The notes under the pieces are model-generated. The model worked only from the letters and a program-made list of their open reading frames with translations, was not told the origin of the DNA and made no database searches. A stretch of DNA of 63,351 bases, counting the filler, from Pelomyxa schiedti (lineage: Eukaryota > Protista > Evosea): NCBI GenBank assembly GCA_020536535.1. It is 9 parts of 9 records of this genome, joined end to end, with 100 filler letters (N's around TTAATTAATTAA, not from the genome) between each part and the next. Parts side by side here need not be neighbours in the genome. Positions count along the whole stretch, not along the records: positions 18,720 to 31,513 come from JAHLWZ010001201.1; 8 more parts are not named here. One strand, given 5' to 3'. Position numbers and translations under genes: made by a program. Positions 1 through 63,351 of this stretch are shown here, piece after piece. Every line of letters begins with the position of its first letter. Position 1 is the first letter of the stretch.

Positions 1-2104
1 CTATGCCCGTCTCATTTTGATATCTGCTGATGGACAAATGCGGTGGATGGCTGCAGGTGTTAACCCACCAAGTACTACTTTACTCTACTTTAATGTGGGT
101 GCACTTTTACAACTTTAAAGGTGGAAATCTCAGTGACTACTGGTGTGCGGCATGTGAGATCTCATGCTCTGCGTTGTGCTCTGATTATCAAGCACCAGGG
201 AGAAATTTAGATGCTTGCCTACAACAATGCACCATTGCAAGAACAGAACCGAGAAGACTGCAAGCAGAAGCCATAATGATGAAGTGTAAGCTTCACAAAA
301 AGGCCTTCAAAAATCCCTTGATGATTCATGCACGAAGTTTACACTTTAATCCTTTCCTTCAGGTATAGAATTAATTTCCATTTGTCCACTCAATGTGTGC
401 AGGTTCCCGGTGATACATTACATGTGTTTTTGCTTAACTTAGCAAAAAAAGTTGTAACTAGACTCTCTAAAATCCTCACTGGCGATGACATGGAAGTTTG
501 GACTCAAAGGAATACCAAAGCACAAGCGCTATTCAAAATGCAGGGTGTTGTTCTCTCACTTCCGAACTTGCATGCAGTGAAACAGTGGAATGGGTACTGC
601 TGCATCAGTGTTCTACCATTAACTTTTCTCTAGAAAAGATTTGTTGAAGTTTCTCTCTCTAGCCCCTGTCACACTGGATGGTTTACCAGGTTTTCCTATT
701 TCATTCAAAACTTNNNNNNNNNNNNNNNNNNNNNNNNNNNNNNNNNNNNNNNNNNNNNNNNNNNNNNNNNNNNNNNNNNNNNNNNNNNNNNNNNNNNNNN
801 NNNNNNNNNNNNNGGTACTGCTGCATCAGTGTTCTACCATTAACTTTTCTCTAGAAAAGATTTGTTGAAGTTTCTCTCTCTAGCCCCTGTCACACTGGAT
901 GGTTTACCAGGTTTTCCTATTTCATTCAAAACTTGTAACACTTGTTTGTTTTAGATTTGCCTGAAGAACCTGTTCTTTGTGTTGAGAGTTTGGCGAAACT
1001 GGTTTGTATTGTGAAGAGCCCTTACTGGTGCACAGCATTTGATGCCATATTTCTTAAGGAGTATGAAAAATTTAAGTTGTAACCACTTTTGGTTTTCTTA
1101 GTGCTTACTGTTGCAGAAAGCACTGTTTCCAGTCCTTTGACTTGATTTTTGACAATAGTATTAACATTCATCTGCCGTATCATATGTGTCAATGGGTTGA
1201 AGGTAACCAAACCAAGAAATATTCTATTAATATTTGCTTAGCATTTGGACCACCATTTGGTTTTGATACACAAACTGGGGAGCGACTACAGCACACTATT
1301 GGTCTTCTTGGTAAACACTTCATTGGAAAAGACACCAACTTCATTCTCCAGGAAAGTGCTGCTCGCACTTGTCTTACTCTTGTGTACCTTTCTTCCATTC
1401 TGTGTTCATTTATTGACCACCAAAGGGAGTTGAACAAAGATTCTGAGCTTCTACAAAGTGTGTCGCAGAATGTTTGGTATCTTCAAAAAAACCAGGCAAT
1501 GGTAGTGCGGGGTCTTACTCTGAGAGTTGACTCAGTCTATTTATGCTTTTTGAGGACCCAAAAAAGCTTTGCCTTTGGTTGCATCTGTGCTATACAGTGG
1601 CACCGGGAGTTAGTTGATGTAGAGTGGCTAACTTCACCCAAATGTAAGAGAGAAGCTTCAATACTTTGGCTCACAATTACAGGCAATTTTAAAACAAAGT
1701 CCCCTGTTCTGCCACAATTGGCAATGACAGGCACTGTCTCTGTCTTTGATGTTCTCCGCCAAGTGGTGGTTATGCCTGGGTTCCGCTGTGGTTTGACAAC
1801 ACAGACTAAGAACACATTTGTTTGGCTGTCAGCAGCACTTGGTGTATGAATTCACCTCCGCACCCACCTTCCCACCACATCCCCCCTCAAACAGACAAAA
1901 GACAAAAGACACTTCTGTTTCTTTTTTTTTTTTGCCTTTGGTTCTGTGCAGAAGAAAAACCCACTGTGGGTACCTTTGTCTGTGGACTTCCAAAATGGAT
2001 TGCATGGGGCCATTTGGAAGTGGTACACCCTGACCCCGCTTTGGTGGATTTAAGCCAAAGAGGGTCCTTCTGGGAAAAATGGTCCCCACCTTGGATTCAG
2101 GGTG
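1..2104 (+). mobile_element. Decayed CACTA/EnSpm-like DNA transposon (frameshifted transposase plus probable right end)
   Basis: Fragmented ORFs carry CxxC (YWCAAC), 'PGDTLHVFLLNLAKK' (DxxH motif) and 'NIHLPYHM...FGPPFGFDTQTGERL' (HxxxH...GP...ER), as in EnSpm-type transposases. They are broken by stops and frameshifts. The right end 'gggaaaaatggtccccaccttggattcagggtg' resembles 54075-54179. Confidence 0.55.
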
Positions 2105-2468
2105 GCACAAGAAGAAAAAAGCCACCTGATCAAATTTATTTTGAGTTGTACCTCGACACCACATGAATACTCGGAATTCCTGAGAATCAAGAGTGGGTTC
2201 GAGTTGTCTACCCCAACTCAACAGTAATCACACAGTCTTTTTCTTTGAACAGTTAACAAGATTGTATTGATGAGTGCGGCATCTACGTGTCCAGTGTGCG
2301 GAGCGACGGTACCCGGTGGCGGAGATGCTCTCGGTATGTGTGGTTTTACCGTACTTTTCTGTCTCTTGTTGTCCTTCGACTTGCGTTTGTTGGTTTTTAG
2401 TAGTTCTAACGCAACCACGGTTTTTTTTTTTTTTTAAAGAGAGGCACGTGAATATATGCTTGGATGCA

Positions 2469-3923
2469 ATGAGTGGAGGCGGGGGAGTGGGAGGGGATGC
2501 AGGAGGGTCTGGTGGCGGCACCGTCAACACGACTCCCCCGGCTGTTACTGCTGTTGTTCCTCCTTCGCCGAAACGCAGTCATTACAACACTCCTCCTCCG
2601 ACAGGGGTGTGTATGACTTTATGCCCACACACTTTGGATATTTGTGCGCGGCTGCGGTGCGGTGATACTTAAAAGTCGCAGGTTCCTAGTCAGATATCAG
2701 AGGATGAGGCCCTGGCGAGACTGCTGCAAGAGCAAGAAGAAGAAAGTCACAGGAGCAGCGGCACTGGAGGCAGTGGGCGCGGTTCTGGATCTTTGTGCCC
2801 ACTATGTAACACCTCGAAACCTTTTGATGACATTTACATCCTTGATGTACGTGCGTGAGTTAAATCATTTAATGAAGTTCCAATCTTATTCTAACATCAT
2901 TACAGGAGTGCTCTCACCGTTTCTGCAAAGCTTGCATTCTACGTTACGTGGAAGACAAATTGATGACTAGTGTTCAGTATGTGTGCCCATTACCGAGCTG
3001 CAACAAGCAACTCTCCGTTCGAGATATGAAGGTAGTTTTATTTATCCCATGTTGTAGAAATTCAAAAAAGTCTTAGGACTTGATGCCAAAACGTGATGCT
3101 AACGCTAGACCCACCCAGTCATCAAAGCGTGCCTCTCAACGGATAATGGATGAATTGCGATATATCATGGCCAGTAATCCGGAAAAAAATGTGTGTCCGT
3201 ACAACTATTATTCCTTTTGGAAACACCTTCTCTAGGGATACAGTGCAGAAGTAGTGGATGATAACTTGTATTTGTGGGAGATCAAATTCTTCAATTTTGA
3301 CAAGACAGAACCAATAGCTCGGGATATGGCTGCCATGCATGTGGTATTTACTATTCCGAAATTTGGATTTACTCACAACAACCCTGTTAGAAACACATCA
3401 CAATGCACGTTGCTTTTCCTTCAACATACCCCATGACCCCACCATTTTGCAGAATCATCCGTCCAAGTGTGTTCCCCTTCCAAAGTAGTTCCAAACAAAA
3501 ACATTACACAGGATTTCAATTCCGAACGGGACACGTGACTGTGGGCGGCAGCATTTGCATGGAGCTTCTTACTAACAAAGGCTGGTCCCCAGGTTTGACC
3601 CCTAACTCATCTAACTACTACTAACTCCGCTTCTAAATTCACTCTCTCTACATTGTACCTCCGGTACCCCAGAAAACACCATCGAGGCAGTATGTATGTC
3701 CATCCGCAGCTCTTTCCTTGAGGGCGGAGCCCGCCTTGATACACGCAACCGCACCGACTACACTGAACGCGAGGCAAAGGATGCATTTGACAGGTACAGC
3801 CAATCGCCACCACGAAAACAAACGAAACCACGCAGTCACTCACTCCATACTAACTAAAAAATACACTCTTCAATTAAACTAACCAAAACCCACAGGCTGG
3901 TTCGCGAACATGGGTGGTTCTAA
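2469..3923 (+). CDS. UIM-RING-UBE2Q-family E2 fusion protein (multi-exon)
   Basis: Spliced reading gives EDEALARLLQEQE (UIM-like); CPLC..ECSHRFCKAC..CPLPSC (RING); DDNLYLWEIKF, FPSTYPMTPPFCRIIRP and GHVTVGGSICMELL (UBE2Q catalytic signature); ends LVREHGWF*. Confidence 0.85.
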
Positions 3924-4135
3924 TCCGATCTAAGATTGATCACCATCACGTTGGTATCACCCCAACTTGGACATTAACAACTTCAAAAAAGTGGCGACCG
4001 TTGCCAAATAAAAAAAAAAAAAACCAAAAATTCGCGTTTGAACGCACGATACCGAGTGCCACCGCAAAGGGAAAAAAAAAACCCAGCGCGTGTTGTTAAA
4101 GTAGTGAAGGAACAGCCAGTACAAAACCAACAATA

Positions 4136-4888
4136 ATGGGAGGAGGGCAGGGAAAAGCTGCGACGGCACCGGTTGTGGCAGCCGAGAGGCCGACATTCAA
4201 TTCGCCAATAAAGGAAATCAAAAATACGAGCGTTGACCCACCGGTGGTGTATAAGGTCCAATCGTCATTGGGCAAAGGTATTCCTTTGCTGATTCTAGTA
4301 CCGCATTTTCCTTGTTGTTTTTTTTTTTTTTTTTTTTTGAATAAAGAATAACACAAAGAGAGATGGCGGGTAATCAATTGTCAGTTACTTATTTTCTTCC
4401 AGGTGCTTTTGGGGAAGTTTTCAAGGTAACTGACCCAGCAGGAAAGAAATGGGCATTGAAACAAATTTACTGTGAGTCCAAAGCAGTCCATGACAGAAGC
4501 TTGGTTGAGGTTTAGAGCTCCCTGGCTGTTACTATTCTCACTAATGCCATATCCATTTCATCATATCAGACTCAGACAATGAAGGCCCTTCGTCACCCTA
4601 ACGTTGTCCAACTGAATGACTGTTTCACACTGCACGATCCAACAACTGGCAGTTATGCACTATGTATTGTTATGGAATTGGTGGAGGGAACAGACTTGGA
4701 AACGTATCTCCAACGTTCTGTCGGGGAAAAACCCAAACTAGAGGTATAGTTCTTTGTCTTCATAAATTATTTTTTGAAACCTAACGTTGGCTAGATTGTG
4801 ATGGAGTGGTTTATTTGCCTTCTGGATGCACTGGTTTATTTTCAGGTTTCCCGCAATGTTTCAGTTTTCAATCTCACATTCACAAAGA
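4136..4888 (+). CDS. Ser/Thr protein kinase (NEK-like), 3' truncated by linker, possible N-myristoylation (MGGGQG)
   Basis: After splicing: LGKGAFGEV, WALK, LRHPNVVQL, CIVMELVEG, WFICLLDALVY. Confidence 0.85.
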
Positions 4889-4988
4889 NNNNNNNNNNNN
4901 NNNNNNNNNNNNNNNNNNNNNNNNNNNNNNNNTTAATTAATTAANNNNNNNNNNNNNNNNNNNNNNNNNNNNNNNNNNNNNNNNNNNN
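4889..4988. other. Artificial contig linker (N44-TTAATTAATTAA-N44). The 12-mer starts at 4933, 10673, 13102, 15189, 16485, 18664, 31558 and 61320.
   Basis: Identical palindromic stop-codon 12-mer embedded in Ns eight times; genes are cut at these points. Confidence 0.97.
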
Positions 4989-5180
4989 AGTCCTCAGGGT
5001 CACATTTGGATCCGCAAAACTACTTGGCATGAACTCTGTGTGCTCGTGGCCCACAATCCCACACCCCGACTGTGAGTGAAACAAAAAGAGCTTTTGTATC
5101 TGATTGATTGGAAGATGGGCGTCCAAAAACAAACAGCCAACCACTTTGTTCAGCGAAGGAGAAAAAAGAAGTGGAACAAG

Positions 5181-7856
5181 ATGCGGGCGTTGGTTTTATG
5201 TTTGGTGGTGGCGGTGTGTGGATACGGAGTTGTGGGAGCAGTAGGGGGCACGTTGTACGGTGACACGGTTGCATCGCTGTACGACCGGGTGATTGCGTCA
5301 CAAATGACAAAAACCGAGTCCGTTCTCTCGTTCATTGACGTGTTCTGACTTTTTTGTTTTCACCCCAGACCTTTTATCAAGCCATTCCATTGGCAAGAAC
5401 AGAAGGGAATCTTCCCCAGTGATGTGCTCTTTAACTTGCATGGAAGGCCTGGTATCACATCATATCCGATTTGGATGAAAAGCCATTAACAAATGTCATT
5501 GTTTTTATTTTAGTCATTACTGCTACAAGGCGGGCACTTGACACTCCCGATGTAAATGCATTTGTTACATTGTGGGTGATGAATACCCTTTTGGAGGCAC
5601 ACGCCATTGGCGCCATTAACTTGGACCAAGATGTAGTTCAGAACGCAGTTACTGCCATTGTGGATTACCAGTAACTTGAGCTTTCCCTTTCCCTTTATAT
5701 TGTTCATTCATCATCTATGCAGAGACAAGAATTATCCAGATAATATGCGGCAAACTTTTTGGCCGCAAAAGCTTATCAATGGAACTTGGGTGTGCAATCC
5801 AGAAAACGTTCTCGGGATGTGTGATGACATGGAGGGCTTTGCCGAGCTTGTAAACTTTGACCTTAAGATTCGTTACACTAAATTTCTTTTAAGGTGTTAA
5901 CAGTCCTTGAGGATCTGGACATACTACCGTTCATTCAAGCAATGACAGAAATTATGATTGAAGTGATCGAGGGATATCGGCCTTACTTCCCAATCCCTGC
6001 CGACTTTGATGACAGTTTTACTAACGTTGGTTTTGGCAACTTCCTTCTGTACCTTGCTTCGGACTTCCCTCAGGTTTACTTTTACATGCTCCACTCTTGG
6101 CTAACAGTCATTCATTCAGGCTCAAAAGGCTTGGGCCTCGGCAAATGAAAACCCAGCAACTCTTTGGGAACCAACTTTGAAATACTCCTATCAGCCATTC
6201 TCTTCCGATTTCAACCTCAACAGCATCGATCCTCGCACCTATTACTTTGCTCACGAGTTTCTTGAACAACTCTCAAAGAATGAATCTTTTGTACTCCCAA
6301 GTTTGCGTTCCTCTTCACTCTTTTTTCCTCAAATACTTTTAGCAACTTGGATATCAAATATTGATGAAAATAGAGAACTCTTTTACGAAGAAGTAGCAAT
6401 GCCATTCAGAATGACCCCTTCTACTTTGAAACTCTTTTTAATATTTCCACAGACGTGAACAATGTTGATGCAAGTGTTACCGCTAATGTTCTTTATGGGC
6501 TGACTTCTCAAATTATTAGCAGCTTCCCAGATATTTCCTGGTTTTCGTCGGAGTTACAAGGACTTTACTTGAACACCTCCAGTTATATAGCTGTATGGTA
6601 GTTGAAGCATTCCTTGCCTGTTTTTACGTTGAAAGTGGACTATTGATTCAAATATGTTTGCCACAAGACCAGACCTGGGTTTATTGTACTACCCTGACCC
6701 ATATGCGTTTATTTGGTTTGTCTCCCGTACAGAGCGGTTGTTAAGTGACCTTGACCCTTCTATTTTGGCCAAGCTTCCGAGTGTTGTGGTAAGTTTTGCT
6801 TGTAGAAGCTTTTTTCGCTTACATTATGCCAGATCCAGGCTCATGACATGTTGTCAAATTCTCTGCACGGGGCCGCAACAGCTTTTTTGCTCTCGACTGT
6901 GACATCTAATGAGACAACAAAGGTATTTAGGTATGCACCTCAGCCATTGAATTTATCCCGTGTAGGTTTATTGGGAGCAATGGTTGGGGGCTGCAGACAA
7001 AGACAAGGATGGAAAGTAAGCTCTATTTAGATATCTCCCCGTTACATACACTCACTAGCCTTGAGCCACATGGCGACGATAGATTATTCACAACGGGAGC
7101 CGCTATCAATGATCTAATTAACATATGGACCAAGAAAGCTGGGTCTGGTCTCCAATGGAAGGATGACGCACCTTCTTCTGTTCAAAGTAATATCATTTTC
7201 TGCGTTTCAATAACTCAATTCATTCAAGGTCTTGTGGCTCAAGCTGCCGCATATCTAAATAGCACTGTTTTAAACCCAGATTCACTTTATTACAACGCAT
7301 TTTTTAGCGGTTCAGTGAAAGGGCAGGATTCCCTTCCCTATGCGTATGTAATTAATTCACCAATTGTTTTAATTAAAATTAAAAAACCCCAAACCTTTTT
7401 TGAGTTTGAGAACAAATGAACTCACAACAAATAGGTACCCGGCAACCTTCATGCAATACTTGAATGGCACCGATTTGCCACCTAATCCCTCTGCCTTGTA
7501 CATTACAACTGATCTTATTATTGCCATGCAAGGTTGCCCTAGTGCCGAAGACTATCAATCAATGGTAGATGAAAGGCACTTTGGTAACAATCGTCCCCAA
7601 TTACCCCAAAAACACTCATTTTCCATTCCTTACGATGTGACATAGAATACTACAAGACTCCGGTGCAATTTGATGGATTCAACGCGGTATTATTCTCCCT
7701 CTTTTCCATGCCACCCAGGAAACCCCTGGTTAGCAGCAAATCAATCGGTATAACCACACACAATAGGTTCAGATATTCCCGTTCTGGTCCGCAGCTCCCC
7801 TCACAATGTCCATCGACCTCCTGGCCCTCGCAAAAGTGGGTCTTATTATCAACTAA
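5181..7856 (+). CDS. Secreted uncharacterised protein, possible terpene-cyclase/prenyltransferase-like alpha-barrel (many exons)
   Basis: Signal peptide MRALVLCLVVAVCG; motifs IPADFDDS (DxDD), IDPRTYYF, NNVDASVTANVLYGL, LYYPDPYAF, DDRLFTT; ends FPFWSAAPLTMSIDLLALAKVGLIIN*. Confidence 0.6.
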
Positions 7857-7985
7857 CACAGTGAAATGTATTAGTTCGCTTCAATCTCAGAGAAGTTCCT
7901 CCATTTCTTTAAAAATTCCTAAATAAAAACAAGGGGAAGGAATCTACCCCTTCGGTACAGAACCGTTTCCCCGAGAAGGAAAAAA

Positions 7986-9170
7986 ATGAACTATGCACCC
8001 CCGACGCAACCGACGAGTACCACCGGTGGTGAATGGGCCATCGCCACGCACGTCGAATACCGCGACCAATTCGTTGCGCTGATGATGTCGTCGCACGCGA
8101 GGTGCGGCCGATCCAGCCCCGCGGCCGCCCTCACCACCTCGGCCCCGCTCATCGTGGAGTCCCTCCACAAGTCCTGTTCCGCGGGCCTCGTGGTCCTGCA
8201 GCCCCTCTACGAGGACTCGGTGGCCGTGGGGGTCTCGCTGGCCACGTTTGGCGTCACGAGCCCCCCGAAGCGGAGGACCAACTGGCAGGGAAAGGCCCTG
8301 GCAAAGTTCATGACGGGGACCCGCTGCCTGTGCGAGACCATGGGCCGCACGGACATCGATTTGTCGGTTGTGGACGTGGGGACTGGGGTGCAGCGCAGGG
8401 TGCTGGGCTTTGCCGGGGAGCATTTCTGCCGCGCAATGTGTGTGGGGGAGTGGGTCCTGGACTTCGATGGGTGGAGGCTGTGGAGGGTGACGGAGGACAG
8501 GAGTGATTGGTATCACAGGGACGGCGGCGGGCCGATGGTTGTTTCTAGGCCGAGGAGCGTGAGGCCTTTCGCGGGGATGGTGGGCCAGAGTTCTTTCAGT
8601 TTCAGGCATATGGCTGGCGACGTGGGGGACAGGTTTTTCGACATGAGGTGTTATGGGGATGGGCTGTGTGTGTTCCACTTGTTCGACATGGAGAAGATGT
8701 TTGAGAGCGGCGTGATGGAGCCCATTGACACTGTGAAGGTTCCTATTCCAAGAGCTTTGATCTCTCCTACTGCTCACTGTTTCTGGGCATCAAAAAGAGT
8801 GATGGTGCAATCAGAAGGCGTTTACTATGAGGTCCTAAAGGGTGGTGAGCTGAAGCTTCTCTGCAGAAACCCCGACCAGACCTTTACCATGCACAACTTC
8901 TGGATCGTGTTGAGGAAGGAGTCACCCAACCAGTGTGAATCATGGGATTTCTCGGTCAGCCCGAAGGCAGAGCAACCAACAGTGATCTCACTTCCAGAGT
9001 CGGACGACCCAATCCGCCTGATGAGTGGGGCCAAGCTCCTTATTGTGGAGGGAGGTTCTCGAGTTCACGCAGTTGACCCTGCCTCTGGCGCGATAATTTT
9101 CACGTTGATGGCCCCTCTCCTCCAGTCAGGGCCCCTCTGCATCATTAATAGCAAAACCTTCAATTCCTAA
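7986..9170 (+). CDS. HPRxG-family protein (F-box-like N-terminal motif, beta-rich C-terminus), intronless
   Basis: 394-aa ORF; RDQFVALMMSSHARCGRSSPA motif shared with other ORFs in the window; C-terminal VHAVDPASGAII. Confidence 0.75.
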   Translation: MNYAPPTQPTSTTGGEWAIATHVEYRDQFVALMMSSHARCGRSSPAAALTTSAPLIVESLHKSCSAGLVVLQPLYEDSVAVGVSLATFGVTSPPKRRTNWQGKALAKFMTGTRCLCETMGRTDIDLSVVDVGTGVQRRVLGFAGEHFCRAMCVGEWVLDFDGWRLWRVTEDRSDWYHRDGGGPMVVSRPRSVRPFAGMVGQSSFSFRHMAGDVGDRFFDMRCYGDGLCVFHLFDMEKMFESGVMEPIDTVKVPIPRALISPTAHCFWASKRVMVQSEGVYYEVLKGGELKLLCRNPDQTFTMHNFWIVLRKESPNQCESWDFSVSPKAEQPTVISLPESDDPIRLMSGAKLLIVEGGSRVHAVDPASGAIIFTLMAPLLQSGPLCIINSKTFNS

Positions 9171-9323
9171 CTTATTCAGTGTTTCAACAATTTGTGATTC
9201 AGTAGAATACACAAGCAAACTCTCTGCGAGCACGAGAGACTCAGTCTTAAATTCGGCGAACTGATTCAAATAATTTCTAAAAGAAAGAAAAAAGAAGAAG
9301 ACGTTGTCTGGGCACACTCCTCC

Positions 9324-10628
9324 ATGTCGTTCCTCGAAACGGTGCCACAACGGCAACCCACAATTGTGGTTCACTTGAATGCCCACGACCAATTTATTGC
9401 GCTGGCCACCTCGTCGAACCCCAGATGTGGAGCCCACAGCCCTGCGCACTCTATTACAGAGCAACCAGCCCTGCGAATGCAATTGTGGGAAATGTGCTTC
9501 CACAACACACACTCAGCAACAACATCAACAACATGGCTTGGGATTTCAGTCACAAGGAGGCCTCAATTTACCACTGGATCCTGTGCCTTCACCACCTTGG
9601 TTTCATTCAAGTTGTCACGGGCACTCAGTGGGGTGATTCCGGCGTCTGTTGGTGTCAGCCCAACGTGGCGCAATGATGGGATGTCATCACACAGTGCCAC
9701 TTGTGTTCCTGCTCCACAGGTCAACTGGAACAACATGGGTTTCAATGTGCTTGAGAAGGTTGGTTGGCTCACTGAAGTGTCAAATGATCATTACTTTTAT
9801 GAATACCGAATAATACTGACTGACGTAACTGCAACAACTGGGAAGACGTCATCAAAGCGTGGTGATAACCAGAGTGGCCTTAGGAGAGTTAAAGGTTGGT
9901 ATGATGCGTATTCGTCTGGAATTTCTGTGGCAAACAGAAAGTGGTTTGTGCATGAGAGCAAGTACAGCCTCGGGATTTCTGAAGTTCTTGGTAGTGGTCA
10001 CCTGAACAACAGGATTGTAGTTACGGCTGCGCTACAAACCTCGTTTTGCATGCTCTTCCTCAACAAAGCTGACCCAGACGAGGCTGTAGTTGTGATTGAC
10101 AACCAGCATGGTTCTGGGCTTTTTTCCCGGATTGATGTACCTCAGACCCATCAAGGAGGAAAACTGGCAACAAAGAGTGAGACACCATGGCTAAATCCTG
10201 CCGCAACCCAAATCACAATAGGACTGGTTTTCACGAGATTGGAAGGCTTCCACTGCTTTGTTTTGATGACAGCCCCATCTGGCAGTGACCTAAATGACGG
10301 TTCTGATGAAGATAGTGATGCAGTGTGGCATCTGGAGGAGACCACTGGGATTTCAAAAAAGCTGTGTGACAAACATGCACATGGACTATCACAGCTGGAT
10401 GACACCACATTCTGTGTGTCACTTGACAGTGAGTACCAGCTCTGGAGTGTATCAAACACAGAAAATCCTTTGAGAAGAGTGACTCAGTTTACACCAAACA
10501 CAGAGTTGGTGATGGCCGAGTGTGGATTCTTGGTCCATCAGATGGAGAGTGTTATTACAGTTACAGACCCATCAACAGGAGCAATTCTGATGTCACTCAC
10601 AGACCTCCCTCCCAACCTCAATCTCCAC
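9324..10628 (+). CDS. HPRxG-family protein, intronless, 3' end cut by linker
   Basis: HDQFIALATSSNPRCGAHSPA; NRKWFV; FLNKADPDEAV; LSQLDDTTFCV; AECGFL; VTDPSTG. Confidence 0.8.
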
Positions 10629-10869
10629 NNNNNNNNNNNNNNNNNNNNNNNNNNNNNNNNNNNNNNNNNNNNTTAATTAATTAANNNNNNNNNNNNNNNN
10701 NNNNNNNNNNNNNNNNNNNNNNNNNNNNAGTCCACCATTCACAATGAACTTTGCCGGTTTTACTGCCGCCACTCAGTATGTCTGTTGTTGATGTATAAAT
10801 TAATAAAAAAGAAAAAAGAATGTATAGTTCCTGAATGTTTCTTTTTTTTTGTATTTTGTATTTTGTACA

Positions 10870-12490
10870 TCAGGGTAATTGTTGTTGTGTGTTTGTGGAG
10901 GGGGTGGTAGCTGTTGCTGTGTGTGACTGTTTTGGCTTGTATTTGATGTTGAGAACCACACCAGCAAACACAACCGCGGCTCCGGCTAAGTAGAGAAAGG
11001 TGAATGGCTTGGAGAACAGCAAAAATGAGAGGAAAAGGGACATGGCTTTGCGGCATGACGTGGTTATCACCGCAGTAAGTGCACTAGTTCTTTTTACTAG
11101 CATGAGGACGCATACAGTACCAAAGTAGGCTAGAAGGCCTGCAACCTGTGTGGTTGAATGAGTGATTGTTCTGGGTCTGGGTTTTTTGGGTAACATACAA
11201 CAATTTGTAGTAGAACAAACTTTTTTACGGCGATAACGGAAAGTGCAGTGAATAATTCGTTGCTAAGAAATAGCCATGGCAGTATCATAATAGCACCAAT
11301 TCCGAAGGAATACACAACCTGTTAGACCTTTATATGTAAATAGGAACTCGATGTAGAAGCAGGCGCACAAGTTCATTTTCCGTAACGCCATATTCTCTCA
11401 TTCCTTTCTCTTGTGAATTGTCTTGGCATGCATTCATTATAAGTGTGAGGGAAATGAGAAGTATCCCTTGTTGAGTTAGAGTGATTCAATTGAACTGAAT
11501 CCAAACCAAAAAAGTTAAAGGTTGGCATAGCATTGATGTCAGCCATAGTTACTACAGTTAGACCAATAGCAATGAGAAATACGCTGCCGTACTCCCTAAT
11601 GGTATAACGCTTCTTTTGAATGAAAAGCCCGCCCAGCATTGTTATAACAACGCGAGCAGATTTAAAAAGTAACTAACTGAACTTCAGAGGATTAAGGAAT
11701 TTCAAACAAAGAAGGAAGATACCCAGGTAGGGAAATTCAGAAAGCGGAGGGAGTAAGCAGAAAGAGCGAATCCAGAGACATTAAAAAATGCAACTCTAAC
11801 GTGATACCATAAGGGTGCCTTGCGACTGCGATTATGTTAAAAGTTTCACTTTTGTTTTAAAAGTAAACATTAAATATACATTTCATCACAACAAAGCCAC
11901 ACACCAAAAAACCTTGTGTAGTCATTGATGAGGCCAAGGTTAAGGAGGGAAAGTGGCCAATAATTGTGGCCCAGCCTCTCCAGTAACCCAAATGAAACGA
12001 AAATAGTAAAATGGACAACTGTAACGAATCCACCGTACTCAAATCGATTGTTTTTGAATATCGATTCCTGCACAAGAAAATGTGTCACCCAACCAGCCCC
12101 CAAAAAAGAAACACAAGAGTAGCTTACCTGCAGCAAAATAACAAGGCAGAACGACGCAAACAAGCAGCAAATTAGAATCGTCACGGTCCTGGTCCCCTCC
12201 CCAACTTGTAACCCTGCACATTTGATGGTGTTGTGTGAGTCCATAATAGCAGCACCATACCACAACTCCTACTCTCTTCATCCACCAACACAAACACACA
12301 AACACACAAACACACAACAACCTGCATGCCCAGCCGCGGGTGACGGCGACGGTGGCGAGGAGGAGGAAGGAGCGGGTGGATTATGATGATCACCACCACG
12401 ATCATGTGCAGGTGGTGGTGGTGGCGGGGGGGTACCACCCGCCGGCGGCAGCACCACCACCACGCCCGCGTCGCCCGTGGCATCTACCAT
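10870..12490 (-). CDS. SLC35B-family nucleotide-sugar/PAPS (UAA) transporter
   Basis: Exons give YGGFVTVVHF, FLNFPTWxLFKSARVVITMLGG, YSFGIG, ALTAVITTSCRKAMSLFLSFLLFSKPFT; multiple TM segments. Confidence 0.85.
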
Positions 12491-12559
12491 TGGCACCAGA
12501 ACCAACCGGATTGTTGTTGTCGATTTCCAGCCAGAACCAGAGTTCAAAGGGCGGCATTG

Positions 12560-13057
12560 TTGTTTTCTGGGCGTTGTTGGTGGGGGTCTACAACAGTGGC
12601 TGCGGAGAGGGACAGTTGATTCGGCCCAGTGACAGGTGCAGGGTCGTCCCATTTGAGTGCCACCATGTCGTCTCTCTGGCTCAGTGGTGCACGGGATATC
12701 ATTGAAAGGCTGCTGGGGAATAAGGCTCCTTTTTGGCGAGGATTCTACATACTTGTTGGTGGAATTGTTCTCTGTCTGAGAAAGAAAAGCATAGAGTTTT
12801 GCCTGAGACTGCTCAATGTCCACAGATAGGGACTTTAATGCATCCGTGGTGAAGGTATGGCAGGTTCTTCCTTCCTCTTCATAGTAGTACCTGTTGTACT
12901 GTGCAATAACGCCACACAACTTGTGGAGCATCGAACTTTCAAATTCCTCAATTTCTAGCATTGTCTGCCATTTTCTATGAAATAGGGTTTGTAATTTAGT
13001 CTCAAGTGATATCAGCTTGCCTCTGATCTCCTATGCGCAATTAGGTTCTAAATGGAA
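12560..13057 (-). CDS. C-terminal fragment of a coiled-coil hypothetical protein (5' lost at linker)
   Basis: Open helical reading frame MLEIEEFESSMLHKL...LSVDIEQSQAKLYAFL; true stop uncertain. Confidence 0.35.
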
Positions 13058-13601
13058 NNNNNNNNNNNNNNNNNNNNNNNNNNNNNNNNNNNNNNNNNNN
13101 NTTAATTAATTAANNNNNNNNNNNNNNNNNNNNNNNNNNNNNNNNNNNNNNNNNNNNCAGCAGCACCCCCAGCCAGCAAGAGGGTTCGGAGAATAATCCA
13201 CTTCATATCACGACCAGCAGCTCCGCAAGGGACCCCAATGCAAACCACATCAGCCGTCACCCTTGCAGTTCTACAACATGGAAGGCGTTGTTGGTTCCTA
13301 AGCCTTTGGAAACCTGGTAATGATGCCTTGTCGTCCCCTTTCACTTCTTGTGGCACTAACACACATTTTCAGGATGGCAAGCCGATCAACGAAGCCCTTG
13401 ATGCCACTGTTGCTGTTGCTGGTGGCGGTGGCGGTGGCGCCAACTAAAGATGATGACGATTATCCCCCTGTTGGGTTTGTGTCAGTCGGCCGTGGGGCAT
13501 TGGTTCCGAGAGCCCCACTCGGTTCCATGCAACAACACATCACCATCAGCCAAGGCCATTATGCTCATGTTCATGTTCCATCAATCCGTTGCTGTTGTTC
13601 T

Positions 13602-14764
13602 CAGTGCTCCCTCGGTTAACCGTACCAAGTTAAAACCCAGTTAACAGTTAACCAGGAACCCAACCCAGTTAAACAAACCCTTAACAAAGATTTTCTGAGA
13701 AAAATCAATCACGTGTTTGTGTTAGTAGTACTGGTAGCATGTCAAAACGAGGACCTGCTGCAACGTCTTAAGTCAAGCAATATTTCCAACAGACCCCTGG
13801 TGGTTGGGAGTGCAATTATCGAGCTGACCCCTCTGCCCCAAAGTGTAAACACAAGCCATTTGCCTTGAGTGCAGGCACTTCTACTCTTGGGTACTGTTTT
13901 AGTGTGGCAGGGTGAACTATGTGGGAAAGGAGGCCCCAGGAAGAGGGAAAAGGAGCGCTAGTCAATTATTTACTAACCGGCAATAGTTACCACTTGGAAA
14001 GAGCACATAAATTTGTCAAAAAGTCCCAACAACCAACACCAACAGCAACACAAACAATCGACAAGTATGTCCAAGCAGTTCTTGCTGACAGGATACCCGG
14101 ACTTAGCAAAAATCAACTTGATGTTGTTTTCCCTTTTCCCACCAACATCCTTATGCAGCACAGGTAGCTCTAGCATTTACCATGCTTGGACTTCCCTTTT
14201 CCATGCTCTCTTCCCCTTATTTCCGTCGTATCCTGAGCCCTGAGAAGATTTATGGGGCATCACCTGAAAAGGTTAGTAAATACTAATATCATGTATGGAG
14301 GATGTTAAAATCGAAAAGATTCATGCTTGGATTAATCTACTGTATTAATGGCTTCGGAAAGGCCTCACTGAGTTTGTGGCAGCTCATGAAGCTGTGGATT
14401 AGTTGCAGAGAAGTACCCCCAATGGATGAAGCGTGGTCTGCTACCAGTATCTAGCAAGGTACCTCGTGCTGAACTTACATCTCAGCTATTGGCACAGCTA
14501 TCCAAACATGTCAGTCAGACTGATCCAATACAACTTGGGTGCGCAAAGACTGGTCTCACTTGCTCAAACTACTGGCTGGCATCTTTGGCTATTTCTCCAT
14601 TCCTTTCAGAATTAGCTATATTGCTTTGTGGTGTGGCTGCAACAGAAGCTGACTGTGAGATTGTCTTCTCCTGGAAGGTTAAAATAACCCAGTTAACAGT
14701 TAACCCAGTTAAAGGTTAAGGAAACTTGGTACCAAGTTAAAGGTTTTAACTGGGTAGAGCACTG
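13602..14764 (+). mobile_element. Non-autonomous, internally deleted hAT transposon
   Basis: TIRs CAGTGCTC...GAGCACTG; subterminal CCAGTTAA/GTTAAC repeats at both ends; BED-finger remnant (VKQYF..WECNY..KCKHK..GTSTL); hAT dimerisation remnant YWLASL..PFLSELAILLCGVAATEADCEIVFS. The 8-bp flanks do not match, so no clean TSD. Confidence 0.85.
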
Positions 14765-15500
14765 GTGTACACAACTCCATCAAAACTGTGAATCTCGTGG
14801 TGATTTTTTGTGGCACAGTGACATGGCACACAACGAGACTGAGAGGGGGGGTGCTGCTTCCCTACGGTTACCAAACACCAACAACGAATCCTCAAGCTGA
14901 TTAGATTCTATGACGACTCTAACACCACCACCACAACATCTTCCAGGGCGGACCCATGATCAAGTTACGGCCGTTGTTAACAACCACCAGTACCGTCGTC
15001 TGGTGCGATGGTGGTACATTGCAAGGTGTGCGTGTGCAACAGACTGAGGGTGGCACAGTGTGTGGATGCAGCTAGGGAGGCGCGTGATACTTTGTTGGCT
15101 GACGGGGTGGTGCAGTCGTGCTTGTATGTTGTCTTGTATTTTGTNNNNNNNNNNNNNNNNNNNNNNNNNNNNNNNNNNNNNNNNNNNNTTAATTAATTAA
15201 NNNNNNNNNNNNNNNNNNNNNNNNNNNNNNNNNNNNNNNNNNNNGTGCACCATGGGATCAACCGGGGGATTGTGGCACACAACACACAGCCGCGCAAAAG
15301 ACCCGGGCGAAACGTAATCGAAAGTTGCTGCCCGTTTACGGCATGTCTCAAAGAAAGTTAATGTCGTCAACAAAAACGATTTACCCACAAGTAAGTACCT
15401 CGCCTGCCATTGACTTCGCGGTCCGTGTCAATCAAAAACCGTTTTTTCCCGAGGATCGAAACCTGCACGACGACGAATCGAAAAAGAGCGAACCACGAAG

Positions 15501-16440
15501 ATGATGTCGGCGGTTATCGCCAGCCCACCACCGAGCCTGGACAACACGAAGCAGCAGGAGGCACAGCGAGTTATGGGCATTTCCCGGATCGTGTGGGACC
15601 ACGTCGTTTCGGCGACGTGGGTCCGCCCGTTCTCGCCCCTTTCGCCCAAGAAATGCATGCGGCTCTTCTCGGCGGCCGAAGCTCTCTTCCCGCTGGTCGC
15701 CAGGGCGTCCCGCGCCGTGCTGGCCACCTCGAACGTGAAGATCTGGGACGAGGGCCCCGACACCTGGAAGTACAAGTACCGCTCCTCGTACTTCGCTCTG
15801 GAGCTCGCAGCGAGGGCGGGAGGCGGCGGCGGCGGCGAGAGGGGGCGGGGCAGGTGCGCGGCGTGGATACTGGCGCACCGGGCCACCAGGAACCCACGCA
15901 AGGAGCGATTGGCCGTGCTCAGGGGCCTGTGCGTGGGCGGCCACTTGGATTCCGCGAAGCAGCTATTTGTGGATGATGGTGATGATCCCCCAATGGCCAT
16001 GGGAGAAGGGAATCACGTTGGAATGGGAATGGGGATTGGGATTGGGAATGGGATTGGGCAGGAGCTGTGGACAAGGAGGTGTGGACTGTGTTGGCCTGGT
16101 GTGGTTGGGGGTGAGGGTACTCATTTTGAGTTTGATGTCAGGGATGCGGGGAGGTGGGATGATGCGGAAAACGTGGTGGGTTGTGTGTGCAAGGCGGGGA
16201 AGCTGGAGGTGGCGAAGTGGCTGGTGAGTAGGTTCGGTGTGACTGAGAGCGAGCTGTGCGGGCCGTTTGTTGAGGCACTCAAGGGTGGCCACCTCGACGT
16301 TGTGGAGTGGCTTGCTGGAATTGTGGATGTGGAAGGTGTTGTCACAAGAGAACACGCCGCGGTGCTGCATGAAGCTGTTTCACGCAGTGGGAGTATCAAG
16401 GCTATGGAGTGGTTCATTGACAGGTTCCATCCAAATGATG
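15501..16440 (+). CDS. Ankyrin-repeat protein, 3' truncated
   Basis: LCVGGHLDSAKQL, VCKAGKLEVAKWLV, ALKGGHLDVVEWL repeats. Confidence 0.85.
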
Positions 16441-16540
16441 NNNNNNNNNNNNNNNNNNNNNNNNNNNNNNNNNNNNNNNNNNNNTTAATTAATTAANNNN
16501 NNNNNNNNNNNNNNNNNNNNNNNNNNNNNNNNNNNNNNNN

Positions 16541-17143
16541 GTGTGATGCGTATGTTGCCAGATTCGGGAAACCTTGTTCAGAATGCGACCACGTGGATTG
16601 GTTCAAAAAATGTAATGGCTCTCTTCCGTTCTTCTTTTGAACCGCGATATCTAATTTAATCTGATCTCTCTCACCACAGACCTGAACCGGTCCAAATCCT
16701 TCAAGCAGGCAGCCAAAGAAAGGAGGCATATCACAGTGCACCCAATAGAAGAGTGCAACAACACGCAGTGCCCGGAACTCATTGAGAACTGTACATACAC
16801 ATCAGCCACCACAAGGACCTGCCCCCAATGCCACAAGTCAACTCCCTGGCCTCCCCCTGGTGACATTGATGATGCCCACCCACACCAACAACCTATTAAC
16901 AAACAAACAGCACACACACCATCAACAGCAACTTCAACAGCAACATCTTCATCATCATCAACACAGCCCACCACTATCAACAACATAATTACGGTTGGGC
17001 ATGAGTTTGATCTTCACGCGATACAAACCCCTGAGCCCATAAACAAAGTAGTACTCAAGGTGCAAAATCCCATGACAGGGTACTTCTGGGGGCACCCCTA
17101 CATCAGAAACGAAGCACACATCCCTTCGTTCCTCATGTACTAG
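16541..17143 (+). CDS. C-terminal part of a hypothetical protein (5' lost at linker)
   Basis: Open frame with CPQCHK and an S/T-rich linker, ending GYFWGHPYIRNEAHIPSFLMY*; plausible intron near 16610-16680. Confidence 0.45.
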
Positions 17144-17312
17144 AAGGAGTCCCTCACTCACAAATCAATAACTGTTGCCACCCACAAGAAACAAGTCACT
17201 TGTAATCCTTTTTTTTTTTTGGCATGCATACAAGTAGAGTGTGAGATGAGACGAGAATCAAAGCGAAATCAGTTTGTTTTGTGTTACAACAGGTACAATA
17301 CAAACAATGGAG

Positions 17313-18562
17313 TTAGCAACCTTTCTTCCTCTTTCCTGCATATTAATCTGGTAAGTGCAACAACCTCACTCCACAAGTTGTTATACCTGAGCTGTGTGCA
17401 GAGCTTGTGCCGGAGGATGAAAGAGTGACTGTCCCAAGGTCACCAACGCCGCTGCTTCCTCCGCTTTTCATATCAGCATCCACAACTCGGGCGAACTGTT
17501 CACACGCAACGCGTGAGAATAGCTCCGTGACCCCAACTCCGGTTTTTGCCGAAGTCTCAAAGTGGCCTTTCAGGCCGTTCTTGGATGCAAAGTCACGGCC
17601 CTCTTCAAGAGTGACGCATCGCTCTTCATCAATCTAATGGCAAAGATTACTGANNNNNNNNNNNNNNNNNNNNNNNNNNNNNNNNNNNNNNNNNNNNNNN
17701 NNNNNNNNNNNNNNNNNNNNNNNNNNNNNNNNNNNNNNNNNNNNNNNNNNNNNCCAACTCCGGTTTTTGCCGAAGTCTCAAAGTGGCCTTTCAGGCCGTT
17801 CTTGGATGCAAAGTCACGGCCCTCTTCAAGAGTGACGCATCGCTCTTCATCAATCTAATGGCAAAGATTACTGACTTAAGTTGAACTTGTTGGTAGGGGT
17901 GTTGCCTTCATTCCAACAAGATAAAGATCATACTCCCCGCCGGCATGAAGCTTGACTTGATTATACCTTCCAGTATTACGGTGAAAGTATCAAAAAAAAG
18001 AGTGTTCCTTTCTTACCATTTAGGGAGGTTGTCGAACGAGTTTCTATCATTCACAGCATAAGCAATCAAGACAATATTTGCTCCACGATAGACTAAGTGG
18101 AGTGAGAATTGTAGCGGGGGGCAGGGGCAGTACATGGAACAGTGAGCTAAAGGCAATTAAGTCAAGAAATGAAGGAAAAACGAAATACAGTGTTAAATTT
18201 CTCTTGACCAGCCTGCCCGGAAGAAATTTATTTTCAGTGTTAGAGCTCGGAACGATTGCGAAAACATACCGTGTCCCACACTTGCATGGTCAGAGATCTG
18301 TCTTGTATTCTGAACTTCACAGTGACTAACATATATAAATAAGTGTGCGGAACCGAGAAAGTAAGGAAAGTTACGAAAGTCAACCCCAACAGTGGTTTTG
18401 TAAGCGTTGGTAAACTCATTTGAGATGTATCTAGATATACAACTGGTCTTCCCCACACCAGCATCACCTGCCACAGGTGAAAAACCCAATGCAGGAGAAA
18501 AATAGTTTACAACAAAAAAACCTGCTCACCAATAATAATCATCTTTGTATGATAGCAGTCAC
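17313..18562 (-). CDS. Rab-family small GTPase (first exon missing; spans a 100-N gap)
   Basis: IIIGDAGVGKTS, YKTTVGVDF, QVWDTAGQE, FETSAKTG; C-terminal GKRKKGC*. Confidence 0.9.
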
Positions 18563-18719
18563 TAAGAACACAAGTAAGGGGAACGCATTGCAAAAAATGA
18601 AAAAAAAAAAAAAAAAAAANNNNNNNNNNNNNNNNNNNNNNNNNNNNNNNNNNNNNNNNNNNNTTAATTAATTAANNNNNNNNNNNNNNNNNNNNNNNNN
18701 NNNNNNNNNNNNNNNNNNN

Positions 18720-21119
18720 GAACGAGACCAATGGGAATGACCGTTTCTCCAATAACCAGTCCCTGCCATGTCATCCGCACGTGCCCACCCTCCCACAATC
18801 CTCGTTCCACAATCTTTCCCAAGTGTGCACACCTGAATGAATAAATGTGGGAAAAGACGAAAAAGTAAGAATAATCAATAATCAAGAGATGACACACAAG
18901 GAGACCGTTTATCCACACAGAGTGATCACTAGAGAGTGGTCCACCTGACAGCTCAAAGTTGAACAGGTCACTCACAAACTCCGCTGTGACCGGCACAATT
19001 TCAAACGGGTGCTTCCACGTTCCTTCCTAATTATTTGTTGGTTATTGTAGTTGAGTTATGATAGGGTTTTGTAATGGCATTATTGTGGGGTCGGCCGGTG
19101 TTGAGTGAGGTGGTATGTCAGCGGGTTGAAATTGTTTTTGGTTTTGCTGGTGTGTTGTTTCCGGTACTTGTTGTGTGTGAAGTGCGAACTTGGAATTTGG
19201 ACTTTGGGCAAACACACAATAAATACGGGGTGACCTGGAGTCAAACAAACACCAGAGACTCGGCACATCGGTATTTCCGCATTGATGGCCTTCCTTTCCA
19301 CGTGGGATACCCGTTTTATCCCGGATTCGGTCTTCACGTGATCTCCGACGCGGACGTAACGTACAAGCCTGTATAGTGCCGGTTAGACCAAATCAGAAGA
19401 AATCGCACGCACTTGTGAGAACCATCAGCCATCAACACAGAGCCATCACCGGTGAAACACTTGCTGAACTGCCGGATTATGTTAACACAAACCAATTATC
19501 ACGTGTGCTGAGTTCTAACCTTTGACTCCTCCGAAGCTGGCAGAACACCAAACAGAGTCTCGTGAAGCCTGATGGCCATGAACCTCTCCTGTGGAGTGTA
19601 TGCATAGGCTCCACTCTGCAAGAACGCAAAACACTGAAGGTTTCCAACGTTTCCAGCCTCTGATTTCAAAACAAAGACGCGCTGAGATAAAGTGCGGAAG
19701 AAATGACAACAAACCGACACCGGAGACAAAATCTTCCAGAGATATCCACGGTCCGCGTTCATAAACAAGTGCATACGCAAAAGTGACTGATGCGGAGATA
19801 TTAGTGCTTGGGTTTGTTTGAGAAAAATCAACACACGAGAGCTGAGTGCCATGAAAGATTCGCTCCGCTCAATGTCAAAGTTACCAAATGCACACACCGC
19901 GTATTGGTTCAACGGAGGCCATTTGTTGTATGACATGTCAAACGACTTCTCGAAATTTGTTTGCCTTGGCTCCCTTTCCATCCCATCCACCTCGAACCCG
20001 CACCTGAATCTTCCAAAGAGCATCAAGATGTGCCTCAGAACATCAACTCCCAGAACGGAAAGAGGGCTTGTCTTCCCTGCACGAGGGTGAGCTCCACACA
20101 GGAACGATATGCACCTCTGGGAAACCAGCTTTCCTGATCCTGTTGTGTGAACGGTAAATGCTTTGTTTGTGTGGGTTTTGATTTCGAATAGCGATTCTGA
20201 TGGTGGGAAGGAGGGGTGAGGAGGGAGATGAATTTCACACTTTGAATCAACCTCCACGTGGGAGTTGACTTCATGAGGGCACAGACATCATCAGAATACC
20301 ACTCTGACCAGGCATGGTTGCATGCTGTGGAAACCAGTGTGCGGGTGACGCCAGCAGCGATGAGGCTCCTTGCCCAGGTCACACACCTTTTCTGCCTGTA
20401 CCACTTTATTCTGTTCTCCACCAATTGAATTTGGTCTTCCTGTGTTGCGGTTGATTTTTGGTTTTCTTCACATTAAATTATAGAGCTGTATGCAGTGGGC
20501 GCGGTTACTTTTGTTTTAATTACTCAATTATTTCATAATTATGAATTATGCGAAGAAAACGAACATTGAGAGGAGGAAGCCCAGAAGTGCAAGGCCTGTG
20601 GCACTCAGGTTCACAATAATAACCGTACCTCTTTGTCGCCGGAACGGCAGGCCTCTTCATTGAAAACTCCTTCATCACTCCCTCAAGCATCTCCCTTTGT
20701 TCCGGAGGAACATCACAATCGGCGGGGACTCCCATAAGCACCTCCTCCGGCATGTCCTCCCGATGATGGCCCATCACATCCACCCAGAAATTTTTGCCGC
20801 CGCGCGAGGAGGGTGCGTACCACGACGACCAGTGCTTTCCCATGAGTGCGGTGTAGTCCTCCCACTTCCTCTTCCTTATAGTTTCCGGCAAATACACCCT
20901 CATGCTGTCTGGATTGGGCATCATCGTGAGGGTTGTTTTGTCGTCGGGGCTCCCGAGTATCGACGCGATGACGAGCATCCTCTCGTCACATCGCCTCCTC
21001 TTGAGATCCCAGTTTTTTTCGAAGCCAGGTGGCTGGTGGTCAGCAGAAAACGAGAGCAATTGAGATGGCCATCGGGGGTCCACTTTCACACCAACGTCAT
21101 CGTAGCAATCCGTGGTCAT
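18720..21119 (-). CDS. Multi-exon protein: novel N-terminus, HPRxG (F-box-like) motif, C-terminal Vint-type Hint domain; 3' end cut by linker
   Basis: ORF 19499-20257 (FLCGAHPRAGKTSPLSVLGVDVLRHIL) splices via GT-AG intron 19469-19519 into KCFTGDGSVLMADGSHKLVRYVRVGDHV...LTPGHPVFI..WKHP..LFNFEL..DHSVWING..VCTLG. Linkage to the 20520-21119 ORF is through plausible in-frame introns and is less certain. Confidence 0.75.
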
Positions 21120-21380
21120 ATTTGTTGTACAACCAACCAGTTGTGCCGTTTATTTTGTCTGCTTACCAGAATGGAACTTTATGCGTGAGGGGGAACCTTC
21201 TGGTTCTGGACATAGATCAAGTGAACGTCTGCCATGTGTCTTGTTTGTTGGCAGCCAAAGGTGAGTTGGCTGAAGAAAAAACACCAGACCGCCGATAACG
21301 CAAATGACAGCGTTCCAGTTTTGATATCAGATATATACGTATCAGAACTTTTTTCACCGAAACAGAAGCGATCACAAGAG

Positions 21381-22481
21381 ATGAGTAAATAATTCAATTT
21401 TCTGGTTCGATCGGGGGGAAATTTGACAGTTCACCAATCTGGTGCACTTTTTTTTTTCCTTTTTGCCGAATTATTTTTCCTCATTTCCCCAGACTTCCTG
21501 ATGGGAGTCCCTGCCGTTGCTGTGTTTGTAGAGAATATGCCCACCTTGTGGGGTGCAGGTGATTTATGAAGATGCCCAAACGATCTTCCTGAACTGTCGC
21601 GCCCCTCGTGAGAAAAGGGTCAAATGTAATTTTACTGTGAAACTGTCGGTCGGGGATCAGATCAGAAAAAAAAAACGCGTTTTGTCGGGATTGACCTGTT
21701 CAACGTGCTTTTCATTTCCAAACTCCAACTCACTCCCACATGCTGAAGTGTTCTGACAGCATGGCACCACTTGGTTTGGGAATTAAGCCGCAGGAGTGAC
21801 GGAAACGATCTGTTAGGCGAAGGTTTTTTTTTCTCCTTCCCGAGATCGGATCGAGTGCACCAGGACCGCCGAACTGTGGGTCATGACGTGGCCCGTTGTG
21901 ACCACAAGCACGAGTACAGTCGTGTGAGCCAAAAGCCGGTGGTGCCGGATTTGCGACAGTTGAAGAAGAAAAAAAAACCCTTCTTCGCCTAACAGATCGT
22001 TTCCGTCAGTCTCAGGTGCCTCCTCCCTCAGCTCGAAGATTTTCACTACAGCTCACGAACATTGGCGATGAATACCTGGCGGCACTCATTTCGCCGACTG
22101 TCCCTGCCGGGTTTAAAGAAGAGCGAGTAGTGGGGGAACAAGTCTTTTTTCTGTCTTGGGCCGTTGGATCAAACCTGGGAACACGCGTTTTTTTTTCCCC
22201 TATCTGTAACCGGACTGATGGTTTCACAGTAAAATGACATTTGACCCTTTTCTCACGAGGGGCGCGACAGTTCAGGAAGATCGTTTGGGCATCTTCATAA
22301 ATCACATGCACCCCACAAGGCTGGCACATTCTCACCAAACACAACAACGGCAGAGACTCCAGTTAGGAAGTGGGTCGAAGTCCAAAAAGAAGAGGAAAAA
22401 AAATAAAACTGATTTATTTTCGAATTTTTTTTTAAAGGGGAACTGTCAAATCTGTACCAGAAAATTGAATTATTTACTCAT
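21381..22481. repeat. ~1.1 kb imperfect inverted repeat (foldback)
   Basis: 21381-21406 = revcomp of 22456-22481 (26/26); 21544-21643 vs 22221-22320 (98/100); 21797-21822 = revcomp of 21983-22008 (26/26). Confidence 0.95.
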
Positions 22482-22583
22482 GTCTTTGCCATCCATCGGT
22501 GATTTTTTTTGTGTGAATCTCTGACCGGAAAGAGTTGATTGAGAGAACTCCTTCTGCGAAAATCACAATTACGCTTTTCGGTG

Positions 22584-23912
22584 ATGGCGACAGCGGCACC
22601 AGCCCCTACATCCCAACAACCCCGTTTTGTGGGTATTTGTCAAGTACCCGTGAGGTCGCGGGATCAGTTCCTGGCCCTGGCCATGTCGTCGCACCCCAGG
22701 TGCGGACGCATGTGCCCCCTCACGTCTGCTCTCCGCTGTTGGTCTTCTTCCCATAATTCCGTACCATCGACACCACCGGGGGTTTGTTACGGCGGGACCT
22801 GCACGGATCCCTCGTTCGTTCCAAAGCTAGTGTGGGAAGCGGCCTGCGGTTCGCCATCGGTAGGGAGAAAAAGTACCACAGTTGACCTTGTAGTGCAACT
22901 GCAGCCCGAGAAATTCGGGTTGGCCACATTTGGTGTGTCGCCCCTGACACTGGGCGTGACTGAGGATGTGAGTGAATTGACTACCTGGGGGATACAATGG
23001 TGGCCTGGTGACCAGAACACCCCGTTGTTGTCAAGGGGAGCCCACTTCATGATGAAGAGGAGCCTGACAACTGGGGGTTATGGAGGAGAGCAAAGAAACA
23101 GCGCGTTCAGATTCGCGCTGTGCGATGCTGCCACTGGCGCCGAGTGCACGGAGCTGCTGGATTGTGGGATTCGCGGAGCGTGGAACTGCATGAACGAGAA
23201 GTGGTGGGTGTGCCAGGGCGCTAAGAATGCGGTTGTGGTGGTGAACTTGTGGGACAAGACGAGGCATGTGTGTGGGTGGCCTGATTCAATGTCCAGGGAA
23301 CTGCGGGATGTACAGAGTTGTTTCTTCAGCACAACTGCTTTGGATGATATGGTGCTTATTGGGAGTGCCAGGGTTAAGAGGAGCAACGCGTTCTGCTTTG
23401 CAACTGTTAATATTGGCCAGGCTTTCAGGGTTCTGAATCCAGAAAGCGCAACTAAATGTGTGATGGAACCTGGATTTGAGCTGAAGACTGGGCTGGTGTT
23501 GCACAGGTCCCAGACTGGCCAACGGGTTTTTGTAGTTGCCATTCACCCAAAAGATCATGCAGAGAATTGCTCAATAAATATCATCGAGGAATCCTCCGCA
23601 CCTCAAGAGCTTCACAAGCTGCCTGTTCGTAATGCCACACTGTCACAGCTGAATGGTTCGGTTTTCTGTATTGGAAAAGTATCTCAATACGAGCTCTGGG
23701 ATTGCCACAACACCAGCCAGCCAATGAGAGTTATACCACACAAAACAGCGTGGACATCAGTCACTGCTGAATCAGGATTACTGTTCCACACCTGTGCAAA
23801 CCAGATCAGAGTGACTGATTCGACTGGTACCATTACCATTCTAACAATCAACTTCAGTTCCAGAGGACAAAAAGTCACTCTCCTCAACGCAATGTCCTCT
23901 GGCACTGAATAA
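22584..23912 (+). CDS. HPRxG-family protein, intronless
   Basis: RDQFLALAMSSHPRCGRMCP; ATFGVSPLTLG; NEKWWV; LSQLNGSVFCI; AESGLLF; VTDSTG. Confidence 0.8.
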   Translation: MATAAPAPTSQQPRFVGICQVPVRSRDQFLALAMSSHPRCGRMCPLTSALRCWSSSHNSVPSTPPGVCYGGTCTDPSFVPKLVWEAACGSPSVGRKSTTVDLVVQLQPEKFGLATFGVSPLTLGVTEDVSELTTWGIQWWPGDQNTPLLSRGAHFMMKRSLTTGGYGGEQRNSAFRFALCDAATGAECTELLDCGIRGAWNCMNEKWWVCQGAKNAVVVVNLWDKTRHVCGWPDSMSRELRDVQSCFFSTTALDDMVLIGSARVKRSNAFCFATVNIGQAFRVLNPESATKCVMEPGFELKTGLVLHRSQTGQRVFVVAIHPKDHAENCSINIIEESSAPQELHKLPVRNATLSQLNGSVFCIGKVSQYELWDCHNTSQPMRVIPHKTAWTSVTAESGLLFHTCANQIRVTDSTGTITILTINFSSRGQKVTLLNAMSSGTE

Positions 23913-24112
23913 CGGAATGTTAGTTTCCGTCACCACACTTCCTTGTCATTTTCGTGTGAGTTGAGAAACCCCGAACAAGCTAATCATTTTAGCAAGTTCT
24001 AGAACGCAATCTTCTGCTGCTTCGGTAATTTTTTTTTCTCTTTTGCTGGTCACTGTTTACCAATCGGCGAAAGGATCAAGTTCAAAAAAACAAAAGATCT
24101 TTTGGATAAGGG

Positions 24113-25761
24113 ATGGCCACCGCAACACCGACAGCAGCCGCAACAGCGACACCAACCGATAAGGTCTACGACCTTGTAGTTCTTCCTGGTGATGGAATCG
24201 GAAAAGGTTTGTTTCGTTCCTACGGGATTTCGTTTTCGCTTCATTGTTTTTACGTATTTTTGTAGTTTGCTGCGAGGTGACCATTAAGGTTCTTGAGGCA
24301 GCTGGCCTTAAGGCCAACTGGCACCACGGAGACATTGGGTGGGAGTTCTGGTGCAACGAGGGTAACGCCTTGCCTCAGAGAACCCTGGACCTCATTGACA
24401 GATACCGCATTGTTCTTTTCGGTGCCATCACCTCCAAGCCCAAGGCTGCTGTATGCGTCCTGCAAGAATTGACACCTTCTAACTATTGTTCAGGCCGAGG
24501 CCGAGCTTGCCCCAGAGCTACGCGGAAAGGGCTTCGTCTACTACAGGTACAGTCACTTTCTTTTGGCTTCTTTCGTAACGTATGGCTAGCCCAATTGTGT
24601 CACTTCGACAACACTACGGGCTCGATATCTGTGTTCGCCCATGCCAATCTTTCGAGGGCAATCCCCTCAACTTCATCAGAAGGACTGCCACTGGCGGTTT
24701 CGAGGAACCCAGGGTACTTTTTCTTCTTCCTTTGTACCATTTCTTATAGCGGTCAGGTCGACGTGGTCATCTTCAGGCAAAACACCGAGTGTTTGTACTG
24801 TGGTGTCGAGTGGACCAATCCCCCCGATGCAGTAAGTGGAATTCCATGGAGTCTTCATGACAACTAACTTCCGATTTAGGTCTACAACTCCCTTATGACT
24901 CACCCCAAGATGAAGAACTTTGCCACAGTTCCAAGGCCCGAGCTGGCTGTTTCTTGCAGAATTTTCACTCGTGAGGCTTGCAGACGCATTTGCTCTGCTG
25001 CTTTCGAATATGCTAACAAGTATTTGACACATTCCCAACCTCCCCTACCTCCTAACCTTCCCATAGGTACGGTTACAGATCAGTGACTGTCTGTGAGAAG
25101 CCCAACGTCGTGAGAGAGACCTCCGGAATGATGGAGGAGGAGGCCAAGATTGCTCAGAAGAGGTTCCCACACATTCAGCTCTGGAGCACCAACATTGATG
25201 CCCAGATGATGTGGATGACCAAGAACCGTATGAAATTCTGTACTCCCTCGTGATTCAATGCTAACCTCTTCTCAGCCGAGGAGTACGGAGTTATTGTTTC
25301 CTCCAACATGTTTGGAGACATTGCCTCCGATGGCTTTGCCGGCCTTGTAGGTGGCCTTGGCTTTGCCTCCTCAGCCAACCTCGGCAGGTACTTGTACTTC
25401 CTTTCCGCACACAACCAAACACCTGCTACAAAACAAACAAACCCCAACAAACACTCAAATTCCCCACAGAGACATTGCCGTCTTCGAGCCCACACACGGG
25501 TCCGCACCCAAGTACGCCGAGCTTGTCCCATCCATTGTCAACCCAATCGCCACGATCCTGTGTGCGTGCCAGATGCTGGACTACATGGACCTCAAGCCCA
25601 TGGCCGACAAGATCAGAGTTGCCATCCGCCGCGTCATCCGCGAGGGCCGCGTCCGCAGCTACGACATGATGAAGCTCCGCGGTGGCCCAGAGGTCATTGC
25701 CCAAGGCGCTGCCTCCACCCAACAAATCGCCGACGCCATCATCGCCGCTTTGGCTCTGTAA
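24113..25761 (+). CDS. Isocitrate/isopropylmalate dehydrogenase family (beta-decarboxylating dehydrogenase), multi-exon
   Basis: VLPGDGIGK, LFGAITS, SPIVSLRQ, VIFRQNTECLY, EKPNV, NIDAQMM, SNMFGDIASD, FEPTHGSAPKYA, NPIATIL. Confidence 0.93.
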
Positions 25762-25892
25762 TAGTCTCCATTTGTGCCACTCTTTGCCTTTGTACTTTGG
25801 TGCATTCGTGCCAACGGTTCAATAACCAAAAATTATCAATCAAAGTTCTTGCAAAGGTTTTTTTTTGTTACAACAAAAGGGTTATATTTTTT

Positions 25893-27352
25893 TTATCTTG
25901 TAAAGAGGCGAACGAAGAGGGCGAGGCCGGCACATAGGATGCCAACAATTAGCATTATGAAGCATATCTTGTACCGTGTTTTGGACTGGAGTACTGCGGC
26001 CTGTAGAGACAAATTGTTAAACAGCGGTGTTTGTTTGGGGTGCGGCTTACTTTTTCTATCTCTTGGCGTGCTATTTCAACTGCCTCATAAGTTTTGTCAA
26101 TGTTGTAGTCTATACGGTCAAGAATAGTGCCTTGCTCAGCAATAAGTAACGAGATGTCTTTTTTTTGTTTGAAACTGTTATTAGACACAACTACAAGGAG
26201 AACATTTAGAGAACCTTTGACAATTTCGGACAGCTCCACAATAGACTTGGCAATTTGCTTGATATCTCTGTATCTCTGTTGTGCGTCTCGGTCTGTGGCT
26301 TCTAGAACAGCGAGTTGCTCCGGGGTGAAACCCTTTTCCAGAGGAGTTAGTAAGAATAACGAAGAGGGAGTCATACCTTGTCCTCAAAGTCTTCAATATT
26401 AAAGCTCGACTCGGTACTAGTTGCACTAAGGGCTGCTGATGATGGTGAAGATGATGCTGAGGCTGATGACATTGAGGGGGATGATGTGTACGTATCCCTG
26501 AATTTGCTGTCACGACTTCTAAGCTCTGTTGTAAGACTGTATTTATTTTGGTTTAAGTGTGACTGTAGTTGTTTTGGTGTCCTTCCTGGCCATCCCGAAA
26601 CCTCAAGAAAGGAGACATACTTGTGAGGTAGTGCTGCTGTGCTGTTTTGAATAGCTGGGTCAGTTCTTGAAGTTGGGTAGCCAACGCTGTTTGAATGTTG
26701 AGAGTCATTTTGATGTAATTGCTCGATAATGTCGTGGCATCGGCGGTCGGAGGGAGTTTATTCAAGGCTTTGATTTTTCGTTGTGTTTCTCCAAATAACT
26801 GTGTGCGAGTCAAACTCCAAGTGAAGTCCTGTCATTGCCTACCAAGGATATTTCTGCCGTGGAAATTTCAATTGCATGGACGTCGTCGATGGAATCGTCA
26901 CCAATCTCCACAAGAAGGTGATTGTTGTGTAACCTCTTCAAATCGCCAACTGGGACAATTTAAAACCGGTGCAAAATGTAAAGAAGCAGTACTTTTATGC
27001 TTCAGGGTGGCTAGATCGTTTTGCACTGACTCGACTCTCACCATCCACTCAGGCGGAAGTGTGAGTTCCACAGAACCATTTTGATCTGGGTTGGCAAGGT
27101 CTTGTATAAGCTTTGTGGTCTGGGGCTGTCGCACTGATGTTATTTTTCGCAAATGGCTAAAATATGATACCTGGGACAGAGCTCTCATTTGTACATCTCC
27201 AGGTGCTAAAATACAGTCAAGGAAATAAGAACCAAAAAAGAGGAAGTACCTCTCTTTTTAGCGTAGTTCTCTCTGTAGCGTAAGAAATCCGTGGTACGGT
27301 TTCGCGTCGCCCCGCCTACGACACCAAGTACGCCCGCACTTCCGACATACAT
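25893..27352 (-). CDS. Syntaxin-16/Tlg2-like Qa-SNARE
   Basis: N-peptide ATRNRTTDFLRYR; LPPEWM; SNARE motif IKQIAKSIVELSEI..LIAEQGTILDRIDYNI; C-terminal TM. Confidence 0.9.
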
Positions 27353-27956
27353 TGTGAACAAAAGCCTCGAACAAGAAAGATCTACATTCATGTATAGTCA
27401 GTGGCGGCACTCACGACAACAAACCCGGAAATGCGACAACACGTACGTGCGTTCTCTAGAACCACGAAATTTTTTTCAAATAATTGGAAGTGATTACTGC
27501 CGCTGAGAAGACATCCCCCTATCACTCTTGAATGATGCATCCGTAGTCCTGCGGAGGACACTACATGTAGTGGGATAAGCATTGGTGTTTGCAGGAGGGG
27601 TTTCTTCTCAAGGGTTATCACAAGTTTGCCTGGTTCGTCCTTGTGGAGGAACATGATGGAATCAATCAGCGAGAGATCAAGTGTCCGTCGGACGAACTAA
27701 GCTCGATTAAGGGACTTCACCATTCCCAGCCAAAGATCAACCCTGCAAATTGGAAAACTCAGATGGAATTCCTTACCCTGCTTTCGCCTTCCCCAAAGTC
27801 ATTTTTTCGCCTTCTTGACGAAGAAGCTCCTTTCTGTGCGGCCTACAACGTGTCACATTTTTTTTTTCCGTTACGGTATGCGTATTTCATTCTCCTCGTT
27901 TACCCCCTCCTTTTCCTAACGTTTTTCCCCTACAACAAGCAGGCATGCTACTTACC

Positions 27957-29936
27957 ATGAACCCATCGCGCCACAGCAACAACACCCTCACCACCACATC
28001 AGCATTTAAAAAGACAGGTTCGGGCTCGTCGTGCCGCGCCGCGTCGGCGGTGCTGGGCACCCCGCCGTCGTCTCCGTCGCCACCCGTCACGTTCCTACAC
28101 ATCGTTCCCGCCCCATTCTCCCCTCCCGTAGTCTACGAAAACGCCCCAATAAAAAATCTAATGAGCACAACAACAACGGCCCCGAGCCCAACCGCCGACC
28201 AACGCGTCGCCCCGGCCCAGCGCACGCACGCCCCGCGGCGCGCTCACGTCCCCTCTCCCACATTTGAGGACGAGGACTTCGCCGACGACGATGTCCTTTG
28301 CAGCGGCGGGGGCGTGCGCGTCGGCAGCGGCAGCAACAGCGTCGGCCCAAAACACGGGCTCCCTCATCAACAACCCAACACCAACTCCCCAATCCACCAC
28401 TCACACGCCACCAACAGCACCACCAACAACAGCAACAACGTCAACCGGCAACAGATGCCACCTGCGATGCCGCCGGCGGCCTCGGCCTCCGCTTCCGCCA
28501 CTACCACCACTACGACCACCGCATACTCCCATAAGCCGCACCACAAGCACCACTACAGCGGCGACGGGCCGTCATCGACAGTCACGACGGCGCTGCACCC
28601 ACAATGTAATTCTACCACCGCAATGGGCTCACATTCCACCGGCGTTGCCGTTGGCATTGGCGCGCAAGACTTGTTGGATGATGACATCCCATTATCGTCG
28701 TCATCAGGGTTTGTGTCTGCGTTGGGTTCGCAATCCGCATCGGGATCCTCTATAATAAGTTCAAATAGCAGTACCACAACTAATACTACTACTGCAAGTG
28801 CCAAGCACAAAAAGGCTATGGATAGCAGCAGGAGGCACAGGCTATCTGCAAAAGCAACACTAATTACACCAACTGACAGTAACACCAACAGCACACCCAC
28901 ACTGTCTTACTCCTCTGATGATTTCTCGCTTTCAAAAAGTGAGCAGCATAAACACTCTACGCATTCTTATACACAGGACCAGAACCAGGATTGTTCTCCC
29001 CCACTCGCATCGTCATACACATACTCATACACGCGCCGGTCATCATCTCCCCCATCTACTTGTTCTACTACCACAACTACCACCCAAAGCAATGCCAGAA
29101 GTGGAATGGCCAGCAGGGAGGGTTCTAGAAATTCTGCCTCCAGCAGCCGCCTTACCAGTGCAAATTCTAGTACTATCACCAAGGAACGAGGCCGGAGCCG
29201 AAGCAGGTCTCCACCCAAGTTCAACCCCAACCTCGATGCAAATTCATCCTGCCCAAGTATGGCCCCCCCGGCCATACAGGAACTGTTCCCTCAGACGTCC
29301 CCGCGGCAGTCAAATAAAGTGATAGACCCCGCTGTGCAGAGAGTGGACAATGCCAAAGCCAATGCAGCAGTGTCGGTCATCTGCCGGGCCATCGACTCTA
29401 AGACTGGCAGTGATGCGACCTTTGCGGAAGTAAATGCTGCGGTCAGCCACGCCGGGACTGCGGCACTGCAGGAAAAATTGACACCTGTGGCTGTGCCCAC
29501 AGAGCCATACAAAGCAAAACCTGGAAAAGCGACTTCACCCCCCGTGCAGATCCAATCTTCTGCGGTACCTTTACAAAGCGAAGTTACGGACAGTAGCAAC
29601 AAAAGACGCCTCCAAACCCGTATGATTCCACCCATAAAATAAATACTAAATCCTCTATCTCAACAACAAAATTTTCAAACTCATTGAATTTTAAATTAAT
29701 TGCGCACCCATAATAATCCCGCAGAAGCTCTACGCCGTTCCGGTGAATCAGAAGGCGCTGGTCACCTTCCCCCGATCGGCCCACATCCGGGTGTTACAAC
29801 TACAAAGGCAGTCTCTGTCCCAGCACAGATTTCACCTCCGTCGATCGATGATTTGAGGCTAGATCCGGCCAGACTTGCCTACGAGCGCCGCGAGGTTAGG
29901 GAGCTCGCTCAGAAACTGGCGTCTAACTTCTCTTGA
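27957..29936 (+). CDS. Low-complexity S/T/P/H-rich hypothetical protein
   Basis: 565-aa ORF plus a probable last exon at 29730-29936; no recognisable domain. Confidence 0.55.
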
Positions 29937-30329
29937 ACCCTGGGCTCACCATTAGCTCACCAACACCCCCCCCCCAAAAAAAAAACATAACCTAAAAACA
30001 CTCTGTAGCACAACCCCACCCACATACACAACAACATGTAACCACCAGAGAACTTACTGTTTATTAAGTATGGGTATTTCATTTCTCCAAACCATCACTA
30101 AATCGACCTATGCCCTGTGTGGAGGCTTTGCACCATCAACATTCTCCTCTGCCATTGGCGTCTCCCGATCTCACTAGATTTGTACTGCTTTCCTATTTTG
30201 TCAATGCGGTATCCTCAACAAAAATTGGAACCCTCTTCTAATCGCTCTACAAAAAAAAATCAAACCGGAAAACAAACAACTTGCACATCGTCGCCCTTTC
30301 GTCTCACACGTCGCGCAACCCAAACAAAC

Positions 30330-31513
30330 ATGGCCACGACAATTGTTGCTACATCCGAGGTTACCTCTTCTGCCCCAGCCGCAGTTATCCCTACTGTTGT
30401 TGAGGGTACGAATTTGAGGCCTGTCGTGGAAATACCGCACGAGAGGAGACCAGAGGGCATCGTGCGGGGATACGCGGGAAGCACCCTCAAGATCGATCTG
30501 ACCAACAGAGCCGCCATTGTAAAGCCCGTCACCGAGGAGATGAAACAACTGTTCACAGGTCAACGCTCTTAATTCGTTCCCTTCCTTCGGGGTTTGTTGA
30601 TCACACTTCGCAGGTGGAAAAGGATTTGACTTGAAACTTCTGTGGGATTCTGTACCTGCCAGATGCGCTTGGGATGACCCATTGAACGAGGTAACAAGTG
30701 AGGTCCTGTTTTAAAAAGTGACTTTGGTCTAGATTGTACTGGCATCTGGGCCCCTTGGGGGAGCTCCAAATTATCCTGGAGCTGGAAAGTCCATCGTTGT
30801 TGGCATTTCCCCTCTTACTGGCCATATTGTCGACAGCAACGTTGGAGGGTTCTTTGGGCCCTACCTCAAATGGAGTGGGTTCGATGCCCTCGAGATTCAA
30901 GGTGAATTTGATGCAAAATTCCTTTTTCCGCTAACAGTAGACAAAAGGGAAAGCCGCTGTGCCCCTTGTGGTACTGATAGATGGAGAGACAAACAAAGTC
31001 GTGTTCTACGAGGCACACGATCTCCCTGAGGATTCATACATTCTGAGTGAGTGCCTTACCAATTTCTTTGGAGGCGAAACTGGGCAGAGGGCCATTAGCG
31101 TCGTTACGGCGGGTCCTGGTGCCAAGCGAAGCCTGTGGGGATGCGTCAACATCTCTTGGTTTTTTATTCATCGCTGTAGCGTCGTCACTAACCCCCAGAA
31201 AAAAGGTATGACACACCGCGAAAATGCTGCCGCCGAAAGCAGGCCGGCAGGGGTGGCCTCGGAACTGTATTTGCGACTAAAAACGTTCTCGCTGTTTGTG
31301 TCAAGAGCCCAAGGATGCCAAACCAAGCGGAAACTGTGGCTGATATCGAAACTCTGAGGGAGGTTGGAAGGATGCACAGTACTGAAATCGCCACTTTGGA
31401 TCGCAAGCAAAACGAAATGGCTTCAGTGGGTATGACTTATGACACAGAATGACTCTGCCACGGTTACACGGTTATCTGGTTCAGGAAATCGAACAGCTTT
31501 CAGTGGCTTGGCT
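30330..31513 (+). CDS. aor: Aldehyde:ferredoxin oxidoreductase (AOR, W/Mo-bis-pterin family), N-terminal part; at least 4 introns; truncated by linker
   Basis: GYAGSTLKIDLT, FTGGKGFDLKLLW, SGPLGG, ISPLTG, DSNVGGFFGPYLKWSGFDALEIQGKA, AGPGA, QAGRGGLGTVF. Confidence 0.92.
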
Positions 31514-31613
31514 NNNNNNNNNNNNNNNNNNNNNNNNNNNNNNNNNNNNNNNNNNNNTTAATTAATTAANNNNNNNNNNNNNNNNNNNNNNNNNNNNNNN
31601 NNNNNNNNNNNNN

Positions 31614-34600
31614 TGGCGTTGCTGATACAATATCACCACCAGGCTCAGGGACTGCTGTCCCACCTCCTTTCGAGGAAACACCTACCCCTGTAGCTACAGC
31701 AATTACCCCGCCTCCACCTCAAGACCAACCAGTGGCACCACCAAGAGATCTCTCAGTGGTGCCGCCGCCACCACTCATCGCTCCACCTCCAAGCTCAGCC
31801 CTTATTCAACCTCCACCCCCTGGTGTGGGTGCCACCCATCAAGATACGCAAATCACACCCCCACCCTCTGATTTACCTATTACACCACCCCCATCCCCTA
31901 GTTCTCATATAATGCCACCTCCCCCCACTGATTCACGAACCTCACCACCTGGAATACCACTCCCCAAACCAGAAACCACACTGATCTCACCCCCAGATTC
32001 ACAGATAACACCACCCCCACCAGTGTCTGACGTGACACCACCTCCACCACCGGTATCTGATGTGGCACCCCCATTGGGTATTCCAATGGCATCCTCACTA
32101 CAAAAGGAACTCATTTTACCTCCACCCACAGACATTCCATCCATTGCACCTCCTCCCTCTGTAACTTCGACCCAAGATATGCAAATAACTCCACCATGTC
32201 CGCCACCTCTCCTTTCTCCAGGCTCTACTGAGCCGCAAATTCCACCCCCTTCAGCTTCTACTTCACAGACTCCAGTTCCCCAACCTTTATCAGATATAAT
32301 ATCTCCTCCAATTCAAGCTCCAGCTGTCAATACTATTACTCCTCCCACAGACTCTTTACCCCCACCACCGAGTGAGGGAACAATTTTGCCACCACCTCCC
32401 GCATCTGGGGATGCTCCACAGATACCCCCACCCCCACCCACCTCCACTACTCCAGATTGGATGTCTTCCTTATCCGATGAAGAAAGAGAGAAACTTCCAC
32501 AAATGCTTAAAAAAAGAAAAAATGTGGCTGATGAAATCCTTTCTACAGAGCTTACTTATGTGACCAACTTGAACACAATTGTCGATGTAAGTGTTTATTT
32601 GTTATCAATTACAACTAAGACTAACTACAAACATCACTCACCTTACATTAGAAATTTCTGGAGCCACTGAGAGCAGACTCTCTTGGATGTTCCAAAGATG
32701 AAATTTACAATATTTTTTCCAACATACAAGGTTAGTTCAGTAAATTCTACTTGAAAGGTCTCACATTACCTAGTGATTCGAAATTGTCACGACAGGTTTC
32801 GGTCTATGTGTCCCCTGTAGTATTTACTCCTGAAAGGTTTAAGGATGTCCTTGGACCAGCTGTGGGAAGCTGGAATGATAACAGTGGTTTAGGAGGGGCG
32901 TTCCAGGCTGTATGCACATCATTTTCTCTAACCAGTACTAACATAGTCAGACCGCCTGGATCAAATTTTACAAATATTATGTTAACAATTACGATATATG
33001 CATGAGTACCCTGAGGCAGTGCCTAGAATCTCATCCACCATTCAAGAAATTTATTGATGTATTCTTATTTTTATATAAGATACACTTACACAACTGTTCA
33101 GGGGTTGAATTACACTGCTGCTCTGAATGGCTTAGATTTATCAGGCTTATTGATTGCTCCTGTGCAGCGCATACCACGCTGTAAAAAAAAAAAAATCAAA
33201 ACTGTTTACAATAATGACATTTTGAAGATGTCCTGCTTTTAAATGATATGCTCAGATCAACTCCTGTATCCCACCCCGACCATCGATTATTAGCAGAAGC
33301 CCTCTCCTCAATCAAAGAGCTTGCTGACTACATTAACGAGCATAAACATCACTCTGATAATATCAGGTACTAATGTTGATGAATGTGTTACTCCCTTAAT
33401 TTTTCTACAGTGAATTAACCGAGTTGCAAGCTAAATTTGCTGACTATCCGGGACAACTCGCCCAAAACCCCAAACGCAAATTGATAAAGAGTGGCCCTAT
33501 ATCTGTCAATAAGGAGAAGGCTCATATGTGGCTCTTCAACGATATCGCTATTCTTACCAGACCGGAAATGAAGAAGGGTCTTTTCAAGTGTGGCCTAGTT
33601 TAAAGTGGAATTACATTTCCTTACTGTTACTGAAGATATAAGCAGACTGTCCATCTCAAAACATCTTCTCTGCAACCAGACGAAGGAAATAAATTCAAGA
33701 TAGTATCTATGGATGGTGTTCTCAAATGCCAAGTAGCCACACTGCCCGAAAAAGAAGCCTGGGAAAAAGCACTCAACGAGGCAGTGGCACAGGCCAAGGA
33801 ACTGATGATAAAGAGTTTATTTCAGGATGAGGTTTCTGCTTTTTTCTTTTTCTTGAATTCTTGCCGAAAGAACTTCTGTAACCTTCTTGTTCTAATTGAG
33901 ATAGATGATTGCTGATTCCGAATGTTCCAAAAAATTCTTGGAATTCAAAGAGGCTGAAAACGAGAAAAAAAGAGCTGCTCTCGTACAGACTATGCTTGAA
34001 AGAGAACAGGAATATGTTAAATTTCTGACACACACCTGGAATGTGTGTAGCTCCCTTACTAGATTTATCGATATTTACATTATAATCCAGACGTTTCTCC
34101 TACCTGTAAAGAAATCCATCGATTCACCTTCTCCGATGGTAAGACAAACAACCGCTGAGGTACTTCTAAGTAACTTCGAATTGCTGGTTACAATTCATAA
34201 ACAGTATTTTCCCTGATTAATGTTTGATTTCTGACCTCTTGCAGAATAGAATTGGATATTTCGCAACGAATTAAAGACTGGGAACAGAATCCAACTGTTT
34301 CGGACTTACTTGCACTGGTAAGAGCACAACTTTTTTTAACCATCTAACATATTGCCAATAGAACACAAGTCTTCTTCCTGCCTACACACAATATGTAAAT
34401 CAATACGGGGCCCAAATCAGAGCCATCACTAGTGCACTGCAGTCACAAGTGTTTAGTTTTTGGATACGAGTATGCCCTCTCGTAGTCATTTTCTTAGGTT
34501 ATTAAACAGTCTTATTCCATAGGATGTGGAAGTCAGAGAAAAGGCAGATGTAAAAAATCTGATGGAACGGCCTCTTAGAAGGCTTTCCGAGTACTACCTT

Positions 34601-34900
34601 CTGACACAGGCAATTTTTTTTGTACTTGTGGAATATTGGGATTTTTTACCGTACCAATAGGAAATGCTAGAATACACCAGCCGGAAGCACGCCGATTACG
34701 ACCCTCTCTCCAAACTAGTCAATCACCTCCGTGAGCTTACAGATGAGCACGCCAAAGTGATAGGTAGCCTCAGTCTTGGGGACTCTCTTGCCCCACCGGC
34801 GGGTGCCCTGCAGGCAATGCAAAAGGGTGCTTCCGCTGCCACACTGAGACGAAAGCAGAGCAGTATGGCACTGACTAAAACCACACCTGGTAAACACTAA
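31614..34900 (+). CDS. RhoGEF with proline-rich N-terminus and DH-PH-DH architecture (5' lost at linker)
   Basis: VADEILSTELTYVTNL, IFSNI, LIAPVQRIPRY, HPDH; PH domain (RKLIKSG, WLFNDI, EKEAW); second DH VQTMLEREQEYVKFL...PLRRLSEYYLL...HADY. Confidence 0.9.
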
Positions 34901-34987
34901 TACAACCAAACACAAAACACAAAACCTTGTTTGTCTCAATAAACAAATCAATCTTTGATTTGAATTACAAGTACGTTCTTTCTTTGA

Positions 34988-36535
34988 TTAACTGCAACAA
35001 ACTAATATGGTCTGCAAAACTGTGTCAGCTAGTGTCTCTGTGAAACTGCCCTGCGTGGCGTTGGTGTGTGAATAACATCAGGACGAATACCTCCGAGAAT
35101 GCAAAGTGCAATTGCAGGATTCCATCACACGTGATGGCAGAGAGGCTTGGGGCTGGTTGGGAAATAGGGGGTAGTTTTTGTACCAGGTCCGTGACTTGGA
35201 ATTCCGGGTGGGCATTGTCTTGGAATATTCTCTCATACTCTCCTACGTTGTTGATAATGAAAGTACCCGGCAGAGAGAACGACTGCAGTGCGGAATTGTG
35301 TTCCATTTCTTGGGTAAGCTTCTTTCTTGTTGTTTTAGTGCCGTTTGTTTTGGCATTGTTTGTGTCAAACCTAACAAGCCTTGCTATCTCCCAAAAAGAT
35401 TTTTCGTTTGGGGGAATGTCAAATACAATTGCCGATGCGTATGATCCAACCTTGTTGGGTAAGAAGGACTTAGAAGTGAACATTCACACACTATATTGCC
35501 CTCAATGCCTAGAGTTCGCCTCATGTCAACAGCGCAGCGCACTCGACAGTAACCACTTAATGAGCACAAACTCCACAATGAAAGATACATTGCAGCGCAC
35601 AGGCATGAAGTTACTGAAGCCTTTCAAAGATAAGCCCATCGGAATACAAAGAATCAATACCCCTTCCGAGCGGGATGCCAACAGTATACGCCCGGTATTT
35701 GCTTTTGGTATGCTGCGTGCAGAGCGGTATAATGCCGTGAACGTGGCTGGCTGTTGTGCTAAGTACGGTACTCTAATGAAGTCAGGCGACACCTGTGGTG
35801 CGCAAACTGGCAAAGTAGAAGCTTTTGCCCAGTAGTCTTGAAAAGGGTTTGAGGCGGCATTGCAATAATTCTAATGCTATTGCATGAATTGATTTGATGA
35901 GACTTGTCATGCACAAACATGGCTCAGAAAGAGGTGACAACTTTCAAGAAAGTCATGTACTATAACAAGAACGGATTTCGCATCTATAGTTACATGTGAT
36001 CCCCCCACAAGAATGTAGTTTCTTCCGAGTAAATTGGAGTCATCTACTAGGAGAGTAATTTCAGCCGAGGCCCCATTCAAAATCTATTTGAGCCGTTCCC
36101 ACAATCAGAACTTTTGTGTCACTCAAACAGGTTTCAACGGCAAAACAGGGTCGATACATTTCTTCCCGTGATCATTCTTTCTTCTTCCAATAGCACTGCT
36201 TCAACAGTAGTAGCTTGTTTGTAATGCGCCACAACACCAGACCCGTCATCAACCTGAACATAACCCTGCTGTTCCACACGGTTGTCATCGCAATTCAGCC
36301 TTGTCCTTTTGTACCTAAGCATATGATGTTTCCTGCTGTTTTAGACAACTGTTAAGCAAACTATCAGCAAAACCAAAATGAAATCAGAAACCTACACTAG
36401 TTGTCCAATGGCAAAAAGAAACATTTCGTGATCTACGTGGCCCGAAAATGTAACTGTAAAAACCATCCAGTACTGCTCCATCGCCTCCCGCAGCGGCCAA
36501 CTTGGCCGGAACCGCCACATTCCAGGAACTGATGA
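34988..36535 (-). CDS. CoA-dependent acyltransferase (HxxxD; alcohol acetyltransferase/condensation-like)
   Basis: GGSHVTIDAKS (HxxxD), AVDMRR, FWEIAR, INNVG, ITCDGILQLHF. Start codon uncertain: the ATG seen in the copy at 54740 is missing here. Confidence 0.65.
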
Positions 36536-36758
36536 ACCAAAAAAGGGCCTCTGCTTGTGGCACAGAAACCAAACTGGTGCTTTGAGGGATGAAGAGGTGT
36601 AGTGTAGGAAAGGCTAAGGGATTCTCTTAATTCTCGTTATTCGTGCTTGGAGTGATGGTGACTTCAGTGCTATTGTGTGTGATAGTAGATCAGAGTCTGG
36701 TTCCAGGTTGGGGTGACCTCGACTGTGATTGGTCACTGGGTGGGGACCCCACAGCTTC

Positions 36759-37976
36759 TTAGGTTTTTTCGTTGGTGGGTGTATTCAGAGTACCTTGCTC
36801 ATTTACGGGAGGATACTGAACCCGAGTTTGGTGGAGTACTTCTTGCCGGCAAGTAGGGCAAGTACTGAATGATCGTTAGTAAAAACTGGAATTTTTCCAA
36901 AACCTGTGGCCACTGTCAATCCACGTTCGCAGACAGTCGAAGTGGTAAAGGTGTCCACATTGGGTCACAAGGATATCTGTTGTAACGTCCTCCTGGCAGA
37001 TTACGCAGGTACGGTTGTAGAAGAAAATATTGGGTGCTCCTTCCTCCTCGTCAGAGAAAGCCTGTATAAGCCTCTCTACGTCCGAAGAGTCGGCATTAAA
37101 GAGAGACCAGAGGAACACCTTCAAACGGTCTAGGAACCCTGCCTTCAGCTCCACATTGCGACCGGGTGGTAAAGTAGCAAGGGCCGAGACGATTCTGTCG
37201 TGCATCACCTGCCGCCGGCTCCGAAACACGAGCTCAATGCTCTCGTTACAATCGGTTGCAAATGACCCAACCACAATCCTGGTTCCAAACCTCCTCAGAA
37301 TAGAACGGTAATCCTGGTGATGTGCCATTGCTAAGTACTCTTCGGCCGACGGAGACGGCTTTCCCTTTCCATCATAGTGGGTGATAACCAGTATGCTGTT
37401 GCCCCATATTTCATTTCCAAAGAGGCTCGCAAACATATCCAGAATCCCTTTCTCTTGGGCCGTGAGCACATCGTGCTTCATTACCACAATGAAGCCCGTA
37501 AGCCCCAGCCGATGATTAAATAGTACCTCGTGCAATGAATCACTGATCTGCCCCAGGGAGAACCGTGGGTCTGTGAACCCGATTGAATCTATGAGAGTGT
37601 GCCCGTCTCTGTAAAAGGCAGTTACTTTGTCCGTTGTACCGTTACTGGCTTCACCCCCGACTTTAGCAGGTTCGCGCATATTTTGCATCTGCACGGACCC
37701 GTTGATGAGAACGTTGATGACTGTGGACTTGCCAACTTGAGATTTTCCGATGACAAGGATCCTATGGTTCCCTGGAAGCTCGTGGAAGTAGCGTACTGGT
37801 GGTGTTGATGGAGGGGGTGGAACTTCGTCAGGCTGTGCCTGGGTGATCGGTTCGTTGTCGGTTGGGGGAGCAACGGGAGGAGCTTGGGGCGGTGGTGCGG
37901 CCGCGGTTGTGCCTTGTGTTCGTTGTGCTCGTGTTTGTGGTGGTTGTGGTTGTGGTTTACTGTTGTCGCCGCCCAT
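36759..37976 (-). CDS. AIG1/GIMAP-like GTPase fused to C-terminal RING-H2, N-myristoylation motif (copy 1)
   Basis: MGGDNS; GKSQVGKST (G1), DSIG (G3), ITHYD; CVIC..CGHLYHFDC..W, then an intron, then CPTCR; stop after NEKT. Confidence 0.85.
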
Positions 37977-38095
37977 TTGATCACGTCGCTTTGCTGGCAC
38001 TGTGATTAGCTTCCAATTTGGAAAACTGCGGCACCGTTACTTGCAAGATTTTCTTTTTGGATCCTGTTTTACTTGGTTCTTTAAATGGATACTTT

Positions 38096-38548
38096 TCAGT
38101 GATGGTTGTTTCTTTTGGTGGCTGGGGTCTCAATGAGGCCAGGGAATCCTGTGTACATGTCAGACTCAAAGCCACACTCATTTGATCCTTTCAGGATTTT
38201 GAAGTAGCCATGGTCACCCCAATCAGGGCCCCAAGAATTCTGGAAATAGTTGGCCGTGGTAGCGGGTGCAAAACTAACTATAACAAACCTGAACAAGCCA
38301 GTAATCAGTACCGTTTTCAACTCCCCAGCCAATGACTTTGACAGAGTGGAGGCCTTCATATCTGCCAGTTAAGTGACGGTAAACACCAGAGGTGTAATTG
38401 TGGAAATCGGCATAAACATTGAAGGTAGCTGCAACCAAAACGTAAGTTAAGGTCCCGAACTCATCAGCAACAAACCATCTAGTGGTCCTTGCATGAGGGC
38501 ATTCATGATTTCCGTAATGTGATTATCAGCATTAACAAAGTCACCTTT

Positions 38549-38596
<48 letters not shown>

Positions 38597-39446
38597 TGAA
38601 AATATGTGGCGGCAGGAAAAAACAGCATACCAACATGGGTGAAGTTCAAAGCACTATTTATAGGGGTGTGAATTAGAATACTTCACAGTGAGTAAAATAG
38701 GGTAACTGGTAAAGTGTCCAAGGGGAACCATCTTCACAGGAAGAGAAGTCTCGGCATGGAGGTACATCCCCATTTCCAGATACATAGGGAACACATCCCT
38801 TTGGAAATTGTCAGTTCTACAAACAATGCTGAGTAACAAACAATAGTTGTGATTCCCTCCCGCATTAAGAAATCCCAAGCGAATGAGGCAACTGAACCAC
38901 AAAAGCAGCCCAGATTTGCAAACTCACATGATAGCTGAGAGAAGTAAGTGCTAGTTGTGTGAGAAAAGATTGAACTTCACCAAATACTGTGGAGAGAGAA
39001 CAACATCGACGTTCTCCCATATGCAGAATCTATCAGATAAAGCCTCAGAAGAAGCAAACGCCCAGCAGCTTCCACAATCAGCTGTTCATTCAAGTAGCTA
39101 TAAAACTTTCAAAAAAAAAAAAGAACCTTGGTCCAGAATTCCATGGATACAACCAGGCCATTGTTCTCTTCCCTGAAAAAAAAAAAGTTGGTAACCCAAA
39201 AAAACCCATCCAACACACATCAAAATTGACAGGCAGTGAGTCATCAATTCTCTGAGGAAGGGACTGAGGCGCAGTCAGCCTCCTCATCAAATCTTCGCCC
39301 TCCTCCCTTGGCTCCATTTGCCTCATCACCCACTGACCCATAACTTGTTCCTTCTGGTGCTCGATTCGGGGCCTGAAACGTGCCCACGCCACGTGGCTAA
39401 AAACCAACACCCACACGGCCAAAGCCACAACCCCAACAACTTTCAT
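38096..39446 (-). CDS. Cathepsin B-like papain cysteine protease (copy 1)
   Basis: Signal peptide; LPVNFD; [18 protein letters not shown]; HSVKVIGWG; [13 protein letters not shown]. Confidence 0.93.
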
Positions 39447-39668
39447 TTTTTCGTTTCAACTGTTGATTGATTGGTCTCTGCACATGTGTCCAACAACAGC
39501 CCTTTGTTCCTGCCATAATCGATCATCTTCGATCGTCTTCGTGCCGAGGCACGCCAGCCCACAATCCCCACCGCAAGTCTGGAGTTTGATGTACTGCTCA
39601 TTTGAGTTTTATGGATCAAAATTGGGACACACTTTGTATTTTTTGGGTCTTTGGATCTTAATGGTCTA

Positions 39669-41106
39669 CCCAAAAAACACAAGAAAATTCTGGATCTGGT
39701 CTGGATGGTGTCAAAATTGTGTTGAACCAGGGGGAAAAGGTAGTACACTGCTGTGAGCAGTGTTTCCCTTGGTTCCCAGTGACAAAGGAGGCACTGGGAC
39801 TGAGGAAACCCAAAAAGTAGTGGTAACCAGATGGGTGCCAGAAAAAAAAAGTACATTTGGTCCATGACCAGGACCAAATTGTATCATTCTCCTAAATTGA
39901 TTAAAAAACCTGTTTGATTGTGGGCAAACTGTTGTGGTATGTGGTAGTGCATATAAAGTTGTGGCATGATGGTTTCAAGGTCTAACACACATCCACAGTC
40001 ACCATTGTCCCAAAATATGACATTGGCTCCACATTTCAACACCTTTGACACCCCAAATCCTCCTCCACCAAGGCTTTTGTCTCTTTCTGAGCAACCACTG
40101 GTTTACTCTCCACATTTGGGCCAACTTAGAGTCCCTGCTGTTGTTCCAACACTGCCAACTTCAATGTCAACATCTTCTTCATTGGTACCACAATTGATGC
40201 AAAAGACCAAAGTTCAACAGGGATGAATGTAATTACCTCACCAGATTGTGTATTTGAGTGGCAACAGTGATAGTGAGAGTCTGAGTAATGTTGAGAAACC
40301 AAGCTCACAAACATCAAAAAGAAGAACACAGAAAACAGATAATCAGACCAGAAAGATGTTACACCCTCAAAAACTGGTATACAAGGCAAAGCATCACTTC
40401 CTTGATAAATTTCATCATTATTTCTGCTGGTGTCAGCCTCACACCACACAAATTTGAGGGTATGTTCAACAGATATGATGACCATCCTAGAAGAAGCAAT
40501 GGAAACACAAACCTTTAGGGCAGCTGCCCATTTGTCACACAACAAGCTGAAAGCAGCAAATAAACTCTGTTCAGTGACACAAGAATGAAACAACAGTTTT
40601 TTTTCAGCTGGTCATATGACCAATGAGCAGCTGCCCTGAGCACACCTTCAGTCAATTTCTCATTTCTCTTCTGAATTGCTGGTGACATTACAAGCTGCAC
40701 TGCATCTCACTGACACAGACCTACAGCTTGCAGGAAAGTCATCTGCAAATGCACAAAGGAAAGCCATCTCTGACTGGGCTGCAAAAACTGGAAACATGGA
40801 AACAACAAAAACAGCAGTGGCTTCTATCAAAGAAAAGCAAGCACAAGCTGTTCCTCAGCAACAGCCACGCAAACGCAGACCTTCAGCTTCACAAGTGGCA
40901 CCCATTCCCAAGGAGACTGCCAGAGCACCTCCACTTGTATTTCGCAGAATGGTACAATCTACAGCGTTGTGTCAAAAACCAAGCAATTGGAGTTATTTGA
41001 CCCCCATGCCATGTGATGCTCCTCAGACGCTGAAAAGACCACGAAACGGTAGAACGTGTCTGGTCCAGATGTGGTCCAGACATTTCAGAATTTTCCCTTC
41101 ACAGGG
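39669..41106. mobile_element. Putative decayed DNA transposon (CCC...GGG termini, TA flanks, EnSpm-like)
   Basis: ta|ccc..gaaaattctg..tctgga at the left versus tccaga..cagaattttc..caggg|ta at the right; stop-riddled interior; absent from the duplicate block. Confidence 0.4.
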
Positions 41107-41181
41107 TACAGAGAACCAGGACCGTTGATGCCAAAAAGTGTGAGTAATTCCCAAAAATTATTTTAAAAGATGTCCTGCAGT

Positions 41182-42272
41182 TTACTGGAGGAGTTTTTGT
41201 CTGAGGAGGTCTAGTGATTGCTTCGGGAACCCTATGTTCGCAAGGTACCCATCAATGGAGCCGAACTGCCGGTCAATCTGATTCAGGAATTTCTCCACCG
41301 ATTCCGGGTTCGGCAATGCTGTGTGCTCGTGGAATTCCAGGCCCAGTGCATCAAGCTGCTCTGTCAATAGTTCTCTCATGGGTCCTTCTGCATTCTGCGA
41401 GAGGCAGTAGTCATGAATCACGGCATCCAGAGGGGCGCCGAGGGCTCTTAGAAGTACTGCACAGACAAATCCGGTACGGTCTTTGCCCAGTGAGCAACAG
41501 ACTACAAGGGGTTTGGAAGCTGATGCGCAGGCAAGAATGACCTCGAATACATTGCGTACATTATCTTGTCCTGTGGGGTGCTAATTTGAGGGACAGTGGA
41601 TGGAAGGGGGATGCGGGAAACCTCGATTGATGATAAATGGGTAGTACCATCCAACTGGGGCAGACATGCATGTCTGGTATATAATTTTAAAAACTCGGCC
41701 CCACATGCACAAAAGCCCAAAGAATATCAGTTTCACTGGGAATCATTAATTAATGGTAACACTGGAATTTTGAGAGGACCTGCTGTTAAAAAGTCAAGTA
41801 AACACACAGAGGCGAAGAGGAGGGCTCGATGTGGTAGTAGGTTGTGTATAGAGTGTGTGAATCTTCCCTCCAGAAGGGATTCAAAGTTGGGTTGTTCCTT
41901 TCAAACAAGACATGTCAGTTCTGTAAGAATAACTATGGAAAAGTTACATCAGGAGAGCGCAAGTCGACGATGGTTGTAACTCCAAGTTTAGCAAGGGAAT
42001 CAATGTCACCTCTGGTGGATTTAGTCATACCTTAGGAGGAAGAAAACTACATCAATACTCAGAACTAAAACGTATATAGAGGAAAAAACAACCCAACTGA
42101 AATACTAACCACATCGATACAGCAATCCAGTTTTCACCCTCCTCCCGTCGGATGTCACGCAACCGCCGAAATCACGGAAATTGAATACCCCCTGAAATCT
42201 CGGGGAAACTGACGACGCCGCGGCGACCTCTTCCTCCGAACCAATCACCTGCGACGACGGCGACCCCGACAT
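41182..42272 (-). CDS. Tyrosine/lipid phosphatase of the PtpB (Y_phosphatase3) family (copy 1)
   Basis: FNFRDFGG..GRRVKTGLLYR; TIVDLRS; VCCSLGKDRTG (CX5R); DYCLS. Confidence 0.88.
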
Positions 42273-42536
42273 TCTCTCTGGTGCGGTGATGAGTTGAATT
42301 AAATTACAGAAAACGAAAAGTACGGACCTGTGCCATCATTTTCTCCGGATTAGCTCTGGCTGAAATTTTTCTTATTCTTTCCAAAGTTCTGTGCCAAATC
42401 CATACGGCGGCGAACAATGTTGAACTTATTGTGAGCCAAGACAACGGATAAAATTACAAAACAGTTCTTTTGGCGTCTCAGTGAATTTGCTTGGATACAT
42501 AATACCGGTACTGCACATTGGTTGTGTGTTTTCGAA

Positions 42537-44230
42537 TCACCCCCACAGATGACACATACCCAATGAAAAATAAGAGTTGAGCCACAGGGCTGTGGCAATG
42601 TGATTTCTTGTGACCAGCTTCCTCACAGTTAGTGCGAGGTCGGGGATGTCCTCTTTTGTGATACCCATGCTCACCACCAACCACTTTATCACTGGTAGGT
42701 GGCCGTTGCCAATTGCATAGTGAAATGCGGCATTAGAAAGAACATCGGTTTTGGTGAGTCCCCGCTGTGATATGATGAGTTTTACAATGTCCAAGTGGCC
42801 TCCTGCGCAAGCTGCATTCAATATTGATATTACAGTCCTTTCTGGCATTGAATCCTTCATGGAGTTGACAAGCCACCATTGCACCACATGTGTAAGACCC
42901 CCCAAAGTAGCCCTTGATACTCCTGAGTTTATTATATAGTTTCCTGGAATATATGTATCGAACAGAGTCATAATATCAGGATTGGGCTGGGTGCATGCAA
43001 TTTCAAACCATTCAGTAAAAAGTACAGGGGTTAGATAACTGGCTTTCAGTAGTGGGATGGTTTCTTCAACAAGCTTCAAATGCCCCCCAGAGATTGCCCC
43101 TTTGATAAGTGACCCCCGTAGATAATCTTTCAAAATATCGTTCTCGAGTGCTATCTTTTTACTGAACCAGGAAATAAGTTCCCGGTCTCCAACTTTTCCA
43201 AGGGTCTCAAGTAACCGTGATTTGTACCCAGTGCAGGTGTTGAACGGTTTGGAGCCAAACCAAAATATCAGGTCCCTGTTTTCTGTTCTGCAAACTGCCT
43301 GAAGTAAATCAGGGGAGCTTTCCCAAACTGAAAATGATTCAGAAAGCCATTTCACAACCTCAAGATGGCCATTAGTGCATGCGCTCCAAAAGGGTTCATT
43401 TCTAAAATATTCTACTTCATCTCTCCCGTAGTTAAAGTGCTTAGCAATCCACTGGGCAACAGATAAGCGCCCACTGGAGCACGCTTTCTTGAATACCACG
43501 TGGAACCAGTCCATTAAATCTTCCCTCCGAAGTGAAAACTTCCTCACCATCCATTCTACATTCTCCAGAGAACCGGCAGAGCATGCTCCAGCCAGTGAGT
43601 ACAGAATCAGTCTCTTGTTACCTTTGGCCTGAGACTCATCCAAGACCCATTCCAGACTTTCTTTGTCTTGGCAGTGCTTGAAAGCTTTCATGAGAACTGC
43701 TCCCCCATCAGGTTTTTTCCTGTCATAGATGTTCTCGCACTCGACCAGTGGTTCAATGCAGTCACACAACTTGATGCGGAACTTTCTTGAGAACAACCTG
43801 GCGGCTTGAATCCGATTCCCCATCACCGCGTTGACCAATAGGTAAGGCTCCAATGTGGATGGGCACAGTATCGCCCTTCTAAGATTCTCCCAGTGATCCG
43901 TACATTCAGACGCATAGTTCTGGTTAGAGTCACACACAAAAAAAGCAAGGGAACGAAACACACATGGATATAGGTAACAGGAGGGTTGGTGGAGAACACC
44001 AATCTGGCTTGCTTGACCGAGGCACCAAACAATAACCAACTCACATCGCACAGAGTAATCAGAGAACCAAACGACTCCAGAGTTGGCACAATGTGGGATG
44101 CCAACAATTGGCAGGTTTCGACCGTATGAGTTATATGTTGTTTTCTGTCGGTGGATGATGCACCTGCGGGTGTCTCATAACCGTGTGAGTCAGTTGGTTT
44201 CGGTTTGCCCCTCGTCTCCGCGGAACCCAT
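42537..44230 (-). CDS. Ankyrin-repeat protein
   Basis: ACSAGSLENVEWM, ACSSGRLSVAQWI, ACTNGHLEVVKWL, ACAGGHLDIVKLI, AIGNGHLPVIKWL. Confidence 0.88.
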
Positions 44231-44274
44231 ATTGGGTAGTATCTTTTTTGATTGGGAAGAGAAGAGGGGGCCGG

Positions 44275-45493
44275 CTATTTCCGAGACTCTTCTGCGTCCA
44301 TGTCAGCAAACAGACCGAACCGGCAAACGAGGGTGCGCATGAGGGCGGAGACGGGGCCAGGGCCCAGGAGGCCAAGGGCGAGGCTTGCCGGGTGCGTGAA
44401 CAGCCCGGTGTTGATTATGCACATGCCTGGGCGTCCAAGGCACCGCCACACAGAATCAGCCACTTGATCAGGAGTCTGGCCCACAAGTCGCAGGATTCGC
44501 AGGACAGAATTAAGGCGGGGGCGGGGGCGGGGAGTGGTTTGGGGTGATTGTGATTGTGATTGTGATTGATCACCAAGGTGGTCGTAGAGGCCAGTGTTGC
44601 AAACGAATCCGGGCTGCACACAGGCGATGTCAATGTTGTGCTTCTTGGCGGCGAAGGAAAAGGAGGAGGAAAATGAGCCAAGAAATGCCTTGGAGGCTGA
44701 GTATAGCTCGAGAAATGGTGTGGGAAAAAGTGCGGTTGCTGATCCCGTTATCACAATCTGGTGTTGTTTCAGTTACATTAAATTGCGAATATCTATATGA
44801 GTGGGGATACGTACTGCACCTTTGGCCCCGCGGGAAAGCATAGCTGAGTAGAAATGCTGGCACAGTAGAATGTTGGCAGAGACCATTGTGTGTATATAGT
44901 GAGACAATACTGATGGTGAAACATCCTGAAGTGGGTATTGCATCATCCATCCCGCATTCAGAAACACCAGTCCAATGAGTAGGTCTCCAACCTCTTTGAT
45001 TAAGCTCTCCACACCAGTGACCTCATCTAATTGTATGCCAAGGAAACGAAAGCTCACCCCTAAAGAATATCAGGAAAAAAACTAATGACTAAGACAACAC
45101 CTGGAAAGACACAAGGTAGATCTTCCCTCATTCTACTCAGCTTCTCATCATCCAACCCACACACAACCACGTTTATTCCTATTCACTCGTCACGTTATCT
45201 GTGCGTATTAACCAAACTCGCTTCAATGCCATCCCACAATCCCATCCCACATGCTCCACAACGACCAATTCAGACCCAATAGACACACCTTCGGAAGCCA
45301 GCCTCATCACATAGCTCCGGCCTATTCCCGAAGTGCCGCCTGTCACCAGTGCCCACTGTGCACCGTACTTGGCACGCAAATTCTGACGACCACAAAACCA
45401 ACACGCCAACATCGGCCAAACGAGCCGGCTCACAACCCCAACGCACCCACAAGTGCAAATCACCCATAGTACTGCGCGAATCCATACCCCCAT
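44275..45493 (-). CDS. Short-chain dehydrogenase/reductase (3-ketoacyl-CoA reductase/17beta-HSD12-like)
   Basis: N-terminal TM; YGAQWALVTGGTSGIG; LNAG; YSASK; VQPGFV. Confidence 0.9.
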
Positions 45494-45656
45494 TACCACA
45501 GTCACGCCGAAACTTCAAAGTCCAAGAAACTTGTTTTGATTCCAATGGGCAGTAGCGAAATTTGTGGGTGGAATGGGGATACGGGCCGTGGGGGAATTGA
45601 AAGACGCGAGAGCATTTGCAACAGCGGCAGTGTGGTGTGCCTTGCTGTCCTAGATT

Positions 45657-48380
45657 CTACGTTTTGTTGGCCAACTGTGGGTGTTCCGCTACATAGGCGG
45701 CTATTTCTTCTGGATCATTGTCAACTAATTGCTTTATGGGGCCAATGCGTTCCCACAGCTGTTCATTTGTCCAGGTGGGGCGCGTTATGCTCTCCCATGG
45801 TGGTGGCTCGCGGCATGTGAGTGGGTCTATAGACCTCATCCTGCGGGTAAAATGTGAGCATGAGTGCGGGGGTAGCTCGTTTTGCTGTACCAATTAACAT
45901 GGCGGTGGATCATGTGCGTTACTGGGTCTCTGCGAGTGTAATGCAGTATATCTAGAAGATGAGGTAAAGGTTATCTTGCTAATTGCTACATACGGCCATT
46001 TCCAATTGGGTTACTGGGATTCTTTACTGCAGCAATAAATTCAGGCCTCATTGTTCTCTCGAGAAGGAGCCTTAAGGTATAGCTAATTCCGTGATGGCAA
46101 ACAACTGTTGCTGTAAATCATTCAATACGATGAACACGTCCGTACCGATCACCCGCATCCCACTACAGTGCCGAGTGAGTTTTTGAAGGAACTGATCTAC
46201 ACGGAGACATGAATGCCCAAGTGTCTCATCACCTAAGACAGTAAGTAGACAGGCAGAGGGAAGAAACTTAGACCTGTGGGATCAACCTCCTGTGGGGTCC
46301 TTGTAGCTTTATCTCTAAAACCGGAACTGAGCATTAAGTCAGCACACCAAATGTGATAATCGTACTATCTATACCGAACATAAAAATCTGTTGTCCAACA
46401 AGCCCCTGGTAGTTCCAATTCATACGCAGATTCCAATGTACGGATATATCTATCAAGGATTTACTGGTAATCAATTTCCTAATACCATACTCGCTGGAGA
46501 AGTAGAAATCGAAAGTGCCCAAGTGTTCCTTAATGTATCTTCCAGCCTAGACGTAATTTATTATCAACCCAAGAGCATATAAAGGCACACAGCACGAGAT
46601 TGTAAGCGTCCTTTCTCTGTTAATCGGTACTCCGATGTGTGCCTTGACGCAAACAAGCTATACAAAGAATTCCCATTTCCAGTCAAAAAGGATTTCTGCA
46701 AAAGATAACTTGCATGACCCCTATTATCCACATACTTTGCACAGGTTTCCTTCACTCTCTCCGTGTCTTACAATGACCAAATCCACTGGCTGTAGACAAG
46801 ACAGGAATTGGAGATAGAACTAAGTTGATGATGCATTGTGATACCATATTATCATATTCTAGGGTATTTTTCTCCACCCATGAGGGAGGTGGAATAAGAT
46901 TCGGAGTTCTTGGGGGTATTTGATGAGCTCGATGAAATTCCTCAATTTCCTCTGGTGTGTTATCAATACACTGCGGAATCTTCTCGACAATTGCGAGTAG
47001 TGCCGCATTAGTGAATGATGGAGGGATAATCTCTTGCCACAGGCATGCTGCTGAAGGAATCAGGGGATTGACTGACCTCATCCTTTTTTTTTTTTGGTCA
47101 GGTTATCTAGAGAGAGGGAATTTACCATTTCAAGTGAGCATGAACGACTCCAGTATGTGGATCCTTGCGTGAGTAATGCAGTATATCTAAAGCCATTTTT
47201 TAATTTGCGAAGTTTCTGGGGAAAAGATGCTCACTGCATGAATGGGGAGTGGAATTGAGTTGTAGAAATTCAGCTTCGTACTCCCGGCGTAAAGTACGTT
47301 CTAACAATAACCGAAATGTAAAACTTATACTTGGGTGACACAAAACTGTAATAAGTAAGAGTGATTTTTTTCTTTACAAATTTTCTGCACCTATGACACG
47401 CATTCCTGAGCAATGACTTGCGATTTTTTGCAAAAATTGATCAACACGAACACAAGTATTCGAGATAGATTCCGCACCTAAAAAAAATGGTAATTGTTTA
47501 ATCTGATTAGTTCCTTGCAAACCTGGAGCCTGGTAAGACAATAAATCGAAGTTGGGATTGTGTCTTTCTCCTTCAGGAAGTAATTTGGGCGTATCAGGTC
47601 GACTGAAACCTACACATCTAAACACTCATTCTATTGGGACAGGAGTACCATCAAATTTTCCAAAATCAGGTTCTCTTGTGAAGGTCAAATAATAATGAAG
47701 AGTAAAAAAAAAAACCTTATATAAAAATCGGTGGTCCACATGGCTTCCTCAAGACCTAAATAAGCTGCACTCTCCATGGTTCTTACATATCTTTGATTAC
47801 TGAGGATGACTCTACAAAACTAAGAGGATATACTCGCTGCAAAAGTGAAAGTCGAATTGCCCGATGTTCCTTCGAATGAATTCTCCTGCCTTTAAAATTT
47901 TTTATTGCAAAAAAAAGTTATGAAAATTGGGTATTGAAAAATACCGCTTGTGACTGCAGCCTACCCTTCTGTGTGAGTCTGTACTGAGACTTGTGCCTTC
48001 CCCCCAAAACTGATAAATCACGCGATTCCAAATCAGGGGTCCTCCCGTCGGTTGCACTTGTCACACTCCCAGTTGCAGGCATAGTAGCAGCGTCTTCAAC
48101 AGAACCAGTTTCCGTAAGAGAATCCAGCAAGTTTCCCTCGCTTTCTCCGTGATCAACAATCACCAAGTCTACTGGCTAATAGCAGTGACTCCATGCAACA
48201 ACCACAAAAAAAAAAAAAAAAGAAAAAAAAACGGCGCACGCAAAACAATCTCACATCGACGGACTCTCTCCCACACGGGGATATATCGTTACCATGCGGT
48301 CGTAGACGAGCAAGTTCTTCTGTATGGCATCCATAGATCCACGTGATGACGAATTTAAAGGAAATTAAATAAAGTGCCAT
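45657..48380 (-). CDS. Histidine-phosphatase (PGAM family) protein with two tandem domains, many exons
   Basis: Domain 1: PVDLVIVDHGESEGN..YRLTQKGRLQS..FDFHFCSEYVRTMESA..VLCH. Domain 2: PVDLVIVRHGESEGN..YRLTEKGRLQS..FDFYFSSE..VVCH. 5' end uncertain. Confidence 0.85.
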
Positions 48381-48494
48381 CACACTGCCAGTCGAATTTT
48401 TTTTTTCATCTGTACATTCAGTGTCCATCTCTTCGATACTGGAAATAAGCCAGAAATCGCGGTCCTTTTTATTTGTTGTACAGCATTGCAGACA

Positions 48495-51250
48495 TCATCT
48501 TAGGTTCTGAGATGCTTTTGCGAAGGCTATTTCATATATAGTTTGGAGGTTTGCAAGGGTTGCCCTCAGGGCTTTCACACTGTGCCCTTGTGCATTCAGT
48601 ATTTGTTCTATGTTCTTGTTCAGGAGGAATACACCATATTCAAACCTGCCTGGGGCAACCCCATGTGAATACAGTGGAAACCTTTTTGTGTGCAAAATAA
48701 GAAAGGAGTTGATAATTAATTAAATCATAAATGCATACTTAGGGGATGATTGTTGTGAAATGGATTCATCACGGATTGTAGACCTCGATCCCATTGGGGA
48801 CATAGGATACCTCAGTGGAATCTTTGATTTCGTCAGAGGGAAAACTATTTTACAGCCGGAAATTTTACCTCTAGATAGCCGGATATCAAATGCACGGCAT
48901 GACACACATTTCCTAAACCTGATGCAATGATTTCTTCATCACAACCTTACAGAGAATTTTTTATAAGCTCCAGAGATGGTGTGCAGAGTTCCTACCTCCA
49001 TACTGTGAGTCAGGAAGTTTGATGCCAGCAATTGTCAGCTCCCCTGTTTTCTCAGAGGTGTTCTCTATAACATACACATTCTGCACTTCGCTAGCAAGTT
49101 GCCATTTTCTGAGCTCAATGAATGACTGGGTGTGGTGTAGTTCGGATCTGTATATCAATATGTGGGTAAGCACTTTATGAAAAATGTATTGAACAGACTG
49201 CAAAGCTTTTAAAAGCTGCTTTTTTTCTAGAAGGTTCTGAATTGAGCATGCCAACATGGCTCGGGCCTGTGTCACCTCTTCAGCCCTGGGGTTTAATTCT
49301 GCTCTTTTGGCTGCTAACTGCTCCTTCTCTGCACATAGTCAGCGAAAACGAGTACACTTTAAACATACGCATTTCAAGAAGGGACTGCTGTAATTTCACC
49401 CGATTTTGAAGCGTAGATATTTTTACACGTAATGCTTCAGTTCTTTGCAACTTAGTGTATTACTACAACTCGTTCTGAGTAAAGATACTTACCTTTTCTA
49501 TAACATGCTGGCGTTGTTCCATTTGTTCAGTCAATCTTTTTTCCAATCTAGAAACTTCTTCCGCCATTCTTTGTTCTCGTTGCTTGTAGTTCAACAGCCT
49601 GTTACCACAGTCACACAATAACACACTAATTCGATACTACATAATGAGCTCCTTGCTGTCATATGATGATACCTAAAATATGTGAGTGCCACCAACATCA
49701 GGTGGGGAAAAATACATACACTATTCTTTCTTTTCATTTCTGTATAAGCACTTGACTGGCCAGGGGCGAGAACATTCTCTTCAGGATTCTTCTCGATTGT
49801 AAGTTTGGGAAAGGAGAAAATCATGCATACCCACTGTAACCTAGTTATATACAATCCATCGTGGAGCTCAAAAAGCATGCAATCCTGTGGTAACACAATT
49901 TCTTGTAGCCTACCGACCTAGTAATGTAAGGTTGAATGGTAGTCCAATAGGAAACTTACATCAAGGGCAATGAAACAAAGTGAAGACATCGTGACTGCCT
50001 CTTGTGAAACCAAAAAGTCACGAGTGGTGGTATGAAGCCACAAGCAAACAATGAATTCTGTGGAACAACCATATATTAGTTTCTTTTAGAGAAAGACTTG
50101 AAAAGCACTTGATATCGTATGTGCAATATTGAGAGGAAGTTTAGTTGTATCAATTGCTCTCCATGTTGGATTCTACATAATTGTTACAAATAACTGCAAG
50201 AAAAGAATGAAACCAAGTTAAAGCGGCATGTTTCACTTGTATAAAACTGGAGTTTTGGGCTGCCATCTGCATCCATTTCTAAAAAAAATTACTATCTAGA
50301 TTCCCCAGCATGCAGAAGGCACACCGTGCAGAGTGAAATAGAGCCCCGAGTTCATTACAATAATGGATGGTGTGAAGGTATTCTGTGGTAGTGCTGGTAG
50401 TGCAGTGTTTTGGCCATTGCCCACTTTTGCATTTTGAGCATCAAGTGACCCAGTGATAGCAGACGAAGGCGCCGTAGCCGTCGCCGCCACTTCTGCCGCC
50501 GTATTAGTTGTGACAGGCAAGGCTGAATCATTGGAAACTGGAAGAGGAGGCGGCGATTGGCTGCTATCATCACCAGCCAGTGACACAGACTGCGGCAACG
50601 TCACAGTCTGTGAACTGGAATCGGGAGGTGAGCCGTTTGCCACGGCTTTTGAAACCCCCGAGTTGTCAGCCCCATTGCCACTACTAGTACTACTTAGAGT
50701 ACTCGTCGTTGCAGGTGTGGGTGCGGGTATCGATGAGGATGATGATGTCGACGATGACGACGATGATTGTGGTGTAGACGCGGACGAGGATGTTGACGTA
50801 GACGTAGAAGTACTAACACCAGTGGATGCCATCGAGGAGGCTGAAGCGGTGGCGGAAGTTTGGACTGGGGATGGCTGGAGTGACGGTTGTGGTTGTTGGT
50901 CATTCGTGGGTGACTGTGGTGGCGGCGGCGGCGGTGGGGGTAGAGTGAGTTGGGAGGGAGAGTGCGGCCTGGAGGAGGAGGGCGAAGAAGGCGTGGAGGG
51001 CGGGGACGTGCACGCGTGCTCTATTTTCTCCAAGTTGAGGTTTCTAAGTCCGAAGGACTTGAGGTGCCGTATTCGCCACTGGTTTTGTTTTGTTTTGGGT
51101 TGGGTTGGGTGTTGTTTGGGTTTGGGTTTGGTGGTTGACAACAACAGAGAAAAGGAAGGAAGGGGCGCTGCGCAAAACAACATCGAGAAAGGGGAAAAGA
51201 GGGAAACGAACTTGTTTTGGAGGCACGCTGAGGGGTCCCGTGTGGTACAT
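48495..51250 (-). CDS. UVRAG: UVRAG/Vps38-like autophagy PI3K-complex subunit
   Basis: QWRIRHLKSFGLRNL, YFTLH, NPTW, coiled coil, IAGIKLPDS, PLRYPM..MGSRSTIRD, RFEYGVFLLNKNIEQI, LRATLANL; long S/P-rich insert in the C2 region. Confidence 0.88.
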
Positions 51251-51397
51251 CACCACGAACTTGGTCGGTTTTTTCCCTCCAATCAAACACCCTCTAGCAG
51301 ACAGTCACTTTTTTTTTGGGTGCGTACAACCACCAGTGAGAAAGATTTTCCGGGATGCCCCCCCTCAGAACCCTGGCTGAGCCTTCGTCCCAAGTTA

Positions 51398-52053
51398 ATG
51401 GGAACAGCTGTTCCAGACAGATTCCCGTTTTCCTTTCTTCCGATGGCGCTACAGCTCCAGCACCGAGTGTGCGCGATGAGCGAGGCTATGTTCACGGCCC
51501 TGGGGTGGCTGCAGTCCGAGGCGCCCCCGTTTGAATCCAAGACCGACACCACGCCCGTAGCCGCGGCCGCCGCAGCCACAGCGGCCGCGATGGTGGCCGA
51601 CGCCTGGAGGGAGGTTCGTGCCTGAGTGGTTGAGTGTGTGTGTGAGAGTGCCGTATGCCTACGAGTGCCACTGTGTGTGTGTGTGCAGTGGGAGAGGGAG
51701 TAGAAAAGGGTGGGTGTGTGTGGTACTGAGGCGATAGTGTAGGTTGACAAACAGATTTCGATGCTACCTGGGGCGCAGCGCACGCAAGCGGAGCAACTGG
51801 CCACACTGCAGCAACTGGACGCCAAGAATGTGGCTGAGGGTGAGGCACTACGTAAGGCTATTACTGACGCAGGTTCGTTGGTTTTGTCGGGCCCAGACAA
51901 AATTTTGTGGTCCCCTACTTGCTTTCGTCTTATACATTGCTAGAAAAGTGGCAAATGAGAGTAAGGGCACTTTTGGTGACTATCACGGATGACAGCATAC
52001 AGTCCATTGTCGCAAAGAAGCCAAAGGAGGAACCGAAAGAGGAGTTCATGTAA
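51398..52053 (+). CDS. MED21: Mediator subunit 21 (Srb7)-like
   Basis: LQLQHRVCAMSEAMFTALGWLQ..VDKQISMLPG..Q..TLQQLDAKN..LRKAITDAEKWQMRVRALL; two introns; start may be 51398 or 51443. Confidence 0.7.
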
Positions 52054-52237
52054 TACTAGTAGTATCACGAAGCTAAACTTTCCAGCTAGTAGCTGTAAAA
52101 TAATCAACAAATGGGGTGGTGTTACACCCTTCTCTTTTATCTTTTTTTACCTCAACAAGCACACAGCATTAACAACAATTTCCGTGTTACGTGACCAGAA
52201 AGGTACCCTGAACAGCGGCAATGCAGTCAATGGAGCT

Positions 52238-53365
52238 TCATACCCTTCTCTTTTTAGGGGTCCTTTCTACCTCAAAGGTGACAATGTTGAGACCAGTGAA
52301 CACATCTGTTATAGTAGTTACAGGGCACCCACTTACTATCAGTCCAGTGTGGCTCACAGTGCACTTTTCTCCTACTACCTGCAAAGAAATTGGGTGGGCC
52401 CAGTCATTCACGTCATACACCTCCAGAGTTGCCCAATCAGAAAGCACAGCTATGTGGCCGTAGCCAATAGTGAACAGCTGTGTAGCAGAGATTTCCAAGT
52501 GAGTACCTGTTGAGGAGTTGCACACCACCCACATGCGGGCATTCTTCTTAGTCACAAGCACCAGTCTGCTATCAGCGGTCCACATGGTAGCAGTAACAGG
52601 GGTGCGAAACCCTGGTGGCCCAGGGAATTCCACGTTCATCACAATCTTGAGCTCTTTCGTGTTGTAGGATTCAGCCACGTCGACCACCTTGAGAGAGTAT
52701 GTGAAGCGACTTCCAGTGTCACCAATGAATGTAAGCAGGAAGGCACCAGGGTTATCCCGCGAGATTGAGGGGTGTGGAAGGGACGCAAAGGAATCGATTG
52801 CAGAGACATGCCAGTTCACAAGAGGAACCTCGACCACTGGAAGCTTCAAGCCAGTAGATACCGCAGAAGCAGAGGAATAGTTGCCTCCAGTCACGTAGTC
52901 AGGCACCTGCCATATCTTCAGTGACCTGAAGGGGTTTGATGCACCAACAACCCACTGGGAGCCGAACGTTGCAACAATCCCAGAGGAAGGGTTTTCCAAG
53001 CAGCATATTGTGCTGCCAGAGGCGATGTCCACAAAAGCATGCCCCACAAATACAGTCCTCTTGTTCAAAAACTCTGTGACTCTTCCAGGCCACACATTGG
53101 GGCCCTGGGTCAGCCCCAGGGTGGTGACTGACTTCTCAAACCACACGGTGTAATCTTGTCTGTTGGGGCCCCAGTACCATTCGATACAAGTTGAATCCAA
53201 GCAGTAGGTGCTCCCAATGAGGCGCAGAAGGCTGGGGTACAGAATGGAGGCGGGGCTGCGCGAGCCACTGCGTGGGTGTGTGCAGCAACAAAAGGCAAGT
53301 ACCTGGTTCAGGACTGTGGTGCAGTCGTGGACGATAACGCCCAAATCTGCGTGGTCGGCGTGCAT
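52238..53365 (-). CDS. HPRxG-family protein, intronless
   Basis: NQVLAFCCCTHPRSGSRSPASILYPSLLRLIG; SVTTLG; ITDVFTG. Confidence 0.75.
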   Translation of the reverse strand: MHADHADLGVIVHDCTTVLNQVLAFCCCTHPRSGSRSPASILYPSLLRLIGSTYCLDSTCIEWYWGPNRQDYTVWFEKSVTTLGLTQGPNVWPGRVTEFLNKRTVFVGHAFVDIASGSTICCLENPSSGIVATFGSQWVVGASNPFRSLKIWQVPDYVTGGNYSSASAVSTGLKLPVVEVPLVNWHVSAIDSFASLPHPSISRDNPGAFLLTFIGDTGSRFTYSLKVVDVAESYNTKELKIVMNVEFPGPPGFRTPVTATMWTADSRLVLVTKKNARMWVVCNSSTGTHLEISATQLFTIGYGHIAVLSDWATLEVYDVNDWAHPISLQVVGEKCTVSHTGLIVSGCPVTTITDVFTGLNIVTFEVERTPKKRRV

Positions 53366-53919
53366 GACACGGATGATGATAAAAACAATTCGGGAATTTT
53401 CGGGTGAAGTGCAGATGGGGTCCCCACAGTCATTGGGAATCACCCACCTCGCTGAGTGTAGGTGATTGTAGAAGGTGCCCAACGAGGTTTTTATAATTTT
53501 TCTTTGATTATCAATGGACATAGGGAGGGACTGCGACCTCTTGTCTACTAGTTTGTTAATAACTCTCCTTGAAGATAAGACCCACGTAGGTTGAGAAACT
53601 TTGGTTCATTGATGTCAATTGAGTGGGATCCCTTCTTGCCAGTACTCTTCGTCGAGCACGCTATGCTCCAAGGCGCAAAAATACTGTAAAAACCAACACT
53701 CCTTGTGTGCTTTCAGAAACAAAGGCCGAGCAGGTAATGTGCACTATACCCCTCGATGAAGATGAAAACATGCTTGAATAACTTCGGGCGTCAGAAAACT
53801 ATATCTCGAGTGCTGTGCTGTTCTGTTCCGTTCCTTACCTTGAGAGGCGACTCAGCCGGATTTCTCTTTCAAAATCTCATCCACGTGCTTCCAATCCTGG
53901 GCATATGAGACCACCAGTG

Positions 53920-54179
53920 AAGATTGAGCCGGGATGCAAGCAAGTTAGATTGAGCCGGGATACAAGCAACATGTAGGCACATTAATGTAGGCCTATTAAT
54001 GTACCTACCCTCCAATAGTGTGGGCAACACATACAACACGACGAATAGTCAAAAAATCGAATGTTCGTCCTCAAAGGGAAGATGGTCCCTAACTTGGATC
54101 ATTCAAGTTATGGGACTCACACTAGGGGGTTTTTGGTCCAAAAAACGAAAATCTGGTCCTGTGGTTTTGTCACAGGGTG
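53920..54179 (+). mobile_element. Terminal fragment of a CACTA-like element with subterminal tandem repeats
   Basis: agattgagccgggatrcaagcaa x2; attaatgtaggc repeats; gggaagatggtccctaacttggat similar to 2072-2096; ends cacagggtg. Confidence 0.4.
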
Positions 54180-54378
54180 TGAGGCATGTGGTTGTCAGAG
54201 CTTGTTGTAACATGGACAACTCAATATTATTGTCACAACCAGCAACAGTAATGACTTAAAACCAAGGTATTGAGTCAANNNNNNNNNNNNNNNNNNNNNN
54301 NNNNNNNNNNNNNNNNNNNNNNNNNNNNNNNNNNNNNNNNNNNNNNNNNNNNNNNNNNNNNNNNNNNNNNNNNNNNNN

Positions 54379-54740
54379 TTCTTTCTTCTTCCAATAGCAC
54401 TGCTTCAACAGTAGTAGCTTGTTTGTAATGCGCCACAACACCAGACCCGTCATCAACCTGAACATAACCCTGCTGTTCCACACGGTTGTCATCGCAATTT
54501 AGCCTTGTCCTTTTGTACCTAAGCATATGATGTTTCCTGCTGTTTTAGACAACCGTTATGCACACTATCAGAAAAACCAAAACGAAATCAGAAACATACA
54601 CGAGTTGTCCAATGGCAAAAAGAAACATTTTGTGATCGACGTGGCCCGAAAATGTAACTGCAAAAACCATCCAGTACTGCTCCATCGCCTCCCGCAGCGG
54701 CCAACTTGGCCGCAACCGCCACATTCCAGTAACTGATCAT
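54379..54740 (-). pseudogene. 5' fragment of a second acyltransferase copy, cut by a 100-N gap
   Basis: Near-identical to 36170-36535 (MISYWNVAVAAKL...; MLRYKRTRLNCDDNRVEQQ). May be an assembly truncation rather than a true pseudogene. Confidence 0.5.
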
Positions 54741-54787
54741 GAACCAACCATCGAGAACAAAATTAAAACATGCGTTCTCCTTCTTTG

Positions 54788-55467
54788 GGGGTCAAATAAC
54801 TCTAATTTCCTTTTTTTTGTCGACACCACCAAAAATCGTACTTTTGCTGTCGACAACGCAACAGATTGTACTTTTTACTGGAATCTGTTCCGAAGGATAA
54901 GGAAAAAAAAAGTTTAGAACCGGATCGACGGAAAGAAAAAGCGATTCCATGTAGTCAATTCGTATTTTTTATGGTGTGTTTTTGTGTTATACCTAGTTGT
55001 AGCACTGGGTGGTTAGATAATTTTGAAAATATGTTTTTTGTATACAACATGTGAGAGTTTTGTGTTGTATTGGGACTTTTTCTATGGTGCCATAAATTGT
55101 TGTGGCAATACTTGTGAAAGGTTATTTCAACAACCATGCTTAAAGCACAGTAGAAGGTGTGTTGTAACAACACCTTCTTCTCTTCTCTGCCAGACACAAG
55201 CACTTGCTTGTGTTTCTGTTGTTTTATGGGAAAAGTACAATCTGTCCAGTGGTGACCGGTAAAACTCAGATTTATCTGCTGAAATTGACCGGTTACCGCC
55301 AACTTTTGTATTTTCAACCTTCCTCAGACTCAGTTTTGAATGGGAACCAGGGGAAACCTTGACCACAACCACAAGCTACTGATTCCCCCCTGGTTGCCTG
55401 GAGTCTGAGGTTGGGACACCAAGAAAACGAATTTTGATACGATTTTCGGCACACTTAGTTTGACCCC
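54788..55467. mobile_element. Non-autonomous MULE-like element
   Basis: TIR ggggtcaaa...tttgacccc; 9-bp flanks ccttctttg / cattcttag (7/9); shared subterminal aaaatcgta; absent from copy 1 of the block. Confidence 0.55.
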
Positions 55468-55472
55468 CATTC

Positions 55473-56648
55473 TTAGGTTTTTTCGTCTGTGGGTCTATTC
55501 AGAGTACCTTGATCATTCACGGGAGGATACTGAACCCGAGTTTGGTGGAGTACTTCTCGGCGGCAAGTATGGCAAGTACTGAATGATCGTTAGTTAAAAC
55601 TGGATTTTTTCGCCAAATAAAACCTGTAGCCACTGTCAATCCACACTCGCAGACAGTCGAAGTGGTAAAGGTGTCCACACTGGGTCACAAGAATATCTGT
55701 TGTCACGTCCTCCTGGCAGATTGCGCAGGTCCGGTTGTAGAAGTAAATATTGGGTGCTCCTTGGTCAGAGAAAGCTTGTATAACCCTCTCTACATCCGAA
55801 GAGGCATTAAAGAGATACAAGAGGAACACCTTCAAATGTTCTAGGAACCCTGCCTTCAGCTCCACATTGCGGCCGGGTGGTAAAGTATCAAGGGCCGATA
55901 CGATTCTGTCGTGCATCACCTGCCTCCGCTTCCGCAGCACGAGCTCAATGCCGTCGTCACAATCGGTTGCAAATGACCCAACGACAATCCTGGTTCCAAA
56001 CCTCCTCAGAATGGTACGGTAATCCTGGTGATGTGCCATTGCTATGTACTCTTCGGCCGACGGAGACGGCTTTCCCTTTCCCTCATAGTGGGTGATAACT
56101 AGTATGCTGTTGGCCCATATCTCATTTCCAAAGAGGTTCGCAAACATATCCAGAAGCCCTTTCTCTTGGGGAGTGAGCACATCGTGCTTCATTACCACAA
56201 TGAAGCCCGTAAGCCCCAGCCGATGATTAAATAGTACCTCGTGCAATGAATCACTAATCTGGTACAGGGTGAACCGTGGGTCTGTGAACCCGATTGAATC
56301 TATGAGAGTGTGCCCGTCTCTGTAAAAGGCAGTTACTTTGTCCGTGGTACCGTTATTGGCTTCACCCCCGACTTCAGCAGGTTCGCGCATATTTTGCGGC
56401 AGCACGGACCCGTTGATGAGAGCGTTGATGACTGTGGACTTGCCAACTTGAGATTTTCCGATGACAAGGATCCTATGGTTACCTGGAAGCTCGTGGAAGT
56501 GTACTGGTGGTGTTGATGGAGGGGGTGGAATTTCGGCAGCCTGTGCCTGGGTGATCGGTTCGTTGTTGACAGGGGGAGCAACAGGAAGTGGTCCAGGCGC
56601 GGTTCTGCATTGTGTTTGTGTTTGTGGTTTGCTGTTGTCGCCGCCCAT
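55473..56648 (-). CDS. AIG1/GIMAP-like GTPase-RING-H2 fusion (copy 2)
   Basis: Same motifs and intron as 36759-37976; RING ends CHTCR. Confidence 0.85.
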
Positions 56649-56916
56649 TTGGTCACTTCGCTTTGTCGGCCCAGTGAATATCAATACAAAATTGTCTGAG
56701 TAACGGAAAACGGTAGCCCAAGTTGTTGCAGTCGGCTTACCGTAAGCCGCGGTGATTGTTCGGGCTGGCGGTCATCACTACAAGCATGGGGAGAGCGCTG
56801 GCAACAGAGAATCGAGACTGACAATTGAAATGGCACCTAATTTCTATTCACTTCGAAAATTTGAATCTAGGTGCCTTTTGATCCTATTTTCTTGGTTCTT
56901 TTAAATGGATAACTTT

Positions 56917-57364
56917 TCAGTGATGGTTGTTTCTTTTGGTGGCTGGGGTCTCAATGAGGCCAGGGAATCCTGTGTACATGTCAGACTCAAAGCCGCACTC
57001 ATTCGATCCTTTCAGGATTTTGAAGTAGCCATGGTCACCCCAATCAGAGCCCCAAGAATTCTGTAAATAGTTGGCTATGTAGCGGGTGCAAAAGTAACTG
57101 TAACAAACCTGAACAAGCCAGTAATCAGTACCGTTTTCAACTCCCCAGCCAATGACTTTGACAGAGTGGAGGCCTTCATATCTGCCAGTTAAGTGACGGT
57201 AAACACCAGAGGTGTAATTGTGGAAATCGGCATAAACATTGAAGGTAGCTGCAACCAAAACGTAAGTTAAGGTACCTAACTCATCAACAACAAACCATCT
57301 AGTGGTCCTTGCATGAGGGCATTCATGATTTCCGTAATGTGATTATCAGCATTAATAAAGTCAC

Positions 57365-57397
<33 letters not shown>

Positions 57398-58262
57398 ATG
57401 AAAATATGTGGTGGTAGGAAAAAAACAGCGTACCAACATGGGTGAAGTTCAAAGCACTATTTATAGAGGTGTGAATTAGAATACTTCACAGTGAGTAAAA
57501 TAGGGTAACTGATAAAGTGTCCAAGGGGAACCATCTTCACAGGAAGAGAAGTCTCGGCATGAAGGTACATCCCCATTTCCAGACACATAGGGAACACATC
57601 CCTTTGGAAATTGTCAGTTCTACAAACAATGCCGAGTAACAAACAATAGTTGTGATTCCCTCCCGCATTAAGAAATCCCAAGCGAATGAGGCAACTGAAC
57701 CACAAAAGCAGCCCAGATTTGCGAACTCACATGATAGCTGAGAGAAGTAAGTGCTGGTTGTGTGAGAAAAGATTGAACTTCACCAGATACTGTGGAGAGA
57801 GAACAACATCGACGTTCTCCCATATGCAGAATCTATCAGATAAAGCCTCGGAAGAAGCAAACGCCCAGCAGCTTCCACAATCAGCTGTTCATTCCACTTA
57901 TTCAGAGCCACAAGTAGCTATAAAACTTTCGAAAAAAAAACCTTGGTCCAGAATTCCATGGATACAACCAGGCCATTGTTCTCTTCCCTGAAAAAAAAAA
58001 ATTGGTAAATTCAGAAAAAACCCATCCAACACACGTCAAAATTGACAGGCAGTGAGTCATCAATTCTCTTAGGAAGGGACGAAGGCGCAGTCAGCCTCCT
58101 CATCAAATCTTCACCCTCCTCCCTTGGCTCCATTTGCCTCATCACCCACTGACCCATAACTTGTTCCTTCTGGTGCTCGATTCGGGGCCTGAAACGTGCC
58201 CACGCCACGTGGCTAAAAACCGACACCCACACGGCCAAAACCACAACCCCAACAACTTTCAT
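56917..58262 (-). CDS. Cathepsin B-like protease (copy 2)
   Basis: Near-identical to 38096-39446; catalytic C/H/N motifs intact. Confidence 0.92.
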
Positions 58263-58346
58263 TTTTCGTTTCAACTGTTGATTGCAATCAGATTTTAGGT
58301 TTGATGGTTCCTCGCTGCACATGTGCTTTTGGCATTGCAGTAAGCA

Positions 58347-59501
58347 TGAAAAATGTTGTGCCTTGGACTACCCACCGCCCTATCTTTAGTGTGTCGCTGT
58401 GGGCACTGTATCTGTCAATCCTTTGGCTTTGTACTCGAACATGTAATCTCTCAATCAGTCACCGTCGACCCGCCGTGGGCATCACATCATCATCTGCTTA
58501 TGCTGTTTGGTTGTGGGCGTGGCATCATCATCTTCATCGCTTTGGCTGTGGGGTCAGTGTGGCATCATTTGGGCGGGCATTGTATGGGCACTCGAAGAGA
58601 AGAGAAAGCTTTGGCAGAATAAACTCCGCCACACTCGCTCAGGCATATTGAACAATTTGCTTGTTTTATGACCAGTTTTTGCGCGCAAGCTTTGGCATCA
58701 TTAAGAGCACTCAATTGTTGGATGCTTGGTGTTGTGCTTTGTTGGGGTTTGACCAGTTTTCTCTTCCTCTTGTTGTGCTTGGAAAAAAACAAGAGTTCAC
58801 CTGCAGTAATCTTTCATGACATCATCAACCTCATCACACTGGGTCTGACTGTGACATCTACTGCATATGATATGTGACAGCCTAAGTTAACAATAGATTC
58901 TACGTGACCGATGCAGCTAGAATATGAGATAACCCCATCAGATACAGATATCTGCAATGCTCTATATCAAGGATTAGGAATGCTCTACCTTCGGATTAGA
59001 AAGGACTTCCACTCTGGTAATTCGAGCAATTACCTTTATGAATTTCAGCCGATTTTAGGAACATGTTACTTCAGATGAGATTTCTGCATCTCGACCGGCT
59101 TTTTTACTTGTATCAATCCAAATTTCCTACTTTGCTTTTCATTTACAGCTGGAGGTCTGATGATTTTGTGATGATGGCTCTGGATAAAATGAAGGATTTC
59201 CCTGCATTTTCGAATCTTGCTTGTATCGCCTTCACACTATTGTCAATAATACTCATCCTATAGGTTATTCACCTGCTTGGCTGTCAGCGGCATAAGTACT
59301 ACTTTATCACTTGCCGGTTTGGGCCCAAGGGCCCACACAACAGGTATCCATTTCACTTCTTTCACCATCTCACTTAACGCAGACACAAAGGTACCCACTA
59401 CACCCGGAATCCATGGTTGGTCTTTAAATGCTTGCAGTGATAACTTCATTGGAAGAATTAATGGAAAGATTCATCAAGGCTTGTCAGCACCCAGCCAGTA
59501 G
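58347..59501 (+). other. Possible multi-pass membrane protein gene or pseudogene
   Basis: Several short hydrophobic ORFs on the + strand; no clean spliced frame found. Confidence 0.25.
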
Positions 59502-59599
59502 CAACGAAAAAACTGGACTTTGTTGGCTCTTTCCTGAGCAAACGAAATCAGAAAAAGTCTTTAATGGAGAATCAAAATTATTTTAGGATGTCCTGCAGT

Positions 59600-60686
59600 T
59601 TACTGAAGGAGTTTTTGTCTGAGGAGGTCTAGTGATTGCTTCGGGAACCCTATGTTCGCAAGGTACCCATCAATGGAGCCGAACTGCCGGTCAATCTGGT
59701 TCAGGAATTTCTCCACCGATTCCGGGTTCGGCAATGCTGTGTGCTCGTGGAATTCCAGGCCCAGTGCATCAAGCTGCTCTGTCAATAGTTCTCTCATGGG
59801 TCCTTCTGCATTCTGCGAGAGGCAGTAGTCATGAATCACGGCATCCAGAGGGGCGCCGAGGGCTCTTAGAAGTACTGCACAGACAAATCCGGTACGGTCT
59901 TTGCCCAGTGAGCAACAGACTACAAGGGGTTTGGAAGCTGATGCGCAGGCAAGAATGACCTCGAATACATTGCGTACATTGTCTTGTCCTGTGGGGTGCT
60001 AATTTGAGGAACAGTGGATGGAAGGGGATGTGGGAACCTCGATTGATGATAAATGGGTAGTACCATCCAACTGGGGCAGACATGCATGTCTGGTATATAA
60101 TTTTAAAAACTCGGCTCCACATGCACAAAAGCCCAAAGAATATCAGTTTCACTGGGAATCATTAATTAATGGTAACACTGGAATTTTGAGAACCTGCTGT
60201 TAAAAAGTCAAGTAAACACACAGAGGCGAAGAGGAGGGCTCTATGTGGTAGCAGGTTGTGTATAGAGTGTGTGAATCTTCCCTCCAGAAGGGATTCAAAG
60301 TTGGGTTGTTCCTTTCAAACAAGACATGTCAGTTCTGTAAGAATAACTACGGAAAAGTTACATCAGGAGAGCGCAAGTCGACGATGGTTGTAACTCCAAG
60401 TTTAGCAAGGGAATCAATGTCACCTCTGGTGGATTTTGTCATACCTTAGGAGGAAGAAAACTACATCAATACTCAGAACTAAAACGTCTATAGAGGGAAA
60501 AACAACCCAACTGAAATACTAACCACATCGATACAGCAATCCAGTTTTCACCCTCCTCCCGTCGGATGTCACGCAACCGCCGAAATCACGGAAATTGAAT
60601 ACCCCCTGAAATCTCGGGGAAACTGACGACGCCGCGGCGACCTCTTCCTCCGAACCAATCGCCTGCGACGACGGCGACCCCGACAT
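59600..60686 (-). CDS. PtpB-family phosphatase (copy 2)
   Basis: Near-identical to 41182-42272; 2-nt deletion near 60190 whose exon/intron status is unclear. Confidence 0.8.
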
Positions 60687-60969
60687 TCTCTCTGGTGCGG
60701 TGATGAGTTGAATTAAATTACAGAAAACGAAAAGTATGGACCTGTGCCATCATTTCCTCCGGATTAGCTCTGGCTGAAATTTTTCTTATTCTTTCCAAAG
60801 TTCTGTGCCAAATCCATACGGCGGCGAACAATGTTGAACTTATTGTCTGGTGTGAGCCAAGACAACGGATACAATTACAAAACAGTTCTTTTGGCTTCTC
60901 AGAAGAATTCTTCTGAATTTGCTTGGTTACATAATACCGGTACTGCACATTGGTTGTGTGTTTATAGAA

Positions 60970-61275
60970 TCACCCCCACAGATGACACATACCCAATGAA
61001 AAATAAGAGTTGAGCCACAGGGCTGTGGCAATGTGATTTCTTGTGACCAGCTTCCTCACAATTAGTGCGAGGTCAGGGATGTCCTCTTTTGTGATACCCA
61101 TGCTCACCACCAACCACTTTATCACTGGTAGGTGGCCGTTGCCAATTGCATACAAGTGAAATGCGGCATTAGAAAGAACATCGGTTTTGGTGAGTCCCCG
61201 CTGTGATATGATGAGTTTTACAATGTCCAAGTGGCCTCCTGCGCAAGCTGCATTCAATATTGATATTACAGTCCT
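60970..61275 (-). CDS. Ankyrin-repeat protein copy 2, 3' part only
   Basis: Duplicate of 42537-42840 with a 3-nt in-frame insertion; cut by linker. Confidence 0.8.
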   Translation of the reverse strand, partial: RTVISILNAACAGGHLDIVKLIISQRGLTKTDVLSNAAFHLYAIGNGHLPVIKWLVVSMGITKEDIPDLALIVRKLVTRNHIATALWLNSYFSLGMCHLWG

Positions 61276-61375
61276 NNNNNNNNNNNNNNNNNNNNNNNNN
61301 NNNNNNNNNNNNNNNNNNNTTAATTAATTAANNNNNNNNNNNNNNNNNNNNNNNNNNNNNNNNNNNNNNNNNNNN

Positions 61376-62803
61376 TATTGTTGTTCACCTGAGTGCTCGC
61401 AGTCAATTCCTGGCCCTGGCGACCGCGCTGCATCGGCGATGCGGAGCCAGCAGCCCGGCGCGCCTCCTCGCCGACCAACCGACACTCGTCCGCCAGTTAT
61501 GGGACTCGTTGTGGTTCCCAACGGCGACGAGGACTTGGGGTGTCATTTCGTCCTTGCACGAGGTTACACTGTCACCCGTTGGCACATACACCATTGACAC
61601 CACATTGACGACATTCAGTGCCTCTGGAATTCTCGGCGGCGTTGTGGCGAATGGCCCTGGGTACATGTGGACCAATGATGTGTGCTCACGTTCGCAGACT
61701 TGCGTGATTGGGCCTTCTTCTTGTTCTTCTGCTGATGGTGGCGATGGAAGGAGTGCCATCCACGTGGTGGAAGCACTGAGAACCAAGTCGCGGCAAGGCA
61801 CAGGGTACTGGATGAGGACAATGACGGAGACTGGGCCCAGAGCGCAGCTACTTTTTCATGATGATTGTAGTTACTCTATCCACGCAGTTAACAGCAAGTG
61901 GTTCCTGATTGGAGATCAGTGCAAGACTGGCTTTGAGGTCTTCAGGCTGTGGGATCGCATCACAGGAAGAAGGAGAATCAGAGACACTGAGCCATCTCGC
62001 TTTATATTCAACAAGAGCAACGAGGACGAGGCGGTTGTGCTTGCATCTGGCCCAATCTTTGTGGTGATTGATGTTGCACAGTCGTTTTCTGAGGGTACTG
62101 CCAAGGTGCTGAGCGAGACAAAGTGGAAGAAACCTAGGTCCTTGGGTTTTGTTATAAAACTGCTTGTTTTCAACAGCACCCACAGTGACGATGGTCGATC
62201 ACCGAGGTCATTCATCGTTCTGGTTGAATCCAATGCTGACTTCAGTTCCAAATTGTTCACTGTTGAGGAGACCACTGGAAATTTCAAGAAGTTGAGCAAC
62301 CGTGTATTGGGTTTGTCACAACTGAATGAAACCACATTCTGTGTGTCACTACCAACCGAGTACCAGCTGTGGGGAGTCTCCACCAGCAACACAGCCGTTC
62401 CTATGAGGAGNNNNNNNNNNNNNNNNNNNNNNNNNNNNNNNNNNNNNNNNNNNNNNNNNNNNNNNNNNNNNNNNNNNNNNNNNNNNNNNNNNNNNNNNNN
62501 NNNNNNNNNNAGTTGAGCAACCGTGTATTGGGTTTGTCACAACTGAATGAAACCACATTCTGTGTGTCACTACCAACCGAGTACCAGCTGTGGGGAGTCT
62601 CCACCAGCAACACAGCCGTTCCTATGAGGAGATTCCCGCTTGGGATTGCAGGTGTTGTTACGGCTGAGTGTGGGTTCCTGTTCCACCCCTCCCAGGACGG
62701 CACAGCCATCAATGTGACTGATGCATCAACTGGGAATATCATGGTCTCCATCATCAACCTGCCTCCAAAGTCCCGTTCTTCATTTTTTGGGTTTGTTGTG
62801 TGA
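61376..62803 (+). CDS. HPRxG-family protein, 5' truncated, spans a 100-N gap
   Basis: The frame upstream of ORF 61509 reads RSQFLALATALHRRCGASSPARLL; NSKWF; FNKSNEDEAV; LSQLNETTFCV; AECGFLF. Confidence 0.8.
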
Positions 62804-62973
62804 AAAGTGCAAATCTGGTCTCTGCTAGGTACCCCTCACGTACTTGGAAGATCCTGCCTCCAGGCTACTGAGAAATCTGTTTATTCGAGTGGCAGCCAAA
62901 TACCAAATCGACCTGGATTCCCTCATTCAATAAAAAAAGTGTGGCCATTGTGTTTCTTATTTGGTATTACTGG

Positions 62974-63351
62974 TTATAGGCTGAAGGTCTCGTGGTGTAG
63001 ATTGAAGTCCCTTCCTGATTGTTTTAGCTTTGTGACGGTGTCCCATGTAGAGTGTACTAGGGGTTCAGGGCCACATACACACACAGCAACTGATGCCGTG
63101 GGGTGGGCTGCCGCCACAGCGCCAAGAACCTCCGCAGGTTCAACTCTACCTTTGATAACTTCTGTATGGTACATTAGGGTGTGGAATTGTATTGTAGAGT
63201 GTTGTAGAATTGACACAAGACACGAGTGCAGGGGTGCATTGATTGAATTTTGTGGTTGTTGTGGGTGAGAGAAAACATACCGGAGGGTTCTGGTACGGCA
63301 GAACCGTCGGGCGCGGGTGATATGGAACCGGATACATGGAATGACAAACGG
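62974..63351 (-). CDS. Ferric reductase/NADPH oxidase NAD-binding C-terminus (partial)
   Basis: KGR..VAVCVCGPEPLV...FNLHHETFSL*. Confidence 0.75.
   Translation of the reverse strand, partial: PFVIPCIRFHITRARRFCRTRTLRYVFSHPQQPQNSINAPLHSCLVSILQHSTIQFHTLMYHTEVIKGRVEPAEVLGAVAAAHPTASVAVCVCGPEPLVHSTWDTVTKLKQSGRDFNLHHETFSL

Follow-up and report, generated by a model that had tools for sequence, protein, structure and literature searches.

The window analyzed in this study is a stretch of 63,351 nucleotides from Pelomyxa schiedti, an anaerobic archamoeba (assembly GCA_020536535.1). Contig JAHLWZ010001201.1, which forms part of this window, carries at 30330-31429 on the plus strand five exons of a gene from the family of aldehyde:ferredoxin oxidoreductases (AOR), together 910 coding bases or ~303 codons. 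The exons are separated by four complete GT-AG introns of 55, 42, 46, and 47 nt, and a fifth donor, GTATGA, is located at 31430. The start codon is the ATG at 30330, with which the GenBank gene model also begins; an in-frame ATG at 30204 is the alternative candidate. Removal of the introns leaves a single frame collinear with homologues, and the exons tile, free of gaps, the N-terminal domain of the family and the start of domain 2. The motifs of the AOR N-terminal domain are thus split by at least four GT-AG introns, as stated in the original prediction. All searches, alignments, and trees described below were made with single exons used separately, never with the spliced, joined model.

Exon 1 (30330-30558) contains the start codon, an N-terminus rich in S, T, A, and V, and the beginning of domain 1, and ends in phase 1; tblastn with the prokaryotic homologue P0010 aligns 30447-30560. 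Intron 1 (30559-30613, 55 nt, GTCAAC..TCGCAG) is absent from L001, an orthologue on a second eukaryotic contig. Exon 2 (30614-30690, 77 nt), matching positions 29-52 of the AFOR_N profile, is followed by intron 2 (30691-30732, 42 nt, GTAACA..GTCTAG), which is in phase 0 and has in-frame stops inside. The most conserved stretch of domain 1 is encoded by exon 3 (30733-30901); intron 3 (30902-30947, 46 nt, GTGAAT..CAAAAG) is also absent from L001. Exon 4 (30948-31158; aligned by P0010 in tblastn at 30944-31162) covers a variable region of domain 1 and ends in phase 2 within a Trp codon. After intron 4 (31159-31205, 47 nt, GTTTTT..AAAAAG, phase 2), exon 5 (31206-31429) encodes the end of domain 1, which includes the KQAGRGGLG loop, followed by the linker that leads into domain 2; beyond its final Gly, homologues continue with T-x-HLV. 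All these features are on the plus strand. The P. schiedti genome has 7.43 introns per gene, 98.4% of them GT-AG (PMC8887013), and the intron density of the AOR gene fits these figures, which we count in favor of a nuclear gene model.

The N-terminal extension, predicted originally at ~45 aa, is real in part: only ~21-25 aa are specific to Pelomyxa. The nearest homologues already have the remaining ~22 aa ahead of the GYA motif, so the extension is largely a clade-wide trait. Its appearance is not that of a typical targeting peptide.

The first 12 bases of intron 5 (31430-31441, plus strand, GTATGACTTATG) are the last ones before the true genomic sequence begins to differ from the window. Contigs from all four runs depart from the window at 31441: record 4 of X1 covers 29993-31441 and then carries 1839 other letters, the X1 sequence past 31441 amounting to 1.87 kb, and a separate 327-nt run contig covers 31437-31513. 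The contig tail at 31442-31513, assigned to neither strand and unsupported as a continuation of the gene, is probably an assembly mis-join, and the extension of the AOR gene through this segment in the original prediction has to be withdrawn. The GenBank annotation of the gene gives an AFOR_N product of 310 aa, the stop codon of which (TGA, 31450-31452) falls in this tail. Readable AOR sequence in the assembly is the N-terminal third only. The contigs of the four runs contain the introns, and thus the runs behave as DNA; no run that contains the stretch is recorded as RNA. Two runs have an in-frame +ACA variant at 30338 in exon 1, runs X3 and X4 have a +CA indel at 30601 in intron 1, which would shift the frame if coding, and other runs have one-base deletions at 30938 and 30940 in intron 3. 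Hence the between-run indels in introns are of 2, 1, and 1 nt, and the sole exon indel is of 3 nt.

Upstream on the same contig, a multi-exon SNARE/syntaxin gene lies on the minus strand at 25893-27654 (different ORF pieces match Pfam SNARE at E 3.5e-6 and Syntaxin_2 at E 4e-4; a 424-aa product in GenBank), in agreement with the predicted linkage of the AOR gene to a syntaxin. Its presence beside the AOR gene marks the contig as eukaryotic. The plus-strand gene at 21883-23912 is 100% identical to the hypothetical protein Pelo_16850 of P. schiedti, and Iso_dh and Vint genes are found on the 12,794-nt contig as well. A homopolymer tract at 29958-29992, at which the Logan contigs break, lies between the AOR gene and the remainder of the contig. 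This tract is bridged, as record 9 of X2 (29020-30278) overlaps record 4 of X1, which begins at 29993. The AOR gene is therefore physically linked to undoubted eukaryotic genes.

To our knowledge, the AOR family is otherwise confined to bacteria and archaea. The P. schiedti exons match the Pfam AFOR_N profile (PF02730) collinearly, with exon 2 on positions 29-52, exon 3 on 54-108 (56 bits, the cut-off being 29.8; E 5.4e-15), and exon 5 on 174-197. Against the Pyrococcus AOR structure 1aor, exon 3 aligns with residues 59-112 (E 1.6e-8) and exon 5 with residues 182-208; the alignment of exon 5 with both 1aor and PDB 9q1t starts at about residue 182. Aligned to prokaryotic homologues that have no interruptions, the five exons meet exactly end to end, for instance in L012 at residues 31, 65, 90, 147, and 216. 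The exon 3 protein search returned 314 database matches, the best with 86% identity, and exon 2 is 80% identical to L010 and L012. Pyrococcus Arg76, Asn93, and Arg182/Ala183 reportedly make the domain-1 contacts to the pterin phosphates and Mg. The Asn at the position of Asn93 is kept in exon 3, the GRGG loop is conserved, and Lys occupies the equivalents of both Arg76 and Arg182, as in the entire long-AOR clade described below. About 40 residues of exon 5 already belong to the linker and domain 2, matching the layout of full-length homologues. The profile and structure matches place domain 1 of the AOR family in the P. schiedti gene.

Among characterized proteins, the Pelomyxa gene shares the three-domain family of the Pyrococcus furiosus AOR (1aor) and formaldehyde:ferredoxin oxidoreductase (1b25), and differs from these enzymes in its eukaryotic location and its introns. 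The relationship is distant: the long AOR P0010 matches 1aor with 179 bits (E 1e-51), and the alignment takes in the region of the Fe-S Cys residues, GPEYE, the pterin motif DxxGLD, and the surroundings of the catalytic His. Proteins of the long-AOR clade are ~100 aa longer than 1aor, start ~22 aa earlier, and have Cys-x3-Cys-x3-Cys where 1aor has Cys-x2-Cys-x3-Cys. Two other family members were considered as the closest characterized relative. Escherichia coli YdhV is similar in length to the long AORs (700 aa) and has AFOR_N, and NCBIfam PRK09849 weakly matches P0010 and exon 3. Only its N-terminal 128 aa are aligned (66 bits), and the exon with the Cys motif does not align, which rules out YdhV as the closest characterized relative or orthologue. 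Since YdhV has been reported as a binder of Mo-bis-pyranopterin, membership in the AOR family does not prove tungsten. The class II benzoyl-CoA reductase BamB (4z3w), an AOR-family member common in the same Desulfobacterota, is much more distant (exon 3, E 5e-4; P0010, 86 bits) and was rejected as its match is weak and restricted to domain 1.

The intron-bearing eukaryotic ENA contig L001 (contig_75 of assembly ERZ21831100), which also has Ras-family and WD40 fragments, encodes a near-full-length AOR orthologue. Over 256 aligned codons, it is identical to the Pelomyxa gene at 76.6% of protein and 66% of DNA positions, with synonymous sites saturated (pS 0.92) and pN of 0.16; by exon, the identity is 84% for exon 2, 71% for exon 4, and 75-88% for exon 5. 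Two introns are common to the two genes. The 42-nt GT-AG intron at 5938-5979 of L001 is at the same codon boundary as Pelomyxa intron 2, and the 41-nt GT-AG intron at 6363-6403 interrupts the same Trp codon in the same phase as Pelomyxa intron 4. Four L001 exons tile positions 3-340 of the AFOR_C profile (PF01314). The candidate Fe-S ligands are DGCWMGCPMACAH (Cys-x3-Cys-x3-Cys) and a later GLC, which align via P0010 to the region of Cys288/291/295 of 1aor, and the pterin and catalytic motifs are CDAYGLDTIS, VDGPEYET, and KGPQHDE. The L001 AOR contains two frameshifts, one of them at 7910 within an A-run; they may be long-read errors or, alternatively, decay. The level of identity, the saturated synonymous sites, the two common introns, and the Fe-S and pterin motifs together indicate that the AOR gene is an old lateral transfer retained under purifying selection.

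Both eukaryotic proteins fall in a clade of long AORs (~660-790 aa) of anaerobic bacteria and archaea, hosted by Desulfobacterales, including Desulfosarcina variabilis (L018), Bathyarchaeia, Heimdallarchaeota, and CPR bacteria (further members are P0010, L006, L010, and L012). Exon 3 scores 55-91 bits against members of this clade versus 38 bits against 1aor. In a tree of one exon (150 columns), Pelomyxa and L001 are sisters (SH-aLRT 99), and the pair is nested in the prokaryotic long-AOR clade (SH-aLRT 100); the best identity to a prokaryotic sequence is 55-59%. On this evidence, the Pelomyxa AOR groups with the long-AOR clade rather than with the canonical AORs of ~600 aa. The prokaryotic long AORs show 55-62% identity across all exons and have the same N-terminal lead-in and motifs, and in one 86-aa segment they are 97-98% identical to L001. 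They are, however, uninterrupted and found in operon-like settings, whereas the Pelomyxa and L001 copies have spliceosomal introns of 35-55 nt. A ThiS/MoaD-like gene adjoins the prokaryotic AOR copy of L002. We know of no characterized member of the long-AOR clade, and no solved structure was found for any of its members. Given this, and the distance of the characterized relatives, the substrate and metal of the Pelomyxa enzyme are extrapolations.

Lateral transfer, proposed in the original prediction, is kept as the best reading, and the closest non-eukaryotic relatives of the Pelomyxa AOR are all prokaryotic. The group of L006, L010, and L012 is a weak sister of the eukaryotic pair (SH-aLRT 89), is not consistently top-ranked per exon, and loses support in a reduced, outgroup-rooted tree. 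An endosymbiont donor is not supported: the Syntrophaceae homologue L073 falls within the main group of Desulfobacterota, at a distance from the eukaryotic pair. No closer eukaryote-like AOR was found in JGI metagenomes, where the best whole-exon match had 55% identity; L143 from this collection, a partial match of 76%, proved to be an uninterrupted bacterial gene rather than a eukaryotic relative. The loci of L002, L003, and L004 and the contigs of P0193 contain bacterial genes split by frameshifts, not copies with introns.

The published host annotation contains FdhF, four XDH, a MobA-like protein (Pelo_18822), and ABA3, together with PFOR, with ADHs, and with hydrogenases, which speaks for the AOR reading; term searches of the table and its cofactor list gave no MoaA, MoaC, or MoeA, which speaks against it. 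All three P. schiedti endosymbionts encode Moco synthesis, and one of the three a tungstate transporter. AOR is missing from published Pelomyxa metabolic reconstructions, in which EC 1.2.7.5 appears for the Syntrophus symbiont alone. Archamoebae genome papers, checked for aldehyde, AOR, tungsten, and molybdenum, do not mention a Pelomyxa AOR gene. Literature searches that paired the enzyme or tungsten with protists, with Archamoebae, or with lateral transfer returned nothing relevant, a weak negative as the colon spelling "aldehyde:ferredoxin" was unmatched. Among protein look-ups for the 3' half of the gene, the exon 1 ORF (exact search) and a 132-aa ORF covering exon 4 (word search) both gave no match, and the word search with a 188-aa L001 exon ORF gave prokaryotic fragments only and no Pelomyxa protein. 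Truncated in the public annotation and missing from the reconstructions, the gene was easy to overlook. In comparative surveys, the eukaryotic pterin-enzyme families are sulfite oxidase, xanthine oxidase, and MOSC only, and AOR is treated as prokaryotic and largely tungsten-specific (PMC6147048). PFOR, [FeFe]-hydrogenases, and FdhF (Pelo_6878) of Archamoebae are likewise laterally acquired, nucleus-encoded redox enzymes of prokaryotic type and belong to the ferredoxin/H2 economy (PMC10579272).

The N-terminal fragment could be the sole remnant of a decaying or truncated AOR that no longer functions in Pelomyxa. The contig does end shortly past exon 5, the annotated product has AFOR_N only, the orthologue is frameshifted, and the published metabolic table lacks AOR. 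We nevertheless regard such a relic as unlikely: all five exons are open with conserved residues, the low pN relative to L001 stands against saturated pS, and the variants between runs keep the reading frame. Further, the contigs of all four runs extend past 31441, and the additional sequence in X1 is about what ~400 codons and their introns need. As for L001, one frameshift coincides with a homopolymer, and bacterial genes in ENA assemblies with nearby accessions are also frameshifted. A stand-alone AFOR_N protein, 310 aa long as in the GenBank model with its TGA, that does something other than AOR catalysis is very unlikely. In P0025, P0027, P0040, and P0045, AFOR_N is indeed joined to NuoE/NuoF-like modules and AFOR_C is missing, but the annotated stop is 21 nt beyond the GTATGA donor in sequence unsupported by run contigs, and exon 5, already within the linker and domain 2, breaks off exactly where full-length homologues continue.

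The remaining two explanations concern the origin of the gene. Pelomyxa cells house prokaryotic symbionts in large numbers, and Candidatus Syntrophus pelomyxae has an aor gene, annotated as a putative pseudogene; given also the break of the Logan contigs at the homopolymer, symbiont or contaminant DNA might have been mis-assembled onto an amoeba contig. This seems extremely improbable in view of the four GT-AG introns with stops or frame shifts, which are not a trait of prokaryotic genes, the two introns common to the eukaryotic contig L001, the overlap of the X2 and X1 records across the tract, and the position of L073 elsewhere in the tree. The judgment of the original prediction that contamination is very unlikely is therefore borne out by the introns, by the SNARE, Iso_dh, and Vint genes on the contig, and by the overlapping run contigs. 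Vertical inheritance from an archaeal (Asgard) ancestor of eukaryotes could be argued from the long AORs of the same clade in Heimdallarchaeota MAGs and from the unsettled position of the eukaryotic pair within the clade. It is highly improbable, however, as AOR occurred in just two eukaryotic contigs among the protein-search matches inspected, the JGI metagenome scan gave no closer eukaryote-like copy, neither tree joins the pair to the Heimdall clade, and reviews name SO, XO, and MOSC as the sole families of eukaryotes (PMC6147048).

We thus favor, with a probability of roughly 0.8, the interpretation of 30330-31441 as the 5' part of a nuclear AOR gene that was laterally acquired, gained introns, and is under selection. 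The source would be an anaerobic prokaryote with a long (~660-790 aa) AOR, and the transferred gene would then have gained spliceosomal introns and been kept under purifying selection. A complete C-terminal half in P. schiedti is an inference, as are the cofactor and metal, the substrate, and the direction of the reaction. The whole enzyme would, judging by its family, bind a bis-pyranopterin cofactor with W or Mo and a [4Fe-4S] cluster and could catalyze ferredoxin-linked interconversion of aldehydes and carboxylic acids, thereby linking the reduced ferredoxin made by PFOR to the aldehyde/alcohol pool. As a ferredoxin sink, it would reduce acids to aldehydes, to be converted to alcohols by ADH; in the opposite direction, it may oxidize aldehydes and supply reduced ferredoxin for H2 production.

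More tentatively, a working bis-pyranopterin enzyme of prokaryotic type (AOR) may operate in P. schiedti and in one or more other eukaryotes, beside the annotated FdhF and MobA-like genes; it would be the first AOR-family enzyme of a eukaryote, possibly a tungsten-dependent one. Its pterin cofactor or metal may come from, or be shared with, the endosymbionts. If true, an intron-bearing AOR under selection in two eukaryotic genomes would extend the family to eukaryotes, and possibly tungsten biochemistry with it. The re-oxidation of cytosolic reduced ferredoxin is an open point in the model of the Pelomyxa consortium (PMC10579272), and a route through AOR and ADH would offer a candidate sink. 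The finding also raises the testable question of how the cofactor is supplied in a cell crowded with symbionts capable of Moco synthesis and tungstate import.

The 5' part of a gene for an AOR-family protein (AOR, aldehyde:ferredoxin oxidoreductase) occupies 30330-31441 in the genome of P. schiedti, a free-living anaerobic archamoeba sequenced from single cells (PMC8887013). The ATG at 30330 opens a reading frame, and a three-frame reading of 30330-31513 showed that the AOR-like peptides downstream of it switch between frames. A model with five exons (30330-30558, 30614-30690, 30733-30901, 30948-31158 and 31206-31429) is the sole one linking all these pieces. The four introns between them (55, 42, 46 and 47 nt) all start with GT and end with AG, and are poorer in G+C than the exons (0.35-0.49 vs 0.48-0.55); a fifth donor, GTATGA, directly follows exon 5 at 31430. 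The coding total is 910 bases, or about 303 codons; five introns in this length agree with the density reported for the genome, where each gene has 7.43 introns on average and 98.4% of introns are GT-AG (PMC8887013).

Each exon was treated as a separate query, so that the searches, alignments and trees rest on single exons. The Pfam profile AFOR_N (domain 1) was matched in order by exon 2 (profile positions 29-52), exon 3 (54-108; E 5.4e-15 and 56 bits, the gathering score being 29.8) and then exon 5 (174-197). Among solved structures, exon 3 aligns with residues 59-112 of the Pyrococcus furiosus AOR (1aor, E 1.6e-8), and exon 5 from residue 182 of both 1aor and 9q1t, a tungsten enzyme of Haloferax. 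P0010, a bacterial homologue of full length (712 aa), gave four collinear tblastn HSPs over its residues 16-281, and the five exons meet without gap or overlap when compared by blastp with 122 full-length prokaryotic homologues, for instance at residues 31, 65, 90, 147 and 216 of the metagenomic locus L012. Since all these alignments agree, the original prediction of an AOR-family gene interrupted by GT-AG introns is confirmed far beyond chance. Of the enzyme, the window itself encodes only domain 1, with the GRGG loop and an Asn aligned with Pyrococcus Asn93 kept, and with Lys at the positions of Arg76 and Arg182, as in all members of the prokaryotic clade of longer proteins termed here long AORs. 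In the 1aor structure these three residues are reported to contact the pterin phosphates and Mg.

The host contig, JAHLWZ010001201.1 (12794 nt, assembly GCA_020536535.1), carries annotated multi-exon genes. They encode a 565-aa protein rich in Ser and Thr, an Iso_dh enzyme, a SNARE protein, the Pelomyxa schiedti hypothetical protein Pelo_16850, to which the 457-aa ORF at 22539-23909 is 100% identical, and, at the contig end opposite to AOR, a 552-aa Vint (Hint-like) domain protein (18771-21119, minus strand), whose ORF pieces had no Pfam match when searched individually. Pfam searches with ORF pieces confirmed Iso_dh, SNARE and Syntaxin_2; a syntaxin gene on this contig was part of the original prediction.

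Four sequencing runs of one sample (X1-X4) carry the stretch, none of them recorded as RNA and all as DNA-like contigs, which were aligned to 25600-31513. Most of them end at a poly-C/poly-A tract (29958-29992) between the upstream gene and AOR. The sole contig bridging this tract, record 9 of X2 (29020-30278), overlaps record 4 of X1 (29993-31441), and therefore the AOR gene is joined to the rest of the contig. The window matches X1, and X2-X4 have a common haplotype that differs from it by about 1-3% over 25600-31441, the 565-aa Ser/Thr-rich ORF carrying in-frame insertions of 3 and 6 nt (27988 and 28420); the two haplotypes could reflect heterozygosity or strain differences between single cells. 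Within AOR, the runs differ by an in-frame ACA insertion in exon 1 (30338), a CA insertion in intron 1 (30601) and single-base deletions in intron 3 (30938 and 30940). Frame-breaking variants are therefore confined to the predicted introns.

The contigs of all four runs diverge from the window at 31441, record 4 of X1 continuing with 1839 other letters, and positions 31437-31513 are covered by a separate 327-nt contig. Therefore the last 72 bases of JAHLWZ010001201.1 (31442-31513) are not its true continuation. The GenBank model (30330-31452) starts at the same ATG as ours and gives a 310-aa AFOR_N product, that is, the five exons plus read-through of intron 5 to a TGA (31450-31452) lying inside this unsupported tail. 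The homologues continue after the final Gly of exon 5 with T-x-HLV-x-x-MND-x-DLLP, which the tail does not encode. Judged by length only, the approximately 1.87 kb beyond 31441 would be about the size for the remaining ~400 codons and introns.

A second eukaryotic copy was found through the best match of exon 3, P0003 (86% identity), on contig_75 of ENA ERZ21831100 (L001, 1-8803). This contig is eukaryotic, since it carries fragments of Ras-family, WD40 and GH99 genes and a long Pro/Ser/Thr repeat protein (610 aa, EPSKPSTAN-like repeats). Its AOR frame is split into ORF pieces; reading the DNA showed that these belong to one gene, nearly complete at about 697 codons (5701-8017), with six GT-AG introns of 35-42 nt. 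Intron 1 of L001 (42 nt, phase 0, after ...NE) and intron 2 (41 nt, phase 2, within the Trp of ...ISW) coincide exactly, in position and in phase, with window introns 2 and 4, respectively; window introns 1, 3 and 5 are missing from L001. The C-terminal exons tile positions 3-340 of AFOR_C (domains 2 and 3) and, judged by way of the P0010-1aor alignment, retain the cysteines of the cluster, GPEYE, the pterin motif DxxGLD, the histidine region KGPQHDE and the cysteine of the late GLC. Prokaryotic long AORs of different phyla match an 86-aa exon (7271-7528, KGPQHDE...GLCKLPWND) at 97-98% identity and the remainder of the protein at 55-65%. Within the clade, this segment stands out as extraordinarily conserved.

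Two frameshifts interrupt the L001 gene, one near 6453-6456 and the other at 7910. We read them as long-read errors, decay being the alternative, because the latter lies in an A-run and frameshifts also split bacterial genes in ENA assemblies of neighbouring accession number. Over 256 aligned codons the Pelomyxa and L001 genes share 76.6% protein and 66% DNA identity, with proportions of differences of 0.92 at synonymous (saturated) and 0.16 at non-synonymous sites. Taken together, these data indicate that a eukaryote acquired the gene, which gained introns and passed to two lineages; these have since diverged to synonymous saturation, with the protein staying conserved. This argues for a functional gene.

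The N-terminal extension of about 45 residues noted earlier holds in length only: 46 residues precede the GYAG start of domain 1, but prokaryotic long AORs and L001 have about 21-22 recognisably similar residues at the same place, leaving some 21-25 specific to Pelomyxa. The latter, where the runs differ by one Thr, are rich in Ser, Thr, Ala and Val, contain no basic residues and do not resemble a typical presequence. If used, another in-frame ATG (30204), which lies 126 nt upstream of the annotated one, would add 42 presequence-like residues, basic and hydroxyl-rich (Arg, Lys, Ser, Thr); the A-rich region 30204-30329 may be nothing more than 5' UTR.

When 1.84 billion representative proteins were scanned in full with exon 3, 314 matches were obtained, 55 of them below 1e-10. 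The top matches (55-86% identity) are long AORs, and canonical ~600-aa AORs score about 38 bits. These long AORs measure about 710-730 aa (P0010, P0033), the longest reaching 862 aa (P0023), with about 22 additional N-terminal residues and a Cys-x3-Cys-x3-Cys motif; named members belong to Patescibacteria, Wirthbacteria and Desulfobacterales MAGs. The top group also contains four proteins of 664-902 aa (P0025, P0027, P0040, P0045) in which a lone AFOR_N is fused to NuoE/NuoF-like modules (24-kDa/51-kDa NADH dehydrogenase type, with Fe-S motifs), an architecture of which we know no description. In the bacterial locus L002, a ThiS/MoaD-like gene (8009-8206) immediately follows a frameshift-split long AOR gene; linkage of AOR to a pterin-sulfur carrier gene is usual. 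Among solved structures there is no long AOR, the nearest being 1aor (179 bits) and 1b25, with E. coli YdhV and BamB further away, and an NCBIfam search found no equivalog.

Among prokaryotes, each species being represented by one genome, a further scan gave 551 relatives, the best 80 being mostly Desulfobacterales/Desulfobacteraceae, including Desulfosarcina variabilis and Desulfamplus, along with Bathyarchaeia, Heimdallarchaeota, Thermoplasmatota and CPR MAGs. In a maximum-likelihood tree of the largest natural L001 exon (150 columns, window exon 5 entered as a separate row), both eukaryotic sequences are each other's sisters (SH-aLRT 99) within the long-AOR clade (support 100), apart from canonical AORs. 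Their nearest neighbours are L006, L010 and L012, MAGs labelled Pseudomonadota or Enterobacterales (support 89). Since these three are not consistently top in exon-by-exon score ranks and their grouping with the eukaryotic pair loses support in a reduced, outgroup-rooted tree, the donor is placed no finer than an assemblage of anaerobic sediment prokaryotes. The Syntrophaceae sequence lies apart from the eukaryotic pair, so there is no sign of the present Syntrophus endosymbiont as donor.

The gene is already public in the annotated genome, but only as the truncated product. AOR, tungsten and molybdenum are absent from the main texts of the Pelomyxa genome (PMC8887013), consortium (PMC10579272) and Mastigamoeba genome papers, and the supplements examined report AOR for the symbiont only (PMC10579272). 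A comparative survey assigned only the SO, XO and MOSC families to eukaryotes, with loss of Mo use in Entamoebidae, having queried eukaryotes only with SO, XO and MOSC sequences (PMC6147048). Our literature searches, which miss the colon spelling "aldehyde:ferredoxin", brought up no account of AOR in protists.

Going by its family, the complete protein would be a bis-pyranopterin (W or Mo) and [4Fe-4S] enzyme. The metal may be either, tungsten not being readable from sequence; E. coli YdhV, of the same family, is reported to bind Mo. No member of the long-AOR clade is known to have been characterised. The curated host annotation table lists a formate dehydrogenase FdhF (Pelo_6878), a molybdenum cofactor guanylyltransferase (Pelo_18822), the Moco sulfurase ABA3 (Pelo_8692) and four xanthine dehydrogenases (Pelo_13746, Pelo_13022, Pelo_4906, Pelo_3762) (PMC10579272). 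Because of these genes the host appears to use pyranopterin cofactors. FdhF and the guanylyltransferase represent prokaryote-type bis-MGD machinery, itself unusual in a eukaryote. Term searches and the cofactor list of the same table gave no MoaA, MoaC or MoeA for the host, and it has no host entry for EC 1.2.7.5; being a curated selection, the table does not imply absence from the genome (PMC10579272). Moco genes occur in all three symbionts; tupA and tupB are present in Ca. Syntrophus pelomyxae, whose aor is divided between two ORFs and annotated as a putative pseudogene (PMC10579272).

A known enzyme family gains a member in an unexpected domain of life, with good evidence that the gene is real and selected; its completeness beyond domain 1 and its expression in Pelomyxa are predicted. 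Pelomyxa has cytosolic PFOR, ADHs, ALDHs and eight [FeFe]-hydrogenases, and the authors of the consortium paper called the re-oxidation route of cytosolic ferredoxin unclear (PMC10579272). AOR would oxidise aldehydes to acids with reduction of ferredoxin, or catalyse the reverse. Together with ADH it would act as a ferredoxin sink; running toward acid, it would supply ferredoxin for H2 production, pulled by the methanogenic symbiont.
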